From a virus (Duplodnaviria; Caudoviricetes): a stretch of DNA of 64,000 bases. The position numbers and the translations under genes were made by a program. Position 1 is the first letter of the stretch. The number at the start of each line of letters is the position of its first letter. Of this stretch, positions 1-64,000 are shown piece after piece. Location of the stretch: positions 32,001 to 96,000 of the IMG/VR virus record IMGVR_UViG_3300001528_000378, one strand, 5' to 3'. The notes beneath the pieces were generated by a model. It did no database searches, was not told where the DNA came from, and saw only the letters and a list, made by a program, of their open reading frames with translations.

Positions 1-1
1 T

Positions 2-604
2 CCTTCTGCTGGAAATTACACAATACAAGTAGTTGGTGCAGGTGGTGGTTCTGCTATGTTGGGCTGGTCTATGGCTAGCGGCTCTACGGGTGTACACCTA
101 TCCCAAGTTGCTAGTGGGGGGTCTGGTGGTTATTACACAGTTACAAAGAGCCTTACAAAGGGTGATACACTTACTGTTGTAGTAGGTGCTCTTGGTACAA
201 ATGCTCCACAGTGGTCCAAGGTTGATGGAACCTTCACACTTAATGGTACAGCAGGTGGTAATACAACTGTAACTTCTAAAAAATCTGGTTCGTTAGCCAC
301 GGCCAATGGTGGTGGGGGTGCAAGTATTGTTACCATCATTTCTGGAAACGGTGGTACAATTAACAGAAAAACCTTCCAAGGTGGTACTGCTGGAACTGGT
401 GCAACTAAAAATGGTACTGCTGGTACAACAAATTATCAACAAAAAACAGGTAGTAATACAGCCATTACAATAGTAACAACAGCCTCTTCATACCTTACAT
501 ATGGAAAAGGCTCTGGTGGATATGCATATGCTAATAGTAAAGCCTGTGGTTATGACCAAAACCAACAGGGAACCGCTGGGTATGTTAAAATTGTAAAAGC
601 ATAG
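2..604 (+). CDS. Glycine-rich tail-fibre/virion protein, C-terminal part (5' end lies outside the window)
   Basis: Frame is open from base 2 (PSAGNYTIQVVGAGGG...). It has GGSGG/GGGGA/GTAG repeats and ends GTAGYVKIVKA, typical of phage glycine-rich tail domains. Confidence 0.65.
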   Translation, partial: PSAGNYTIQVVGAGGGSAMLGWSMASGSTGVHLSQVASGGSGGYYTVTKSLTKGDTLTVVVGALGTNAPQWSKVDGTFTLNGTAGGNTTVTSKKSGSLATANGGGGASIVTIISGNGGTINRKTFQGGTAGTGATKNGTAGTTNYQQKTGSNTAITIVTTASSYLTYGKGSGGYAYANSKACGYDQNQQGTAGYVKIVKA

Positions 605-633
605 TTGACACTGTTGAAATTATTTGTTATAAT
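605..633 (+). promoter_or_regulatory. sigma70-type promoter with extended -10
   Basis: TTGACA(605-610)-17 bp-TATAAT(628-633), with TG at 625-626. Confidence 0.75.
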
Positions 634-668
634 AGTCAGGTAATAAAATACCTGGCTATTTTTATTTT
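631..668 (+). terminator. Rho-independent terminator overlapping the promoter -10/+1
   Basis: Stem AATAGTCAGGTA/TACCTGGCTATT (one G-U pair), 6-nt loop, followed by a T-rich run. Confidence 0.7.
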
Positions 669-695
669 GACAAAATTAAAAGAATATGCTACAAT
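667..695 (+). promoter_or_regulatory. sigma70-type promoter
   Basis: TTGACA(667-672)-17 bp-TACAAT(690-695) with TG extension. Confidence 0.7.
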
Positions 696-711
696 ATGTT
701 AGGAGATAGAT

Positions 712-789
712 ATGTTATTATTTACATTATTTTTATGTGCATTTGTTTTAATAGCGGTATATGCCATTGAAAGGGATTCCAAATATTAA
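712..789 (+). CDS. 25-aa hydrophobic peptide (MLLFTLFLCAFVLIAVYAIERDSKY), absent from the ORF track
   Basis: AGGAG RBS at 701-705, ATG at 712, TAA at 787-789, one base before the helicase ATG at 791. Confidence 0.55.
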   Translation: MLLFTLFLCAFVLIAVYAIERDSKY

Positions 790-790
790 T

Positions 791-3349
791 ATGAAAGCAA
801 TAATTGAAGTCGAGAACATAACTTCTAAAATTACAACACCCTTACCACAGGATGTCCAGTTTCTTTTAAGAGATAACCTGTCCTATGTGGTATCAGGTGC
901 TATGTTTTCAGAATATGCAAAGCAAGGTATGTGGGATGGGTGCAAACACTTGTATAGTATGAAAACACAGTCATTTCCAACTGGTTTACTAAGAAGGGTT
1001 CTAACAACTCTTAATGACTGTAGCTACAAATACGAAATAATTGATAATAGGGTTAAACCAGAATTAGGAAAGGAAATTAAATTAAAGAATATAAAATTAA
1101 GAGATTACCAAGAAGAAAGTGTAGATGTACTTTTTAATAAAACTAGAGGCTTATTGCATGCCGCAACCGCTAGTGGAAAAGGTGTAATTTTATCATCTTT
1201 ACTTGCAAAACTAAATATAAAATCACTTATTATTGTTCCAACAACCTCATTATTGCACCAAACGGCAAGTGTTATACAGAAAGTCCTAGGTGTAAAGGTT
1301 GGAAAGATAGGTGATTCTATTAAGGATATTAAAAAGATTACGGTTGCAACATTTCAGTCTTTGGTAGATTCCGACGACACCAAAAAAAGAAAACTAGATT
1401 CCGAAACAGGCAGGTGGAAAACAGTTGGTGCAAAGAAAATGGAAGTCAGAAAAGACTTGAAAGATTATTTTAATAGTGTAGAGTGTCTTATAACAGACGA
1501 ATGTTTTCCAGGATTAGAAAGAGTAAACACAGAGTATGGATATATGCCTATATCAAAGATTGTCTGTAATAAGATGTCACTTAAAGTGTGGAGTTTTAAC
1601 AAAGAAAAACAATTATTTGAATTAAAACCTGTAGTTAGGTACTTTGTTCACCATCATGAAGGAACTATGGTAAAGGTTACGTTTGGGAAGCACTCCTGTG
1701 TAAAATCAACACCTAATCATAAATATTATATTCTGGATAGTGGAAATATCATAGAAAAGAGGGCAGACGAGTTATTACCAGGGGATATGGTAATATCTAT
1801 GCCAAGGACAGGAACTAAGAAAGATAATATATCCACCTATGTAAATGAAGAACAAAAGCAAGTTATACTTGGTTCTATACTTGGTGATGGAAGCTTACGA
1901 GTTGAAAAAGATAATTGTAGACTAAGCTTATGCCAGGGAGAGAAACAACTAAATTACCTAAAGTGGAAAGTAGGGCTTCTTGGAAGTCTAATTAGTGAAA
2001 AAATTAAAGAGAGTAAAAGTGGATATTGTGATAACAGGGTATACCATACGTCCACGAGGATAACTGCGTACCTTAATCAGTATAACACATCAGACGAGAG
2101 AAGAATTATCAGGGTTCTTAATAATATAAATGATATGGGCGTTGCCATTTGGTTTATGGATGACTCTTCACTTGCAGGCAGTAGTTATAGGCTTCATACA
2201 GAGTCTTACACCTATAATATACAAGAGTTATTTGTAGCCTTTTTTATGTGTAGGTATTCTATATGCCCAAAAATATTATCATGTAATAAGAATAATAAAA
2301 CATACTATTATTTGACTTTCAGTAAAAAGGATTCAGTGGTAATTAGTAATATTTTATGCAAATATGGTGTAGCATCAATGGAATACAAGGTACTACCTAC
2401 TCATAGTATAAGCTATTACAATAGCCGTGAAGATCAGCTTAATTATGGGGTGTCAGTAGTAAAGAGTATAGAAAAATATGATTATGATGGTAATGTATAT
2501 AACATCGAGGTAGAGGGAAACCACAACTACTTAGTTGGTAATAATAAATTGGTGTCAAATTGTCATCACATTATATCGCAGTCCATACAAAAAGTATATG
2601 AAGCCTGTCCAAATGCTTATTATAGGTATGGGTTATCTGCAACACCCTTCTCAGATAGAGATGAGGATGTATTAATTGAAGCAGCCACAGGTAGGGTATT
2701 AAAAGAGTTATCTGCGTCTTATTTAATTAGTAAAGGTTGGTTATCAAAACCCACTATACATTTAGTACCATATAAACAACAAAGAGGTGGAAACTCTACA
2801 ACTTATGCAGGTTTGTATAAAGAAAAGATAACTGAAAATGAGGAAAGGAATAAGCTATTAACAAAGATTATATCTATGCGTGCAGATATGGGGGATAGTG
2901 TACTTGTATCTGTAAGATACTTAGAACATGGTAAAACACTTTATAATATGTTAGTTGATAAGTACGGGGACGATGTTGTGTTTGTAAATTCTAGTGTATC
3001 AACTAATAGACTAAATGAAGTGTTAAAAGACTTATCTAAAAAGAAACTCAAAATATGTATCAGCACATCTATTTTGCAAGAAGGAGTGGACGTACCATCA
3101 TTAAATACATTGGTGATGGCTGGTAGTCCAAAATCCAAGATTGCAACGATGCAGTTGGTTGGTCGTGTATTGAGAAAGACAGATGATAAAAGTACGGTGG
3201 ACGTATATGACATCCAGGATTATAATACCAAATATTTTTCCTCATCTGCCAAAGAGCGGTTTAATATTTATAGTTCAGAGCCAGAGTTCATTTTAAAAGA
3301 GGATACTATGTTCGAGCCAAGTAATAGTACACTTGACAAATCAAACTAA
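791..3349 (+). CDS. SF2 (UvsW/XPB-like) helicase interrupted by an intein
   Basis: Q-motif LRDYQ, Walker A ATASGKG, DE|CHH split by the intein, SAT, EGVDVP, QLVGRVLR. Likely start is ATG 791 (MKAIIEV). Confidence 0.9.
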   Translation: MKAIIEVENITSKITTPLPQDVQFLLRDNLSYVVSGAMFSEYAKQGMWDGCKHLYSMKTQSFPTGLLRRVLTTLNDCSYKYEIIDNRVKPELGKEIKLKNIKLRDYQEESVDVLFNKTRGLLHAATASGKGVILSSLLAKLNIKSLIIVPTTSLLHQTASVIQKVLGVKVGKIGDSIKDIKKITVATFQSLVDSDDTKKRKLDSETGRWKTVGAKKMEVRKDLKDYFNSVECLITDECFPGLERVNTEYGYMPISKIVCNKMSLKVWSFNKEKQLFELKPVVRYFVHHHEGTMVKVTFGKHSCVKSTPNHKYYILDSGNIIEKRADELLPGDMVISMPRTGTKKDNISTYVNEEQKQVILGSILGDGSLRVEKDNCRLSLCQGEKQLNYLKWKVGLLGSLISEKIKESKSGYCDNRVYHTSTRITAYLNQYNTSDERRIIRVLNNINDMGVAIWFMDDSSLAGSSYRLHTESYTYNIQELFVAFFMCRYSICPKILSCNKNNKTYYYLTFSKKDSVVISNILCKYGVASMEYKVLPTHSISYYNSREDQLNYGVSVVKSIEKYDYDGNVYNIEVEGNHNYLVGNNKLVSNCHHIISQSIQKVYEACPNAYYRYGLSATPFSDRDEDVLIEAATGRVLKELSASYLISKGWLSKPTIHLVPYKQQRGGNSTTYAGLYKEKITENEERNKLLTKIISMRADMGDSVLVSVRYLEHGKTLYNMLVDKYGDDVVFVNSSVSTNRLNEVLKDLSKKKLKICISTSILQEGVDVPSLNTLVMAGSPKSKIATMQLVGRVLRKTDDKSTVDVYDIQDYNTKYFSSSAKERFNIYSSEPEFILKEDTMFEPSNSTLDKSN
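1502..2560 (+). mobile_element. Intein (353 aa) with LAGLIDADG homing endonuclease, inserted in the helicase DExH motif
   Basis: Starts CFPGLERV after DE and ends VYNIEVEGNHNYLVGNNKLVSN before the +1 Cys. Endonuclease motifs ILGSILGDGSL and AIWFMDDSS. Confidence 0.9.
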
Positions 3350-3361
3350 ATATGGTATAAT
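3333..3361 (+). promoter_or_regulatory. sigma70-type promoter overlapping the helicase 3' end; probably leaderless
   Basis: TTGACA-17 bp-TATAAT, then 6 nt before ATG 3368. Confidence 0.75.
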
Positions 3362-3367
3362 TACAAT

Positions 3368-3697
3368 ATGAAACCTTTTGACCTTTATAGATTTGTAATC
3401 TCTCTTACAAGAGAGCCTTATAATACAAAAAAACTTCCTTTTTATTTGGCGAGGGCGAAGAGCGCATTAACCAAATTAAAGGGTATGAACTGGGAAGACG
3501 AGGATATAAAGACTATTGTTTGTAAGGTAGTATCAATCACTTCCAGTGGTTGTTATCCAAATACTTATCAGTATATTATAGGTGTACTAAATAATATTAG
3601 AATATCTCCCCTTATGAAGTCTACAAGTGAGGAAGTAGATAAGGAATATATGGATTGGATTAAACAAGAGATTGAGAGGATTAAGAACAATGCTTAG
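3368..3697 (+). CDS. Hypothetical protein upstream of the helicase loader (possible initiator-like)
   Basis: ORF with its own promoter, overlapping the start of the DnaC-like gene. Function is inferred from position only. Confidence 0.55.
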   Translation: MKPFDLYRFVISLTREPYNTKKLPFYLARAKSALTKLKGMNWEDEDIKTIVCKVVSITSSGCYPNTYQYIIGVLNNIRISPLMKSTSEEVDKEYMDWIKQEIERIKNNA

Positions 3698-4382
3698 TCA
3701 GTTAGACTTAAACTATTTAGAGTTATATAAGAAAAAGTATGTATTAGGATGCCCAATTTGTGGTGGCAGAGATTCTTATTGTAATTGCTGGCGTAAGTAC
3801 AACAATGAAATCAAAAAGATTTCGGCTGGTATTCCAGTTAAATATAGAAATTACACAATGAAAGACTTTACACACCCACAATTAAAACAGCAGAAAGAGT
3901 TTGTAGAATCCATTATTAGTGATTTTGATAATTTAAGGTTATCTGGTAGGGTGCTGTATTTTTATGGTTCTTCTGGTACGGCAAAAACAATGTCTGCAAT
4001 TTTAGTTTCTTGTGAAGGTATCAGAAGGGGATATAAGGTACACTATTACGAGTCTTTACAGGCAATTTCTACACTATTAAAACAGGCTTGGTCTTCTGAT
4101 GAACCTGCTTCTGTAGCAAATGACATTACATTATCTGATTTAATTGTAGTAGATAATTTGGGGTCTGAGAATATATCCAATGAAAATATCAAGTCGGAAA
4201 TCTATAACTTGTTTAAGCAAAGAAGTTATAATTGTCTACCTACTATTTTTATTGCTCCTGTATCTATTAAGGACTTGAAATTACAATTAGACAAGAACAT
4301 TGTAGAGCTATTTGATTGCAACCAGATTACTTCGGTTCAATTCAAAGGATTTGACTATCGTAAAGAAGTGTTGGAGAAATAA
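3690..4382 (+). CDS. DnaC/IstB-like AAA+ helicase loader
   Basis: N-terminal CPICGG...CNC zinc motif, GIPVKY, Walker A GSSGTAKT, Walker B LIVVDNLG; lies directly before DnaB. Confidence 0.8.
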   Translation: MLSQLDLNYLELYKKKYVLGCPICGGRDSYCNCWRKYNNEIKKISAGIPVKYRNYTMKDFTHPQLKQQKEFVESIISDFDNLRLSGRVLYFYGSSGTAKTMSAILVSCEGIRRGYKVHYYESLQAISTLLKQAWSSDEPASVANDITLSDLIVVDNLGSENISNENIKSEIYNLFKQRSYNCLPTIFIAPVSIKDLKLQLDKNIVELFDCNQITSVQFKGFDYRKEVLEK

Positions 4383-5708
4383 ATGGAAAGAGATTTACTA
4401 TCACTACTTATTAAGAATCCGTCTGTTGTTATCAAATGTTTGGAAGCAGGTATTAAATCTTCCATATTTGAAGATGAAAAGTATGCTTTATTCTACAAAA
4501 CAATTATGGCTTATTTTTCAAATTATAGAGTTATCCCAACGGAAGAAACATATACCAAATTTTTGGAAGTATTAAATATAGATACAAAGTTAAAGGGTAT
4601 GCTGCCCATTGTATATGTAGATGTAAAGGGGTATACAACGGATAAGCCCTTGGAATTTATCTTGGATTATATGTTAAAAATGTATAAAACAAGAGCCATC
4701 AAAGACTTACTTAGAAATCAAATTGATAACTTGAAACCAGACACCATAGATGATGCATCTGCAATTATTAACAGGGATATTTCCAAAATTCGTTCCTTTG
4801 GTGTATTAGAGGGTTCTGAGGGGGACTTTAGATACTGTGGTGCAGACGCTTTGGATTCATACTATAAAGCAAAAGAAACTGGTGTGGTAGGGTTAAAGTA
4901 TGGCTACCCGTCGTTAGATGTTAGAACAGGTGGACAAGGTAGTGGTGAGTTATGGATTATTATGGGTTATATGAAGGCTGGTAAGTCAACCATGCTATTA
5001 AATATGGCCAATAATGTGTGGCATTCTGGAAAAAATGTGGTATACTTTTCGGCAGAAGTATCTAAAAAAGTATTAGACAGAAGATTAACTGCAATGAATA
5101 TGTATGTGCCAATTAACGCGATTAAACAAGGTACATTAACACACGACGATGAAATGCGTATGGTATCTTTCTATGATGAAGCGAAGAAGTCCAAGTCTTC
5201 TTTATATATTGTAGATAGAGGTGCTATGACCACAGATTACATCAGGGCTAAGATACAAGAATTAAAATCTATTATGCCAGTTGATTTAGTTGTGGTTGAC
5301 TATCTAGGTATTTGTAGAACAACTAATTGTAGGTCTAATGCAAAAGAGTATGAATATATTGGCCAGATTGCTTGGGATTTAAGGGATATTGCAAAAATGG
5401 AAAATGTACCTGTGCTTACTGCACACCAGTCAAATAAGGAGAAGGGTATTTCAAAATCCATTGACGTAGGTAGGCACTGCGACTTGCTATTACAGATTGA
5501 GTTAACAGATGAAAACCAATTACAAGCTGGGTCTGACTTGGTAGATATGGAAGCAATTATAAAGTTAACCAGAGATTCCGCAGGTGGTAAGTTTCCGCTA
5601 GAAGCGTCCTTTTCGTATGGTATTATTAAAGAACCAAAAAGAGTAAATGCTTCACTTGCATTTGGAACAGGTGCAGAGGAAGGACAATCAGATGCAGACT
5701 CTTTCTAA
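4383..5708 (+). CDS. dnaB: DnaB-like replicative helicase
   Basis: GYPSLD, Walker A GYMKAGKST, FSAEV, VVVDYL, AHQSN. Confidence 0.88.
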   Translation: MERDLLSLLIKNPSVVIKCLEAGIKSSIFEDEKYALFYKTIMAYFSNYRVIPTEETYTKFLEVLNIDTKLKGMLPIVYVDVKGYTTDKPLEFILDYMLKMYKTRAIKDLLRNQIDNLKPDTIDDASAIINRDISKIRSFGVLEGSEGDFRYCGADALDSYYKAKETGVVGLKYGYPSLDVRTGGQGSGELWIIMGYMKAGKSTMLLNMANNVWHSGKNVVYFSAEVSKKVLDRRLTAMNMYVPINAIKQGTLTHDDEMRMVSFYDEAKKSKSSLYIVDRGAMTTDYIRAKIQELKSIMPVDLVVVDYLGICRTTNCRSNAKEYEYIGQIAWDLRDIAKMENVPVLTAHQSNKEKGISKSIDVGRHCDLLLQIELTDENQLQAGSDLVDMEAIIKLTRDSAGGKFPLEASFSYGIIKEPKRVNASLAFGTGAEEGQSDADSF

Positions 5709-6105
5709 CTTTTTTGTAGTAAAAGATACAGAAGAACTGGACTATTTAGAGGGGTACAAATATTCTATCTGGAATGATAGTTATGTAAAAGACGCTTGTA
5801 ATGCAGATGCCTCCCATTTTAAACAATTTCCTGATTTTTTAAGTGCAGCCTTAGAGTGGAAATTAGTATTAGAAAAAATGTATCCAAAAGTTCAAGAAAG
5901 GTGCCTATTAACTTATGGATATTATACAGAGAAACCATTACACTATGCTATAGATAGGTATATTAGACGATTAATCACAGACTACATTATTGTTAAGACA
6001 GATAAAGATATAGAGTTATCTACCCAGTTATATTGGCCAGAAAAGGCTTTTAGAGAGGCATACAAGGATGCTTATCACAGATTATCAGAATATCACAAGA
6101 GATGA
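5692..6105 (+). CDS. Hypothetical protein
   Basis: ORF packed in the operon, GGAAGGA upstream of ATG 5692. Confidence 0.6.
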   Translation: MQTLSNFFVVKDTEELDYLEGYKYSIWNDSYVKDACNADASHFKQFPDFLSAALEWKLVLEKMYPKVQERCLLTYGYYTEKPLHYAIDRYIRRLITDYIIVKTDKDIELSTQLYWPEKAFREAYKDAYHRLSEYHKR

Positions 6106-6691
6106 TTTATTATCCGATACAGATACTATTGTATTGTGTGATTACCCAGCTATTGGAAAGTGGAATCCCTTTGGTACAACAGGTGATATTTCAAACATAT
6201 ATAAGTTTGTGGATTTTGCTTACTTAATTCCGGGTCCACCTCTAAGTAAAAATGTACCTTTTAGGTATCAAATTCCAAAATGCTTTAAAATAGAGGAGTA
6301 TATACAAGATATACTACCACAAGAAATAAGTAGGCTAAAGAAGCATATAGAAAAACACCCAAATAAAAATTATATTATACCCCCACTAGGGTTGGGGTTA
6401 CAAAAAGGGTTAGTATTCTATTTTGCTATCAGACCTTACCTTCCATTGGAATTAAAGGATTATAAAAATGTTACTCTAATATGGAATAACATAACCAAGG
6501 AAGAATTGGTAAGCCCAAAGTGGTTGATGTATAATAAATACAAGGATAGGGATAAGTCCAATCCAAGACCAAAATTAGCCCTAATAGAATATATGCAGAA
6601 ACACTTTGGTAATGAGGTTGATTTGGAAAGATTAAATAATGATGACATACTGATAGACTTACCTAATGGTGTCTATTCACAGGAGAATTAA
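6068..6691 (+). CDS. Hypothetical protein, possible degenerate macro-like domain
   Basis: KNYIIPPLGLGL resembles the macro-domain IPxLGxG loop; weak support. Confidence 0.45.
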   Translation: MLITDYQNITRDDLLSDTDTIVLCDYPAIGKWNPFGTTGDISNIYKFVDFAYLIPGPPLSKNVPFRYQIPKCFKIEEYIQDILPQEISRLKKHIEKHPNKNYIIPPLGLGLQKGLVFYFAIRPYLPLELKDYKNVTLIWNNITKEELVSPKWLMYNKYKDRDKSNPRPKLALIEYMQKHFGNEVDLERLNNDDILIDLPNGVYSQEN

Positions 6692-8301
6692 TGAAAACAG
6701 AGACGATGTTTGGGGCAGAAGCCCGTGAAAAATTAAGAAAAGGTGTAGAAAAGACATATGCTGCGATCGCACCTACTCTTGGACCAAAGGGTAGAAGTGC
6801 TATTCTTAGTTATGGTAAATTAAGACCCTCTGTAACTTTGGACGATGGTGTATCTATTGCAAACTTTCTTGTACTAGAAGACCCATTTGAAAATGAAGGC
6901 ACAAAACTTATTAAAGAAGTTGCATCTAAAACAAATGATAATGTAGGTGATTCCACCACTACTTCTACTGTTCTTACTTGGAGTATGCTGGATAATGCAG
7001 TTAAAAACATTACTTCCGGTGCAAACCCTACTCTTGTAAAGAAAGGTATTCAAGAAGCAGTTAAGTTTGTGGTGAAGGAAGTAACCACAAGAGCCTTGCC
7101 AGTGACTTCTTTTGAAGACACCAAAAAGGTAGCGACCATTTCTGCAAATGATGAAGAAATGGGTACAAAAGTAGCAGAAGCTATTAAAGCCGTAAAAGGT
7201 GGACTGGTATCTGTGGAAGAGGGTACCGAAGAGGGTATTAATATTGAAGTAGTAGACGGCATGCAACTTGGAACTGGGTATGCCAGCCCATACTTTGGTA
7301 TTAAGTCTAGTAATGGTTCTTGTACGCTTAAAAATGCTTATGTAGCCATTTTAGACCGCTCTGTATCTAACTTGGAAGAACTAATGCCTGTCCTTCAAAG
7401 AGCAAAAGAAATGGGTCGTTCAATTCTTCTTATTTGTGATAACATTTCTGGTAGTGCCTTGCAGTTATTGGTTAAAAACTATGTGGAAGATAGAATTGAT
7501 GTATGTGTGGTAAAATCCCCCTCTGGTGGTTTGAACAAGAAAGAATTATTGGAAGATGTGGCCATTTATACTGGTGGTAAAGTATTTGGTGGTGTGTTTG
7601 GTGATGATCTTAAAAACTTTGACCCTAAAGTATTGGGTGTAGCGGATGTTGTTACAGTCGATAGTCAGTATACCGTGATTCGTTCTAAACCGAATAAAGA
7701 TGCTATTAATGCACGTGTGGAAACTATTGATAATGCTCTTATTAAGGAAAAGAACGACCAGTATAGAGTTGAACACCTAAAACTTCGCAGAGCAGGTCTA
7801 ACTTCTGGTATTGCTCTTATTAAAATCTGTGAAAAGACTACCACTGAAACCAAGGCTAGAATGGCCAAATTGGAAGATGCAAAGAATGCTGCATTAACTG
7901 CATTAAAAGGTGGTGTAGTAGCCGGTGGTGGTACTGCACTTATGTCTATTGAACCTGAACTGGATAAATATATTAAATCCAAAATTGGAACACTTGATAG
8001 AGATATTATTGTTGGTATGCAAGTGGTGCAACAGGCTTTATCAAAACCTTTGGAAGTAATTGCTTCCAACTGTGGGTTAAATGGTCCTACGGTGGTGGAT
8101 AAAGTGAGAGAAAATATCAAGAGTAATCCTACGTTTGGTTTTAATGCTGACACCGAAGAATATTGTGATATGCTTCAAACAGGCATTATTGATGCTGCAA
8201 ACTCCACTAAAACTTCCATTGAAAATGCAGCCTCTGTGGTATCTACAATTATTATGACAGAGTGTGTATCAGTCATATTTGACAAAGAAGAAGAAAAATA
8301 G
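6691..8301 (+). CDS. groEL: GroEL-like chaperonin
   Basis: TLGPKGR, DGVSIA, GDSTTTSTVL, GYASPYF, LEDA, GGGTAL, GFNA, GIIDA. Confidence 0.95.
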   Translation: MKTETMFGAEAREKLRKGVEKTYAAIAPTLGPKGRSAILSYGKLRPSVTLDDGVSIANFLVLEDPFENEGTKLIKEVASKTNDNVGDSTTTSTVLTWSMLDNAVKNITSGANPTLVKKGIQEAVKFVVKEVTTRALPVTSFEDTKKVATISANDEEMGTKVAEAIKAVKGGLVSVEEGTEEGINIEVVDGMQLGTGYASPYFGIKSSNGSCTLKNAYVAILDRSVSNLEELMPVLQRAKEMGRSILLICDNISGSALQLLVKNYVEDRIDVCVVKSPSGGLNKKELLEDVAIYTGGKVFGGVFGDDLKNFDPKVLGVADVVTVDSQYTVIRSKPNKDAINARVETIDNALIKEKNDQYRVEHLKLRRAGLTSGIALIKICEKTTTETKARMAKLEDAKNAALTALKGGVVAGGGTALMSIEPELDKYIKSKIGTLDRDIIVGMQVVQQALSKPLEVIASNCGLNGPTVVDKVRENIKSNPTFGFNADTEEYCDMLQTGIIDAANSTKTSIENAASVVSTIIMTECVSVIFDKEEEK

Positions 8302-8331
8302 TATAATAGTGGGGGAGTAATAACTCCCCCA
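8279..8331 (+). promoter_or_regulatory. sigma70-type promoter overlapping the groEL end, followed by a GC-rich hairpin
   Basis: TTGACA(8279-8284)-17 bp-TATAAT(8302-8307); hairpin GGGGGAGT-AATA-ACTCCCCC at 8311-8330. Confidence 0.7.
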
Positions 8332-8345
8332 TAAAAGGAATACAT

Positions 8346-8726
8346 ATGAAAGTATTTGGAAGTGTGATTACAGTAAATACAAATAATAAAATACTTGTAA
8401 GATATAGTAAAGATGGTCTGTATTTACCAAAAGTGGAAGTAGGGGAAACAATGACTATTAAGGGTCATCTTGTATCCACTCTACTTAGTATTGGTATATC
8501 TGACGTGGTAGAGGGAGACCTTTCTTTGTACAATATGGAAGACGAAGTTGACAAAGATGGTCATATTATGTATAATACCTATATTACAAAAACAAAAAGT
8601 ACAGACTTAGAGAGCGGTATTAACTACAAATATATGTCTTTAAGTGATTTGAAAAACAACTTAACAAAATTTGTAAATAAGTTTGACGCATTTGTGGTAA
8701 GACTATATATTATAAATCCTTATTAA
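8346..8726 (+). CDS. Hypothetical protein, possibly a degenerate Nudix fold
   Basis: VFGSVITVNTNNKILV...LPKVEVGET resembles a Nudix N-terminus but the REUxEE box is absent. Contains an internal promoter, TTGACA(8548)-17 bp-TATAAT(8571). Confidence 0.45.
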   Translation: MKVFGSVITVNTNNKILVRYSKDGLYLPKVEVGETMTIKGHLVSTLLSIGISDVVEGDLSLYNMEDEVDKDGHIMYNTYITKTKSTDLESGINYKYMSLSDLKNNLTKFVNKFDAFVVRLYIINPY

Positions 8727-8741
8727 GAGGAGTTAAAAATA

Positions 8742-10313
8742 ATGAGCCAAGTAAAAAAAGAAGATTTGATTGCTGAGTTTAAGAAGCTGATGGTTAAGTA
8801 TGCCAAGAAGTTTGGTAATACTGACATGACACGTGATTGGTGGAGAGAAAATACACAGTATTCCAGCCATAATTTATCTAAATGGTATAATACTTTTTCT
8901 AATTTTAAAGAACAGGCCTTAAAAGAATCTGGTGTTAAAAAGCGTGAAAATGTATCTATTAAAACTACAAAAGATACAAACATTTCTACATATTTTGTTA
9001 CCTCTATTGTTGAGGGTGCAAATATTGAAACTGGATTTATGAGTGCCATTGACACCTTTTGTAGAGAAAACAATGCCAATAAAGTATTGTTGTGGGTGCG
9101 TGGTGTAAGACCTATGGATGCTTTTACACCTGAACAATTAGACGCATATGAAGAAAACTTATGTACTGAGTTTGTATTTAACAGTAAATTAAAAGCCAAG
9201 GATTTTATGCTACACCCGGCACAAATTCTTCCATTAACTGGATTAAGCAGATTTGGGAATAGAGATTGCTCATTAATTATTGCCTCTCCAAAACAGCATA
9301 TGACATCTGTTCCAAGGGCAAAAAATGCATCCCCACATACTTTGTGGTCTACTGGTACAGTATCCATCCCTAAATATTCCACTACTCGTGCGGGATCTCT
9401 GGCTAATCAAGACAATACGCTCGGTGGGTTAATTGTAGAAGTAGTAGATAACAAAAAGTTTTATATTAGACCTGTACAGTATAAGGATAACTATTTTATC
9501 GACTTAGGTACTAAGTATAATTCCAATGGTAAAGTAGAAAAAAATGCAGTTAAAGCAGAAGCCATTGTTTGGGGTGATTTACACTTAACAGAGGAAGATA
9601 TTGATGCAGTTAGAAGTTCTATTGCACAAACTAATTATGTTAAGGCTAAGAAAGTAGTTATTCATGACGTATGCTCCTGGAATAGTGTTAATGCACATGA
9701 TATTAATAAGTATATTGTTAGAGCAGATAAAAAGCAACAAAAACTGGTTGATGATTATGAGTATACTGCTACTGGTTTGGGGTTTATTATAAATCTGCTG
9801 AAACCCTCAAAATCTGATATTTATATTGTAAAAAGTAATCATGATAACTGGGTTAAAAGATGGGTTGAGAAAGGGGATTTTATCAAAGATCGCACAAATT
9901 CTATCGCTGGTGCAAAAGCCTTTATTAACTTTTGCAAAGGTGAGGATCCAATCGAAGTAGAAGTATTAAATAGAATTACAGACCAAAACATTAGAAATAA
10001 AGTTCATTTTATGAAAAAGGATGAACAACTAAAGGTTGCTGGATTTGAACTTGGTCAGCATGGTGAAAACGGAGCGAACGGTAGTAAGGGCAACATTCAA
10101 GGTTTTGGTCGTTCTCATGATAAAATTGTAGTTGGTCACTCTCATAGTCCCAATATCTTTTATAGTGCTATACAAGTAGGTACAAACTCTAAAATGGACT
10201 TACCATATGCAACTGGTGATAGTTCTTGGATGCACGCCAACTGTATTATTTACCCAAATGGTACGTTCCAACTTATCACCTTTATTGACGAAAATTGGAA
10301 ACTTGACAAATAA
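8742..10313 (+). CDS. Large metallophosphoesterase, T5 A1-like family
   Basis: GDLH, HD, SNHD, QHGENGANG and GHSHSP metal-binding motifs. The middle segment (ASPKQHMTSVP...STGTVS...GGLIVEV...FIDLG) matches my recollection of T5 A1 homologues. Confidence 0.65.
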   Translation: MSQVKKEDLIAEFKKLMVKYAKKFGNTDMTRDWWRENTQYSSHNLSKWYNTFSNFKEQALKESGVKKRENVSIKTTKDTNISTYFVTSIVEGANIETGFMSAIDTFCRENNANKVLLWVRGVRPMDAFTPEQLDAYEENLCTEFVFNSKLKAKDFMLHPAQILPLTGLSRFGNRDCSLIIASPKQHMTSVPRAKNASPHTLWSTGTVSIPKYSTTRAGSLANQDNTLGGLIVEVVDNKKFYIRPVQYKDNYFIDLGTKYNSNGKVEKNAVKAEAIVWGDLHLTEEDIDAVRSSIAQTNYVKAKKVVIHDVCSWNSVNAHDINKYIVRADKKQQKLVDDYEYTATGLGFIINLLKPSKSDIYIVKSNHDNWVKRWVEKGDFIKDRTNSIAGAKAFINFCKGEDPIEVEVLNRITDQNIRNKVHFMKKDEQLKVAGFELGQHGENGANGSKGNIQGFGRSHDKIVVGHSHSPNIFYSAIQVGTNSKMDLPYATGDSSWMHANCIIYPNGTFQLITFIDENWKLDK

Positions 10314-10331
10314 AGAATTATTTTGTATAAT
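10303..10331 (+). promoter_or_regulatory. sigma70-type promoter; probably leaderless
   Basis: TTGACA-17 bp-TATAAT, 5 nt before ATG 10337. Confidence 0.75.
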
Positions 10332-10336
10332 ATATT

Positions 10337-10804
10337 ATGAAGAAACTTGTATGTCCAGATATACTAGATGTTTTACAAGACTACAATATGCCCATAAAAC
10401 AGGTTGGTAATAACTATTTTACAACTTGTTTATGGCACAATGATAGCAACCCATCGATGGCAGTATATCCAGAAACTAATAGTTTTTATTGTTTTGTTTG
10501 TAAAAAATCTGGTACAGTAGAGAATCTAATAGCAAAATTAGAACATAAGACTTATGCACAAGTTGTAAAGATGCTTTATGGTGATAACTATGCTTTTAGA
10601 AAACTTGGCGAGGATATCAAGGAAGTAGAACCAAATAATTCCTATATGCTTGAAACATTATCAAAAGAAATTAGATTTGCCATACGTAATGGCAAACTTA
10701 ATATTGATAGAGTACCAAGCATTATAAAACAAGTAATAAGTACTAAATTAGATATGGATAAATTTAAATCATTATTGGAGGATATACGAAATGACTCAAA
10801 ATAA
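10337..10804 (+). CDS. Stand-alone DnaG-type CHC2 zinc-binding domain (primase N-terminal part)
   Basis: CLWHNDSNPSM...FYCFVCKKSG; no TOPRIM domain in this ORF. Confidence 0.85.
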   Translation: MKKLVCPDILDVLQDYNMPIKQVGNNYFTTCLWHNDSNPSMAVYPETNSFYCFVCKKSGTVENLIAKLEHKTYAQVVKMLYGDNYAFRKLGEDIKEVEPNNSYMLETLSKEIRFAIRNGKLNIDRVPSIIKQVISTKLDMDKFKSLLEDIRNDSK

Positions 10805-11081
10805 TGTAGAGATTAGTAATGAGGAACCTTTTGTTTCTCCTAGTGTAGTGCAAGGTAAGCCCTATACTATTGAAAAGATTACTAGGTCTTGCGACAGGTC
10901 TTTATCTATTAATTATCAGACCTATAAAGTATCTACTACCCTATCTGCATCTGTTAAGGATAGAGAAGCCACCCTTGAAGACATTAATAGGATGGGAGAA
11001 GAAATCTATCAACTAGCAGAAGCACAGACATTAAAAGAAATTAATAAAATTAGAGAACTATTAAGTAAAGGGTATAATTAA
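10791..11081 (+). CDS. Hypothetical protein
   Basis: GGAGG RBS and operon packing. Confidence 0.65.
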   Translation: MTQNNVEISNEEPFVSPSVVQGKPYTIEKITRSCDRSLSINYQTYKVSTTLSASVKDREATLEDINRMGEEIYQLAEAQTLKEINKIRELLSKGYN

Positions 11082-11743
11082 TGGCTTTTAATTCAATTAA
11101 TAAAAACTTTGGTCTTACTAATGGGTATGATGTCCAAGTGCAACCCACTCAACCAGCACAACCCATTGGTTCCCAAATTTCATCCTTGTATAGTGATAAG
11201 AAATTAGTAGATCCATGGGTACAAAAAGTGGGTCAATTAGTTTCTATGTTAAAATCAAAGAGTGATTTTGGGCAGGTATCAGACATTCTATTTCGTATCC
11301 CAGTCTTAATTAATGGGGTAATTGAAATTTGGGAATATGATACCTCAAAAGAAAGAGATATTAATGCTCAAAACTTTCAGCAACATGTTGTAAATATCTC
11401 TGATTCTATCTGTAAATGGAATACAGCATCTCAAATCTACAATGAGTTGGTAGAACTTAAACAGATGGAATATGATACATGGAAAGCAAAGTCTATGTAT
11501 GTTGTTCGCCAACAATGTGCAAATGACAAAAAGATGACAGAATCTGCAATCAAAGAAGTATTTATGATGCAGAACGAAGAAATTGACACCCCCAAGAGAT
11601 TAGAGTTACTCTATCTCAATGGTACAAAAAGTGTTATTGATAACGCCATTATTAAGAGTTTGAACGAAAAGTCTAAACACTTAATCACTATTGGCCTGCA
11701 GTATAGAAATGAAATGAATGGTCGTATGACTATTGGGTATTAA
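11081..11743 (+). CDS. Helical protein, possible UvsY-like recombination mediator
   Basis: C-terminal KKMTESAIKE...SLNEKSKHL pattern and location before the SSB-like and RecA genes. Confidence 0.4.
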   Translation: MAFNSINKNFGLTNGYDVQVQPTQPAQPIGSQISSLYSDKKLVDPWVQKVGQLVSMLKSKSDFGQVSDILFRIPVLINGVIEIWEYDTSKERDINAQNFQQHVVNISDSICKWNTASQIYNELVELKQMEYDTWKAKSMYVVRQQCANDKKMTESAIKEVFMMQNEEIDTPKRLELLYLNGTKSVIDNAIIKSLNEKSKHLITIGLQYRNEMNGRMTIGY

Positions 11744-11745
11744 AA

Positions 11746-12516
11746 ATGGAAAACAACAGTAATTACATCCAAAAACCTATCTTTGATGGGGAATTAGAAT
11801 CCGCCGAATATGAAGCCGTTGTAGTGAAAGCAACTCCTATGGAAGCCAAGGGTACTATGCCTGCCTCTATTAGAGTAATGTTTAAAATTGACTTTCCTAC
11901 GTGTGTATCTTTTGTATCTGGCTTTATTAATCAGACTTTTAAATCTGGTGATAAAACGAGTAACTGGTTGAAAAACTTAGGTGTGTCAACTATGGATAAT
12001 AGAGTACCGATTGAGCAGTTAAAGGGTAAAAAATGCCATATTTATATTGTTCCGGGTAAAAAGGCTTTTTCTGCCAAATTGGGTAGAGAAATTCAGTATT
12101 ATAAGATTTTGTCCTTAACTCCTATGAACAAGGTTATTCCTAATGTTATGAGTGCCTCTCAACCTGTACAGCAGGCTCCTGTTCAGATGGTACAGCCTAC
12201 TATGCCAGTTCAACAACCTGTACAGCAGAATCCTTTCTTGCAACAGCAAGCACCTGCTATTAAACCTGTATATGCTACCTCGCAGACTAATTATGCTCAG
12301 CCTGTACAGCAACCACAGGTTCAGCAACCTGTTCAACAGCCCCAAGTAACTCAGTCTATGGCTGCTCAGTTGGCACAGTTTGCACAACCTGCTCAAGTTG
12401 TACAACCTACACCTCAACCTGTTCAACCTACTGTGCAAGCCACACCCAAAGCTGAGCCTGTGCAACCTGCTGTGCAACAACCGTTGCCCACTCAACCTGT
12501 GAGTTTGGATTTCTAG
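11746..12516 (+). CDS. Putative ssDNA-binding protein with a Gln/Pro-rich tail
   Basis: Beta-rich ~125-aa N-terminal domain, QPVQQP repeats, terminal LDF; near recA. Confidence 0.5.
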   Translation: MENNSNYIQKPIFDGELESAEYEAVVVKATPMEAKGTMPASIRVMFKIDFPTCVSFVSGFINQTFKSGDKTSNWLKNLGVSTMDNRVPIEQLKGKKCHIYIVPGKKAFSAKLGREIQYYKILSLTPMNKVIPNVMSASQPVQQAPVQMVQPTMPVQQPVQQNPFLQQQAPAIKPVYATSQTNYAQPVQQPQVQQPVQQPQVTQSMAAQLAQFAQPAQVVQPTPQPVQPTVQATPKAEPVQPAVQQPLPTQPVSLDF

Positions 12517-12558
12517 TCTAACTAGAAAAACTATATAAAATTGAGGATTATTTCTAGT

Positions 12559-12882
12559 ATGGATAAAGAAATTAAAAAAGAAACTGTTGATACTGAACAA
12601 GAAATTGTTAATTTGTGGCTTGGTAAAGATATCGATGCTACAATTAAGGGTATTGAAGACGAGCAGCTATTCACCCTCATTATGGGTCAGATGTTATCTG
12701 ATTCAGTTCAAGAAAAACAATTTATGGATTGGATTACTTCTAAAAACCCTAGTGATGTTATGAAAGCTGGAATGGCTTTGGCCAGACCTATTTTGTGTGC
12801 ATACATGTTTGGTAAAGCCAATGCAGATAAGTTTACTGGTAAGGAAGAATCTGATGTCAAAGATAGAATCATTACTAAATAG
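12559..12882 (+). CDS. Hypothetical protein
   Basis: GAGGA upstream of ATG 12559. Confidence 0.6.
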   Translation: MDKEIKKETVDTEQEIVNLWLGKDIDATIKGIEDEQLFTLIMGQMLSDSVQEKQFMDWITSKNPSDVMKAGMALARPILCAYMFGKANADKFTGKEESDVKDRIITK

Positions 12883-13933
12883 TTTAAATAAGAAGTATAA
12901 AGCCACAGGTAATGCCATTTTAAGCAAGGCTTCCGACCAAGTGGCACAGGTGGATTGGATTTCCACCAATATTTACGCTCTTGATAGAGTTATGGGTAAG
13001 GGCTTACCACGTGGTAGAGTAGTAGAAATTTGGGGCGCTGCTTCCTCGGGCAAGAGTACCTCTGCATTACAAATTATTGCAGCAGTACAAAAGCATGGTG
13101 GTTTGGCTGCATTTGTAGATGCAGAACAGACTTATGATGCCAAATGGGCAGCAGCTTGTGGTGTAGATAATGATAACTTGGTGCTTATCAAACCTGAATG
13201 GGGTGAGCAAGCATTGAGCATTGTGGAATCCATGATTGATACAGGAGAAATGGACCTTATTGTTGTAGATAGCATCCCTGGATTGTTACCTAAGGCTATT
13301 GCGGACAAAGAAATTGGTTCTCCTACGGTGGGTGAGCAGGCAAGAATGATGAGTGTATTTTTACAGAAAGTTACACCCAAACTTGCAAAAACCAAAACTT
13401 CTTTGGTACTACTCAACCAAACCAGAACCAAAATTGGGGTAATGTATGGTGATCCTACGGCATTACCTGGTGGTGCAGCAGTAGAGTTCTACTCGTCTGT
13501 AATCTTAAAAGTTAAGAGAGATAAGAAAGAAATTTCTTATGATAAGATTACAGGTGATCCGAACGGGCATAAGATGTTTGTAAAAAACACAAAAAATAAG
13601 GTATCATCCCCATTTAGAGAAACAGAATATATGTTCTACTACAATGAAGGTGTTGATAACCGTGTGGCTATTGTAGACGAAGCCCTAGCACAAGGTATCA
13701 TTGTAACTCCTGAAACTGGTAGAACATATACCATTAATGCAGACGGTGTGGAGCATAAAATTGTAAACCGTAATAGCATTGAGGATTACCTTACAGAACA
13801 TCCTGAATTAGCCAAGTATATAATGGATAAATTAGGATTACCAGATAGTTATAAAGATGCCTTTACAAACTATCCAGACCCTACAAAGAGTGAAGTAGGG
13901 GAAGATAAAACTACTGAATTTACAGAGGAATAA
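12854..13933 (+). CDS. recA: RecA recombinase
   Basis: GLPRGRVVEIWG, SSGKST, FVDAEQ, IVVDSI, QARMMS, NQTR, PGGAAVEFYSS, KNKVSSPF. Confidence 0.95.
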   Translation: MSKIESLLNSLNKKYKATGNAILSKASDQVAQVDWISTNIYALDRVMGKGLPRGRVVEIWGAASSGKSTSALQIIAAVQKHGGLAAFVDAEQTYDAKWAAACGVDNDNLVLIKPEWGEQALSIVESMIDTGEMDLIVVDSIPGLLPKAIADKEIGSPTVGEQARMMSVFLQKVTPKLAKTKTSLVLLNQTRTKIGVMYGDPTALPGGAAVEFYSSVILKVKRDKKEISYDKITGDPNGHKMFVKNTKNKVSSPFRETEYMFYYNEGVDNRVAIVDEALAQGIIVTPETGRTYTINADGVEHKIVNRNSIEDYLTEHPELAKYIMDKLGLPDSYKDAFTNYPDPTKSEVGEDKTTEFTEE

Positions 13934-13936
13934 CAG

Positions 13937-14605
13937 ATGAAAGAAAAGTTATTTTATATGTGGGTATGGGCTGTGGAAACTATTGCAAAGATGCTTCATA
14001 CCATTGGTGATGGACTGACAGTTGCAAGTATTAAACTTGTGACTTATACTATGGATATCAAGGTTAAGCATACTAGACGTTTAGTCTATTTTGTAGATAA
14101 GCCTTCCTACTCAGAACGTACTGTAGCACACGACTTAGGTAAAAGTTTACCTGTACAAGAAGGGTACCTTTCTGAAGAAATGTTTATCTTGGCTTTTGGA
14201 CCTTACCCATTCTATGAAGAATCGAACAGATCTAAGTTGATAATTATGTATTCTTGTAAGACTCACAAGGATATCCTTATTAGTAGAGGTCTTGTGTTTA
14301 AAAGAAAAGCAGACGCAGAACAGTTTGCGGACCAATTAGTACAAGATGCAAGAAATCCATTCAAACAGTTATCTATTGAACCTACTGAAAGTGATATCAT
14401 TACAGATAAGGATTTTGAGAAGAAGAAGAAAGCATATACCGACCTGGAAAAGGCTGTGAAAACTTTTGCAAAATCCCATAAAAAAGAATATAATAAGTAT
14501 AAAAATATTCTTTTAAAAGAAGTTAAGGCCAAGACTAAAGCAAATAAAATTGTTTCCAAGTCTACTAAAAAAGTAGTTAAAAAGGCGAAAAAAGGAAGCA
14601 AATAA
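13937..14605 (+). CDS. Hypothetical protein with Lys-rich C-terminus
   Basis: GAGG RBS; basic tail KSTKKVVKKAKKGSK. Confidence 0.6.
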   Translation: MKEKLFYMWVWAVETIAKMLHTIGDGLTVASIKLVTYTMDIKVKHTRRLVYFVDKPSYSERTVAHDLGKSLPVQEGYLSEEMFILAFGPYPFYEESNRSKLIIMYSCKTHKDILISRGLVFKRKADAEQFADQLVQDARNPFKQLSIEPTESDIITDKDFEKKKKAYTDLEKAVKTFAKSHKKEYNKYKNILLKEVKAKTKANKIVSKSTKKVVKKAKKGSK

Positions 14606-15462
14606 TGTTTATATACATCTCTGACCTCCATCTTAGTGATAAACAGCCTATATCCCGTGTAGATAATGTGTTTGAGGCTGGGATGTATAAACTAGAATAT
14701 GTATTACGGCGGGCCAAAGAACTTGGTACATTTGTAGTATGTGGTGGGGATTTCTTCCACGAACCAAGAGTAAGCTATAAAGTATTAAATGGCGTTATTG
14801 ACTTGCTTAAAAAGTATCAAGTAGATGTATACACTGTGTTTGGAAATCACGACTTGATAGGGGTGAACGAGTTAGACGAAAGTTGTGCTTTGTTCACTCT
14901 TATCAAGAGTGGTCTTATCAAAAAGTTAGATAAGTTAGAAACACCCGAATTTATTATTCACTCATTGGGATACACAAAAGAAATTCCAAGTAGCTATTAT
15001 TTTAATCTAGATAGCACGAAAAAGAAGATTCTGGTTGTGCATAATGCTCTAACTACTGAAAAAGCCAGATATGACCATATATTAGTCAAAGATTTTCATA
15101 CAGATGCAAACTTGGTATTGTGTGGACATATACATCAATTCTTTGCCAAAAAGGTTAGTTCTACTGTATTTATTTCTCCCAGCTGTATGGTTAGACGGTC
15201 AGTAGCAGAAAAAGACCAAGAACCCTGTATTATATTAGTGGATAGTAAAGTTACAGTAGAAAAAATACCATTAAACCAAAAGGCGGAATTTTGTGTTACT
15301 ACCTCAGAAGAAGTAAACACAGCTCTATCAACTGCTATAACTGATTCTAAGGTAGAATCCAGTAATATTGAAGAATACATTAATTCTAGTCCCTATGAGA
15401 AAAAAGTAAAAGATTTCTGCATAGATAGGATTAATAAGGTAAGGAGTGAAAATGCCTATTGA
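14605..15462 (+). CDS. Mre11/SbcD-like nuclease
   Basis: SDLH, GGDFFH, GNHD, VHN, GHIH; adjacent to Rad50 fragments. Confidence 0.85.
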   Translation: MFIYISDLHLSDKQPISRVDNVFEAGMYKLEYVLRRAKELGTFVVCGGDFFHEPRVSYKVLNGVIDLLKKYQVDVYTVFGNHDLIGVNELDESCALFTLIKSGLIKKLDKLETPEFIIHSLGYTKEIPSSYYFNLDSTKKKILVVHNALTTEKARYDHILVKDFHTDANLVLCGHIHQFFAKKVSSTVFISPSCMVRRSVAEKDQEPCIILVDSKVTVEKIPLNQKAEFCVTTSEEVNTALSTAITDSKVESSNIEEYINSSPYEKKVKDFCIDRINKVRSENAY

Positions 15463-15700
15463 TTTGAATGAAGTAATGGATAGCATTAATCAATTAAAGA
15501 TGATGCGTGCTTCCTTAGAGGGAAGACAGAAACAGCTTAAATCTCAACTTGAAACTCAATTAATGCCTGAGTTTGAGAAGTTAGGGGTTACACCCGACAC
15601 TATTGAAGATACAATCAAAGTGGAAGAAGAAGACGTAAATAACTCCTATAAGAAGATTAATGATTTAATATCTTCTGTTAATGCTAACTTAAAAGTGTAA
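15452..15700 (+). CDS. Small coiled-coil protein, candidate middle piece of the split Rad50
   Basis: AAGGAG RBS and heptad pattern; sits between the SbcD-like gene and the Rad50 C-terminal half. Confidence 0.6.
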   Translation: MPIDLNEVMDSINQLKMMRASLEGRQKQLKSQLETQLMPEFEKLGVTPDTIEDTIKVEEEDVNNSYKKINDLISSVNANLKV

Positions 15701-15701
15701 T

Positions 15702-16355
15702 ATGCAAAGACTACTAGACGAAATCAATAAGCTAGATAAAACTGTGGTGTATATACAGTCAAAACTAGATGATGCAATCAAGAGAAAAGGACAGCTTGAG
15801 AATAATATTAAACTAGCCACAGAGCTACATGATATATATTCTAAGGGTTCTGCACTCTTTAAGGACGCGTCTATTAATTGTCAAAAGCAGACCAATGAGA
15901 GAATATCTAACATTATAACTAAACTTTATCAATTTGTATTTGAGAGTAATGATAAAGTTATTATTTCCACAGATATTAAAAGAAACGTACCCGTGGCATC
16001 TATCTTAATTGAAGCAGAAAAGAATGGTGAAATCGTTACATTAGATCCTGTGGAAGAAGAGGGGGGCGGTAAGCTGGATATCATATCTCTTGGTCTAAGG
16101 TTGGCAGGGTTGTTATTATACACACCCACACTAAATAGAGTTTTGATATTAGACGAACCATTAAAAAACTTATCAACAGATGAAACATCTGCAAAGGCTT
16201 ATAGACAAAGAACTGCAGAATTTTTAAAAATGGTGTGTAAAGACTATCATATTCAGGTTATTATGACCACACATGATAAAACTTTTGTAGATATTGCAGA
16301 TAAAAAGTTTGTACTTTCACAGGATGATGAACACTATGCAACCATCGGAAACTGA
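15702..16355 (+). CDS. Rad50/SbcC C-terminal half
   Basis: Coiled coil, then signature-like EGGGKLDIISLGLRLA, Walker B LILDEP and H-loop MTTHD; no Walker A. Confidence 0.85.
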   Translation: MQRLLDEINKLDKTVVYIQSKLDDAIKRKGQLENNIKLATELHDIYSKGSALFKDASINCQKQTNERISNIITKLYQFVFESNDKVIISTDIKRNVPVASILIEAEKNGEIVTLDPVEEEGGGKLDIISLGLRLAGLLLYTPTLNRVLILDEPLKNLSTDETSAKAYRQRTAEFLKMVCKDYHIQVIMTTHDKTFVDIADKKFVLSQDDEHYATIGN

Positions 16356-17055
16356 GAAAAAACTTATTAAAGAGGGGAACTACAATATTATTGGGACTAA
16401 CATATCTGGTGTAGATAATTATGTCGGGCCAATGGTAGGTTGTTCTATTGTACTAGATTATTATAATATATCTAGGTATGTAGATCCTCTGCTTAAAAAT
16501 GTATTACTAAATGCCAATGAAGTTAAGGAACTAATGGGTAGTTTTAGGTATCATACTTTTCATTTTATGGAAGTACCCACAATTAATATGGTGCGTAATT
16601 TGGAATTTGCAGAGCATATGGCAAAGTTTAATTCGGCCAATAAATTAGTTTGGGATATGCTTAAAAAGTGTGAAGTACCAGATGCTTATATAACCGCTGA
16701 TAAGCCTCTAACAGAGGTTATAGATACAAAGGATGATTCTCTACATAGTGATGGTAGAGATAGGTTTGTTCTTTGGAATACAAATCACTCATTGGAATTA
16801 GTTACTCCAAAAGCCATATTTGTAAGTAAAGCAACTAAAAGTACCTTAGTTACTAGGATTACAAAGAAATTAGCAAATATGGTTTTAGATATTAAATTAA
16901 GGGCATTAGATAAAGACTTTGAAAAGTATGATATATCAAAGTACCCTGGTAAGGAACAAGTGGAATATGTAAAGAAGTTTGGAAACACCATACACCATAG
17001 AGTATTTCTACCAGACTTGTCTAAATACCCAATGGGAAAATTGTTCTATGACTAA
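16336..17055 (+). CDS. RNase HII-like protein with degenerate active site
   Basis: IIGTNISGVDNYVGPMVGCSIVL aligns with GxDEAGRGPLAGPVVAAAV; the C-terminal YP.KE..EYVKKFG.TIHHRVF segment matches the RNase HII tail. Confidence 0.7.
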   Translation: MQPSETEKKLIKEGNYNIIGTNISGVDNYVGPMVGCSIVLDYYNISRYVDPLLKNVLLNANEVKELMGSFRYHTFHFMEVPTINMVRNLEFAEHMAKFNSANKLVWDMLKKCEVPDAYITADKPLTEVIDTKDDSLHSDGRDRFVLWNTNHSLELVTPKAIFVSKATKSTLVTRITKKLANMVLDIKLRALDKDFEKYDISKYPGKEQVEYVKKFGNTIHHRVFLPDLSKYPMGKLFYD

Positions 17056-17632
17056 ATTAATTATTGGTATGGATAATGGTACAACAGCTTCTTATGCAGC
17101 CATTAATACACAAGGCGAAGTTATAGAATTTAAGCATGTTCCTACATTTAAATTAGATAAATGGACTAAGCCAAAGAAAAAGAAAGGAAAAGAAGTACAG
17201 GGGCATATTACAGTAATAGATATTAATGCACTTAAAAAAGACTTTAAGAAACTATTTAAGAAGCATAATATAGATCCTAACAATGTAAAATGCTATTTGG
17301 AAAGACCTGCTGTTGGATTTTCTGGTTGGAGCGTATGGACATCTCTATCAGGTATTTCTGCTTGGGTGTCTGTACAGTATGTTCTATTAGACTTAGGTAT
17401 TAAGTATTTTACCATTGATAGTAAAGAGTGGCAAAGTAATTTAATACCACAGGCTATGGGTACAAATGGTACAAAGAAATTAAAATCAACAGATCGTAAT
17501 AAGAAATTAAAAGAGGCTTCTGATAAGTTGGCATTAGAGATTTATCCAGAAGCAAAGTTGAAAGATAGCGGGGATGGTGATAGCATTAATATTGCATATA
17601 ATTACTATCTCAAAGAACAGGGAAAGTTATGA
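17048..17632 (+). CDS. RuvC-like Holliday junction resolvase
   Basis: IIGMDNG, YLERP, SKEWQ and DGDSINIA acidic RNase H-fold motifs. Confidence 0.75.
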   Translation: MTKLIIGMDNGTTASYAAINTQGEVIEFKHVPTFKLDKWTKPKKKKGKEVQGHITVIDINALKKDFKKLFKKHNIDPNNVKCYLERPAVGFSGWSVWTSLSGISAWVSVQYVLLDLGIKYFTIDSKEWQSNLIPQAMGTNGTKKLKSTDRNKKLKEASDKLALEIYPEAKLKDSGDGDSINIAYNYYLKEQGKL

Positions 17633-17793
17633 AATGTGATAATTGTGGGAAAGAGATAGGAAGTTTTTGTTATCAAGTTCCTCAGGGTGTATATGGAAAC
17701 AGAAAGCCTTGGGCATTTTGTACTAAAAAATGCTTAACCAAAAAGATTAAGGTAGCATTAGATAAGAAAAAGGAAAGAGAAAATGGCAAATAA
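17629..17793 (+). CDS. 54-aa zinc-finger (TRASH-like) protein, absent from the ORF track
   Basis: MKCDNCGKEI...FCTKKCL; overlaps both neighbours' stop/start. Confidence 0.6.
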   Translation: MKCDNCGKEIGSFCYQVPQGVYGNRKPWAFCTKKCLTKKIKVALDKKKERENGK

Positions 17794-18193
17794 TGTTGGA
17801 AGTGTTTTCGCTGTGTGTAAATATTGTGGAAGTTTATTTGAAGTTGAAGCAGGTAAGGATATCCCAGATTGTTGTGGTAGAGAAGCCTGCAAGAAATCCA
17901 TGAATAACTCTCGTGTGGTATCTATGCCAATTTATGGAGCAAATGCAAGTATTGTAACTTATTCTGGTGGGCAAGACTTGGGTGGTAGTGAAGAACCACA
18001 GGGGGATAACAATGTAGTTAAACTTGCAAAAGAAGTTGATACGACAAAGAAGGATAATGACAATGCCAAAAAAATTGAAAAAGACATCAAAAAACGATTT
18101 GGAATCAAAACCAAAAAAACGAGTAAAAAAGCAGGAAGTAAGTCTACTGCAAAAAAAGCCAAATCTGGAAGAGTTCCTAAAACAAGCAAGTGA
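17783..18193 (+). CDS. Hypothetical Cys-containing protein with Lys-rich tail
   Basis: CKYC...CC...C; AGGA RBS. Confidence 0.6.
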   Translation: MANNVGSVFAVCKYCGSLFEVEAGKDIPDCCGREACKKSMNNSRVVSMPIYGANASIVTYSGGQDLGGSEEPQGDNNVVKLAKEVDTTKKDNDNAKKIEKDIKKRFGIKTKKTSKKAGSKSTAKKAKSGRVPKTSK

Positions 18194-18401
18194 TTGGTAT
18201 GACAGGTGGGGAAATTTATGCACAGGCCCACTTAGTAATAAACAAGCCTATTTGGACTATCAAAAGATGTTTTATTTGTCTACACTGGCAGATATGACTG
18301 ATATTGACTATCATAAGTTTGTGGATAGTGCAACAAAAAATGTAGTAAATAGGTTCAATAAAATCATTGATTCAAAGAAAGACTTGACAAAGAACAAATA
18401 A
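18063..18401 (+). CDS. Hypothetical protein overlapping the previous gene
   Basis: AAGGA upstream; fills the gap to the next promoter. Confidence 0.5.
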   Translation: MPKKLKKTSKNDLESKPKKRVKKQEVSLLQKKPNLEEFLKQASDWYDRWGNLCTGPLSNKQAYLDYQKMFYLSTLADMTDIDYHKFVDSATKNVVNRFNKIIDSKKDLTKNK

Positions 18402-18444
18402 TATAGTATAATAGGGGTTGAGGGTAGGCCCCTATTATCTTTTT
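18384..18444 (+). promoter_or_regulatory. sigma70-type promoter whose -10 lies in a terminator stem
   Basis: TTGACA(18384)-17 bp-TATAAT(18407); stem ATAATAGGGG/CCCCTATTAT followed by CTTTTT. Confidence 0.7.
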
Positions 18445-18456
18445 ATTGGAGAGCAT

Positions 18457-18807
18457 ATGATTAGCAGAGAAGGATTTAAAAAAGCAATTAAAGCCATTGA
18501 GAATCAGCAGGATTTAATGGATAAACTAGACGATATTAATCTTATGGGTTTAGCCACAGATATTGCAGAGATTGGTTTAATTGATACATTAATATCTGTC
18601 TTGGAGGAGGCATTTAACTTGTATACAGATCCTAGATATGGGTCTACACTATCTTGGTGGATTTATGAAACTGAAAAAGACAAATCCAATGCAGTCCTAT
18701 ATGAGGATGATGGTCAGGTAAAATTAGATACAGTAGATAAACTATATGATTATTTAATAGAAGAGGGTATGCACCACGACCAAGATAAAGATAGTAAAGA
18801 TTATTAA
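18457..18807 (+). CDS. Hypothetical acidic phage protein
   Basis: GGAG RBS; LSWWIYE...LDTVDKLYDYL. Confidence 0.65.
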   Translation: MISREGFKKAIKAIENQQDLMDKLDDINLMGLATDIAEIGLIDTLISVLEEAFNLYTDPRYGSTLSWWIYETEKDKSNAVLYEDDGQVKLDTVDKLYDYLIEEGMHHDQDKDSKDY

Positions 18808-18821
18808 AATAGGTAATATCA

Positions 18822-19937
18822 ATGATAAATAGTGTAAGATTAAAAGACTTTCAGGCACATAAAGATAGTAAACTAGACTTTGTAGATGGTATTAATGTGA
18901 TTACGGCTCCAAGTGGTGTAGGTAAATCATCTATTATTCGTGCCATTTCATACTTGTTTACAAATAAAAAGCCAGCCAACGTAAAGTATGAAAGACGCCC
19001 AGATTGTAAGGGATTTGAGATTGAAGTAAATGTAGATGGCCATACCATTAAAAGAGTTAAGTCTACCAAAGCCAATGAGTACCATATAGATGGTGAAGTA
19101 TATAAGGATATTGGTGTGAATGTACCAGACAGGGTGTACTCTTTAACTAATATTAAGCCCATTACAGTTGGAACGGAAGAGTTTAATATTCAGTTATCAA
19201 AGCAGTTCGACCCTCACTTTTTAATGTTTTTATCCGATTCTAGTAAGGTTAAATTTTTAAATAGGTTATCTGGTTCACATATATTGGATATTGCATTAAA
19301 AGAAACAAACAAGGACCTATTACAGATTGATAGGGATAAATTAAACAATGAAAATGAACTTACACAAGTTCAAACAAATATTAATGCTTATATTGATATT
19401 ATAGACCCCATAAAAAAGGCAGTAAGTGACGCCAAATTTCAATATGAACAGTTAAGTAAGGATGTTGATAGGTTATCCCAATTAAAGGCTTTAAAGAGCA
19501 ATTTGGACAGGTTTAACCAGCAAAAAAGAGAGTTTGATGCTTTTCAGTTAATTCTTTCAAAGGTTAATATAGAAGGCTTTGATTTTAAGATTAACAAGAT
19601 AAAAGAACTTAGAAATTTATATAATCAATATATATCTTGTATATCTGCACTCAAAAAGATAGAGGAAGCATTATCCAACATTAATAGTATCAATACCACT
19701 AGTTTGGAAAATAAAATAAAAAGACTTGACAAACTAGACTCTTTTAATGTAAAATATAAGGAGTTAAGGGTAGAACTAGATAGTCTGGATAGTCAGTTAG
19801 CAAATAATAACAGACAGATTAGTGATAATATTACTCGTGTAAAGACATTTTTGGAAAGTAACCCTAAATGTCCAACTTGTAATACTACTATTACAAAAAC
19901 TAAAATTGATAAAATTATTAAAGAATTAGAGGGATAG
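18822..19937 (+). CDS. Rad50/SbcC N-terminal half ending just after the zinc hook
   Basis: LKDFQAH, Walker A APSGVGKSS, Q-loop SKQFD, long coiled coil, CPTC about 20 aa from the C-terminus; no Walker B. Confidence 0.88.
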   Translation: MINSVRLKDFQAHKDSKLDFVDGINVITAPSGVGKSSIIRAISYLFTNKKPANVKYERRPDCKGFEIEVNVDGHTIKRVKSTKANEYHIDGEVYKDIGVNVPDRVYSLTNIKPITVGTEEFNIQLSKQFDPHFLMFLSDSSKVKFLNRLSGSHILDIALKETNKDLLQIDRDKLNNENELTQVQTNINAYIDIIDPIKKAVSDAKFQYEQLSKDVDRLSQLKALKSNLDRFNQQKREFDAFQLILSKVNIEGFDFKINKIKELRNLYNQYISCISALKKIEEALSNINSINTTSLENKIKRLDKLDSFNVKYKELRVELDSLDSQLANNNRQISDNITRVKTFLESNPKCPTCNTTITKTKIDKIIKELEG

Positions 19938-19940
19938 CAT

Positions 19941-20390
19941 ATGACAAAGAAACTTGAAACCACCAAAGTTAAATTATATGAATGTGTAATGAGTGATAAT
20001 GTTCACCCAAAAGTTATTAGACGCTTAGTTAGTAAAATCTGGAATATTGAGCATAGATACTATTATAATGATAAGGAGCGCTCCCTGCTTCAGTCTAAAA
20101 AAGAGTATATTAAACTAATTGCCAAGAATGCTTTAACATATCATAAATTAATGGGAACTCTTGACAATAAGGTAGACAACATTTTTAAAGAAGCAGACGG
20201 TAAGGATAAAGTAACTATTAAGCATTTAATTAATGAAATTTGCAGATGGTCTATTAAAACTTTGAGTACAAATAGCACTATTATGTATAATTCTTATGCC
20301 AAAAAATGTGCAGTTGCACTTAGTAGGTATAAACCTGGTGCGTCTTTTTACGAATTGATGTATTGTAAGGAGTTAGACGGAATTAAATGA
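19941..20390 (+). CDS. Hypothetical protein
   Basis: GAGGG RBS and operon packing. Confidence 0.6.
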   Translation: MTKKLETTKVKLYECVMSDNVHPKVIRRLVSKIWNIEHRYYYNDKERSLLQSKKEYIKLIAKNALTYHKLMGTLDNKVDNIFKEADGKDKVTIKHLINEICRWSIKTLSTNSTIMYNSYAKKCAVALSRYKPGASFYELMYCKELDGIK

Positions 20391-20725
20391 CATATATTTT
20401 ATTTTTTCTAATCTTATTTGCACTTGCATTATTGTGTGTTTTATTGTATAATTTGGGTGTGCTAGTTATATCCTATTGGTTAATGCGACTAAGTGTTAAA
20501 CCGATGGATATTGAAACCACATTTGAAAAGGTACAAAAAACAGTTCAGGATGGGTATTATGTTTCTGGGGGGCATGAACCTGTATTCTGGAAAGATAATA
20601 CTAGAATTTATATTAAGCACAATAAAATTATCCAAGTAGAGGACGGGTATGCTTGCTGTTTTTACATTGGGAATTTTATTGATTTTGTTAAATTTGTACA
20701 CTTTATTCAGGAGTATCAAGAATAA
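20387..20725 (+). CDS. Hypothetical membrane-anchored protein
   Basis: Hydrophobic N-terminal ~30 aa; AAGGAG upstream. Confidence 0.6.
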   Translation: MTYILFFLILFALALLCVLLYNLGVLVISYWLMRLSVKPMDIETTFEKVQKTVQDGYYVSGGHEPVFWKDNTRIYIKHNKIIQVEDGYACCFYIGNFIDFVKFVHFIQEYQE

Positions 20726-23700
20726 TGCCTACTTATCAGCAATATATTAAAGAAGGACACACAAAGGAAGAAGCACAGGGATTAATTGACTCTAATCCCT
20801 GCACTTTCTGTTCTCTACAAAACAACCAAATTTGCATTAAAGCAAAAGGTTATGGTGCAGAACACCCAAAGTTTATGTTAGTTTCAGATTACATTAGAAG
20901 AAACTGGGCTACCAAATCTATGCCTTTTAGTGGTAATGTAGTTGGTGAATTACAGAAAGTATTTAAAGCGTCTAATATAAACCCAGCAGAAGTTTATTTT
21001 ACTTCACTGGTAAAGTGTTCTTCTGCCAAAAGTTTGAAGTATGGTGAAGATACAAAACCAAAAAAGGATAATATCACCTACTGTTCTGCTTATTTGGAAA
21101 AAGAAATTGCTGATAAAAAACCACAAGTTATTATTGCCTGTGGTCAAATTGCTTTGGATTACTTCTTTCCAAAGTTTAAAATGGCAGAAAAGAGATGCCA
21201 AGTATTAAAGGACGAAAAGCATAATTGTTTGGTAGTACCCATCTATAATCCAGAGGCTATGACCACAACTGCGGAGTTTGATAGGATTATTACCAAGGCA
21301 TTTCAACAAGCATATAATGCAGTTTATGCTCCAGAGAAATTAAAATTCCCGGATGTTAAGTATGTAAAAGTTACAACCCTTGATATGTTAAGACAGGTCT
21401 ATACTAGAATCAAAGAGGTTGATAGGATTGCATACGACTTAGAAACCAATGGGGTTGTATACAGAACGGCTAAAATCCTTTCTGTGGGTGTATCTTGGGC
21501 AAAGAATACAGGTGTATCCTGGCCATTATGGGTAAAAGACCAAGAAGCCTACAATAAAGCATTAGAGGGATTAAAGGGTAGTGAGCGCATTAAAATGGCT
21601 TCTAAACTTGATCATGACCCCTTTATTAAAAAATTCTGGAAAGATAGTGAGTGGGACGAAGTAATGTCCATTACCAAGAATATTTTTGAGAATACCAAAT
21701 GCAAGAAAGGGGGTCATAATACTTTTTTTGATAATTTAATTCTCCATTATAATGGTATTGAGGTGAACAACTACACCTATGATACAATGGTAATGAAACA
21801 TCTATTAGATGAAGATAGTGAGAAATCCTTAGATTACTGCTCTTGGATTTATACAGATAAGGGTGGGTATAAAATGGAAAAAGAAAAATACCTCAAATCT
21901 GATAAATCTAACTTCGCCAATATTCCATTAGACGTGCTATTGGAATATAACGCGGGGGACGCTGCTTGTACCTATGAACTATATGACGTGTTTAAACCAG
22001 AAATTTTAAAAGAAGGTTTGGCATATGAACTTGCACAAATCCGTATTCCCTTACAGAAAGCATTGATGGAAGCCTGTATTGCGGGCATGCCTGTTAATAT
22101 GGACTATGTAAGAAAGACTCGTGAAGATATCAGTAAACAGCTAAAGGATTTGGAAGAACAATTATTGCCTACTATTAAAAAGTATTATGGTGATAATGCT
22201 ACTATTGTATCTAATACAGAAGAAGCCAAAGAGTGTAAAAACCCATGGAACATTAACTCCGCTCAGTCATTGAGAGATTTGTTTTTCAATAAGTTGAAAT
22301 GCAAGAGTAGTGGAACTACATCCTCTGGTTCTCAAAGTACAGACGAAAGTGCCCTATTAAAACTCCAAAGGAAGGGTGTAAAAGAAGCAGAGTTAATCTT
22401 AAAAAGAAAGAAATTATTTAAGTTTAAGACTACTTATTTGGACGATATTGAAAACATCCTAGACGAAAATAATAGGGTGCATCCTTCGTTTTCAGTTACT
22501 GGTACTGCATGTATAACGGGTGACACACTACTTCTTACAGATTCTGGATATAATCGCATGGATTCTTTGGGGGAATACAAAGAAGGTGAGTTTATACCAA
22601 AGGAATACACCATTATCAATGCAAATAAGGATGTTGAGAAGTCTAGTCATATCATTAAGTATTCTAATGTCCCAACTATTAGGATTGATACAAAATATGG
22701 GTTCCATATTGAGGGGACACACAACCATCCTGTAAAAGTAGGCAAACCAAGACAACAAAATTATAGGTACAAAGGTAATTTGGTTAAATTTAAAAAACAA
22801 GGTTTTGATACACAATTTAAGACTTTAGACAGCATTAAAGAGGGCGATTATATCGAATTAGCACTTAATACTAATGTGTTTCCAAGTAAGTATGTGCAAA
22901 CAAACCTTAAACCTTATGATTTTAAAAAGAAGCCTTATATTGCTGGAAAAATACCAGAAGTGTACAATGAAGATTTTGCGGAGTTTTTGGGAATGTATAT
23001 GAGTGATGGTTCTATTAATACAAGTAATGGCTCGTTTAGAATAACCATTACTAATGACGACCCATATGTTCAGGATAGAGTGAAATACTTAAATAAGGTA
23101 TTATTTGATGCTAATGTGTATGAATACAAAAAAAACAGAAAAGACATTTCGGATGTTTTATTAACAGGTGTGTTCTTGAGAGCATTAGAGCCTATTTTAC
23201 CTCGTGGAGCACATAATAAGTGTTTACCTATGGTTATGCTTAATTCCCCAAAATCTGTTGTATGTGCCTATATTAAGGGAAGAACACTAGATAGCACATA
23301 CATAAAGGAAAAGCACGAGTTAAAAATATCTGTTATGTCTAGCTTTGAGGCAGATTTTATACAACAATTTTTATTAAATATGGGTATTATTTCTTTCAGA
23401 AATACCTGCAAAGGAAGAAATGGGTATACCTATTATAGAATTGCTGTAAGTAATTCCAACTATGACAGGTTTAAGGAAGAAATTGGTGTAATAGAGCCAA
23501 AAAAATATGATTCTTCAAAATCAAAAGAAATGGAATCTTGCTTGTACAGTTTAGATTCAAAACAAATGCTTGTTAAAGTTATTGGTATTGAGCACAAAAC
23601 TAATGATGTGTATGATATACACGTTCCGAAAACACATAGTTTTGTGGCTGGTGGCATTGTGAATCATAACACTGGAAGGTTGTCTTCTAAGGATCCAAAT

Positions 23701-24501
23701 ATCCAGCAAATACCTCGTGATAAAACCATTAAGTGTATGTTTCAAGCACCAGAAGGGTATGAAATTGGTGAAGTGGACTTCTCACAGGCAGAATTAAGGG
23801 TTATGGCTGCTTTATCAAATGATACAAGTATGAAACGTATCTATGAGAGAGATGGAGATATTCATATGGAATTGGCAGTAGACTGTTTTAAAAAGCCTGC
23901 TTCTGAAATAACAAAGGATGAGCGCTCTATTGCAAAATCAATTAATTTCGGCATTGGGTATGGTGCTGGTGCTACTACACTTAAAGACACCCTAGAGGAT
24001 GCTGGTGTAATTATAACAAAGAATGAAGCTCAGAAATATATTGATACCTGGCATAAGAAGTTCAATATGGCATCATCATTCCTAATGGGGTGTAACAGAA
24101 GATTTATACAAACACACCTATTACAAACCCCTTTTGGTAGGCGTAGGCGTATGTTTAAGGATTTTAAAGACGACTATATTACACAAGCAAAAGGTAGAGA
24201 GGGTCAAAACTTTGTTATACAGGGGTGCGCTGCAGAAATAGCATTCTTATCCCTTATCAATATATCTCGTGAAGTTAAAAAGTTTGGTGGTAGGGTAATA
24301 TCCACCGTCCATGACTCTATCTTAATTGAGTATCCAGTTGAACAAAGAAAGAATATTGCTCACATTTGTAAGAAGTATACTTGGGTTACATACCCATTCT
24401 TAAATGGACTGTATATGAATAGCGACTTGGAAGCTGCAAAAGAATGGGGAAATAAAAAGCCAGTTAACATGGATACCGGGGAGTTTGAAAAAGATGATTA
24501 G
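20725..24501 (+). CDS. Family A DNA polymerase with N-terminal family-4 UDG-like domain, 3'-5' exonuclease and intein
   Basis: CTFCSL...PFSG...TSLVKC...YC UDG-like domain; YDLET exonuclease motif; TGRLSS; motif A DFSQAELR; motif B KSINFGIGYG; motif C VHDS. Confidence 0.93.
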   Translation: MPTYQQYIKEGHTKEEAQGLIDSNPCTFCSLQNNQICIKAKGYGAEHPKFMLVSDYIRRNWATKSMPFSGNVVGELQKVFKASNINPAEVYFTSLVKCSSAKSLKYGEDTKPKKDNITYCSAYLEKEIADKKPQVIIACGQIALDYFFPKFKMAEKRCQVLKDEKHNCLVVPIYNPEAMTTTAEFDRIITKAFQQAYNAVYAPEKLKFPDVKYVKVTTLDMLRQVYTRIKEVDRIAYDLETNGVVYRTAKILSVGVSWAKNTGVSWPLWVKDQEAYNKALEGLKGSERIKMASKLDHDPFIKKFWKDSEWDEVMSITKNIFENTKCKKGGHNTFFDNLILHYNGIEVNNYTYDTMVMKHLLDEDSEKSLDYCSWIYTDKGGYKMEKEKYLKSDKSNFANIPLDVLLEYNAGDAACTYELYDVFKPEILKEGLAYELAQIRIPLQKALMEACIAGMPVNMDYVRKTREDISKQLKDLEEQLLPTIKKYYGDNATIVSNTEEAKECKNPWNINSAQSLRDLFFNKLKCKSSGTTSSGSQSTDESALLKLQRKGVKEAELILKRKKLFKFKTTYLDDIENILDENNRVHPSFSVTGTACITGDTLLLTDSGYNRMDSLGEYKEGEFIPKEYTIINANKDVEKSSHIIKYSNVPTIRIDTKYGFHIEGTHNHPVKVGKPRQQNYRYKGNLVKFKKQGFDTQFKTLDSIKEGDYIELALNTNVFPSKYVQTNLKPYDFKKKPYIAGKIPEVYNEDFAEFLGMYMSDGSINTSNGSFRITITNDDPYVQDRVKYLNKVLFDANVYEYKKNRKDISDVLLTGVFLRALEPILPRGAHNKCLPMVMLNSPKSVVCAYIKGRTLDSTYIKEKHELKISVMSSFEADFIQQFLLNMGIISFRNTCKGRNGYTYYRIAVSNSNYDRFKEEIGVIEPKKYDSSKSKEMESCLYSLDSKQMLVKVIGIEHKTNDVYDIHVPKTHSFVAGGIVNHNTGRLSSKDPNIQQIPRDKTIKCMFQAPEGYEIGEVDFSQAELRVMAALSNDTSMKRIYERDGDIHMELAVDCFKKPASEITKDERSIAKSINFGIGYGAGATTLKDTLEDAGVIITKNEAQKYIDTWHKKFNMASSFLMGCNRRFIQTHLLQTPFGRRRRMFKDFKDDYITQAKGREGQNFVIQGCAAEIAFLSLINISREVKKFGGRVISTVHDSILIEYPVEQRKNIAHICKKYTWVTYPFLNGLYMNSDLEAAKEWGNKKPVNMDTGEFEKDD
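22510..23670 (+). mobile_element. Intein (387 aa) with LAGLIDADG endonuclease in the polymerase
   Basis: GTA|CITGDT...VYDIHVPKTHSFVAGGIVNHN|TGRLSS; FLGMYMSDGS motif. Confidence 0.92.
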
Positions 24502-24730
24502 TATAACTTTAAATGATAATAATACGGTCTCTATCAAGGATAAAGAAACTATCCTTGGTAGGACTGTGTGGTATAAAACATCAGACGGTAGTTTTAAAAA
24601 AGGTAAAATTGTATCGTTAGAAACGGATATGGATAGCCTCTGGTATTACAAACCAGAGGGATATGACTGTTTTATTAGAAGAAGCAGTATTTTTACAGAA
24701 GAGGAGTATAATAGGAGGACACATGAGTAG
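24494..24730 (+). CDS. Hypothetical protein
   Basis: Overlaps the polymerase stop; GGGGAG upstream. Confidence 0.55.
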   Translation: MISITLNDNNTVSIKDKETILGRTVWYKTSDGSFKKGKIVSLETDMDSLWYYKPEGYDCFIRRSSIFTEEEYNRRTHE

Positions 24731-24878
24731 AAAGTATGGATTATCATTTTCATGGAAAAGAGCTATTGGGCTATCTGGATTAAAGAGTAGTATTGCAAAT
24801 AGAACAGGTATTCCACTAACAAAGAGTGGTTGGGAGCGCAAAATAGGTAGGATTTTACTAGATTTATTCTTTAAGTAG
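24723..24878 (+). CDS. Small basic protein (GLSFSWKRAIG...TGIPLTK...RKIG)
   Basis: GGAGG RBS; I recall this motif as a widespread small hypothetical family. Confidence 0.65.
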   Translation: MSRKYGLSFSWKRAIGLSGLKSSIANRTGIPLTKSGWERKIGRILLDLFFK

Positions 24879-24909
24879 TTTACATTTTGGTATAATATAG
24901 AGGTAATGT

Positions 24910-25227
24910 ATGAATACCAAATATAAGAGAATAAAAAGATTTAGTAAGTTTTTAGTCACCAAGAAAATATCTGGTGGTATAAGGTATTTACTGGCACCAA
25001 TTAAGTTTGAAAGAGGTCCAGTTTTGATGGCTTCTGAAACAGTAGGTATAAGAAGGACAAGTTCAGATTTTGTATTTTACAAGGGTGAACAGTCCAAACC
25101 TGTTATAACTGGAAGTATTTTATTAGTTGATTCCTCTACTAAACTTCTATCCTCTGAAAATATGGACGTATCCTACATTAACACCCCCCAAGTGCTGAAA
25201 GATTCTTTAAGTGGGGCTTCTGACTAA
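24910..25227 (+). CDS. Hypothetical protein, first gene of the tail-like cassette
   Basis: TGGTATAAT at 24888-24896 and GAGG RBS. Confidence 0.55.
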   Translation: MNTKYKRIKRFSKFLVTKKISGGIRYLLAPIKFERGPVLMASETVGIRRTSSDFVFYKGEQSKPVITGSILLVDSSTKLLSSENMDVSYINTPQVLKDSLSGASD

Positions 25228-26714
25228 TGGAAAAATCAAAACTCTATCAATATAAAGACATCAGTAAGAGTAGTGCTATGAGTTATAAAGGTACACTTGC
25301 ACTAAAACTTACTGATGATTTTCAATATAATGTAAGCACTCCTGTAAATACAATAAATAACTATCAAATTAATACAGATGCTATTGTAGTGAGCAATACA
25401 TTAGATAATAGTTCTAATATGAAATTTAACTTATCATTTAAAATAAATAAAGATATTGTTGGTATTGGTACAAAAAACATACTTGATTTCCCTGGGCTTT
25501 TAAGCGTTAAGTCTGAGAGTAATACTTTGTGGTTCAAGTTTTACTATGAGGATGCCCCGGCGTGGAAGTACATAAATGCAAGTGAGTTGATAGACGGCTG
25601 GAACAATGTGGCATTGGTTGGCGACGGCGTAAAGGTTACGCTGACAGTAAATAGTGCAGTACATACACTTTTAGATAGTTCTTTAACTAAAACATATGTT
25701 ACCTATACAGGTGGTCAGTACAAATATTTAAAGATGGACGAAACAGCCCCCATTGCTACAGCTGACTCTTGGGAAATCCAAACCACTTATACGTACCACA
25801 AGTCTGGCACAGCAAGTTACCCCTGTATTTTTGGCTATTCTGGTGGTAGTGATTATAAGACACCCAGTTTAATTAATGAGGGCGGAAGTTATAGATTATA
25901 TTTGTCTTCTACTGGTAGCAGTTGGAATTTAAACACCACCAACACTGGTTTTATCCCAGAAGATGGTAAAACTTACGACATTGTAGCAGGATTTACAGGT
26001 TCACAGTACTATGTGAAGTGGCGTCTGTTTGGTACGACAGAGTGGACAGGTAATTGGACGTTAGATTCTACGACCAAAGTTTATTGTAGTGCACCATTTT
26101 ATTGGTTGAACTTATCATTAAATAGTTATAACTACTACAATGCAGGTGAACTCTACATGTCCAATACCAAGATTATTGTGAATGGAGATACTTGGTTTGA
26201 TGGTGCAGGCGATACTGGGTTCACTAATACAGACTGTACAAAGAATACTATCGTTGATGGACCAAAATATCCTGTGCTGTCTTTGGGCACTTTAAAAACT
26301 TACCAGTCTTGGTTGTACTTAAAAGATATTGAAGCTTTAAAAATTGAAAGTGAAGAGCCCGGTGGAAGTGAAGAACCAGACACCCCTACGTATGACGATG
26401 AGGGCGCTCCGGTAGCAGCAAAAGATTTACCAGATGGCTGGGCTATGTGGAAGATAATATCTAGCGAACAGGACTATACTGGTACGTTATGGTATAGATA
26501 CACACTTTCGGTTCCTTATTTTGACAGCAATAATACATATCACAGTTCGAGTGATGTCTATATTCTTCCTAATGCCGACAACAGTAATCTGGCCGGTATT
26601 TTCATAGAACTTGGTGCCTCGGGTGGTGTCAATAATATGGAATACTATGTACCACCATCATATATGCCGAAAGAAGCAAAGTTAATATTGGATAAAACAG
26701 TAAAGGATAAATAA
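25227..26714 (+). CDS. Putative virion adhesin with lectin/beta-sandwich-like domains
   Basis: Thr/Ser/Gly/Tyr/Trp-rich beta-type composition and an acidic Pro linker (EEPGGSEEPDTP). Confidence 0.5.
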   Translation: MEKSKLYQYKDISKSSAMSYKGTLALKLTDDFQYNVSTPVNTINNYQINTDAIVVSNTLDNSSNMKFNLSFKINKDIVGIGTKNILDFPGLLSVKSESNTLWFKFYYEDAPAWKYINASELIDGWNNVALVGDGVKVTLTVNSAVHTLLDSSLTKTYVTYTGGQYKYLKMDETAPIATADSWEIQTTYTYHKSGTASYPCIFGYSGGSDYKTPSLINEGGSYRLYLSSTGSSWNLNTTNTGFIPEDGKTYDIVAGFTGSQYYVKWRLFGTTEWTGNWTLDSTTKVYCSAPFYWLNLSLNSYNYYNAGELYMSNTKIIVNGDTWFDGAGDTGFTNTDCTKNTIVDGPKYPVLSLGTLKTYQSWLYLKDIEALKIESEEPGGSEEPDTPTYDDEGAPVAAKDLPDGWAMWKIISSEQDYTGTLWYRYTLSVPYFDSNNTYHSSSDVYILPNADNSNLAGIFIELGASGGVNNMEYYVPPSYMPKEAKLILDKTVKDK

Positions 26715-26716
26715 TT

Positions 26717-28459
26717 ATGGCGAACGCAAAAACATATAACGAACTAAATCAAACAAATACTATTAACGCCAGTGACTTGGTAGCAGTGGCACAAAGTGAT
26801 AAAACGGAATTGCAAGCTACTACGGTTAGTGACTTGGCTAATGCAGTGGGTGAATTAAACCAAGCGGGTGCTTTGGCTGAACTTTCACTTGCTACTTCTA
26901 TCGGCAAGAACTTATTAGCCCAACGACTTAATGAGAAAGGTGTAGAGAATATCACACCTAATTCTACGCTTGTGGAAATGGCGGATGCAGTTAATGATTT
27001 ACAGACTGTATCTGAGCGTACACTTATTGCCACTGACATTGCAGATACTGATGGAAGTTACGTAACACTAGCAAATGCTGGTATGTCTTGTAATTATTGT
27101 AAATATTTTGCAAGAAAAAATGTATTTGTAAGTATTTTGAACGGTATATTTCGTATTTATAGGTATAACTTTCAGAATAAAGCAATGGAAATTCTAGCAC
27201 AATATGATAACTCATCCTATATATCTACAATAAATACTTACGCAAATAAACAAGATTTTTGCTTAACAAAAAACAACAAATATATAGGGTATATAGATTT
27301 TGACAACTACTACACTACTGTATTAGAGATGGACTGGGAGACGAATACTTTATCTTTAAAATATAATTACACTCTTACCGATGTTGTTTTAGATTATAAA
27401 TATGGTAAAAATAGTGGTAGTTGGGGCAATGGTAATTATAATAACTTTATTGGCTGTATTCTTTCTGAACAAGGGGATTCTGCTTTTATGGCCAGTGGTA
27501 GTTATGATAGAACCGAAATGTACTACATCGACTATACGACCAATACGCAAAAAAAGGCAGCAAACGTAGCAGGAACAAGAACAAATGGTGGAAACGACTG
27601 GGAAATGCCAATAGAAATTCACTATGATGCGCAAAAAAGACAAATAGAATTAGTAAATAAAAACATTTTTATTAAAACATTTTCTGTCGATGTGTCTGTT
27701 GATAATCCTACAATAATTCTTGATGAGTTATTATGTCCACGTAATATGCTAGACATTGTAAAATACACGAGTAATCCTTGTGTTGATTGGGACAATAATA
27801 TTTTATTCGCGGCTGGATGCACAAAAAGTGATTATACCACATCAGGTATAAATTATTTAGAAGAATACAAAGAAAATACTATGCAAATTGTGGCATACGA
27901 TTTACTAAATAAAACCGTTTTGGACAAGATATCTTTTACATATGAACTCCCTATACCATCATCTTATTCTGATTCTGGTTATACATTGAATTCACGTGTA
28001 GTTGTGGTATTATCGTATTGTAAGAGTGAAAATGACTATATCATATGTCCTAATGCTTGTACACGTGTAAAATTTGATAATACTACAAAGAAATTTACTG
28101 TATATAATAGAAACAAAGCATTATACAATAATGCATATGTAAATACTAGCATTGTTAGTTACACAGGTAACTATTCTTCACAAGTATTAACGATTCCTAA
28201 CACTGATGCAAGCAAAACAATATTTGTTCAACTAGACAGTTCTACTTATGCTTATAATATGTATGCAGATGGCAGTTTTAAAGATTCTTCATTCATATCT
28301 ACGGTTACATTTGACAATAAGAGCGCTGCAATTGGTTATATTTTCACAGCAAACAGCGTGCAGACTTTATTTAAAAATATGAATTTTTCACGAGATATGT
28401 ATAAGTCTGACGCTTATGACCTAACTACAAAACAAGTAGAAATTCCGACAGATAATTAA
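26717..28459 (+). CDS. Putative tail fibre/receptor-binding protein
   Basis: N-terminal ELNQTNTINASDLVAV and LAQRLNEKGVE...TLVEMADAV segments typical of tail proteins; Asn/Tyr-rich beta-type body. Confidence 0.55.
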   Translation: MANAKTYNELNQTNTINASDLVAVAQSDKTELQATTVSDLANAVGELNQAGALAELSLATSIGKNLLAQRLNEKGVENITPNSTLVEMADAVNDLQTVSERTLIATDIADTDGSYVTLANAGMSCNYCKYFARKNVFVSILNGIFRIYRYNFQNKAMEILAQYDNSSYISTINTYANKQDFCLTKNNKYIGYIDFDNYYTTVLEMDWETNTLSLKYNYTLTDVVLDYKYGKNSGSWGNGNYNNFIGCILSEQGDSAFMASGSYDRTEMYYIDYTTNTQKKAANVAGTRTNGGNDWEMPIEIHYDAQKRQIELVNKNIFIKTFSVDVSVDNPTIILDELLCPRNMLDIVKYTSNPCVDWDNNILFAAGCTKSDYTTSGINYLEEYKENTMQIVAYDLLNKTVLDKISFTYELPIPSSYSDSGYTLNSRVVVVLSYCKSENDYIICPNACTRVKFDNTTKKFTVYNRNKALYNNAYVNTSIVSYTGNYSSQVLTIPNTDASKTIFVQLDSSTYAYNMYADGSFKDSSFISTVTFDNKSAAIGYIFTANSVQTLFKNMNFSRDMYKSDAYDLTTKQVEIPTDN

Positions 28460-28475
28460 TTAAGTATTACCAAAC

Positions 28476-28507
28476 AAAATACCCCCTAATTATAGGGGGT
28501 ATTTTTT
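28476..28507. terminator. Bidirectional terminator between the converging arms
   Basis: AAAATACCCCCTA-ATTA-TAGGGGGTATTTT with A/T runs on both sides. Confidence 0.85.
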
Positions 28508-28712
28508 ATTTATGACTATATGTTAAAAAGGCTACTATCCATAATAAAACACAGAATAACACCCATAATAATATCATAATGACATACACAGGTAAAATTA
28601 TAGGGAGTAATATTATCATACTAGCCAAGTGCAAAAAGTCATACTGTGTCCTACTTTTAGTTAGTAGATAGTATACAATACCAATAGTCCAGCAAATAAT
28701 ACAGTATGTCAT
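28506..28712 (-). CDS. Small membrane protein
   Basis: Strongly hydrophobic 68-aa ORF. Confidence 0.55.
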   Translation of the reverse strand: MTYCIICWTIGIVYYLLTKSRTQYDFLHLASMIILLPIILPVYVIMILLWVLFCVLLWIVAFLTYSHK

Positions 28713-28993
28713 TTCTTATCCTTGTTGTATTCACTCATATGTGGGTTTTCAAAGAATAAGACATCCCCATCAGCATAAGTATCATCTGGATCTTTGAGTA
28801 CACATATAACACCCCTACCAGATAAACTTGACACAAGTAAAGACAGGTTTTTACTTGTATTCTCTATCTCATCAGCAGTCATACTATTGGTATCCTTTGT
28901 ACAAACTATAATAAAGTTACACTTTGGTAAGTTCTTAATCTTTTCTACAATTAATGCTAAGGCTTCTACAATACTATTATGATTTTCCGTCAT
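28709..28993 (-). CDS. Hypothetical protein, paralogue of the next gene
   Basis: Similar to 28993..29262. Confidence 0.6.
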   Translation of the reverse strand: MTENHNSIVEALALIVEKIKNLPKCNFIIVCTKDTNSMTADEIENTSKNLSLLVSSLSGRGVICVLKDPDDTYADGDVLFFENPHMSEYNKDKK

Positions 28994-29262
28994 TATTCCT
29001 CCATAGTTTTATACTCACTTAGATCTTTACAAAATAGGACAGTCTTATCACTATGGTATTCATCGGGCTCTGTAAGTACACAGGTAATATCTCTATCCAT
29101 TAGGGCTGATAACACCAAGGACATGAGGAATGAATCCTCACCAGTGCTTAACTTACTAGCTCCTTTTTCATAAAATACTACATAGCTACATTCGGGGTGT
29201 TTTTTGAGTTCATCTACAATTTTTTGTACTTCGGGGGATACTTTGTCAATTTTGTTTTTCAT
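28993..29262 (-). CDS. Hypothetical protein, paralogue of the previous gene
   Basis: Similar to 28709..28993. Confidence 0.6.
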   Translation of the reverse strand: MKNKIDKVSPEVQKIVDELKKHPECSYVVFYEKGASKLSTGEDSFLMSLVLSALMDRDITCVLTEPDEYHSDKTVLFCKDLSEYKTMEE

Positions 29263-29971
29263 CCTTTATTTCCTCAAACTTTATTAATTTATTTTCATCA
29301 TCTATTATATCATATTCTACATTAAAAGTCAACTCTTTTGGTTTTGCAGCAATTTCATAATCATTATCACAAATAGATACATTGTAGAAGTGTCTTTCAA
29401 CCTCTACTCTTTTTTTGTATGTATACTTATAATAACCAGGTGTATGATTATGACCAAAAAAATGATACAACTTACGAATCTTTTTAATTCTATTCAATAA
29501 GTCTTTACTACCAATATGCTGTGTTCCAGCAATATCCAAAATCCCATAGGGTGGTGTATGGGTTAATAGAATATTGGTATCTAGTGGTATATTTCCAAAT
29601 ATCCTATAAAGGTCTTTATTTGAACGCATATACCCCCACTCACCAAATCTAGGACACCATGGAGTACCATATATCTTTAAACCATAGATATTAATCTCCT
29701 TATCCACTAATAATAGAGCACCTACGTCTAAAAGCATTTTTTTAGCCAAGTCTTCATACTTATAGCAAAACATATCATGGTTGCCTGGAACTATTAACTT
29801 ATACCGAGCATCACACTTTGAAAGCCACTTACATAGCCTAGTATGCTCAGATAAAGTACCAGAACCAGACCAATCACCACAATAGCACAAAATATCACAC
29901 TGTATTGGTTCTATATAATCTAACTTCCAATGTGCATCTGACAATGCAACTAATTTAATTTTTTTATTCAT
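29246..29971 (-). CDS. Calcineurin-like metallophosphoesterase
   Basis: SDAH, CGD, PGNHD, THTPP, FGHNH. Confidence 0.88.
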   Translation of the reverse strand: MNKKIKLVALSDAHWKLDYIEPIQCDILCYCGDWSGSGTLSEHTRLCKWLSKCDARYKLIVPGNHDMFCYKYEDLAKKMLLDVGALLLVDKEINIYGLKIYGTPWCPRFGEWGYMRSNKDLYRIFGNIPLDTNILLTHTPPYGILDIAGTQHIGSKDLLNRIKKIRKLYHFFGHNHTPGYYKYTYKKRVEVERHFYNVSICDNDYEIAAKPKELTFNVEYDIIDDENKLIKFEEIKDEKQN

Positions 29972-30635
29972 AGGCTTTAATACTCAATACTCTGGAATCT
30001 TCCTCACAAAAGGATTTAACAGATACTCTAAATGTACCATCTTTCATTGTATCATATCTGTTAAATGGTTTGTTATTTTTATTATTAAATATTGCTCCAC
30101 AGGTCCATACAAACACATTTTTTCCATTTGTGTCCTGAAATGCCACCTTACTTCTATTATCTTTTTGATTTCCCTCCGCGCCATAAAATCTATGAAGTAA
30201 ATCTACTTTAGGAGATAATTTACCAGTCATTATCATACTTCCACCTAAAAAATAACAACTGTCAGCCAAACATAATGACTTATCTATAAACTTACTCAAT
30301 AATGAATATGGGGGATTTCCAATAAAGAAATACTTTTTATTATAATTGTAGTAACCATTATTAAAGAAATCTACTTTCATAACATTACCTGATAATGGGG
30401 TTATATCGGACGATAAACACTCTATACCATTTTGATTAATAATCTTACCCCACCTACCATCACCTGCACAAGGATCTACCCATACAAGGTCTTTTAAGTA
30501 AGGTCTATTGTCTAATAAACTCTTAACAATTCTATCAATAATATAATAGGGTGTTTTGTATAGTTCCCTGCCCTCACCTCTGGTGTGAGTACTCCTCTTA
30601 AAGAAAGTTAATGACTGCTCATATGTTCTTTTCAT
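29964..30635 (-). CDS. Small amino (probably N6-adenine) DNA methyltransferase
   Basis: YKTP, motif I DPCAGDG, motif IV GNPPY. Confidence 0.7.
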   Translation of the reverse strand: MKRTYEQSLTFFKRSTHTRGEGRELYKTPYYIIDRIVKSLLDNRPYLKDLVWVDPCAGDGRWGKIINQNGIECLSSDITPLSGNVMKVDFFNNGYYNYNKKYFFIGNPPYSLLSKFIDKSLCLADSCYFLGGSMIMTGKLSPKVDLLHRFYGAEGNQKDNRSKVAFQDTNGKNVFVWTCGAIFNNKNNKPFNRYDTMKDGTFRVSVKSFCEEDSRVLSIKAYE

Positions 30636-31927
30636 ACATTTCTTCCATTATCATAGATATATTTAATTGTTGGAAATCTTAATGATAAGTTCCCATCTTT
30701 ATCTGTTGTTTCTTCAAAATATTGTACAGTTATTGTTTTACCAATAATATGTTCTGGATGGTCTGCAAAATCAATTCTTTGTTGTTGCGTTAAACCAGAA
30801 CCAACATTTACGATATAACCTTTATGTTCTATAACTAAAGACTGTACACACTTAATTCTCTGTGCTTTACCCTCAACTAGAATAGTAGCATTACCGTCTA
30901 AAACAACATCTTTGACTACATATTCGGCATCAGAAAAGTTTTTGTATTTAAGAAGGTTTCTACTGCGTTTACCCTCATAAGGAACATCTTTACGCGCAAT
31001 TAAACCTTCCCAGCCAGTATTTAATACCTTCTTCTGCCAAGTAGCAAATACTTCAGGAGTATAATAAGCATACTCGATTAGTTTAATGTGTGGTGATTTA
31101 ATCGCTTCCACAAAAGTTTTTAGTTTACTAAGTCTTGGCTTATAGGTTTCTGTGCTATAGCCTTTATTGAAGTCTTCCAAGTCTAACAAATCAAATACAC
31201 AATAAGACGGATTGTTAATTGTGTGGTCTTTTCGCGTAATCTCTTTCATAATTCCTTGGAAGTCCTCATTACCATTATCATCAATGATACATACCTCTCC
31301 GTCTAATACTTTATTTTTATACTCTGGATTTAATTCAACAAAATCTTCCAATTCTTTCTTTAATACATCTAATGTGTGAAACTCTTTTCCTTTACGAGAA
31401 TAGAATTTAACTTTACCATTGGAGTCAATTAAACAAAGATTTCTCGTTCCGTCGCGCTTCCGCTCAATAATCCAGTTCTCATCCGGCATAGTACCATTAT
31501 TTGGTGCAGCAAGTGCTACATTAAACTCAGGGAAGAACCCAGGAACTGCTTTATTAATAGACTTTGCAGTCATACCAATATGCAAGTCCTTGTCAATTAC
31601 ATCATAAATGAGTTGTTCATAATTATGGTTGTTATTTACAAAGCAGCAAGCAATAGCCAGAGCACTATTACCACTATATTGTACAGATAAGTCTTTTAAT
31701 AGTTCAATAATATCACCATTGTAATCCTTGCTAGTCCTATATACCTTCAAGTTCTTTTTTATTTTATCTGAAGTTATATGAAACAAAACGTCTTTATCAT
31801 AGATAAGATTCCAAAGTTCTTTATTGATATATCCAGAATCATATAATTCTTTGAACTTACTAATCTTATATGTGCCACTGTTATTAGCATTTAACTGCTG
31901 TACACAATATAAAAGTTTACTTAACAT
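30632..31927 (-). CDS. ATP-dependent DNA ligase
   Basis: KRDGTR, LDGEV, FDLL, EGLIAR, LLKYK, OB-domain VGSG and LRFP. Confidence 0.93.
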   Translation of the reverse strand: MLSKLLYCVQQLNANNSGTYKISKFKELYDSGYINKELWNLIYDKDVLFHITSDKIKKNLKVYRTSKDYNGDIIELLKDLSVQYSGNSALAIACCFVNNNHNYEQLIYDVIDKDLHIGMTAKSINKAVPGFFPEFNVALAAPNNGTMPDENWIIERKRDGTRNLCLIDSNGKVKFYSRKGKEFHTLDVLKKELEDFVELNPEYKNKVLDGEVCIIDDNGNEDFQGIMKEITRKDHTINNPSYCVFDLLDLEDFNKGYSTETYKPRLSKLKTFVEAIKSPHIKLIEYAYYTPEVFATWQKKVLNTGWEGLIARKDVPYEGKRSRNLLKYKNFSDAEYVVKDVVLDGNATILVEGKAQRIKCVQSLVIEHKGYIVNVGSGLTQQQRIDFADHPEHIIGKTITVQYFEETTDKDGNLSLRFPTIKYIYDNGRNV

Positions 31928-32627
31928 TCAACGCCTCACTTTTTACAGGATTTCTACCACAACTTCTTTTCTTTGATTCAGGACAATACCCAAGCATTTC
32001 ACATTTTGGAACCAAATATGGTTTTAAGAAAGGAAGTTTATCCACTACCTGCTTACACATCTCGTTTACTAGATTCCTAATTTCCCACTGTGCAAGGCTA
32101 CAGATTCTTTCTTGGGCAATATGAATAAGTTGGCGCAAGTTAACAGACATTGTAATACTTGAACAAGTTGCTTCCGGAAGCACATACCTAGCGTCCTCAG
32201 CTGGTACACCTGCTTCAATGAGTTTATTATAGGTATCTTTTGCAAATTCCATAAATGAATTATAGATACTACTAATGTTTTCAGACTTATTCACAGTGCT
32301 AGGCGTTACATAGCTAAATTTGTCCTCTTTCTTTAACTTGCAATATCTTTGGCTCATCATAGAAAAGTTATTGAGTCTATGCCTAATAAGTTGCATAGAC
32401 ATACAGCGACTAACATCAGATATATAGAATGTAAAACTAATATGTTCTAGTACAGACTCGTGATGACTATTTAATACATGTCTAATCAGCTTAAGCATTT
32501 CTTCATCTGTTTTATTCAACGATTCCTTAAAAATAATATCTGGGTTCTCATTGGAATAACAAGTTCGTGCAGCCGTATAAATCCTATTAATTGGATGATC
32601 AATTAAGTTTGATAATACTACTTTCAT
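31917..32627 (-). CDS. thyX: Flavin-dependent thymidylate synthase
   Basis: HESVLEH, QLIRHR...SQRY, EDARYVLP, AQWEIR. Confidence 0.95.
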   Translation of the reverse strand: MKVVLSNLIDHPINRIYTAARTCYSNENPDIIFKESLNKTDEEMLKLIRHVLNSHHESVLEHISFTFYISDVSRCMSMQLIRHRLNNFSMMSQRYCKLKKEDKFSYVTPSTVNKSENISSIYNSFMEFAKDTYNKLIEAGVPAEDARYVLPEATCSSITMSVNLRQLIHIAQERICSLAQWEIRNLVNEMCKQVVDKLPFLKPYLVPKCEMLGYCPESKKRSCGRNPVKSEALNVK

Positions 32628-32927
32628 CTATTTATCCTCACTATTAATTAAATTCTGTAATGGGTACTTATCATAAGGGAACTTTGGGTCAAAATCCAAT
32701 TCTGCTGTAAAGTTCCATCTATCTTTAACACCAGTAGTTTTTACTTTGCAAAAAACAGTTACTCTTTGGTTCAAGTTTTTAAGTATACCTCTTTCAATAT
32801 TTCTAAGAGTAGATTCTGGGATATCAAAAGATGAGGTTATGGTTACTACATTACCATACCTATTGCGCCCCACTAAGGTTGTACAACCATTTGTTAGGGC
32901 CTCTACAAACTTTTTTGTATTATTCAT
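32628..32927 (-). CDS. Hypothetical protein
   Basis: ORF packed in the operon. Confidence 0.55.
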   Translation of the reverse strand: MNNTKKFVEALTNGCTTLVGRNRYGNVVTITSSFDIPESTLRNIERGILKNLNQRVTVFCKVKTTGVKDRWNFTAELDFDPKFPYDKYPLQNLINSEDK

Positions 32928-35061
32928 TATTTCTATTCTCCCATTCTTTTCTAAAATCAATTAGAGACATATCACTATAATAGTTATCAAAAGCATATCT
33001 TAAAATTGATTTCATTTTATCGTCATCTTTTAGGTTATTAATATCCTCAATATTTAACTTATTATTAATAATCTTTTCAAGATATGAGCGAACTTTCTTC
33101 CAGAATTTATAATAGGGAAGTTTAATTTTTAACATCCTATTGTTTCTGTCTCTGATAACATATCCTTCAATCATATAATCATTATCTTTTAATTGCCATA
33201 GTACATGATCAATATCGTGGTCACATTCTATACAATACATATATTTTCTACAAATTACAAATTTACTAGTTACTTCACACAATTCATTATAAGAATATGG
33301 TTTAAACTCAAATTCATTTCTGATAATGTCTAATAGGCATACTTGTTTTTCTTCATACTCAATAATATGACTATCATGTTCTGGATCAATAACTTCAAAC
33401 ACAAATGTAACATTATTATCTTTTAAGTATTGTTTTAGCTCATTAGTTAAATAATGTTTATCTTCAAGAATTTGTTTGAACCAATCTTTATAATCACCAT
33501 AATCAACGGACTTGGTAGCAATAAAGAAGTCATCAGTTTTAGGATTATAAGACAACAACCCAAGATACCCATTTTCTTTATAACTGATGTCAAATGGCGG
33601 TTCAAATTTTTGTAATTGCTCCTTCGTTAACTGGTCTTCATTAAAAAATTTGTCATAACTACGTGCTACAATCTTGCCAGTTTCGCTATCAATGAATAGA
33701 CCTCTTGCTTTACAAGTTAATTCGTCCCATTTCTGTTTATAAAAGGCTTCTCTGGTAAAGTTATAGGACACAATACCATTATCAAGATATTTCTTTTTAA
33801 CTAGGTCGCTATTATTTAATTGTTCAATAATCTGTTTTTCGTCTTTCGTATCATTTTTAGGTTCGTTAAACTGCTCAACTCTCGTTTCTTTACCATTAGA
33901 AATTAATACATTTAATGGCTCATTGTACTCAACCTCAGAGTTTAAAGCATAAAAAGTTTCGCCAAATTTAATTTTAGATGCTTTTCTATGTCCACAAACT
34001 TGGATACTACCATTGTTGTCATTAACATACTTGTTAGCCACATAATCGATATCTTCATATTCTCCAACACCTTTAATATAGTTGTTGGCAGAGTGGAACA
34101 AACTAAGTTCATAGTAAGGGATTCCAGCATGATTAATGCAAAAATATTGATTATCTACACTAACAATAAAGTTGGTTTTTAGTTTACTTAAAAACAATTT
34201 AATTTTGTCCTTTGAGATATCCTTAATTTGTTCGTATGTTTTACCTTTAAATTCTTTGGATCTAACGCTGTCTAGACCAAAATAAACATAATCTCTTAAA
34301 TGTCTTTCATGGTTACCTTCACAAAAGTGAAAGTTACTTCTGTCACAGTTATAGATTAGCCATTCAAGTGTTTCTTTGTTGTAACAACCTCTGTCAAGAT
34401 AGTCGCCTACAAAGAAATAATCTGTATGCTCATTATAGGGGTGTTTTTTAAAGTATTCGCCTACTTTATCAATTCTACCATGAATATCAGAAAATATAAC
34501 AATATTTTTTGCAGTAATAAGATTTAAACCATCAATTCCAATATCATGCCAAATATTATCACCATAATTTCCTTTTACTCTATAGTAATCAATATAGTTT
34601 TCACCAAAGGTGTCAATGAACCATTGTTTGGAATTTTCTAAATTTTCACACATTCCTTTAATAACTTCCTCAGAAACAATTTTATAGGAATCTCTTTCTC
34701 TATTTTGTTCAAGTAATTTATCATAAGAAATAGACGAAAAGTCAACACAAACCGCTCTATATTGATAAACCTTAGCCAATTCTAGAAATTTAGTTACAGA
34801 TGACTGCTTGGTATTTGTAGCATCAATAATGGTAGTATCACCATTTTGCATACGGATTTCAAGCAATTTATAAAGAAGTTCAAATACTCTCTTATTAAAT
34901 CTTTGCGTAATATAGCTATTCCCATCCTTATCCATATATATAGATGAGAACATAAGTCTAATTTTATCTGTAGAAAGAGTTAAATCCTCTAATCCATTAT
35001 CTTTAATAAAAGTAGTCTTGCCAGAACCAGGGGCTCCATGAAGAATAACTAATAATTTCAT
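32920..35061 (-). CDS. Pnkp-like RNA repair enzyme: kinase + phosphoesterase + Rnl1-type ligase
   Basis: GAPGSGKT/DATN; DIHG/GDYLDRG/GNHE; KENG/FE/EGYV/KIK. Start ATG 35061 after GGAGG. Confidence 0.88.
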   Translation of the reverse strand: MKLLVILHGAPGSGKTTFIKDNGLEDLTLSTDKIRLMFSSIYMDKDGNSYITQRFNKRVFELLYKLLEIRMQNGDTTIIDATNTKQSSVTKFLELAKVYQYRAVCVDFSSISYDKLLEQNRERDSYKIVSEEVIKGMCENLENSKQWFIDTFGENYIDYYRVKGNYGDNIWHDIGIDGLNLITAKNIVIFSDIHGRIDKVGEYFKKHPYNEHTDYFFVGDYLDRGCYNKETLEWLIYNCDRSNFHFCEGNHERHLRDYVYFGLDSVRSKEFKGKTYEQIKDISKDKIKLFLSKLKTNFIVSVDNQYFCINHAGIPYYELSLFHSANNYIKGVGEYEDIDYVANKYVNDNNGSIQVCGHRKASKIKFGETFYALNSEVEYNEPLNVLISNGKETRVEQFNEPKNDTKDEKQIIEQLNNSDLVKKKYLDNGIVSYNFTREAFYKQKWDELTCKARGLFIDSETGKIVARSYDKFFNEDQLTKEQLQKFEPPFDISYKENGYLGLLSYNPKTDDFFIATKSVDYGDYKDWFKQILEDKHYLTNELKQYLKDNNVTFVFEVIDPEHDSHIIEYEEKQVCLLDIIRNEFEFKPYSYNELCEVTSKFVICRKYMYCIECDHDIDHVLWQLKDNDYMIEGYVIRDRNNRMLKIKLPYYKFWKKVRSYLEKIINNKLNIEDINNLKDDDKMKSILRYAFDNYYSDMSLIDFRKEWENRNNE

Positions 35062-35072
35062 TTTAAACCCTC

Positions 35073-35246
35073 CTATACTCTTGATGTCAAATGATAACCT
35101 AAACATTCTTGACAAAAATAGATTCTCAAATTTACTTTGCGCTTCTTATGGATTCTATTAATAGCTTCTTGCGCAAGTTGTTCAGTTTTATAACGTTTCT
35201 TTTTTAAACAAGAAGAAACTAAACTCTTTAATTGTTCCTCAGACAT
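35073..35246 (-). CDS. 57-aa zinc-finger protein, absent from the ORF track
   Basis: MSEEQLKSLVSSCLKKKRYKTEQLAQEAINRIHKKRKVNLRIYFCQECLGYHLTSRV with GGAGG RBS; paralogue at 54333..54512. Confidence 0.75.
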   Translation of the reverse strand: MSEEQLKSLVSSCLKKKRYKTEQLAQEAINRIHKKRKVNLRIYFCQECLGYHLTSRV

Positions 35247-35530
35247 TATTTTACCTCCTCAAACGTATCTTTATCAAGCATATCAACTTCAATTTCTCTA
35301 TAGAATACTTTCGTAGAATTATCAAGAACACTTTTGATATAGTCTGCAAATTCTTTTATAGCTGTATTAGTATTTTCTACTTCACATTCTTTTCGCTTTC
35401 TACATTTTACTTTGATTGTACCCTTATAGTCAGAAATATAACCTAAATATACGTTGTCCCATAAAACTGTAATAACTGAATAATCTTCATAATACTTTCT
35501 AATTCCGAGTAAATATGCTCTATTATTCAT
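35246..35530 (-). CDS. Hypothetical protein
   Basis: AGGAGG RBS. Confidence 0.65.
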   Translation of the reverse strand: MNNRAYLLGIRKYYEDYSVITVLWDNVYLGYISDYKGTIKVKCRKRKECEVENTNTAIKEFADYIKSVLDNSTKVFYREIEVDMLDKDTFEEVK

Positions 35531-35546
35531 AATTATACCTCCTAAG

Positions 35547-35705
35547 TTACCAAACTTTAAACATATAAGGATTACATTTTGTCAACTCTAGTTGTCTAAA
35601 TCTCATTTCTGCTTCTATCTTATCTTCAAAATCTTCAGTGCCAATATCACTTTTAATTCTATACAAATGTTCCCACTCTAACTTATTAACTTTTTTTAAT
35701 TCCAT
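35547..35705 (-). CDS. 52-aa hypothetical protein, absent from the ORF track
   Basis: GGAGGAG RBS directly downstream of the promoter at 35737-35765. Confidence 0.6.
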   Translation of the reverse strand: MELKKVNKLEWEHLYRIKSDIGTEDFEDKIEAEMRFRQLELTKCNPYMFKVW

Positions 35706-35736
35706 ATACTCCTCCACTAGTATTTTCTATGAGTAT

Positions 35737-35765
35737 ATTATAGCATATAATTATTTATTTGTCAA
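35737..35765 (-). promoter_or_regulatory. sigma70-type promoter, conserved-spacer class
   Basis: TTGACA-AATAAATAATTATATGC-TATAAT. Confidence 0.8.
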
Positions 35766-35773
35766 CAGAAATA

Positions 35774-35800
35774 ATAAAGGGCAGGTATTATCCTGCCCTT
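35774..35800 (-). terminator. Rho-independent terminator
   Basis: AAGGGCAGG/CCTGCCCTT stem followed by a T-rich tail on the - strand. Confidence 0.65.
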
Positions 35801-35824
35801 CGGAGTTATATGCTTGGGAGTAAC

Positions 35825-36082
35825 TTACAAAGAGTAAGTTACGAAAGTCTTACCTTTAATCGATTTGGTAGTGGATTCAATTTTCATACCACGATTGCGG
35901 AGTTTATTCACCGCACTAGATACAGAAGTAATGCCCATAGACACAGCCTTGGTGCGGGTAATTTTACCATGTTTGGTAAGGTAGTTAGACAACTTTTCGA
36001 TCTGGGTCAACGGTTTTTTAGTGGTTTTCACAGATTTAGTAGATTTTACTTCTTTTTTGGATTTTACAATTTTCTTGGTCAT
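35825..36082 (-). CDS. Small basic winged-helix/HTH protein
   Basis: LSNYLTKHGKIT...SVSSAVNKLRNRGMKIES. Confidence 0.65.
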   Translation of the reverse strand: MTKKIVKSKKEVKSTKSVKTTKKPLTQIEKLSNYLTKHGKITRTKAVSMGITSVSSAVNKLRNRGMKIESTTKSIKGKTFVTYSL

Positions 36083-36096
36083 TTCAGTTCAATTCC

Positions 36097-36627
36097 TTAA
36101 TATTTGCTAATATCACTCTTCATAAATGGGATATTAGTTATGATTTTTCCAACTCTGGTAGAACAATAAATATACTTGTTAGTTACCAGAGATATATTAC
36201 CAGTAAAGCCTTTCATTGGGCCAGAAACACACATAATATGTTCCCCTGGTGTAAATTCTTCTTCCCCAGATTCTATACTATTTTCGGCTACTTTTAACTG
36301 CTCTACTTCTTCTGGTTGTACTTCCAAAGGCTTACCATCTAATCCGTCCATAATAGAAGCGTCTATACCATACGCTTTTAAAGCCTTAATAATAGCCTTG
36401 CTGTGTTTTTCTAAATTACACAGCACAAATATATAATTGGTGAGCAGTACGGTTCTGTCTATTCTAGACGCAAAATAATCATGGTGCTTAACTTTGGACA
36501 TCGCCAATACTGCACACCCTTTGGGAATAATAGACGACACTCTTTTGTAATAAATATGAAAACTATCTGAGGTATTAAGTTCCAGAATATACCATTTGAG
36601 TTCGTCTTGGTGCATTATTCTCTCCAA
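36097..36627 (-). CDS. NusG/RfaH/UpxY-like transcription elongation factor
   Basis: N-terminal WYIL...NYIFV (NGN-like) and C-terminal KOW FTPGEHIMCVSGPMKGFTG. Confidence 0.75.
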   Translation of the reverse strand: MERIMHQDELKWYILELNTSDSFHIYYKRVSSIIPKGCAVLAMSKVKHHDYFASRIDRTVLLTNYIFVLCNLEKHSKAIIKALKAYGIDASIMDGLDGKPLEVQPEEVEQLKVAENSIESGEEEFTPGEHIMCVSGPMKGFTGNISLVTNKYIYCSTRVGKIITNIPFMKSDISKY

Positions 36628-36693
36628 ATTAAGTTTACTGTGTAGTTGCTATTTTTAGAATAGGAGTATGTAAAACCCTCCTTAGTAACAACA

Positions 36694-37335
36694 TCAAAAG
36701 ATGATATTGCCATATTTAGGTTTGCACACTTTACCAGAAACAGCACTACCCTCACCCAACTGCATACAAATGATATCACCCTCTTGTACATAGTCAAGAC
36801 CACAACCAAAAGGAAGTGCATATTTTTCTTTTACATTAGGTTCAATGTTTTTCCCCATTAAACGTTTAAATGCTACTTGGGCACCCTCTTTAAAATCAAA
36901 TGTATCATCGGTGTGGCATTTGGAAGTTTTAATATCTTTAACTACCCCATCAACCTTATAAGAAGCAATGGTGTCTTTCACTCCGTCAGATTCGATGACG
37001 ATTTGGTATTTAACAGGCTTTTTTTCAGCCTCTTTTTTGGAATTACAGGAATTGCACCCACAGCACTTTTTATTTTCTTTATTGGTGAGAATATCCTTAA
37101 TAGGATTTAGAACACAACTTCGGCTATCAAGAGTATCGGAAACTACATACTTTTCGTGAGTATCTTCATCTTCAAGAATATCTCCAGGTCTCACACAGTA
37201 AGCGTCCTTAAAAATAAAACTTTTACCAGTTTTTTCTTCTTTAAGCTTACCAGTAGCATTATCATACAATTCGTAATGTCTAATGCTATATCCACAACAA
37301 TCTAATTTTTTACCAGTTAATTTATTAATAAACAT
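36694..37335 (-). CDS. Hypothetical protein
   Basis: GAGGA RBS and its own promoter. Confidence 0.65.
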   Translation of the reverse strand: MFINKLTGKKLDCCGYSIRHYELYDNATGKLKEEKTGKSFIFKDAYCVRPGDILEDEDTHEKYVVSDTLDSRSCVLNPIKDILTNKENKKCCGCNSCNSKKEAEKKPVKYQIVIESDGVKDTIASYKVDGVVKDIKTSKCHTDDTFDFKEGAQVAFKRLMGKNIEPNVKEKYALPFGCGLDYVQEGDIICMQLGEGSAVSGKVCKPKYGNIIF

Positions 37336-37356
37336 ATTATCCTCTTTACTACATAT

Positions 37357-37385
37357 ATTATAACATATAATTATTTATTTGTCAA
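37357..37385 (-). promoter_or_regulatory. sigma70-type promoter, conserved-spacer class
   Basis: TTGACA-AATAAATAATTATATGT-TATAAT. Confidence 0.8.
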
Positions 37386-37388
37386 GGG

Positions 37389-37703
37389 CTATTTTAATAA
37401 ACTCTCAACCCATTCTTGTAAGAAATCAATAGACATAGGACCAGCCTTTCTACCTAATTCTTTACCATCTTTAAATACAATAGTAGTGGGAGTTTGCAAG
37501 ATTTTATAATCCTCAACTAAATTTTCACACTCAGTAATATCAGCCATACCTACCATAACTTTATCTGCTAATCTATCAGATAATACATTAAATACTTGCT
37601 TCATAAGCTGGCACGGACCACACCAAGGAGACATAAATTCCACCACATAAACCTTACCATCAATATCTTTTTTAAATGTACTTCCATTAATTTTGTTCAC
37701 CAT
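37389..37703 (-). CDS. trxA: Thioredoxin
   Basis: WCGPC active site, 104 aa. Confidence 0.92.
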   Translation of the reverse strand: MVNKINGSTFKKDIDGKVYVVEFMSPWCGPCQLMKQVFNVLSDRLADKVMVGMADITECENLVEDYKILQTPTTIVFKDGKELGRKAGPMSIDFLQEWVESLLK

Positions 37704-38272
37704 AACTAAAAGCTTCTCCTAGTTTTTTAATAAAATATTTATACGAACAGTCTAATCTAAATACCTTTACTTCATTTCCATACTGATAGTGTAGCTCTAC
37801 ATAGTTATACTTTTCAATAACATCTCTACCTCTACACCAACCAATAATCTTATGTACTTCAAATGTAAATTTTTCTTTGTTTGCACTCAAAATAGGTAGT
37901 TCTACAAATAGCATCTTACACATTAGGCTATTCCTCCCAATCAAAGTAGCCTCTGGCATACTCAACTTTTTTAGTTAATTCGTTAACTAAATCCTCAGAC
38001 GATGGATTTTTACTTTCTTTGAACTGAACCAATGCAATATTAATATCTTTAATGGTATCAACTAACTTATCAAAATTATAGTAGTTCATATCAACCTGAC
38101 TTTGTAAGTTTTCAATTTCTTCATCACACTGGTTTAATTCTTCCTTTAACTTATCAATATAGTCTGTATTGTCTTTACTATTAAGCATCTCTGCAATCTT
38201 ACCAAGAGCGTTCCAGTCTAAGTCTTTGAACTCGTCTACATCTCTTTTAAGAATATAATCTGTATATTTCAT
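37687..38272 (-). CDS. Two hypothetical proteins (37687..37965 and 37928..38272, the latter coiled-coil)
   Basis: Operon packing only. Confidence 0.55.
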
Positions 38273-38273
38273 A

Positions 38274-38786
38274 TTATTTGTGGTCTGAAGAACCAAAACC
38301 ACACTCCCCACGGTCTGTATTAATGTCTACTTTTCCCTCTTCAATGTCTACTTCTGGTACGGGAAGTAGCATAGCCTGAATTAATTTTTCACCCGGAAAT
38401 AAGTATTGTGTTTCATTAGATACATTGGTAAGGTTCAAATATAACTGCCCAGAGTATCCAGAATCTACAATACAGGCACCTCTAAACAAATGTTTCTTGC
38501 TTGCCATACCACTTCTATTAAAGAATACCAAAGCATAACCTTTATTAAAGGCCAACCGTACACCCATTGGAATTAATACAGATTCGTGTGGTTCAATGTA
38601 TAAAGCCAATGTTTTAATGGTTTCGTCATTCACTACTTTATCAGCCAACGATACTTTAATACCTTTTCCACCTGCTAGTACATATTCCAAACTTTCCGGC
38701 ATATAGAAATCAATACCAGCGTCAGTTTTATGTGCTTTACAAGGCATTCTCACATCAGTTAGTTTTTCAACAGTTAAATTAATCAT
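38274..38786 (-). CDS. dut: Trimeric dUTPase
   Basis: AGIDF, NRSG, VDSGYSG, Q, RGECGFGSS. Confidence 0.93.
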   Translation of the reverse strand: MINLTVEKLTDVRMPCKAHKTDAGIDFYMPESLEYVLAGGKGIKVSLADKVVNDETIKTLALYIEPHESVLIPMGVRLAFNKGYALVFFNRSGMASKKHLFRGACIVDSGYSGQLYLNLTNVSNETQYLFPGEKLIQAMLLPVPEVDIEEGKVDINTDRGECGFGSSDHK

Positions 38787-39190
38787 TAAAAATTAACCTC
38801 ACACTCATTAACAGAATTACCATCTTCATCTACATAGTGTAACTCTTTATCATTATTATAGCAAATATTTTCATTATTGTCAACAACTTTATTCTCACAA
38901 CTAAGTGCTAATAGTAACAATAAGTAGTTTCTTGCATCTAGAATCCGACTTTCAATATTTTCGTCACTTAAATTCTTTCCACTATTCACATAGCTAATAA
39001 TGCTATTAAAATGTTTTAGTAAAAAGATAGCACATACCTTTTCAGGTGTAATGCTCAGTTTGTTCGCATAGTCTTTAAAGAATTTAAGTCTATCCTCAGT
39101 AATGCAATATTCTTTACCCTTAGTTAAAAGAATATTGGTTTCTTTATTTATAATATCTTTATGTAAATCCTTTAATTCTTCTAGTGTCAT
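38786..39190 (-). CDS. All-alpha DUF1599/Nmad1-like (MazG-related) protein
   Basis: KGKEY...DRLKFF...KH...ESRILDARNY pattern. Contains an internal - strand promoter at 38855-38883. Confidence 0.55.
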   Translation of the reverse strand: MTLEELKDLHKDIINKETNILLTKGKEYCITEDRLKFFKDYANKLSITPEKVCAIFLLKHFNSIISYVNSGKNLSDENIESRILDARNYLLLLLALSCENKVVDNNENICYNNDKELHYVDEDGNSVNECEVNF

Positions 39191-39732
39191 TTAGTCATCT
39201 CCTTTACTCTATTTTTAATCTGCTCGAGTCTTTCAGGTGTCTCACCACTCACAAATAATACTTTTTCTTGTGGGATAAATTTACAAGTAGACTGAAATGC
39301 CTTATCAATGCTTTCTTGAAATTTCTTATCAATAGTTCTTACACCATCATCAAACATTTCAAATTCAATAGGGCAATATACATACAGGTCTATATCATCA
39401 ATATTATCCAAAAAATAGGACTCAATGGTTCTAACACATAATTCAGATACTTTGGAATCTTGCTGTGTACTAATAACCCAAGCATAGATAAAGTTATCCC
39501 ATAGGCATCTATCTGTTACCATATTTTTATAAGTAAGATGTTTTAAATGTAGAGCACACATAGCCAACTGTGAAGCGTCCGTAGCACCCTCATTAATGGG
39601 AAATCCCATCCTGCTTACTTCCCTTACCGCTTCTGGAAAGAACTCATATCCAGAAAATAGAGGGTCAGAATACATCTTACTATATAGTGAAGTCTTACCC
39701 GTATTGTGGCTACCAACCAATGCTATTCTCAT
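39187..39732 (-). CDS. P-loop nucleotide kinase (AAA_28/NadR-like)
   Basis: GSHNTGKTS, EAVR, TDRC, DDGVR. Confidence 0.75.
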   Translation of the reverse strand: MRIALVGSHNTGKTSLYSKMYSDPLFSGYEFFPEAVREVSRMGFPINEGATDASQLAMCALHLKHLTYKNMVTDRCLWDNFIYAWVISTQQDSKVSELCVRTIESYFLDNIDDIDLYVYCPIEFEMFDDGVRTIDKKFQESIDKAFQSTCKFIPQEKVLFVSGETPERLEQIKNRVKEMTK

Positions 39733-41969
39733 TTTTTGAATCTCTCCCAGTCTTTCTGTGATTTATAATTGCCAAGCGTGATATCACCAAACTCTTTACG
39801 AATTTTGTTTACTTGGGATAGGAACTCCTTTGATTTACTATCATCCATATAGACATTCTTCATAAGATATTCCACCATCTCTACCATTACAGGCTTACAA
39901 GTAGTAATAATTGCATTAGCTTCCTGGGCGGCGTCTTTTAATAACTCTGCTACACCTGTTTGTATACTCTCATCAAACACAGTTAAACTACTACCAGCAG
40001 ATAGTGAACTTTCAGAGGAGTTACTAGATACACCATTTCCACCAGAACCTCTGTACCCGAATTTTCTTGCTAGTGTTAGAGCTAATGAGGTAGCTTCTTG
40101 CAAATCCATATAGCACCCAGCAGATAATAATCTTTCACCAAATACAATGGATTCTGCCTCTCTACCACCCAAAGTCATAGAAATATTGGATAACATATAC
40201 TCGTGCAACATACCAATTTCTTGCTCCACTTCCTCTGGAATATGTGTACTCGTCCATGCACCTGCACTTGTAGATAAAGGAGCCATATCAATGGTGGGGG
40301 CGATACCTACCTTGTACATAAACACCAAAGCGTGTCCGGCTTCATGAATAGCAGCTCTTAATCTAAATCTTCCACCACAGTCCTCTTCCTTTTCGGATAC
40401 TTCCAACAAGAGTTTCTTTTTAATAATATTCTTACCAATAGTAGCTATTAATTCCTTTGACTTCTCATCAATAGTAAAATTAATAGACTTACCTATGTTA
40501 CACCCACAAATTTCATACACAATTCCACCTATCATACTATCTAATAATGACAGTAAGGGTCTGACACCCTGTGTCGGGAATACTCCATTTTTATACACCA
40601 CATTAGTAAACTCTTTGGAAAAGGTAGCAGTACATCCATACTGCTTTTTCACATTAGAGGTTATTTTATCAATATGGTCCTTAATAATTTGATTGTATGC
40701 TTTCTTGGTTAGAGTAGGATAAATCAAGTGAACCATACCCAGCCTAGAAATTTGTTCTGGACGCAAACTATCTAATAATACTTGCTTTAAATCATACCAT
40801 TTTAATTTGCTATTAACTTCGTGCACATAGTCCACATCTTTATAAGAGAACATAAAGTCTTTAGAATTTTTAAATAATGTGTCCTGATTACCTGCAATAA
40901 TAACAAGTAAGTTTTTGGCTTGCAAGGCATTATCGATATCCGTTCTCGCTAGAGTAATTGCTTGTTCTTTTACTTGTTTGATAAGACTTGCATAATTTCC
41001 CTTTTTAAGGGGTTTAAAAAACACCGACTTAAATGTCTTATGTAGCTTTTCTAACTCAAAATCCATATTAATTTTCATGGTCATATAAATGGAATTATCG
41101 TGAGAAATTTCGCACAAGTCTTTAATAAAAGCAAGCATATCTTCAACAGAATAATTTTCATTCCAGTAATGATCATTAACTTGAAACTCAAACATGTTGT
41201 CAATGCTTCCAGTGCTAGATTCAGGATACGCAGAGCGAATAATATAATTGTCATTTTCATTATAAGTATCCATACGGCCCCTCCATAACTTCATTTGGGT
41301 ATACTTCTCTACACCATATACTTGTTCTGCATCTTTAGTCATAAAGGTATCTAATGCCGTAGTGAACTGTCTGTGCATCATAGTCCATAAATCAAAAGCA
41401 GAACTAAACAATGAATCTATCTTTTTGAAGTATTCTTCACGAGTATAGAACCTGCCATCAGATAGTAGAGTCCATAAATCTTGATAGGGAGTGTCCTTAA
41501 TACTGACACCATCCTTATCAATAGTCTGCATATTTTGAAATTCATCAATAAAAATACATAGATTATTTCTTGCCGAATTAACTATGGAGGTCACCTGACC
41601 CAATACAGTATGTTGATACTTATTACTAGAACTTTCATTGGTCATAGTAATTTCAACAAGTTTATCAGATACACCTAGTTCTTGCATTAAAAGTCTAACC
41701 AAGGAAGTTTTACCTAAACCAGTCATAGACCACATATTAACAATGGTGGGTCTATTAGGTATGGTTGTACCTAAATACCATGAACTAATATTGTCAATAA
41801 GAGCATCTATCTGTTTATCAATACCACGATATGCCTTTTTAAGTTTATTCTTTACACTAATAAGGCGTTTCTGCTTTTCTTCATTTGTTAAGTGTGGAGC
41901 AGGATTGGTTGACACACTACTCCCCTGTAATGTCACTTTCTGCTTCCCACATGCAATTCTCACTGGCAT
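39729..41969 (-). CDS. Soluble AAA+ ATPase fused to an M41 (FtsH-type) zinc peptidase
   Basis: Walker A TGLGKT, Walker B FIDEFQ, ClpB-like GVRPL; HEAGH, LGGREAE, GCYMD; no transmembrane helix seen. Confidence 0.8.
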   Translation of the reverse strand: MPVRIACGKQKVTLQGSSVSTNPAPHLTNEEKQKRLISVKNKLKKAYRGIDKQIDALIDNISSWYLGTTIPNRPTIVNMWSMTGLGKTSLVRLLMQELGVSDKLVEITMTNESSSNKYQHTVLGQVTSIVNSARNNLCIFIDEFQNMQTIDKDGVSIKDTPYQDLWTLLSDGRFYTREEYFKKIDSLFSSAFDLWTMMHRQFTTALDTFMTKDAEQVYGVEKYTQMKLWRGRMDTYNENDNYIIRSAYPESSTGSIDNMFEFQVNDHYWNENYSVEDMLAFIKDLCEISHDNSIYMTMKINMDFELEKLHKTFKSVFFKPLKKGNYASLIKQVKEQAITLARTDIDNALQAKNLLVIIAGNQDTLFKNSKDFMFSYKDVDYVHEVNSKLKWYDLKQVLLDSLRPEQISRLGMVHLIYPTLTKKAYNQIIKDHIDKITSNVKKQYGCTATFSKEFTNVVYKNGVFPTQGVRPLLSLLDSMIGGIVYEICGCNIGKSINFTIDEKSKELIATIGKNIIKKKLLLEVSEKEEDCGGRFRLRAAIHEAGHALVFMYKVGIAPTIDMAPLSTSAGAWTSTHIPEEVEQEIGMLHEYMLSNISMTLGGREAESIVFGERLLSAGCYMDLQEATSLALTLARKFGYRGSGGNGVSSNSSESSLSAGSSLTVFDESIQTGVAELLKDAAQEANAIITTCKPVMVEMVEYLMKNVYMDDSKSKEFLSQVNKIRKEFGDITLGNYKSQKDWERFKK

Positions 41970-42211
41970 TTTTTAAACTCCTTTACAATTTGATTTTGTG
42001 CATTTAGCACACAAGTTGAAATTGACAAGCTTGTATAATCTGGGTCTACCTTTTTATAATAAGCAATCATACTGTTAAGAAGTTTTTTTGCTCTAGTTAC
42101 TGCTTCTTCTTTTAGCATAATCTGACAATATCTCTGCCTATAATAATCTTCCTGACTAGAAAAAATATTGTGTACGTAATACATTACTCTATAAGGTCCT
42201 TGATATGCCAT
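41960..42211 (-). CDS. Hypothetical protein
   Basis: AGGAG RBS after a promoter. Confidence 0.6.
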   Translation of the reverse strand: MAYQGPYRVMYYVHNIFSSQEDYYRQRYCQIMLKEEAVTRAKKLLNSMIAYYKKVDPDYTSLSISTCVLNAQNQIVKEFKKCQ

Positions 42212-42237
42212 GTTGTATCTCCTGTATAGTTTTAATA

Positions 42238-42266
42238 ATTATACCATATAATTATTTATTTGTCAA
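42238..42266 (-). promoter_or_regulatory. sigma70-type promoter, conserved-spacer class, overlapping the glyA end
   Basis: TTGACA-AATAAATAATTATATGG-TATAAT. Confidence 0.8.
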
Positions 42267-43523
42267 GCCCTCCCATAAAGGGTGTTTTTTAACCATATCG
42301 TTAACAATATCAGTATAATATGTGTCCTCTTTCATATTGCCAAGTACAACATCTGCAATAATGTTTGCTAACACTTTGCAATCACTCTCATTAAAACCAC
42401 GAGTAGTAACAGCTGCCGTTCCAATTCTAAGACCAGAAGTTTCACTCTTAGGTCTTTTATCAAAAGGAACTGCATTTTTATTTGTAATAATACCCAAAGA
42501 AGTAAGTTTATCTTCCACTTCCTTACCACTCTTATTGTATCTTTTTAAATCCAGTAGAATCAAATGATTATCTGAACCACCAGATACCATATCAATTCCA
42601 CGGGAATTAAATACTTCCACCATCGCCCTAACATTGCTAAGTACATTTCTAATATAATCTCTAAACTGAGGTCTTAATACCTCATCCATAGCAATACCTA
42701 CAGCAGAAATCATGTTCTGTAATGGGCCCCCATTTAAACCGGGGAATACAGATTTGTCAACCAATTTTGCCATCTCTTCATCATTTGTGGTAATAATTGC
42801 ATGCCTAGCCCCTCTAAGTGTTTTATGTGTGGTAGAAGTTATAATTACATGTGCTTTTCCCCAGTCATAATCTAATGGATGCTGATGCTCCCCAACCGCA
42901 ATAAGACCCGCTATATGAGATATATCACACAAGACAATAATATTTTTATTAGAAGTCTTAACTATACTAGAAATCATGTCATATCTCAGTTCCCTAGGAT
43001 ATGCACTGAACCCAATAACAAGAACCACAGGACCTGCGACTTTATCAAGGGAGTTCTTGAGTTCACTATAATTGAATAATCCATTATCAGATTCAAAGGT
43101 ATATGTATTAAACCAACTTCCTGTAATTGATGCTATAGACCCATGCGTTAGGTGTGCACCTGAATTTAGTGAGTGTGATATAATAGTTAAGTCGGTAGGT
43201 TTACACTTAAAATACTTGGTTGCTGCAAGATATACTGCTAAATTAGCAGATGATCCACTGTGCGATTGAACATTGCTATACTTGGTATTAAACACCTTAC
43301 AAACTAATTCCCTAGTAATACTCTCTATTTTATCAACTATTTCACACCCACCATAATATCTTCTACCAGGATATCCCTCAGCATATTTATTTTGAATGCA
43401 ACTCCCACATGCTGCCAACACATCATCAGAAGCATAGTTTTCAGACGCAATTAATGAAATTTCATTATTCTGTCTTTCTTTTTCTTCATTTAATAATTTT
43501 TTAATGTAATGAGTATATGTCAT
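42252..43523 (-). CDS. glyA: Serine hydroxymethyltransferase
   Basis: LIASEN, KYAEGYPGRRYYGGC, HLTHG, PLP lysine in TTHKTLRG, SGLRIGT. Confidence 0.95.
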   Translation of the reverse strand: MTYTHYIKKLLNEEKERQNNEISLIASENYASDDVLAACGSCIQNKYAEGYPGRRYYGGCEIVDKIESITRELVCKVFNTKYSNVQSHSGSSANLAVYLAATKYFKCKPTDLTIISHSLNSGAHLTHGSIASITGSWFNTYTFESDNGLFNYSELKNSLDKVAGPVVLVIGFSAYPRELRYDMISSIVKTSNKNIIVLCDISHIAGLIAVGEHQHPLDYDWGKAHVIITSTTHKTLRGARHAIITTNDEEMAKLVDKSVFPGLNGGPLQNMISAVGIAMDEVLRPQFRDYIRNVLSNVRAMVEVFNSRGIDMVSGGSDNHLILLDLKRYNKSGKEVEDKLTSLGIITNKNAVPFDKRPKSETSGLRIGTAAVTTRGFNESDCKVLANIIADVVLGNMKEDTYYTDIVNDMVKKHPLWEGLTNK

Positions 43524-43608
43524 TTATTTCTCCAATTCAAACTTTAAAGTATTATTTTTTACATCAGTATTCAACTTTAGGCTTCTTTAATTGTGTTACC
43601 TTTGTCTC

Positions 43609-44394
43609 TCATAGACTAATCCTCTTATTAAAATTATAAATATTAATTAATGATTTAAATACTTCAAAGTATTGTAGCATTTGTTCCCTACCAAAGTCAA
43701 TAACTTCATAGTAAGGGTGTGCTTTGTCAAATCTTACTAGATATACATGCTCAATAGGCCCTGGTAAGTTATATTCTTTGGCTCTCTCTTCCAGTGCCAC
43801 CCAGTAGGCGGATAACTGCAATAAATATTTGGAGTGTAAATGACCTGTAGTCTTCCAATCTAGAATATATACCTTCCCATCTTTAATCGCAATATAATCT
43901 ATACAGCCAGCATAATTATATACATTGGACCAAATTAAACACTCAGCTTTAAATGTAGTGTTAGGACCTAAATTCCAGTCATTTACAAACTTAATCATAG
44001 ACTGCCTACAAATAGAAGTATCTGCATAAGGATGTTTGGGAACGTCTTTCATAACACCTGTAGTAAGATACACTTCCAAAAACTCGTGCAACAGAGTTCC
44101 AAACTCCGCAGACTGTTTTGTTATTCTATCTGAGGCGTCATATGAATAATCCCACAGTTCTAATATATTATTCCACCCAGTAGGAAGTGTGTCAGTTTTA
44201 TTATCTATATCAGAAATACCTAACTCAAAGGCCTTTTTTCTTTGTTTTTTCTTCCATCCCTCTAAAATATCATTTCCAAAATTAGCCATAGCCAATATGT
44301 TAGATACACGAGCAAAACTACCAACACCCTTAATATCATATCCAGTAGGTGTGGAGACATATTGAGGTATTAAACTATTATTTATTTGTTCCAT
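43609..44394 (-). CDS. PD-(D/E)XK exonuclease
   Basis: GTLLH, AGCID, LDWKT, QLSAY. Confidence 0.85.
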   Translation of the reverse strand: MEQINNSLIPQYVSTPTGYDIKGVGSFARVSNILAMANFGNDILEGWKKKQRKKAFELGISDIDNKTDTLPTGWNNILELWDYSYDASDRITKQSAEFGTLLHEFLEVYLTTGVMKDVPKHPYADTSICRQSMIKFVNDWNLGPNTTFKAECLIWSNVYNYAGCIDYIAIKDGKVYILDWKTTGHLHSKYLLQLSAYWVALEERAKEYNLPGPIEHVYLVRFDKAHPYYEVIDFGREQMLQYFEVFKSLINIYNFNKRISL

Positions 44395-44732
44395 ACAAAT
44401 TTCCAGTCATCAGTCTCTTTATACTTGTCAAACTGTTTCTGTGTTAAAAAGTCATACTGATCCCCATTAACTTCAACAGTTGGAGATACCTTAAATACAA
44501 TTAACCTATTATACATAACGGACAAATAAAAAGACATACTCTGTTCAATAGAGTAGCATAGTTTATTTGCTTCTTCATTTTCAGTATCAATATCTAATAC
44601 GTGCATCACAACACACTGCACATTAGACTTTTTCTTTTTTTCATATTTATCTATTGATACTTTTAATTTCATTAATTCTGTATAAACTGTTTCTTCAACT
44701 AGCATATTACCTTTTCCATTTTGGGAGTTCAA
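44382..44732 (-). CDS. Hypothetical protein
   Basis: Operon packing. Confidence 0.55.
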   Translation of the reverse strand: MNSQNGKGNMLVEETVYTELMKLKVSIDKYEKKKKSNVQCVVMHVLDIDTENEEANKLCYSIEQSMSFYLSVMYNRLIVFKVSPTVEVNGDQYDFLTQKQFDKYKETDDWKFVWNK

Positions 44733-45387
44733 TGTGTTTAACCATTTCAGACGAAGTATGATTTTTCAAATACTCATCCGGGTCACCTGATATATTCAGC
44801 CTATAAATATTTACCTTATTCTTGTATGTTTTCCAAACCTCATGTATAGATTTAATTCCTGCTCTATCCCCATCTAAACACATGATAATATTATCTGTTA
44901 ATGAAGATAGAATTGCAAAATGATACTGTGAAAAATTAGTACCTAGAATAGATACCGTATTTGGTAATCCTTTTGAAGCACAGGCTACACAATCATAGGC
45001 ACCCTCTACAACAATAACTCTATTTAATTTTGCAATATGTTTATACGCTTTGTCAATACCAAATATACAAGTTGGCTTTGAAACATTTTCAACTAAATAG
45101 GAGTCGTGCTTCTGTTCATTGAATACTCTTATAGATAACCCCTGGAATACACCTTCAATATCCAGTATGGGCATAAATATAGCCTCATAAATACCAGAGG
45201 ATCCATACTTTTCTTTCTTAAATTTACATAAGTGATACACACCCTTTTGTTTTATCCATGAGCACATATCATAGTTTGTAAATCTGCCCCCCTCTAACAA
45301 TAAGCCACCAAAATAGTTTATCTGATCATAGGTCAAACCCTTGGAATCTAAATAATTTTTAACCGTACCACTTGTAATGTGATTCAC
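44707..45387 (-). CDS. Stand-alone DnaG catalytic core (Toprim_N + TOPRIM), no zinc domain
   Basis: YLDSKG, IFMPI, VVEGAYD, LDGDRAG, DPDE. Confidence 0.88.
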   Translation of the reverse strand: MNHITSGTVKNYLDSKGLTYDQINYFGGLLLEGGRFTNYDMCSWIKQKGVYHLCKFKKEKYGSSGIYEAIFMPILDIEGVFQGLSIRVFNEQKHDSYLVENVSKPTCIFGIDKAYKHIAKLNRVIVVEGAYDCVACASKGLPNTVSILGTNFSQYHFAILSSLTDNIIMCLDGDRAGIKSIHEVWKTYKNKVNIYRLNISGDPDEYLKNHTSSEMVKHIELPKWKR

Positions 45388-45782
45388 AGCTTACTCCCCT
45401 CACGCCGTTTATAGGGCACTTTTTCAACCTCTACTCCATAAAGAAATCTCAATTTCTGTATAACTTTATGAAATCTTTTTGAAATAGCCATATGTGATAC
45501 ATTAAATCTAGGGCCAATCTTTCTAAAAGATTCACCTAAATAAACATGCTGGTATGCAATGATATAATCCACTGTATTCTTTCCACCAGATACTTTCTCA
45601 ATATCTGACCATAACCTATCCCTATAATAGGATTCTTCCTCTGTAAGAGATGGTGTGATAATCCGCTCTGCAAGAACCTCTATTAGATTCTCATCATCTA
45701 ATGATATGACAGGACTATAATTATTATATTTAATTGTATCAAAATCTTTTTTTGACTTATAGTCAGTAGAATTGAGTTCCAT
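45384..45782 (-). CDS. Sigma70 region-4-like HTH protein
   Basis: ISLD...SFRKIGPRFNVSHMAISKRFHKVIQKLR; AGGAG RBS before ATG 45782. Confidence 0.65.
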   Translation of the reverse strand: MELNSTDYKSKKDFDTIKYNNYSPVISLDDENLIEVLAERIITPSLTEEESYYRDRLWSDIEKVSGGKNTVDYIIAYQHVYLGESFRKIGPRFNVSHMAISKRFHKVIQKLRFLYGVEVEKVPYKRREGSKL

Positions 45783-45790
45783 AATTTCTC

Positions 45791-46427
45791 CTAAAAAGCC
45801 AATGCCAAGTCTGCATATACTTGTTCTATGCAATTAAACTTGGAGGATTCAAGTGTTTTCCCTCTTTTAAATACACCTGTCCAATAGTAGTGATCTCCAT
45901 CTTTTCTAATAAGAATAACTGCACCACCCTTACTCAGTACAGATATAACATTAGACGGAATATTTTTAACTTTAACAGCATCCGCAGAATTATCATTGGT
46001 TCTATTGTATAGGGCTACACAAGACCTAGAACAAAACTTTCTCTTCTGAAAATCGGATTCACTAAGACCATCATGGTACAACTGCCTACCACAAGTCAGA
46101 CACTTCTTCTCAGGATAGTATAACTCATCATATTTATGACTACACTTAACACTACAAAAATAATGATTAACAGTTTTACCACATACTAAGCATTTAGGCA
46201 TACTATACCTCACGAATTTTTAACTTATAATAATAGTTGGGAATAAATTTAATTCTATATTTATTATTTACATTACCCTTTTCATCTCTGGACCAGACTT
46301 TAATTTTTCGTCCTTTGGTTTTGATTTTAACTTTATTATTTGTTTGTGCTTCAAAAATACAACCTTCTCTCAAAGCAAACATAATAGAAGTTCCATCTAT
46401 CAAATATTGTTTTTCTGCAATAATCAT
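45791..46427 (-). CDS. Zinc-finger repeat protein (45791..46213) and a hypothetical protein (46203..46427)
   Basis: CxxC...FCSxxC occurs twice in the first ORF. Confidence 0.6.
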
Positions 46428-46434
46428 GATCCTC

Positions 46435-46911
46435 TCACTTTGTAATGTGCACTATTTTAACATCACACTTTTTATTAATTTTCAGACTTTCTTTCCTGTC
46501 AAACAAAAATATATCTATTCTTTTTGTAAACCGTTTATTCATAGTGTCATCTACAATAAACCACCTATCAAAGCAGTTCACATATATTAAATCCCCATAC
46601 GTTACATATGATAAGAAGTCTCTACTAACTGCCACCATACCCTCTCTAACAGGTCTATTTGAAGCAGTTACATTTGGGGTATCATCTGTCTGGTCGATGT
46701 CATTATTGTAGGAAGTAACTACAACATCTTTAATTACCCGTTCTGAGTATTCTGCTTTTGATAAGTCATACTTACTCTCAACCTGGATTATACTACTTGC
46801 ATTATTATCCTTTAATTCTATTTTTTCTGCTCTAGTATCGCTAAAACATACATATCCAAAGAGAAGTCCTGCTAATGCTACATATCCCATTAGTCCGGTT
46901 GTATTCGACAT
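46435..46911 (-). CDS. 3D-domain (lytic transglycosylase-like) protein with signal anchor
   Basis: VTSY...QTDDTP..TAS, VAVSRD, DDTM, RIDIF; hydrophobic N-terminus. Confidence 0.8.
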   Translation of the reverse strand: MSNTTGLMGYVALAGLLFGYVCFSDTRAEKIELKDNNASSIIQVESKYDLSKAEYSERVIKDVVVTSYNNDIDQTDDTPNVTASNRPVREGMVAVSRDFLSYVTYGDLIYVNCFDRWFIVDDTMNKRFTKRIDIFLFDRKESLKINKKCDVKIVHITK

Positions 46912-46969
46912 AAAATCCTCACGAAATAAAAATAGGAGTGGTGTGGATAACCACTCCCTAGATGGCAGA

Positions 46970-47627
46970 CTAAATAGCAGTAGAGGTATATACTACTCTA
47001 TCTGCATCATTGCAAGAATAATAGGTTTTACCACCATCAGCAGAGAATAATCTAGGATCATTGGTATTCTGCCACATACCATCAGAAATCTCACTCCACT
47101 CGTCAGTAGATGTAGTGGGAACATAATCCTGAACTTTAAACAATTCAGTTAACATTTCGATAACTTTTTTCTTAGATTCGTGGTTTTTAATCCGTTCTAA
47201 ATCACGAGCAAGGTTCATAACTGCATTTCCAACTTCAAACCGTTCTTCATCTTCGTCTAAATATCCCATGCTCAAAAGGATATCCCAGCATTCATTTGCA
47301 CTCATCATATTATTTAATCTCCTTAACATCTGCTTGTTTAATAATCTGTTCCTTCTTCCACTCTTGTGCTTCTTTTACAGAGAGCGTACCTGCTTTCTCT
47401 TCACCACGTTTGGTTCTTACAAAACCAATATGTTTAAAAGAAATAAATGATCCTTTGGGTACATCCACCTTATAAACAGTTCCGTCCCTGTCCTCAAACA
47501 TATAACCAATACCAAGAGCGGTACAAGTCTCTTCCAACTGTTTATCAAGTTCTTCATACTGCTTTTTAAGTTCATCTTTCTTAAAGGATAATTCAACTAA
47601 CTTCTGTTCTAATTCTTTCATAGTCAT
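46970..47627 (-). CDS. Two hypothetical proteins (46970..47329, 47310..47627)
   Basis: AGGAG RBSs; promoter TTGACA-17 bp-TATCAT at 47657-47685. Confidence 0.6.
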
Positions 47628-47681
47628 AACCTCTCCTTTTCTATTACTATACTAATATGATAGCATATTAATCTGATTTTG

Positions 47682-48137
47682 TCAAGGAGTTTTTAAACCA
47701 ATGGTGAAATTCTTATCTTTAGTTGCCTTATTCATAGCTTTTTCACATTCTTTCTTATTGGTGAAAACATCCCAATAATTTAAAGAATACCCTAGATTAT
47801 ATAGCCTTACCCAACGGCTACTACAACTTGAAACAATACCATTATCTAAGTATAGGTCACCATCATCCGGCTTTAAATCATATCGTTTCTTATGCTTATA
47901 AAACCATACTTTATCACCAATATTAAATTTTGTATTAGTCTTTTTAGACCTCACAAATACTCTACAGTCCTCTCTTGTCCTAAACAGGTTACTGCTAGTG
48001 TATGCTCTATTTTGGTTTTTTAGATAGTAAAATGACCACTGTCTATCAACAATGATATCTCTAACTACACCAAAGATAAATTTACCTTTTTCATAGCCAT
48101 ACCCAACTAACCATACTTTATCACCAATATCAAACAT
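47682..48137 (-). CDS. Protein with two FxIGDKVW (SH3/KOW-like) repeats
   Basis: Internal duplication is also visible in the DNA (ccatactttatcaccaatat at about 47904 and 48111). Confidence 0.6.
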   Translation of the reverse strand: MFDIGDKVWLVGYGYEKGKFIFGVVRDIIVDRQWSFYYLKNQNRAYTSSNLFRTREDCRVFVRSKKTNTKFNIGDKVWFYKHKKRYDLKPDDGDLYLDNGIVSSCSSRWVRLYNLGYSLNYWDVFTNKKECEKAMNKATKDKNFTIGLKTP

Positions 48138-48924
48138 TATTGTTCCTCTTCTTCTCAACAACTTCTTTAATTCTATTAGAAGCTACATCAAAATACTTCT
48201 TATCTAATTCTATACCAATAAAATTTCTATTGGTGTTTACACAAGCAATACCAGTAGTACCGCTCCCCATACAGTTATCCAATACAGTATCATTCTCATT
48301 GGTGTATGTCTTGATTAAGTATTCTAACAAATCAACAGGTTTTTCGTTTGTATGCACTTTCTTATTTGCACACACTTCTGGAAAATTCGTCAATACATCA
48401 GTAGGATAATTTGTATATTCTCTTACAAATTCCTGTTTGTGTGAAGGTCTAACTCCAGCAACTGTACCAAATCTTCCCTTACCCGCTTTAATGGTTTTAT
48501 TACAGGGAACCAAACCTTGTGGGTTATAAGTCATTCTCTTATCACCCAACTGACTTGCATGACCCATAGAACCTTTGCTAAATACCAATAAGTCTTCACT
48601 CTTGGTCATTGGTCTATTCTTTGCGTGAACAAAGTTTGTAGAATTATGCTTCACCCAAACAATACGATACTTGTAATCTTCCAGGTTGGAACACATTACT
48701 CTAGGTGTAAACATACCATTTGCAAAGAAAATAGCCGTTCCATTGGGTGCAAGGATTCTATTATAACACTCCCATAGTTTATCCATAGGAATATACTTAT
48801 CCCAATTTGAAGCAGTAGTGCCATATGGTAAATCAACCAATACCAAATTAACACTATTATCCTGTATATTCTGTTCGTACATTACTTTCAAGCAGTCGTC
48901 ATTATATAATTTAATGCTAGGCAT
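48130..48924 (-). CDS. Beta-class N4/N6 DNA methyltransferase
   Basis: DLPY, HTNEKP, LDNCMGSGTT, GIELD. Confidence 0.9.
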   Translation of the reverse strand: MPSIKLYNDDCLKVMYEQNIQDNSVNLVLVDLPYGTTASNWDKYIPMDKLWECYNRILAPNGTAIFFANGMFTPRVMCSNLEDYKYRIVWVKHNSTNFVHAKNRPMTKSEDLLVFSKGSMGHASQLGDKRMTYNPQGLVPCNKTIKAGKGRFGTVAGVRPSHKQEFVREYTNYPTDVLTNFPEVCANKKVHTNEKPVDLLEYLIKTYTNENDTVLDNCMGSGTTGIACVNTNRNFIGIELDKKYFDVASNRIKEVVEKKRNNNV

Positions 48925-48933
48925 ATAACACCT

Positions 48934-49785
48934 CTATTGCAACGGATTAGGAATACCGATTAGGCTTACAAGTCCCCATTCCATAAACTTCTCAAAACCA
49001 CCAACTGCTTTAATGGCTTTCAATGAAACACTTACAATTTGGTTAAAGGGAGTGAGGACACCATTGATATTTACAAACTTATCCCCAATAGAACAAATGG
49101 CTTTCTGTTCCTTACCTTCCAACTGTGCTTTTAAGAAACAGTAGATGTTCACAGATACATCCGCTTTGGAGCAGTCCTTGCCCCCCATGTTCCCTCCACC
49201 AAGAGGAAGCTCAATTCCGTAGAAATCACTGGCCAATTTTCTACCAGTTACACCAGTATCCACATTTACACCACCAGTCCAACTTCCCAAAGGATTAATA
49301 AGCGTAGCATTTGGTACAAGTGCTTTAATGTCTTTATCTTCTGCATTAGACCAGCAAATAGTTAATTCTTTTGTATCCTCGTTTAATACAATTTTTCCAT
49401 CGGTGGGATACTTATTGTATAATTTATGACAAATGGAATAGGCTTCTTTATGGATATCTGGCATAATATAACCCGCAAACACACCATTATCGCCACATCT
49501 CAATTCCTTTTGGTTATTCGCAAGGTGAATATCCTGTGGTACTTCTACATAATTAAATGTATTTAACTTTACACCACTAATTCTTTCAGCCGTATCCTTA
49601 ACAAAATCTTTTGGAATAGACACAGAAGTTTCACCTGTGATAAAACAGGCATTATGCCCAATTAATACTTCAAAGGCACATTTTGGATTTTCTTGTTTAC
49701 TATAACAATAATCCACCAATGCACCAGAAACTCTGTCCGCCACCTTATCTGGATGGCTTGGTGACACTTTTTCTGTAATTTTCAT
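48934..49785 (-). CDS. metK: Short S-adenosylmethionine synthetase
   Basis: HPDK, GDNG, DTGVTGRK, GGG...GKD.SKAD; 283 aa. Confidence 0.88.
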   Translation of the reverse strand: MKITEKVSPSHPDKVADRVSGALVDYCYSKQENPKCAFEVLIGHNACFITGETSVSIPKDFVKDTAERISGVKLNTFNYVEVPQDIHLANNQKELRCGDNGVFAGYIMPDIHKEAYSICHKLYNKYPTDGKIVLNEDTKELTICWSNAEDKDIKALVPNATLINPLGSWTGGVNVDTGVTGRKLASDFYGIELPLGGGNMGGKDCSKADVSVNIYCFLKAQLEGKEQKAICSIGDKFVNINGVLTPFNQIVSVSLKAIKAVGGFEKFMEWGLVSLIGIPNPLQ

Positions 49786-49997
49786 TATTTAGTTCTCCTG
49801 TTATACTCATCAACTAAGGCTTCATACATATTCATCCAATTATCGGGCGGTTCCTGATAACTTTCATCATTATATGCCATCGCTCTATTCATTGCAGTAC
49901 ACATTTGTTTATCCATCATTTTAATGCAGTTTAGAATATGACTTGTTTTCATTTCTGAAATTTTTAATTTTCTACCATCTTTTGTAGTCCAATACAT
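49785..49997 (-). CDS. Small phage protein (WTTKDGR...MKTSHILNCI)
   Basis: Operon packing and a recurrent phage motif. Confidence 0.6.
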   Translation of the reverse strand: MYWTTKDGRKLKISEMKTSHILNCIKMMDKQMCTAMNRAMAYNDESYQEPPDNWMNMYEALVDEYNRRTK

Positions 49998-50021
49998 ATT
50001 ACTTATCCATTTTATCTTTAA

Positions 50022-50522
50022 TCACCACTTAATTTTTTGATAAATATCCTCTATATGTTTATCCTTATAGTAGTCATAGATTAAAGCATTAGGAATAATG
50101 TTGGTACATGCTTCCATTGGATCATAACTTTCTCTGGTAACCTTCCAAGGAAGAATGCTAGCCGTACTCATAATTAGATCAGATGTGCTAATTTTACCAT
50201 AGATATCTAACACTTCCTGTATAATCATTTTAGTTTTCAAATCTAATAGACTATATTTTCCACCAGGAGCGCGCCACACAGTCTTATCATAAATACTAGT
50301 ACCAACAACATCATAAAGTTCTCGTACCATCGGCCCATTAATCCATGCTTCAATTTTTTCCTTAAATAATGGCATTCCATTGTTTTTAACCATATACCAC
50401 GCTTGACAATAAAACACTAATCGCCATAACTTGGCCTTTGGTATTTCTCCCAAATAATTTACAATGTAGGCTGCTACGTCTAGTACAGAAACAGTAGTTA
50501 CTTTTTTATCTGTCATATTCAA
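50022..50522 (-). CDS. Panacea/SocA (DUF4065) antitoxin-like protein
   Basis: DVAAYI...KL..LVFYCQAW...LF...IEAWINGPMV.ELY...PW. Confidence 0.85.
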   Translation of the reverse strand: MNMTDKKVTTVSVLDVAAYIVNYLGEIPKAKLWRLVFYCQAWYMVKNNGMPLFKEKIEAWINGPMVRELYDVVGTSIYDKTVWRAPGGKYSLLDLKTKMIIQEVLDIYGKISTSDLIMSTASILPWKVTRESYDPMEACTNIIPNALIYDYYKDKHIEDIYQKIKW

Positions 50523-51086
50523 TCACCAAGGAAAATCTACCAACATACTTCTAAAATTTCGTAAAATAGCTTGATTGGGCTTTACTCCCCTCACTAAGTT
50601 TTTATCTTCAATAAACCACTTTAAAAAATGTGAACTATTATCCATATCAACTAATGAAGCACAATATTCTTTTCTTACTTTATAGTATTCATTTTCAAAA
50701 AGTGATGGAACCCTATTTTCAAAATCAAAGATGTTACTAGAAAAATTCCACAATATACCCAAAGAAATAGCAGGACTCCTAGAAATTCCAGCATCACAAT
50801 GTACTAAAATGTTTATGTTTGTAGTTCCTTTATCATATATACAATCAGTTACTTTGTCTAGTATGTTACTGCAATCTTCATAAGAAGGAGGTTCGTACTT
50901 TCTAAACTTGTTTTCAAGTGGTTTATCAATATCCCACATTTTAACTACTAGATGATTTTTATTGATTGGTTTTATGGAATCATCATCCGGACAGACAATA
51001 GAAATAATTAGATCAAAATTCCCCATTGTCGTGAAATTTTTCGTTAACATATTAGCAGTTTGTCTATCTGTTTGTGTTAATTTCAT
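50523..51086 (-). CDS. PTP/DSP-family phosphatase
   Basis: HCDAGISRS (HCx5R) and a C-terminal PN. Confidence 0.85.
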   Translation of the reverse strand: MKLTQTDRQTANMLTKNFTTMGNFDLIISIVCPDDDSIKPINKNHLVVKMWDIDKPLENKFRKYEPPSYEDCSNILDKVTDCIYDKGTTNINILVHCDAGISRSPAISLGILWNFSSNIFDFENRVPSLFENEYYKVRKEYCASLVDMDNSSHFLKWFIEDKNLVRGVKPNQAILRNFRSMLVDFPW

Positions 51087-52034
51087 TTTTCCGTTTTCCT
51101 TTCCAAAAGTTTTCTACTGTATTCTTGTTCTTCTTTAGGTAAAAACATGTAGAACTTACGTACAGAACCCATTACTTTGTAAGATGTAAAAAACAATCTG
51201 TGAGTTACTTCTACTACTACACAGTTATAGTAGCATGGTGCGCCGTCTTTATCCGTATATGTACCCGCACGATCTTCTTGTTTAAAATTTACAACTTTAT
51301 TGTAACCACCTAAGTAGCCAGCCCACTGAATATGCCTTATATAGTCATTCTTATATGAGATACCATAATAGCATGCCGTACATGTGGTCACAATTAATAA
51401 ATGGCATTCTCTTCCCCACAATTTCATTATTTCCCCTCCAACAGATACAAAACATCACCATCACATTCTACATCTTTTTCGTAATACTTCCCTGCTTTAT
51501 CTTTATATAGTGTCTTCATTGTTCTTCCTCTACGGTGAAAATTTTATATCTAACACTTATACTAAATATTTATCAACCGTGTGTTGGTTTTCCAATATGT
51601 GGGTTTGTACAATTTTTTATAAAGGTAGATATAATAATTGACAGCCTATTATGTTTAATTTTACCTTCTTTGATAGAAAAGTTTTTAAGACTCCAAACTT
51701 GTTTTTCTCCATTAAAGTTGTAATCAACTACAATATCTTTGCCAATGAGATTTTTAAATTCTTCTTCTTTCATAAGTTAATCACCATTTTTAACCAAAAA
51801 GTCCGGATTAATTACTTTAAAAGAATCCACTACAAAACCATCTTTGTCTAGTACACGATATACCTTTTCTTCGGCATCAATATTAATAAGACTAGACTTA
51901 AAACGAGAAAGCTCAACCATACTATCCACAGTTTGATTTTTCATAAGAAATTTTGGGAGCATTGGAGCAGTTTTAAGTCCAATAGCTTCACAGTATTTAA
52001 CAACCTTACATCTAAATAGATCTTTTATTCTCAT
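51083..52034 (-). CDS. Cluster of small hypothetical proteins (51083..51427, 51573..51773, 51777..52034)
   Basis: Co-oriented, closely packed ORFs. Confidence 0.55.
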
Positions 52035-52052
52035 TTCCTTCTCTCTAATAGT

Positions 52053-52547
52053 TCAGTTTTCGTGAATATTTCCTAAAATAGTATATTCGTAATCTGCCAT
52101 TGAAAATACCCAATCGTCATCTTCATCGTCAACTGTGATAAATCTACCACTCTTATTATTCCATTTTATTCTTAAAGTTCGGTCTTTCATAAGCTCGTCA
52201 GTAATATTGTGTCTATTTACAATGTCGCCCTCATAAATGAGTTTTCCATTTTTATCTCTAAGTCCGGTACATTGTTCAATAACTTCTGCATCTAGAACAA
52301 ACCATTCATTATCATTACAAAGATTGTTATCAGTAAGATAATTATACACTAAATTTCTTTCTTCAGCATCTAAATTCGTATTTCTAATCGCTTTAACTAA
52401 AATTTCATCAGTTACTCCAATAATGGTAGATGAATAAATAGCTACATTATTAAGTAACAACTTAATGGTTTTATCCTTACCATCATTATCACAATAATTG
52501 GCCTCTACGACCGCCCTAAATAAAAGTCTATTGTTTTCCATAGTCAT
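52053..52547 (-). CDS. YopX-family protein
   Basis: FRA...QCTGLRDKNGKLIYEGDIV...LGNIHEN. Confidence 0.9.
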   Translation of the reverse strand: MTMENNRLLFRAVVEANYCDNDGKDKTIKLLLNNVAIYSSTIIGVTDEILVKAIRNTNLDAEERNLVYNYLTDNNLCNDNEWFVLDAEVIEQCTGLRDKNGKLIYEGDIVNRHNITDELMKDRTLRIKWNNKSGRFITVDDEDDDWVFSMADYEYTILGNIHEN

Positions 52548-52550
52548 GTC

Positions 52551-53581
52551 CTATTTACTTTTATCAGTAGATATGGCTTGAATATACTGTTCGGTTAACT
52601 TTAACAAATCTTCAGAAATATCCAAAGTTTTGCTACCGATATTCTGCACCTTTTCATTGTTTACAATAGCCGGAATCACATAGATAGCGGCCATTTGCTT
52701 TGTGGATGGCAAAAAAACAGTAACAACACTAAAAAAGACAAGACCCATAACGGATAAAAGAAACGCTATACTAGCATACTTTCCAACCTTTTTATTTTCC
52801 TTTTCTATATCTTTTGCATAACAAAATGCAAGTGCTGAAAGAAGTACACATCCTACAAGTAATACGCACATAAGAGCACAACCAGTAATAATATCATCTA
52901 ACTTTAACAACCAGTACATCTGCATAGGGGTAATCATAATTTACTCCTCCCAAGGGGCGACGAGGTTTAATTGCTTTTCACACGCCAATCCCTTATCGTT
53001 CACAAAAAAAGTATTATATTTTCCTATAACAGCCGCAAAAAAAGATTGGTTTTCGTCAACAGCAAGTATTACCGCCTTTTCCCCGTTCCGCGTCCTGTAA
53101 AACTTACCGACTTCCAGTTTTAACGGTTTTGGCTCGTCAATATAAGGAGTAACACTAAAATATAATGCAGGATAAATAATCCAATTTTTATCAGTCTTAC
53201 TAATACCAACAAGTATTCCATTAATAAACTTATATTCAAGACCTTCTGTTTCAACTTTTTTCCCGACCTGTAAAGCGTTAATCACTTCTTCCGGCGTTTT
53301 TAAATATCTTTTCATTTCTATACCTCCACAATTACCATACCGTTTTACATTTCTCTGCTCCTAGTATTTGACAAATAAACTCTTTTTTATTCTTAATCAT
53401 TATTAACCTCTTTCAACGGACAACTCTCAAATTTATTACATATTTCTGAGTTAATAGCTATTGTGCGATCTAAAATTCTGCAAGCATAACTATGGTATTT
53501 TCCGCCCATCACCCCAACATAACGACCGAACGGACACTTATCACAGCTTTTAGGCATATCTACTTCAATTTTTATTGTCAT
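52551..53581 (-). CDS. Three small proteins: membrane protein 52551..52937, hypothetical 52941..53315, Cys-rich 53393..53581
   Basis: Two TM helices in the first; PKSCDKCP...CPL in the third. Confidence 0.6.
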
Positions 53582-53765
53582 CTTTCTCCTCCGCACGGCG
53601 GTTCCACGCTTCTATGGCTCCTTGTTTATCTATGTTTATCGGTCCTCTTGCACCACAAACCTGACAAAACACATAGTGAAAATACATATTAAACCGCCTT
53701 TTAGATTGTACTACTATAAACTCTGCTTCTTCACAAAAGGGACACGGTTTTAATTTAGTTTCCAT
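53565..53765 (-). CDS. Lar-family restriction-alleviation zinc protein
   Basis: LKPCPFC...CQVCGARGP...AIEAWNRR. Confidence 0.85.
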   Translation of the reverse strand: METKLKPCPFCEEAEFIVVQSKRRFNMYFHYVFCQVCGARGPINIDKQGAIEAWNRRAEEKDDNKN

Positions 53766-53767
53766 TG

Positions 53768-54266
53768 TTATCTCCTAGGAACATACACTTGTTCGTGTTG
53801 CGTATGTTTAAAACTTTCACCAACCTCTTTCGGTAAAGTTGTACTTCCCACTAATGCACAATTCTTTACAGCCAATAGTGTATCAAACACTGTCCAAGTG
53901 TGAAACTTTTCTTTATTCATTAACTCGCAAATGAAGTTAATGGTTTTGTTTAATCTTTCCTCACTAGTTTCCATTATTATATCCTTTATTTTACATCTAA
54001 TCCAAAGAAAACTCTTATAATCCCAACTCGTCCATAATCTGATCATAGAAGGAATCTTTAAAGTCATCATAATCACATTGAACGACATTTCCATCTACCT
54101 TTACTTCGGTTACTTCCAAATCTTCATCATCCCCACAGTCGCAGAGTGTATTATCATAGTTATTCATATCCACAGCTGGAGCAGGTCTAGCCGGAGTATA
54201 AAATCCACTTACTTCAAAATCAATTCCACCAAACACAAACTGAACATTAAATTGTACTTTTCTCAT
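53768..54266 (-). CDS. Two small hypothetical proteins (from METSEE to 53768; 54015..54266, acidic)
   Basis: GGAGG/AAGGA RBSs after the promoter at 54301-54329. Confidence 0.55.
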
Positions 54267-54300
54267 AACAGCCTCCAAAATGTAATTTAACTACAAAATT

Positions 54301-54329
54301 ATTATACTAAATCAACAACCTATTGTCAA
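54301..54329 (-). promoter_or_regulatory. sigma70-type promoter
   Basis: TTGACA-17 bp-TATAAT. Confidence 0.75.
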
Positions 54330-54332
54330 TAC

Positions 54333-54512
54333 TTATTTTGCACATTTTTTAGTTAAATGATAACCCAAACATCTCTTGCAAAAATACACCCTCAAAGCAA
54401 CATCACGCTTTTTATGCACCCTATTAACTGCTTCCTGTGCCGTCTGCTCGGTAGGGTACCTATGCTTCTTCCAGCAGGAAGATAACATTGCTAACAATTC
54501 ACTATCACTCAT
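54333..54512 (-). CDS. 59-aa zinc-finger protein, absent from the ORF track
   Basis: MSDSELLAMLSSCWKKHRYPTEQTAQEAVNRVHKKRDVALRVYFCKRCLGYHLTKKCAK with GGAGG RBS. Confidence 0.75.
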   Translation of the reverse strand: MSDSELLAMLSSCWKKHRYPTEQTAQEAVNRVHKKRDVALRVYFCKRCLGYHLTKKCAK

Positions 54513-54653
54513 ACAACCTCCAAAATTATTTTACAAAAAGGGCAAATATATTTGATAACCATACCCCTTAAAAAATCTGGGGAATTTTTTGGAAAATGTC
54601 CTTTTTTGCTCTCAACAGGTCCTATATGTTTCCTAGGACCTGTCAAGTGTATG

Positions 54654-55604
54654 CTACATCTTACTTACTACATTAACTCTAGTATATTCCACACCATCAT
54701 CTGCCAGAGTTCTACCACGACCACTAAACATAATATAGTTCAATGACAGCAGTCTTGGCTCAATAATGTTTTCTACTTCGTCCTGCGTTAAGCCAGTTCT
54801 CTTACAGATGGCTTTCATACCCATAGGTACTCTTACACCATTAAGTACATTAGTATATAAGCAGTTAAGATACTTATAATCTATCAGGGATAATCCAATT
54901 TTATCTACCCCCTGATAGTTAAGGAAGCCTTGCAGGTCCTTTGTATCAAAAGTATCAATACCCTTTGCAATCGTATAGTTAGCCAAAGACTTAATAAAGG
55001 CATTCATTAATCTGGGAGTACCAAAAGACATACCAGCCAGTTTATCCAGTGCCTCCTTACTTATTTTAGTATTTAACTTGGAAGAAGAATACCCTCCAAT
55101 TTGGGATAATTCTTTAACAGTATAATCTTCCAGCTGAACTTTGTTAACCATACGTTCATATAGAGGCTTTGAAATCATACCAGGATTTGTAGTTGCAAAT
55201 ACCCAAGTCCAGTCTGGGAATTTCCAATTAAACTTTCCGTGCTGAAGTTTACCATCCTCCAAGATAGGCAGTAGCATTACTTGTGCTTGGGGGGATATGG
55301 AATGACACTCGTCCACAAAGATAATAGAACCTCTTTTAATACCTGTTCCATTATTCTTTAATAACTCAAACACATCCTCTTCTTTGCGGAGCATAGGCCC
55401 AAAAGCTTCAACCAAATCTACACCCATAGAGTGTGCAAATGCTCTTACAATGGAGCTTTTACCCATACCAGGTTTGGCAGTTACCAAAATGGGTTCGGGG
55501 ACTTTGCCAGTCTTTTGATAAACACTAATAAGCATATTAAGTTTATCTTTAACTGCATTTTGACCAAAGTAACTTTCCAAACCTTCGGGTCTAATGTTTT
55601 GCAT
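54654..55604 (-). CDS. ruvB: RuvB-like branch-migration ATPase
   Basis: IRP...YFGQ, PGMGKS, FVDECH, ATT, LEDYT..EL, GTPR, and C-terminal IEP.L...GRGR winged helix. Confidence 0.85.
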   Translation of the reverse strand: MQNIRPEGLESYFGQNAVKDKLNMLISVYQKTGKVPEPILVTAKPGMGKSSIVRAFAHSMGVDLVEAFGPMLRKEEDVFELLKNNGTGIKRGSIIFVDECHSISPQAQVMLLPILEDGKLQHGKFNWKFPDWTWVFATTNPGMISKPLYERMVNKVQLEDYTVKELSQIGGYSSSKLNTKISKEALDKLAGMSFGTPRLMNAFIKSLANYTIAKGIDTFDTKDLQGFLNYQGVDKIGLSLIDYKYLNCLYTNVLNGVRVPMGMKAICKRTGLTQDEVENIIEPRLLSLNYIMFSGRGRTLADDGVEYTRVNVVSKM

Positions 55605-55622
55605 AGTCCCCACCCCCCTTTA

Positions 55623-57632
55623 TTATTTAACTTTAATTTCCACAACCATAGAGGATAACTTATTATAGTCATCTTCTGTTAAAACATTCTGCATACTTAC
55701 TTTTCTCAACGCAAGATCTTTTAATTGCTTGATAGTAGTGTAGGACTTCAATGCTTCCATTACTGCGTCCAAAAACAACTTCTTTAAATCATTATCCTTT
55801 GTATTAGTTTTTGCCATTTTTAAATTCCTCCCTAATAAGTAAATACCCAAATACAACAGCCACCAAATAGAACAGAACATTATACATCATATCACTTTCT
55901 CCTATATTGTTCTACATTGGCACCACACAGGGTACAATACATTTCCCCACTAATCTTGTCAAATACAAAATTAGTTCCACCACATAAGGGACATTCTTTA
56001 ATTCTTTTCATTTTCTTTTTCCTCCATCGCTTTTAATTTCCTGCACATAATATCCTTATGTGCTGCATACTGCTTTGCTTTTTGCTTCTTATAATATACA
56101 CTACTTCCACCTCGGTTGTCAAGGGATTTCTTTAATATGGACTTTGTATGTGTGGGGTCCTTAATCATTCTTACCGTCATCATAGATACTTTGTACTTCT
56201 TTGCCAAGTAGTTCATAGATACTCCCCCACGTTCCAACTCTTCCTTAATTGCAACCTTAATACCAGGGTCAACCTTGCAACGCTTGTCTGACAAACCGAG
56301 TTCCTTTAAAGAAGGCATATCGTTAAGATTCATAAATACCTCCCATAGGATCCTCTTCACAGTCCTCAATTTCTTGTAGTGTCTGATCCTTTTTCATATC
56401 AGCTACCAGTCTTTTTAAATGCTTGATAGTTTCTTCCTGCATTCTATACTTGGACTTCAACTCATCATAAGCAAAGTCTTTTTTTCTAACCGCAATTTTG
56501 GTATCTTCCTTTGCTCCGTCCAACTGTCTTTTAAGTAATTTAATATCCTCCTTTAAGCCGTCCATATCTTTGATAAGAGCATAGTTATCTTTCTCACTCT
56601 TGGACAGTTTTCTATTTAACTCACCTACTTTATTATTATAGGTGTCCTCTTTCTTCTTTAATAATTTTTCCAATTTTGCATTTTCATTTTCATAATATGA
56701 CATCTTTTTAAGTGTTTCTTCCACTTTAGGCTTTACTTCCTCGTCTAATACCTTTCTGTATGCCGTTCCAGCCTCAATAGTCTTCTTACATTCTTCTTCA
56801 TACTTCTCTGTAAAATCAGGGCCGTTCAAACTACCTGTAAATATCAGTGTAATAAGACTGCACAAACCAAATACTGCTAATAATACAATACCAAGTGATA
56901 CTAAAATAGATATTCCCATATTATCTCCATTATTATTCATACTTAAAAAATTAAACAATTCTACTTCACTTGCCCCAAAGTAAGTATTGTTCATATACCA
57001 CACAACCAAAAGTGGTACGAAACTAAACCACCCTACAAGGGCTGATAAACCACAAGCAAATAGATTCCTACCTACATTTACATTAACTCCCGGGATTTCC
57101 CCTGTTTCCAAGAAATGTATTCTCTCGTCTGCAATAGCACGAACTTCCTCCTTGGTTAATTCTTTAATTTCTTTATTCATAAAGCATCCCCAGTATAAAT
57201 ATCAACCCAATTTTCTTTTTCTTCATCCCACTTTACCATATCTGTAAAGTGATTATTAACATATTCTACAAATGTTTCATAAGACGGATAACGACAGTCC
57301 ATACCAAATTGAAGTGCCAGCTTATACATTAATTGGTCCCTAATATCTTCCACCCTACTTGCAACCTTATATTCTAATTCTCTTCTTGTATGTCCGTCAT
57401 ACTGCCGAAACATATTATCCAACATACACCAGATCAGGACAGTTTTCATATGTTAATCCTCCTTGCCATCATTCTCTGCGTTTAATTCCTCACATACTTC
57501 TTTGGCCTCATCATACTCATAGACGACATCATCCCCATAACCATCTTTAACATAGTCTTTTTCTATTTTATCCCAAATAAGAAACTTTCTACCCACACTG
57601 TCTTGTCTTACAATTTCAAATCTTGTTTTCAT
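55623..57632 (-). CDS. Early-type small genes (55623..55817; HTH-like 55998..56333; TM + coiled-coil 56323..57180; 57177..57449; 57453..57632)
   Basis: Strong GGAGG-type RBSs; SMNYLAKKYKVS HTH-like segment; two TM helices plus a heptad region. Confidence 0.6.
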
Positions 57633-57657
57633 ACTTATCTCCTTTTTGTATACATAC

Positions 57658-57709
57658 ATTATATCAAATATTTAAATAAAAGTCAAGGGGCTTTTTACAC
57701 CCCTTGACT
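57658..57709 (-). promoter_or_regulatory. Terminator hairpin whose downstream arm contains the -35 of a sigma70-type promoter
   Basis: On the - strand: AGTCAAGGGG...CCCCTTGACT-TTT; TTGACT-17 bp-TATAAT. Confidence 0.7.
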
Positions 57710-57716
57710 AGAGCTA

Positions 57717-59998
57717 CTACCAACTTGCCCGATAGAAAATACCAGCACAGTATTTATCAATATACTTCTTTGCAATACTAATAAATTTAATTGTATCGTG
57801 CAAAGACTGCTCATAATAACTCAAATCATCCTCGTCTTCCAAGGAGTTACTCCCAAAGAAAAAGCCATCACACGGGCACAGATGCTCCTTAATGTAACTA
57901 ATAAGTTCCTTTTTATCTAATCTATGCTCTACAACTTGTAAAAACTTACCCAAGATATCGTGGCAAAGTTCGTCCAAGTCATTTAATTGCTCTTCACTTA
58001 TGGAATATTCCCCACAGTCATCATTGCCGTACTGCACATTATCCACAAACCATTTATGGATCCAATTTGCTTTTCTCCAATACCCAATGTCATAAATGAT
58101 ACTGGAAATATTGCTCGTCGGATATACAACGCATTTTTTAAAATCTGCAGTCTGTTTATCCTCTTCCAGGAAACAACTCTCCTGCACTTCCAAACACCCC
58201 TGCTTTACTGCTGCATACTTTGCTCCCACATACACCTTTGCCGTCAAGTATTGATCTAATCCCATAATTTATTCCCCCTTAAAAATATTTTACAAAACAT
58301 ACTTTTCCAGTTTTGACTGCAATTTTTAGAGCCTCTGCATTTCCAAACTCACTTTTTGGAATTGTCATATTTGGAATAAACTCATCCCACTTATGGTTAC
58401 AATCATACCCGTGGACAGTTACGCCGTAACCATTGCGCAAATCAATCCACACATTTGGTACTACCTTAAAACCTTTTGGAAGTTTATCTGCATAATACAC
58501 TCCAAATTCTCCGTCTCCGATGTCATTCTCAATACCCACACCATTAATAACACAGGTTCCAGCGTCTGCACTATAAGTAGTAATATATTTCATACACCCC
58601 CCTATACAGCCCACTCATCCAAGTCAATATCCCATACTTCAAAATTGCTATGGACGATATAATCAAAGAAGGAATCTCTATCTTTGAAACCGGACGCTTC
58701 CATAATTGCATTAGCAATATTTTTTAGTCTGGCACACTCCAAATAGAGAGCGCGAAATCTTTCATCACTAATATTGTGATTGACCATTAATCTATTAAGA
58801 TAGTTAATACGGTTATCTAACCGACACCAAGTATTAATAATTTGTTTTTCATTGATCTGCATACAATACTCCTATAAGATAATTTTACCATCTTTGATGC
58901 AAAGGGCACCTGATCCGTCTTGATCTGCCACAACCAAGGTACCATTGGACTTTGGAAAACATTTCACAATCAGTTTTGCCAATTCCAAAGCATCAATTAA
59001 TCCATCATAATCCTGTGTGTCTAACGTGATATGCCCCCTCATATTTCCTTCAGTATAGATAATAGCATACAGGGGCATATCTACATCACCCTTTGCATAC
59101 ATATCATCATACGTTCTAACCATAGATTTAAAACTATCTACCTGTTTTACGTCATCAAATTGTACCCATACATTGCAAGAGTTAAATACTTTATTAATCA
59201 TACTTGCCTCCTTTAGAATAAACTACCTGTTTTGGTATCCTTACGTCTAATGACATTATGGACTTTATCATAATACCAATACTCACATAAATCCCAAATA
59301 TCATCCAGCTTTCCATTGACTTCGTCCACCTTACAACCAGGTGCTTCCCCCTGTAACTTACTCAAAAACTCCTTTTGGTAGTCATCGGTTATGAAAGCTG
59401 TCAAGTTTATGCTATCACAAACCTTTATATTTATAGAGTCTAAAATATTATCTAACGTGTCATCCAATGACACTCCGTACTGGTAGTTATTAATAGCTAC
59501 ATACGTAGATATTAATACTCCCATTTCCACCTCGTCTGTACCCCCATTAAGGGCAATTCTTTCCAAGAAGTCTTTGGTATTATCTGCATAAAATGGGATA
59601 AAACCAGAGCAAGGAGTAAACTCTCTTTTTAAGAATGCCTCAAAGTATGGGTGGTCCTTTACTCTATTAATAAGTTCCTGCACGGTAAAGGGCATCTCTG
59701 TCTGGTAGATGATGACATCCGTTTCATAATTATAATACTTTGGAGAATGCACAAAACATCTTACCAAACGGAAATCACTGGGTAAGTATGCGTCAATCCA
59801 ATTATCTGCAACGGCCTGCTGGTAGTCATCACAGTCAAAAGCATCCCACAAAGGGGTATTATCCAATACCCTTTGTATCGTTTCGTCATTTGACCACAAA
59901 TCAAAGTCCTGCTCACTATTTAAAAATACAGACTCATAAAAGCCTGCGAAACCAAAGGACCTAGCTTGCACTTTTTTATCATTTAAATTATTTTTCAT
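57717..59998 (-). CDS. Early-type genes (57717..58265, 58279..58593, 58602..58862, 58872..59201, acidic 59213..59998)
   Basis: MGLDQYL...YWRKAN family motif; FAGFYES...SPKYYNYETD in the last gene; promoter at 60019-60047. Confidence 0.65.
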
Positions 59999-60018
59999 AG
60001 ATGCCTCCACATAAATAC

Positions 60019-60047
60019 ATTATATCATATTATGGGTATATTGTCAA
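60019..60047 (-). promoter_or_regulatory. sigma70-type promoter
   Basis: TTGACA-17 bp-TATAAT with TG extension. Confidence 0.75.
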
Positions 60048-60051
60048 TACT

Positions 60052-62272
60052 CTATTTTACAATTTCCACCATAAAGTTTTCCCTCCAAAAATCGTTCTCT
60101 GTAACCTCTCTAAAAATAGAGGTACTATCAAAAACTTTGGGAGAATATCCCCTAACAAAAGTAGTTCTATTAATTTTGGTAACATACTTACCAGTATTTT
60201 TATCCTTTATGATAAACTTAATAGACGAAGCACCATCCATCAAAGCCTTGTATAATGCTTCCCTACCTTCTTTATAGAAGGCTTGTCTTAAAGCTTCAGC
60301 TCTATTAAGAAAATGTTTCTTATTCCTGCTGGTAGAGGCGTACTTTAACGCTTTATTATATAGCGTATAAATACGATCATACTTTTTTAGGTACCCAAAG
60401 TACCTAGCTAAATTTGCCACGTCCAAATATTTGTTTTTTCCCTTTTGAAACTCTCCGTGCAAATAGTCCAAAAGGATTCTTTTTTCCAATTCCCCCCTAC
60501 TATACCCTTCATTTTTCCCAAGCGTCCACTTATTATAATATTTTGGAAACTCGTTGCTAGAGGCGGACACAACATCTGCCACATACCCATTATCCCCTTT
60601 TCGTACCCTTAAATTTTTTACAATTTCGTAAGACATATACCCCCCTATTTATTAATGTTAATTGTACCCTCTTTGATCAATTTTTCAATCCCCTTTTTAT
60701 TAAGGAATTTATTATCAATGCTACTATATTCTTTTAAAAATAAGTAGAGATGTCTCAATGTCGTACGGGAATAATCCCAGTCTTTATACAAGGTTACTTT
60801 ATTTCTACTAACACTAGCAATTAAAGACTTATAGGATTGGAAATAAACAGTCCCCTCATTTGAAATAATGTATTGATTGTTATGATAATATTTCTTTACA
60901 AGCATATTAAACCTCCTTTTTTGGTATATTATTAGATGCTTATCTTAAAACAAGCACAAGCGGATATAGGCGGATAGGATGGGGGGCAGTTAGCGGTCCG
61001 CCCAATAGGTAAATGTGTTTAACTTTTCAGCCCCGTATTTTTTCCACCAAACAGAGAGTCTTTTTTCAAAGTCCGCCAAAACTTTTTTATAGGCGGATAT
61101 AATCATTTCCCGCTCCGCTTTATCCAAACATACCACGGGTATAACATCTGGCATTTTTTCGTGCTTTTTTAATCCGTTTTCAATTTCCCCGCAATCCGTT
61201 AAATGATCATAATTCTCCCATACCAATCTAGCAGTTCCGTTGTACAAGTACATCACCCCAAGCACATAGGGGTATTGCATACAATTTTCCCTTTCCAAAG
61301 TCTGCACAATTTTCTGTAATTCTTTGGTATTTCGGTAGATAAAATAATCCTTCATTTTATCCTTATTTTTAAGCAAATCCTTATAAAGCTCAAAGTTTGG
61401 ACCTTCATCATAAAAGCTGAAGTTTTTTTCAATACAGGGCTGATTAATTCCCAATATAGTACCATTAAATTGCACAGCATCGGCGGTATGTTTTTGCAAC
61501 CCTTTGGCCATCCTTTCATTGGTAGGCCAATTTCTTTTGGCATATACTTTTATTAGTTCTTTCATAAATACCTCCCCCCCCTATTAAGGACGTAGGGGGC
61601 AACCATCTAATTTTCCACAATCCGGAGTTTCCGCGTCAAGGCACGGGCAAATATAAGTAATAAAAGTCTCGTCAAAGCCCCTAGTTTCTGCGCGGATGGG
61701 GCAATCTATACAATTTTTAGGAAATGGGATATTTATCTTTGTCATAAGTACAACCCCCTATTAGATACCTAAAATAATCTTATAGGTATCTGTCTTTTTT
61801 AGATATTTTATAGATACCACGTAACAATTCCACGATTTAAGTGTATCATCAAAAACGGTTACGTCATCCGCAAGTTCAAAGTGCTCCCTATAAATGACAA
61901 ATACACATTTTTCATTATCATAATAATCTGTATTTTTTAAAATTATGGTAGTCATAGTATACCTCCTTATAAGTCGCAAACCAAAGAATAAACATATCTA
62001 CAAAGTGTATTATATTGTTTATTCTGCCAATAGTCAAGTAAAATATCTTTTTTATCGGCAAGAATTGCGTTCATTTTCTCTAACTTTTTACTAGACTTGC
62101 GCCCCTCTAATAAGGTAAAGTAAAAATTTCCCTCGTCAAAAGGGGAGTACTCCGAAATAGTTATTCCACCAAGTTTGCGCTCCCTTTCTTTCTGGACGTG
62201 TAGGTTATATTCCCCCTCGCTATGTGAAATATGTATATCTAAAACAAAATTATTTTCTAATGCTACTTTCAT
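60052..62272 (-). CDS. First-transcribed small genes (60052..60636, 60645..60905, 60990..61565, Cys-rich 61584..61745, 61761..61955, 61967..62272)
   Basis: Co-oriented ORFs with GGAGG or G-run RBSs, downstream of the promoter array. Confidence 0.65.
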
Positions 62273-62883
62273 AATACTACCTCCCTTGGTACTCCTATTC
62301 CATTATATAATCACACACGCCCCCCCCCATATGGCGGTTTGTGGCGGATATGATTGTATAATGGAGGGGGTATATTTAACTAGGTTAGGTACTTATATTT
62401 TGTACCTTCTATTGTACCCCCCTCCTTTTTTTTTTACATTTATTTCCTTTTTTTAGTGTTTGATTAATTAACAAGGGAAATCACCCCCGCCATCACGGCC
62501 TAGGCCTTTTATTTGGTATCATAGTTCTATTTTTGGTACAAACATAATGCAATATCTTATATGATCTCATATATCCTACCTTCACACTAGTATATTGATC
62601 CTCCCCTATTATTTTTTGCCGTGCAAAAATAAGTTAGGTTATCACTTTATATTAGATGTTGGGAGTTACTTTTTATGTGCCACATATCCCTTTTTACATT
62701 ATTTTTGTATCAATTTTTCCAATAGTTATATTGGTATATTTTTTGATACTTTTCTTAAATTATCAAAGATCCGTATTTTAATTATTTATCATATTTGCTT
62801 ATCAATCCTAATAATTTGATGCTATCTGGTTATCATCCATTGATAAACTCTTTATGACTGGTTTTTAAAATACCACTGTATAC

Positions 62884-63728
62884 ATTATAGCATATTATAA
62901 TATCATTGTCAATAGTCTTTTAATGATACATATGCAAACTAATAAAGATAGATTGTACGACTATATCCGTACCGCTCTCTATATAGGTATACTTGTAAAG
63001 ATCTATGAGCTCCTTTTAACATTAGCCCCTCGTTTCCTTCATACTTATATTATAGCATATTTTACTACTCTTGTCAATACCTTTTTTATTTTAGAGGTGG
63101 TATTTGTTTTCCCCTATACTTATAGCATAGCATATTTGGTTTTGATTGTCAAGGCACTTTTCCAAGTCCGTTTGATCTTTACCATCTGCTTTACTATACT
63201 TATATGTTAGCAAATTTTGATATTGATGTCAAGCCCTATTTTTATTCTTTTAGAGGCACTTGCAAATATCTTTTTTGCTCCCTTCATACTTATATTATAG
63301 CATATTTTGGAACTAATGTCAAGGCGCTTTTTCCAAGCCCTTCAATTAATACCCTTCTGCTATACATATATTATAACAAATAAATTTAACATTGTCAAGG
63401 GCCTTTTTTATCCCCTTATAATTCCTTATCTGCTATACTTATATATTAGCATATTTTACGGATTATGTCAAGGCCTTAATTTTAAAACACTTTTTTAATA
63501 GTGGTATATTATACCATATTATGATGCTTAAGTCAATACCCTTTTTTATGTGTTTATTAGCTTACGGCCTGGGCCTCTAATGATATTTTACAATTTTAAA
63601 AGACAGATGTCAATAGGTATTTTTATTCTATTTTACCCATATCCTATATTTTACCATATTATTAGACAGATGTCAATAGGCTTTTTATCCCATCTTTACA
63701 TTATATCATATTTGAAGCATTTTGTCAA
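62884..63728 (-). repeat. Array of 11 tandem sigma70-type promoters
   Basis: -35 boxes (TGTCAA/AGTCAA on +) start at 62907, 63072, 63147, 63227, 63317, 63393, 63466, 63531, 63608, 63671 and 63723. Each is exactly 17 bp from a TANNNT -10. Confidence 0.88.
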
Positions 63729-64000
63729 GTGCAGCTCATAGATTCCATTAATACATACTACCATAAAAACACGGAGAAACCCCTAGCAGAATCGTAACTT
63801 ATCCCTATATTTTAAGGGTTTTTAAAAAGTGCCCGTTTGTCTGTTTTATATCTATTTTAGGTATTTAATGGAGCATTTCATAGGTTAGTCTTATTATATG
63901 TTATCTAATGCAAATTAATTAGATATCTAATACTACAAAAGTTTAGCATCCCCTAGTGATTCCTTAATTTATCCCTATATTATAAGACTTTTCTTATCTA

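Follow-up and report, generated by a model that had tools for sequence, protein, structure and literature searches.

Gene-free tandem promoters read by the host RNA polymerase are known from the early region of phage T7 and from the rRNA (rrn) operons of bacteria. The T7 early region also includes the RNase III site R0.3 and gene 0.3, and its promoters have the additional role of driving genome entry. A boxA lies behind the host promoters A0-A3, and unchecked transcription from A0-A3/boxA harms the phage (PMC3709561). The uncultivated phage described here shares this order of elements, with gene-free tandem host-polymerase promoters followed by a boxA-like signal, a structured leader, and what is probably the first early gene. 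However, T7 has 3 to 4 promoters, spaced by ~125 bp, at a fixed end of its genome, whereas this phage has 11 to 14, follows a Gram-positive-type promoter grammar (TRTG), has a genome of 158 kb, and is unrelated to T7. Clusters of strong early host-polymerase promoters are also found in the host-takeover module of SPO1 and the pre-early region of T5, where they serve small host-takeover genes, as the array may do here. In the 1998 account of Stewart et al., the SPO1 module is said to carry 12 promoters, PE1-PE12, in about 11.5 kb. Each promoter of SPO1 and T5 heads its own small operon, whereas this phage has 11 promoters in 845 bp with nothing between them. A different kind of comparison is offered by the ‘promoter islands’ of E. 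coli, in which the sites overlap and face both ways. These islands are loci rich in promoter-like sequences that lie beside silent, horizontally acquired genes and that bind polymerase with little productive RNA (PMC3661553, PMC7054387). The islands and the phage array are alike in the unusual density of their polymerase-binding sites (PMC3661553), but the phage units are discrete, near-consensus, co-oriented, evenly spaced, and conserved unit by unit.

The nearest counterpart is found in the rrn operons of Bacillota. In B. subtilis, a small 5' hairpin is immediately followed by the rrn boxA (consensus AUGAUCUUUGAAA), to which NusB binds (PMC13753749). A scan for three TTGACA-17-TAnnnT promoters 20 to 50 bp apart took one genome from each prokaryotic species and returned at least 120 loci. 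After sorting, these gave arrays of 3 to 6 promoters, found for the most part in Bacillota and in many cases at the end of a contig; arrays with an exact period in bacterial MAGs (66, 33, 29, 50, and 54 bp) were excluded, being tandem repeats or probable CRISPR arrays. Among the matches listed, a 16S rRNA gene lies directly downstream in 8 of the 14 loci checked with Rfam. These rrn regions, from eight genomes, have 3 to 5 promoters with periods of 61 to 87 bp and A-rich upstream tracts, and behind the last promoter come a small hairpin and, at +19 to +46, a boxA (for example TCGGTCTTTGAAAACTAAAC or TAGATCTTTGAAAACTAAAC). A single bacterial locus has six promoters, with rRNA not confirmed there. 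The likeness to the phage extends from the gene-free tandem sigma-A promoters and their A-rich tracts, with periods of 61 to 87 bp in rrn and mostly 52 to 90 bp in the phage, to the hairpin and boxA-type motif ~20 to 45 nt past a -10 and the long structured RNA that follows. The two differ in the number of promoters (3 to 5 in the rrn regions sampled, 11 in the phage or 14 with three more upstream), in the product (rRNA as opposed to a leader and protein genes), and in the place of the hairpin–boxA pair, which comes after the last promoter in rrn and after the penultimate one in the phage, where there are two boxA-like motifs. The apparent start also differs, being a G in the rrn units sampled (…aatGTCGC) and, as judged from the conserved letters, an A in the phage units (ATAAGT-A-TAG). 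Beyond the motifs there is no sequence homology. The shared spacing, grammar, and leader signals suggest that the phage array corresponds to an enlarged rrn promoter region. The array is an extreme variant of the tandem-promoter-plus-boxA control region of the rrn/T7 type and not a new kind of element; gene-free tandem promoters have precedents in the 3 to 5 that Bacillota rrn operons carry at the same spacing and in the A0-A3 promoters and boxA of T7.

The promoter array and its genomic setting

The window, a stretch of 64,000 nucleotides, comprises bases 32001 to 96000 of a 158,131-bp IMG/VR virus record from an uncultivated gut phage (G000 where it is compared with relatives). The phage has a GC content of ~33%, and a 75-bp overlap between the record ends is typical of a circular assembly. 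Genes in the window include helicases, DnaB, GroEL, a DNA polymerase, a PNK-RNA ligase fusion, and a clamp-loader-like ATPase, which point to replication and nucleotide metabolism. There is no close relative among cultured phages, in which the best match to DnaB has 27% identity, and a similarity search of the array region against them returned 0 matches. The putative large terminase has a single relative in the phage collection, gp1 of Bacillus phage G (29% identity), and typing by terminase was uninformative. A phage sigma factor was not recognized with two Pfam sigma-70 domain models, which divergent ones could escape. The grammar of the array also precedes ~40 other genes across the phage genome. 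This TTGACA/TRTG/TATAAT grammar and the strong GGAGG ribosome-binding sites suggest a host of the Bacillota type.

The array lies ~32 kb inside a 67-kb block of minus-strand genes. Both a promoter scan and an independent regular expression find 11 co-oriented minus-strand units of the form TTGACA/T-17-TAnnnT within 845 bp (Table 1). The -35 hexamer is TTGACA in 10 of the 11 and TTGACT in the other, the spacer is 17 bp in all, and the -10 hexamers are TATAAT (six), TAAAAT (two), TAATAT, TAACAT, and TATGCT. Ten of the 11 carry an extended -10 TG, UP-like A-tracts lie upstream, and ATA(A/T)GTAT follows six of the 11. From unit 1 to unit 11 the periods are 52, 63, 77, 65, 73, 76, 90, 80, 75, and 165 bp, with a median near 75 bp. 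Scored against the sigma-70/sigma-A hexamers (-35 TTGACA and -10 TATAAT, spacing 17 ± 1 bp), every unit reaches 10 to 12 of 12 with an exact 17-bp spacer. Markov-1 simulations give a chance expectation of 0.0096 such sites per kb per strand, and elsewhere in the 158-kb genome no 850-bp window holds more than 3. The scan and the regular expression reproduce the units, hexamers, 17-bp spacers, TG, periods, and ATA(A/T)GTAT motif given in the preliminary description. Its claim that no credible ORFs or terminators lie between units also holds up, as no ORF on either strand is conserved and the sole terminator-like match between units is the weak hairpin at 62972-62955. This hairpin is not a convincing terminator because its T tail is weak and it is missing from two relatives.

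Several other readings of the region were tried and rejected. ORFs of 25 to 95 aa occur on both strands of the array; four on the plus strand give only fragmentary, motif-driven matches in relatives, and gene callers place nothing in the relatives' arrays apart from one 49-aa call (in L137). A CRISPR array or simple tandem repeat does not fit a period that varies from 52 to 165 bp and units that share only the promoter elements, with spacers 47% identical. An array of small-RNA genes is at odds with the lack of inter-unit terminators, with RNAs that are mostly no stabler than their shuffles, and with filler that is 61% identical. Searches for tRNAs and Rfam families gave nothing at the array.

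Three further co-oriented promoters lie past the window edge, at genome positions 96429, 96607, and 96669, the first of which heads a 53-aa ORF. All 14 co-oriented promoters thus fall within ~2.8 kb (genome 94273-97110), with a single tiny gene among them. The array would be shielded from transcription arriving from upstream by strong terminators, which lie behind the HNH-like gene on that side and at the end of the 53-aa ORF. The upstream flank of the array has a conserved patch of phased A-tracts as well as repeat elements and AT-rich bent DNA. In the relatives, a gene of the Tad3 family (Pfam PF25185), which we take from its name to be anti-defense, is found just upstream of the array.

Table 1 Features of the promoter array, its leader, and the first downstream gene, in window coordinates; for promoter units the higher coordinate is the start of the -35 hexamer.
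Feature	Position	Strand	Details
Promoter unit 1	63700..63728	-	TTGACA-17-TATAAT, extended -10 TG
Promoter unit 2	63648..63676	-	TTGACA-17-TAAAAT, TG; recent duplicate of the genome-96429 promoter
Promoter unit 3	63585..63613	-	TTGACA-17-TAAAAT, without TG
Promoter unit 4	63508..63536	-	TTGACT-17-TATAAT, TG; ortholog in all relatives (tag ATACCACTAT)
Promoter unit 5	63443..63471	-	TTGACA-17-TAATAT, TG
Promoter unit 6	63370..63398	-	TTGACA-17-TATAAT, TG
Promoter unit 7	63294..63322	-	TTGACA-17-TATAAT, TG
Promoter unit 8	63204..63232	-	TTGACA-17-TAACAT, TG
Promoter unit 9	63124..63152	-	TTGACA-17-TATGCT, TG
Promoter unit 10 (penultimate)	63049..63077	-	TTGACA-17-TATAAT, TG
Small leader hairpin after unit 10, boxB-like position	63003..63032	-	8 pairs
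boxA-like motif 1	62993..63005	-	TAGATCTTTACAA; in relatives ACGATCTTTAATA or ATGCTCTTTAAAG
Second small hairpin	62955..62972	-	GTACG/CGTAC; in relatives ATACG/CGTAT, ATATG/CATAT
Promoter unit 11 (last)	62884..62912	-	TTGACA-17-TATAAT, TG
boxA-like motif 2	62761..62773	-	CGGATCTTTGATA in G000; CAGATCTTTGAAA in L124 and L130
Folded conserved leader 3' domain	62289..62531	-	G and C runs, CCGCC direct repeat
First gene of the operon	61967..62272	-	101 aa; strong GGGAGG ribosome-binding site; no family match

Conservation of the units and of the leader

Relatives were found through a 191-aa protein encoded 1.3 kb downstream of the array, homologs of which are 73 to 86% identical in ENA and Logan assemblies, the latter including Logan contigs of SRR29981081, SRR29133832, and SRR33880925. 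IMG/VR yielded no relatives in two peptide-pattern scans and a leader-motif scan; three leader-motif matches there, in GC-rich contigs, were judged to be due to chance. The same gene-free array is present, collinear and at the same place, in eight related contigs, which come from gut metagenomes according to their names. There are 10 to 11 units in L124, 9 each in L125, L129, and L130, 9 to 10 in L137, and 8 in L141, so that contiguous contigs hold 8 to 11; the count of 3 in L133 is unreliable because the scaffold has an N gap. The relatives' arrays are 70 to 76% identical to that of G000, and orthologs of individual units can be traced by the tags downstream of them. Where units are missing, they appear to have been lost by recombination between promoter cores.

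Element by element, the comparison of G000 with five relatives shows which parts of a unit are kept. Annotation was made on G000 only, and the aligned columns of the five relatives were read as they stand. Identity is 96.6% in the -35 hexamer, 85.7% in the -10 hexamer, and 83.3% in the region from -18 to -13 that contains the TRTG, values that are inflated somewhat by alignments anchored on the promoter motifs. It is 75% in the 12 nt after the -10, 61% both in the 15 nt before the -35 and in the remaining filler, and 47% in the first 11 nt of the spacer. The 17-bp spacing is found in 71 of 71 units across 8 loci. Their consensus is AAA..GGG..TTGACA…AATATG.TATAAT, and the all-unit consensus also has a conserved start region, TATAAT-ATAAGT-ATAG. 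Promoter elements and geometry are kept far better than spacer and filler, which argues that the units are maintained as promoters, and the comparison supports selection on them in that capacity.

Between the last -10 and the first start codon, the leader measures ~610 nt in G000 and has a similar length in relatives. Farther upstream, the hairpin behind unit 10 has 94.6% of cells paired in 7 sequences and 3 pairs with compensatory changes, which is equaled by only 3 of 500 shuffles. The first boxA-like motif directly follows this hairpin, 43 nt past the unit-10 -10 in G000 and 41 to 43 nt past it across all 8 loci. The second lies 110 to 124 nt past the last -10, with its position fixed in 8 loci, and is a local peak of conservation (98th percentile). 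Care must be taken in reading the resemblance to boxA. The motifs score 9 to 11 of 13 against AUGAUCUUUGAAA, a B. subtilis consensus that may not be that of the host; the first motif in G000 reaches 9 of 13 only, and the form of the second in L124 and L130 (CAGATCTTTGAAA) reaches 11 of 13. In simulated leaders, a match of 10 of 13 arises by chance in 21% and one of 11 of 13 in 1.9%, and the boxA match by itself is weak. At the 3' end of the leader, the last ~240 nt are the best-conserved non-coding sequence of the region. The 3' domain has 51 predicted pairs, 11 of them with compensatory changes, and a long hairpin (62364-62300) closes it directly ahead of the ribosome-binding site. The leader as a whole folds better than shuffled versions of itself (z = -6.6). 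After the 101-aa gene comes a run of small genes with strong ribosome-binding sites, whose proteins received no assignment from PHROGs or Pfam. These genes are taken to be early, given that they are small, have strong ribosome-binding sites, and match no known family.

These comparisons bear on several points of the preliminary description. It had left to relatives the question of whether the -35/17-bp/-10 geometry is better conserved than the sequence in between, and the figures of 96.6% for the -35 and 61% for the filler answer that it is. It had also predicted a variable number of units, and 8 to 11 are counted in contiguous contigs. Its ‘battery’ of promoters agrees with units that are co-oriented, under selection, and variable in number. 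However, the statement that selection preserves only promoter elements was too narrow, since conservation extends to the covarying hairpin, the two boxA-like motifs, and the folded domain at the 3' end of the leader.

A candidate early control region and its alternatives

On balance, the array is probably the control region of an early transcription unit of the phage, laid out on the rrn/T7-type plan and multiplied into a ‘super-promoter’. With 11 sigma-A-type promoters (14 with those upstream) about one RNA-polymerase footprint apart, such a region would capture holoenzyme on a single incoming genome. As there are no terminators between them, the units would fire into the same RNA, and all would feed the one downstream transcript. 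The boxA-like signals after units 10 and 11 would then load Nus factors and give fast, termination-resistant polymerases, the terminal structures of the leader may stabilize or process the mRNA, and the small downstream genes would be expressed as fast as the cell allows. We infer from sequence comparison both that the units fire and that the boxA-like motifs bind NusB/S10. Near-consensus promoters are generally held to bind polymerase tightly and to clear slowly, which makes them limited by escape and not by binding. Flux per promoter would therefore saturate, and placing units in series would be expected to raise the total polymerase flux. However, tandem promoters occlude one another, so the output may be less than additive.

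An extension of the early-control reading, which we regard as doubtful, gives the array a double role. For the incoming genome it would provide a site of polymerase loading and antitermination stronger than any other in the cell. At the same time it would compete specifically with the host rrn operons for the sigma-A holoenzyme and for NusB/S10, with reduced ribosome synthesis as a side effect. In Firmicutes, GTP-linked stringent control shuts down the host rrn promoters. Since the phage units seem to start with A and the sampled rrn promoters with G, one may speculate that ATP-starting units could escape this control and uncouple the phage from it.

The foremost alternative, although an unlikely one, is that the RNA itself is the product, either as the ~610-nt leader or as nested RNAs with variable 5' ends that act as decoy, sponge, or scaffold, the downstream genes being secondary. 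Some phages do make abundant non-coding RNAs early. The leader is long in G000 and in relatives, its final 240 nt form the best-conserved non-coding stretch with 11 compensatory pairs, its whole fold stands out from shuffles, and promoters of the rrn type normally drive stable RNAs. Yet the first gene follows the leader with no terminator in between, the inter-unit transcripts are mostly unstructured (z above -1.2 for 8 of 11) and drift in sequence, no Rfam match was found, and a last hairpin that abuts the ribosome-binding site fits an mRNA leader. A leader that acts as a product is compatible with an early super-promoter. It is improbable that the array is a DNA-entry motor, placed near the first-entering end so that host polymerases pull the genome in, as with T7 A1-A3. 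Here too there is something in its favor, as T7 provides the analog of tandem host promoters near the leading end with a boxA behind them (PMC3709561), a convoy of polymerases would pull strongly, and the upstream terminators, phased A-tracts, and repeats could mark a terminus or packaging site. What tells against it is the setting, with a 75-bp end overlap typical of a circular assembly, an array ~32 kb inside the 67-kb minus-strand block, and contigs of three relatives that run through the upstream region. Contig ends were also considered as a guide to the terminus and set aside, as the contigs of four relatives start at four different positions, and a terminase that shares 29% identity with its counterpart in Bacillus phage G says little about the packaging type.

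The remaining two alternatives concern the binding of polymerase rather than its onward travel. In one, which is less probable again than genome entry, the hundreds of genome copies made by replication, each with 14 near-consensus promoters and boxA sites, would be a sink for RNA polymerase and Nus factors. Host promoters, rrn above all, would be deprived of sigma-A holoenzyme, NusB, and S10, which would add to host shut-off. The units are about one footprint each (median period near 75 bp), Pfam recognizes no phage sigma factor, and the array, which shares its grammar with the host rrn promoters, would be in direct competition with them. However, a single incoming copy binds too few polymerases early, so that a sink is possible only after replication, and a pure sink would need neither co-orientation nor boxA nor a conserved leader. 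Such a sink would also hurt the phage, because ~40 other phage promoters of the sigma-A type appear to need the same polymerase; in T7, unchecked A0-A3/boxA transcription is harmful to the phage itself (PMC3709561). The other, which we consider highly improbable, is a non-productive polymerase-binding patch, working either as a silencer or insulator in the manner of ‘promoter islands’ or in origin activation driven by supercoiling. Islands that bind polymerase with little productive RNA have been described (PMC3661553, PMC7054387), and AT-rich bent DNA with repeat elements lies just upstream of the array. Against this, the units are discrete, co-oriented, near-consensus, evenly spaced, and individually orthologous, and they are followed by antitermination-type signals.

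As an early control region, the array takes tandem strong promoters and boxA to 11 to 14 units, each about one footprint long; the sampled rrn regions of cells have fewer than half as many. It is a natural test object for whether serial promoters add or occlude, for how convoys of polymerases behave, and for whether phages and rRNA operons vie for the transcription machinery. Compact modules for very strong expression in Gram-positive hosts are another possible use.

Smaller arrays in other viruses

A search of the literature on tandem or clustered phage promoters found no description of a gene-free array this large. Smaller forms can nevertheless be found by scanning. A triple-promoter pattern gave 57 loci in IMG/VR; a single-promoter pattern with ATAAGTAT was too common in viral contigs to be informative. 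Unrelated viral contigs carry arrays of 4 to 8 units with irregular periods of 50 to 100 bp, which are mostly intergenic and directly upstream of genes on the same strand. Three arrays from other viral contigs were compared with cultured phages and had no match. The tandem-promoter array is therefore a recurring phage design, and the presence of smaller forms in unrelated viral contigs raises the possibility of a widespread early strategy, so far little described, among phages dependent on the host polymerase. Eight units are present in L181 and L169, six in L183, five in each of L192, L179, L189, and L157, and four in several others, and the array of the phage described here is the largest found among the viral contigs scanned.

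The leader and the genes flanking the array

The leader that separates the last promoter from the first operon gene contains a conserved domain (Table), a candidate for a new cis-regulatory RNA; Rfam returned no match to it. This domain carries G runs 6 to 9 long and C runs 7 to 9 long, as well as a CCGCC-N5-CCGCC direct repeat. Two different G runs can each serve as partner for the C run, so alternative folds are predicted, and an upstream GGCGG could also pair with CCGCC. In related gut-metagenome phages (contigs L124, L125, L130, L133, L137 and L141), the first gene past the leader encodes an 88-aa DUF8033 protein and is sometimes duplicated, as in L133. In contrast, the phage of the window lacks this gene, and its 101-aa gene directly adjoins the conserved leader (compared at window 62273-62300). 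An HNH or homing-endonuclease-like ORF directly adjoins the non-coding region on its upstream side; in the relatives this ORF is missing from that position, which is occupied by a Tad3-family (Pfam PF25185) gene cluster.

Coordinates of features within and beyond the window
Feature	Position	Strand
Conserved leader domain	window 62289-62531	minus
48-nt element, copy	window 63775-63822	minus
48-nt element, copy	window 63945-63992	minus
48-nt element, third copy	genome 96731-96778, beyond window	
Phased A/T-tract patch with TTTTGGAAAA	genome 96887-97050 (L001 about 3590-3750), beyond window	
Second TTTTGGAAAA patch	genome 86587	
HNH or homing-endonuclease-like ORF, C-terminal helix-turn-helix	genome 97106-97790, beyond window	minus
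862-aa helicase	window 761-3349	+
1258-aa DNA polymerase	window 20725-24501	+

Repeated elements upstream of the array

A 48-nt element, AAAAnnCTTAAAATATAGGGATAAnTTA…CTAGGGG, occurs three times between the upstream 53-aa gene and the array and could serve to bind a protein, act as an iteron, or function as a promoter used by another factor; the corresponding region of the relatives holds sequences of a related CCTTAAAATGCCCTA…-type. The phased A/T-tract patch at genome 96887-97050 is immediately preceded by a terminator and, at 83-86% identity in relatives, is the most conserved non-coding block upstream of the array. The two TTTTGGAAAA patches may be the borders of a terminal repeat.

Serial promoters in bacterial loci

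Scanning bacterial genomes for three TTGACA-17-TAnnnT promoters in series revealed, among the matches listed, diverse Bacillota rrn operons in which 3-5 sigma-A promoters stand in tandem with periods of 61-87 bp (bacterial genomes L225, L254, L222, L230, L298, L209, L324 and L255). In these operons, short GTCGC…GCGAC-type sequences follow many of the promoters, and boxA occurs only after the last promoter. This eight-genome set is a useful reference for rrn promoter architecture. Also among the matches listed were bacterial MAG contigs (L250, L253, L213 and L306) with arrays of 10-32 copies at an exact 65-67-bp period. Their repeats include the promoter match, and these are probably not promoter batteries but CRISPR arrays or tandem repeats.

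Possible inteins

Elsewhere in the window, the helicase contains an internal LAGLIDADG homing-endonuclease-like segment (residues about 355-545), and extra internal segments are also found in the DNA polymerase; both proteins may contain inteins.
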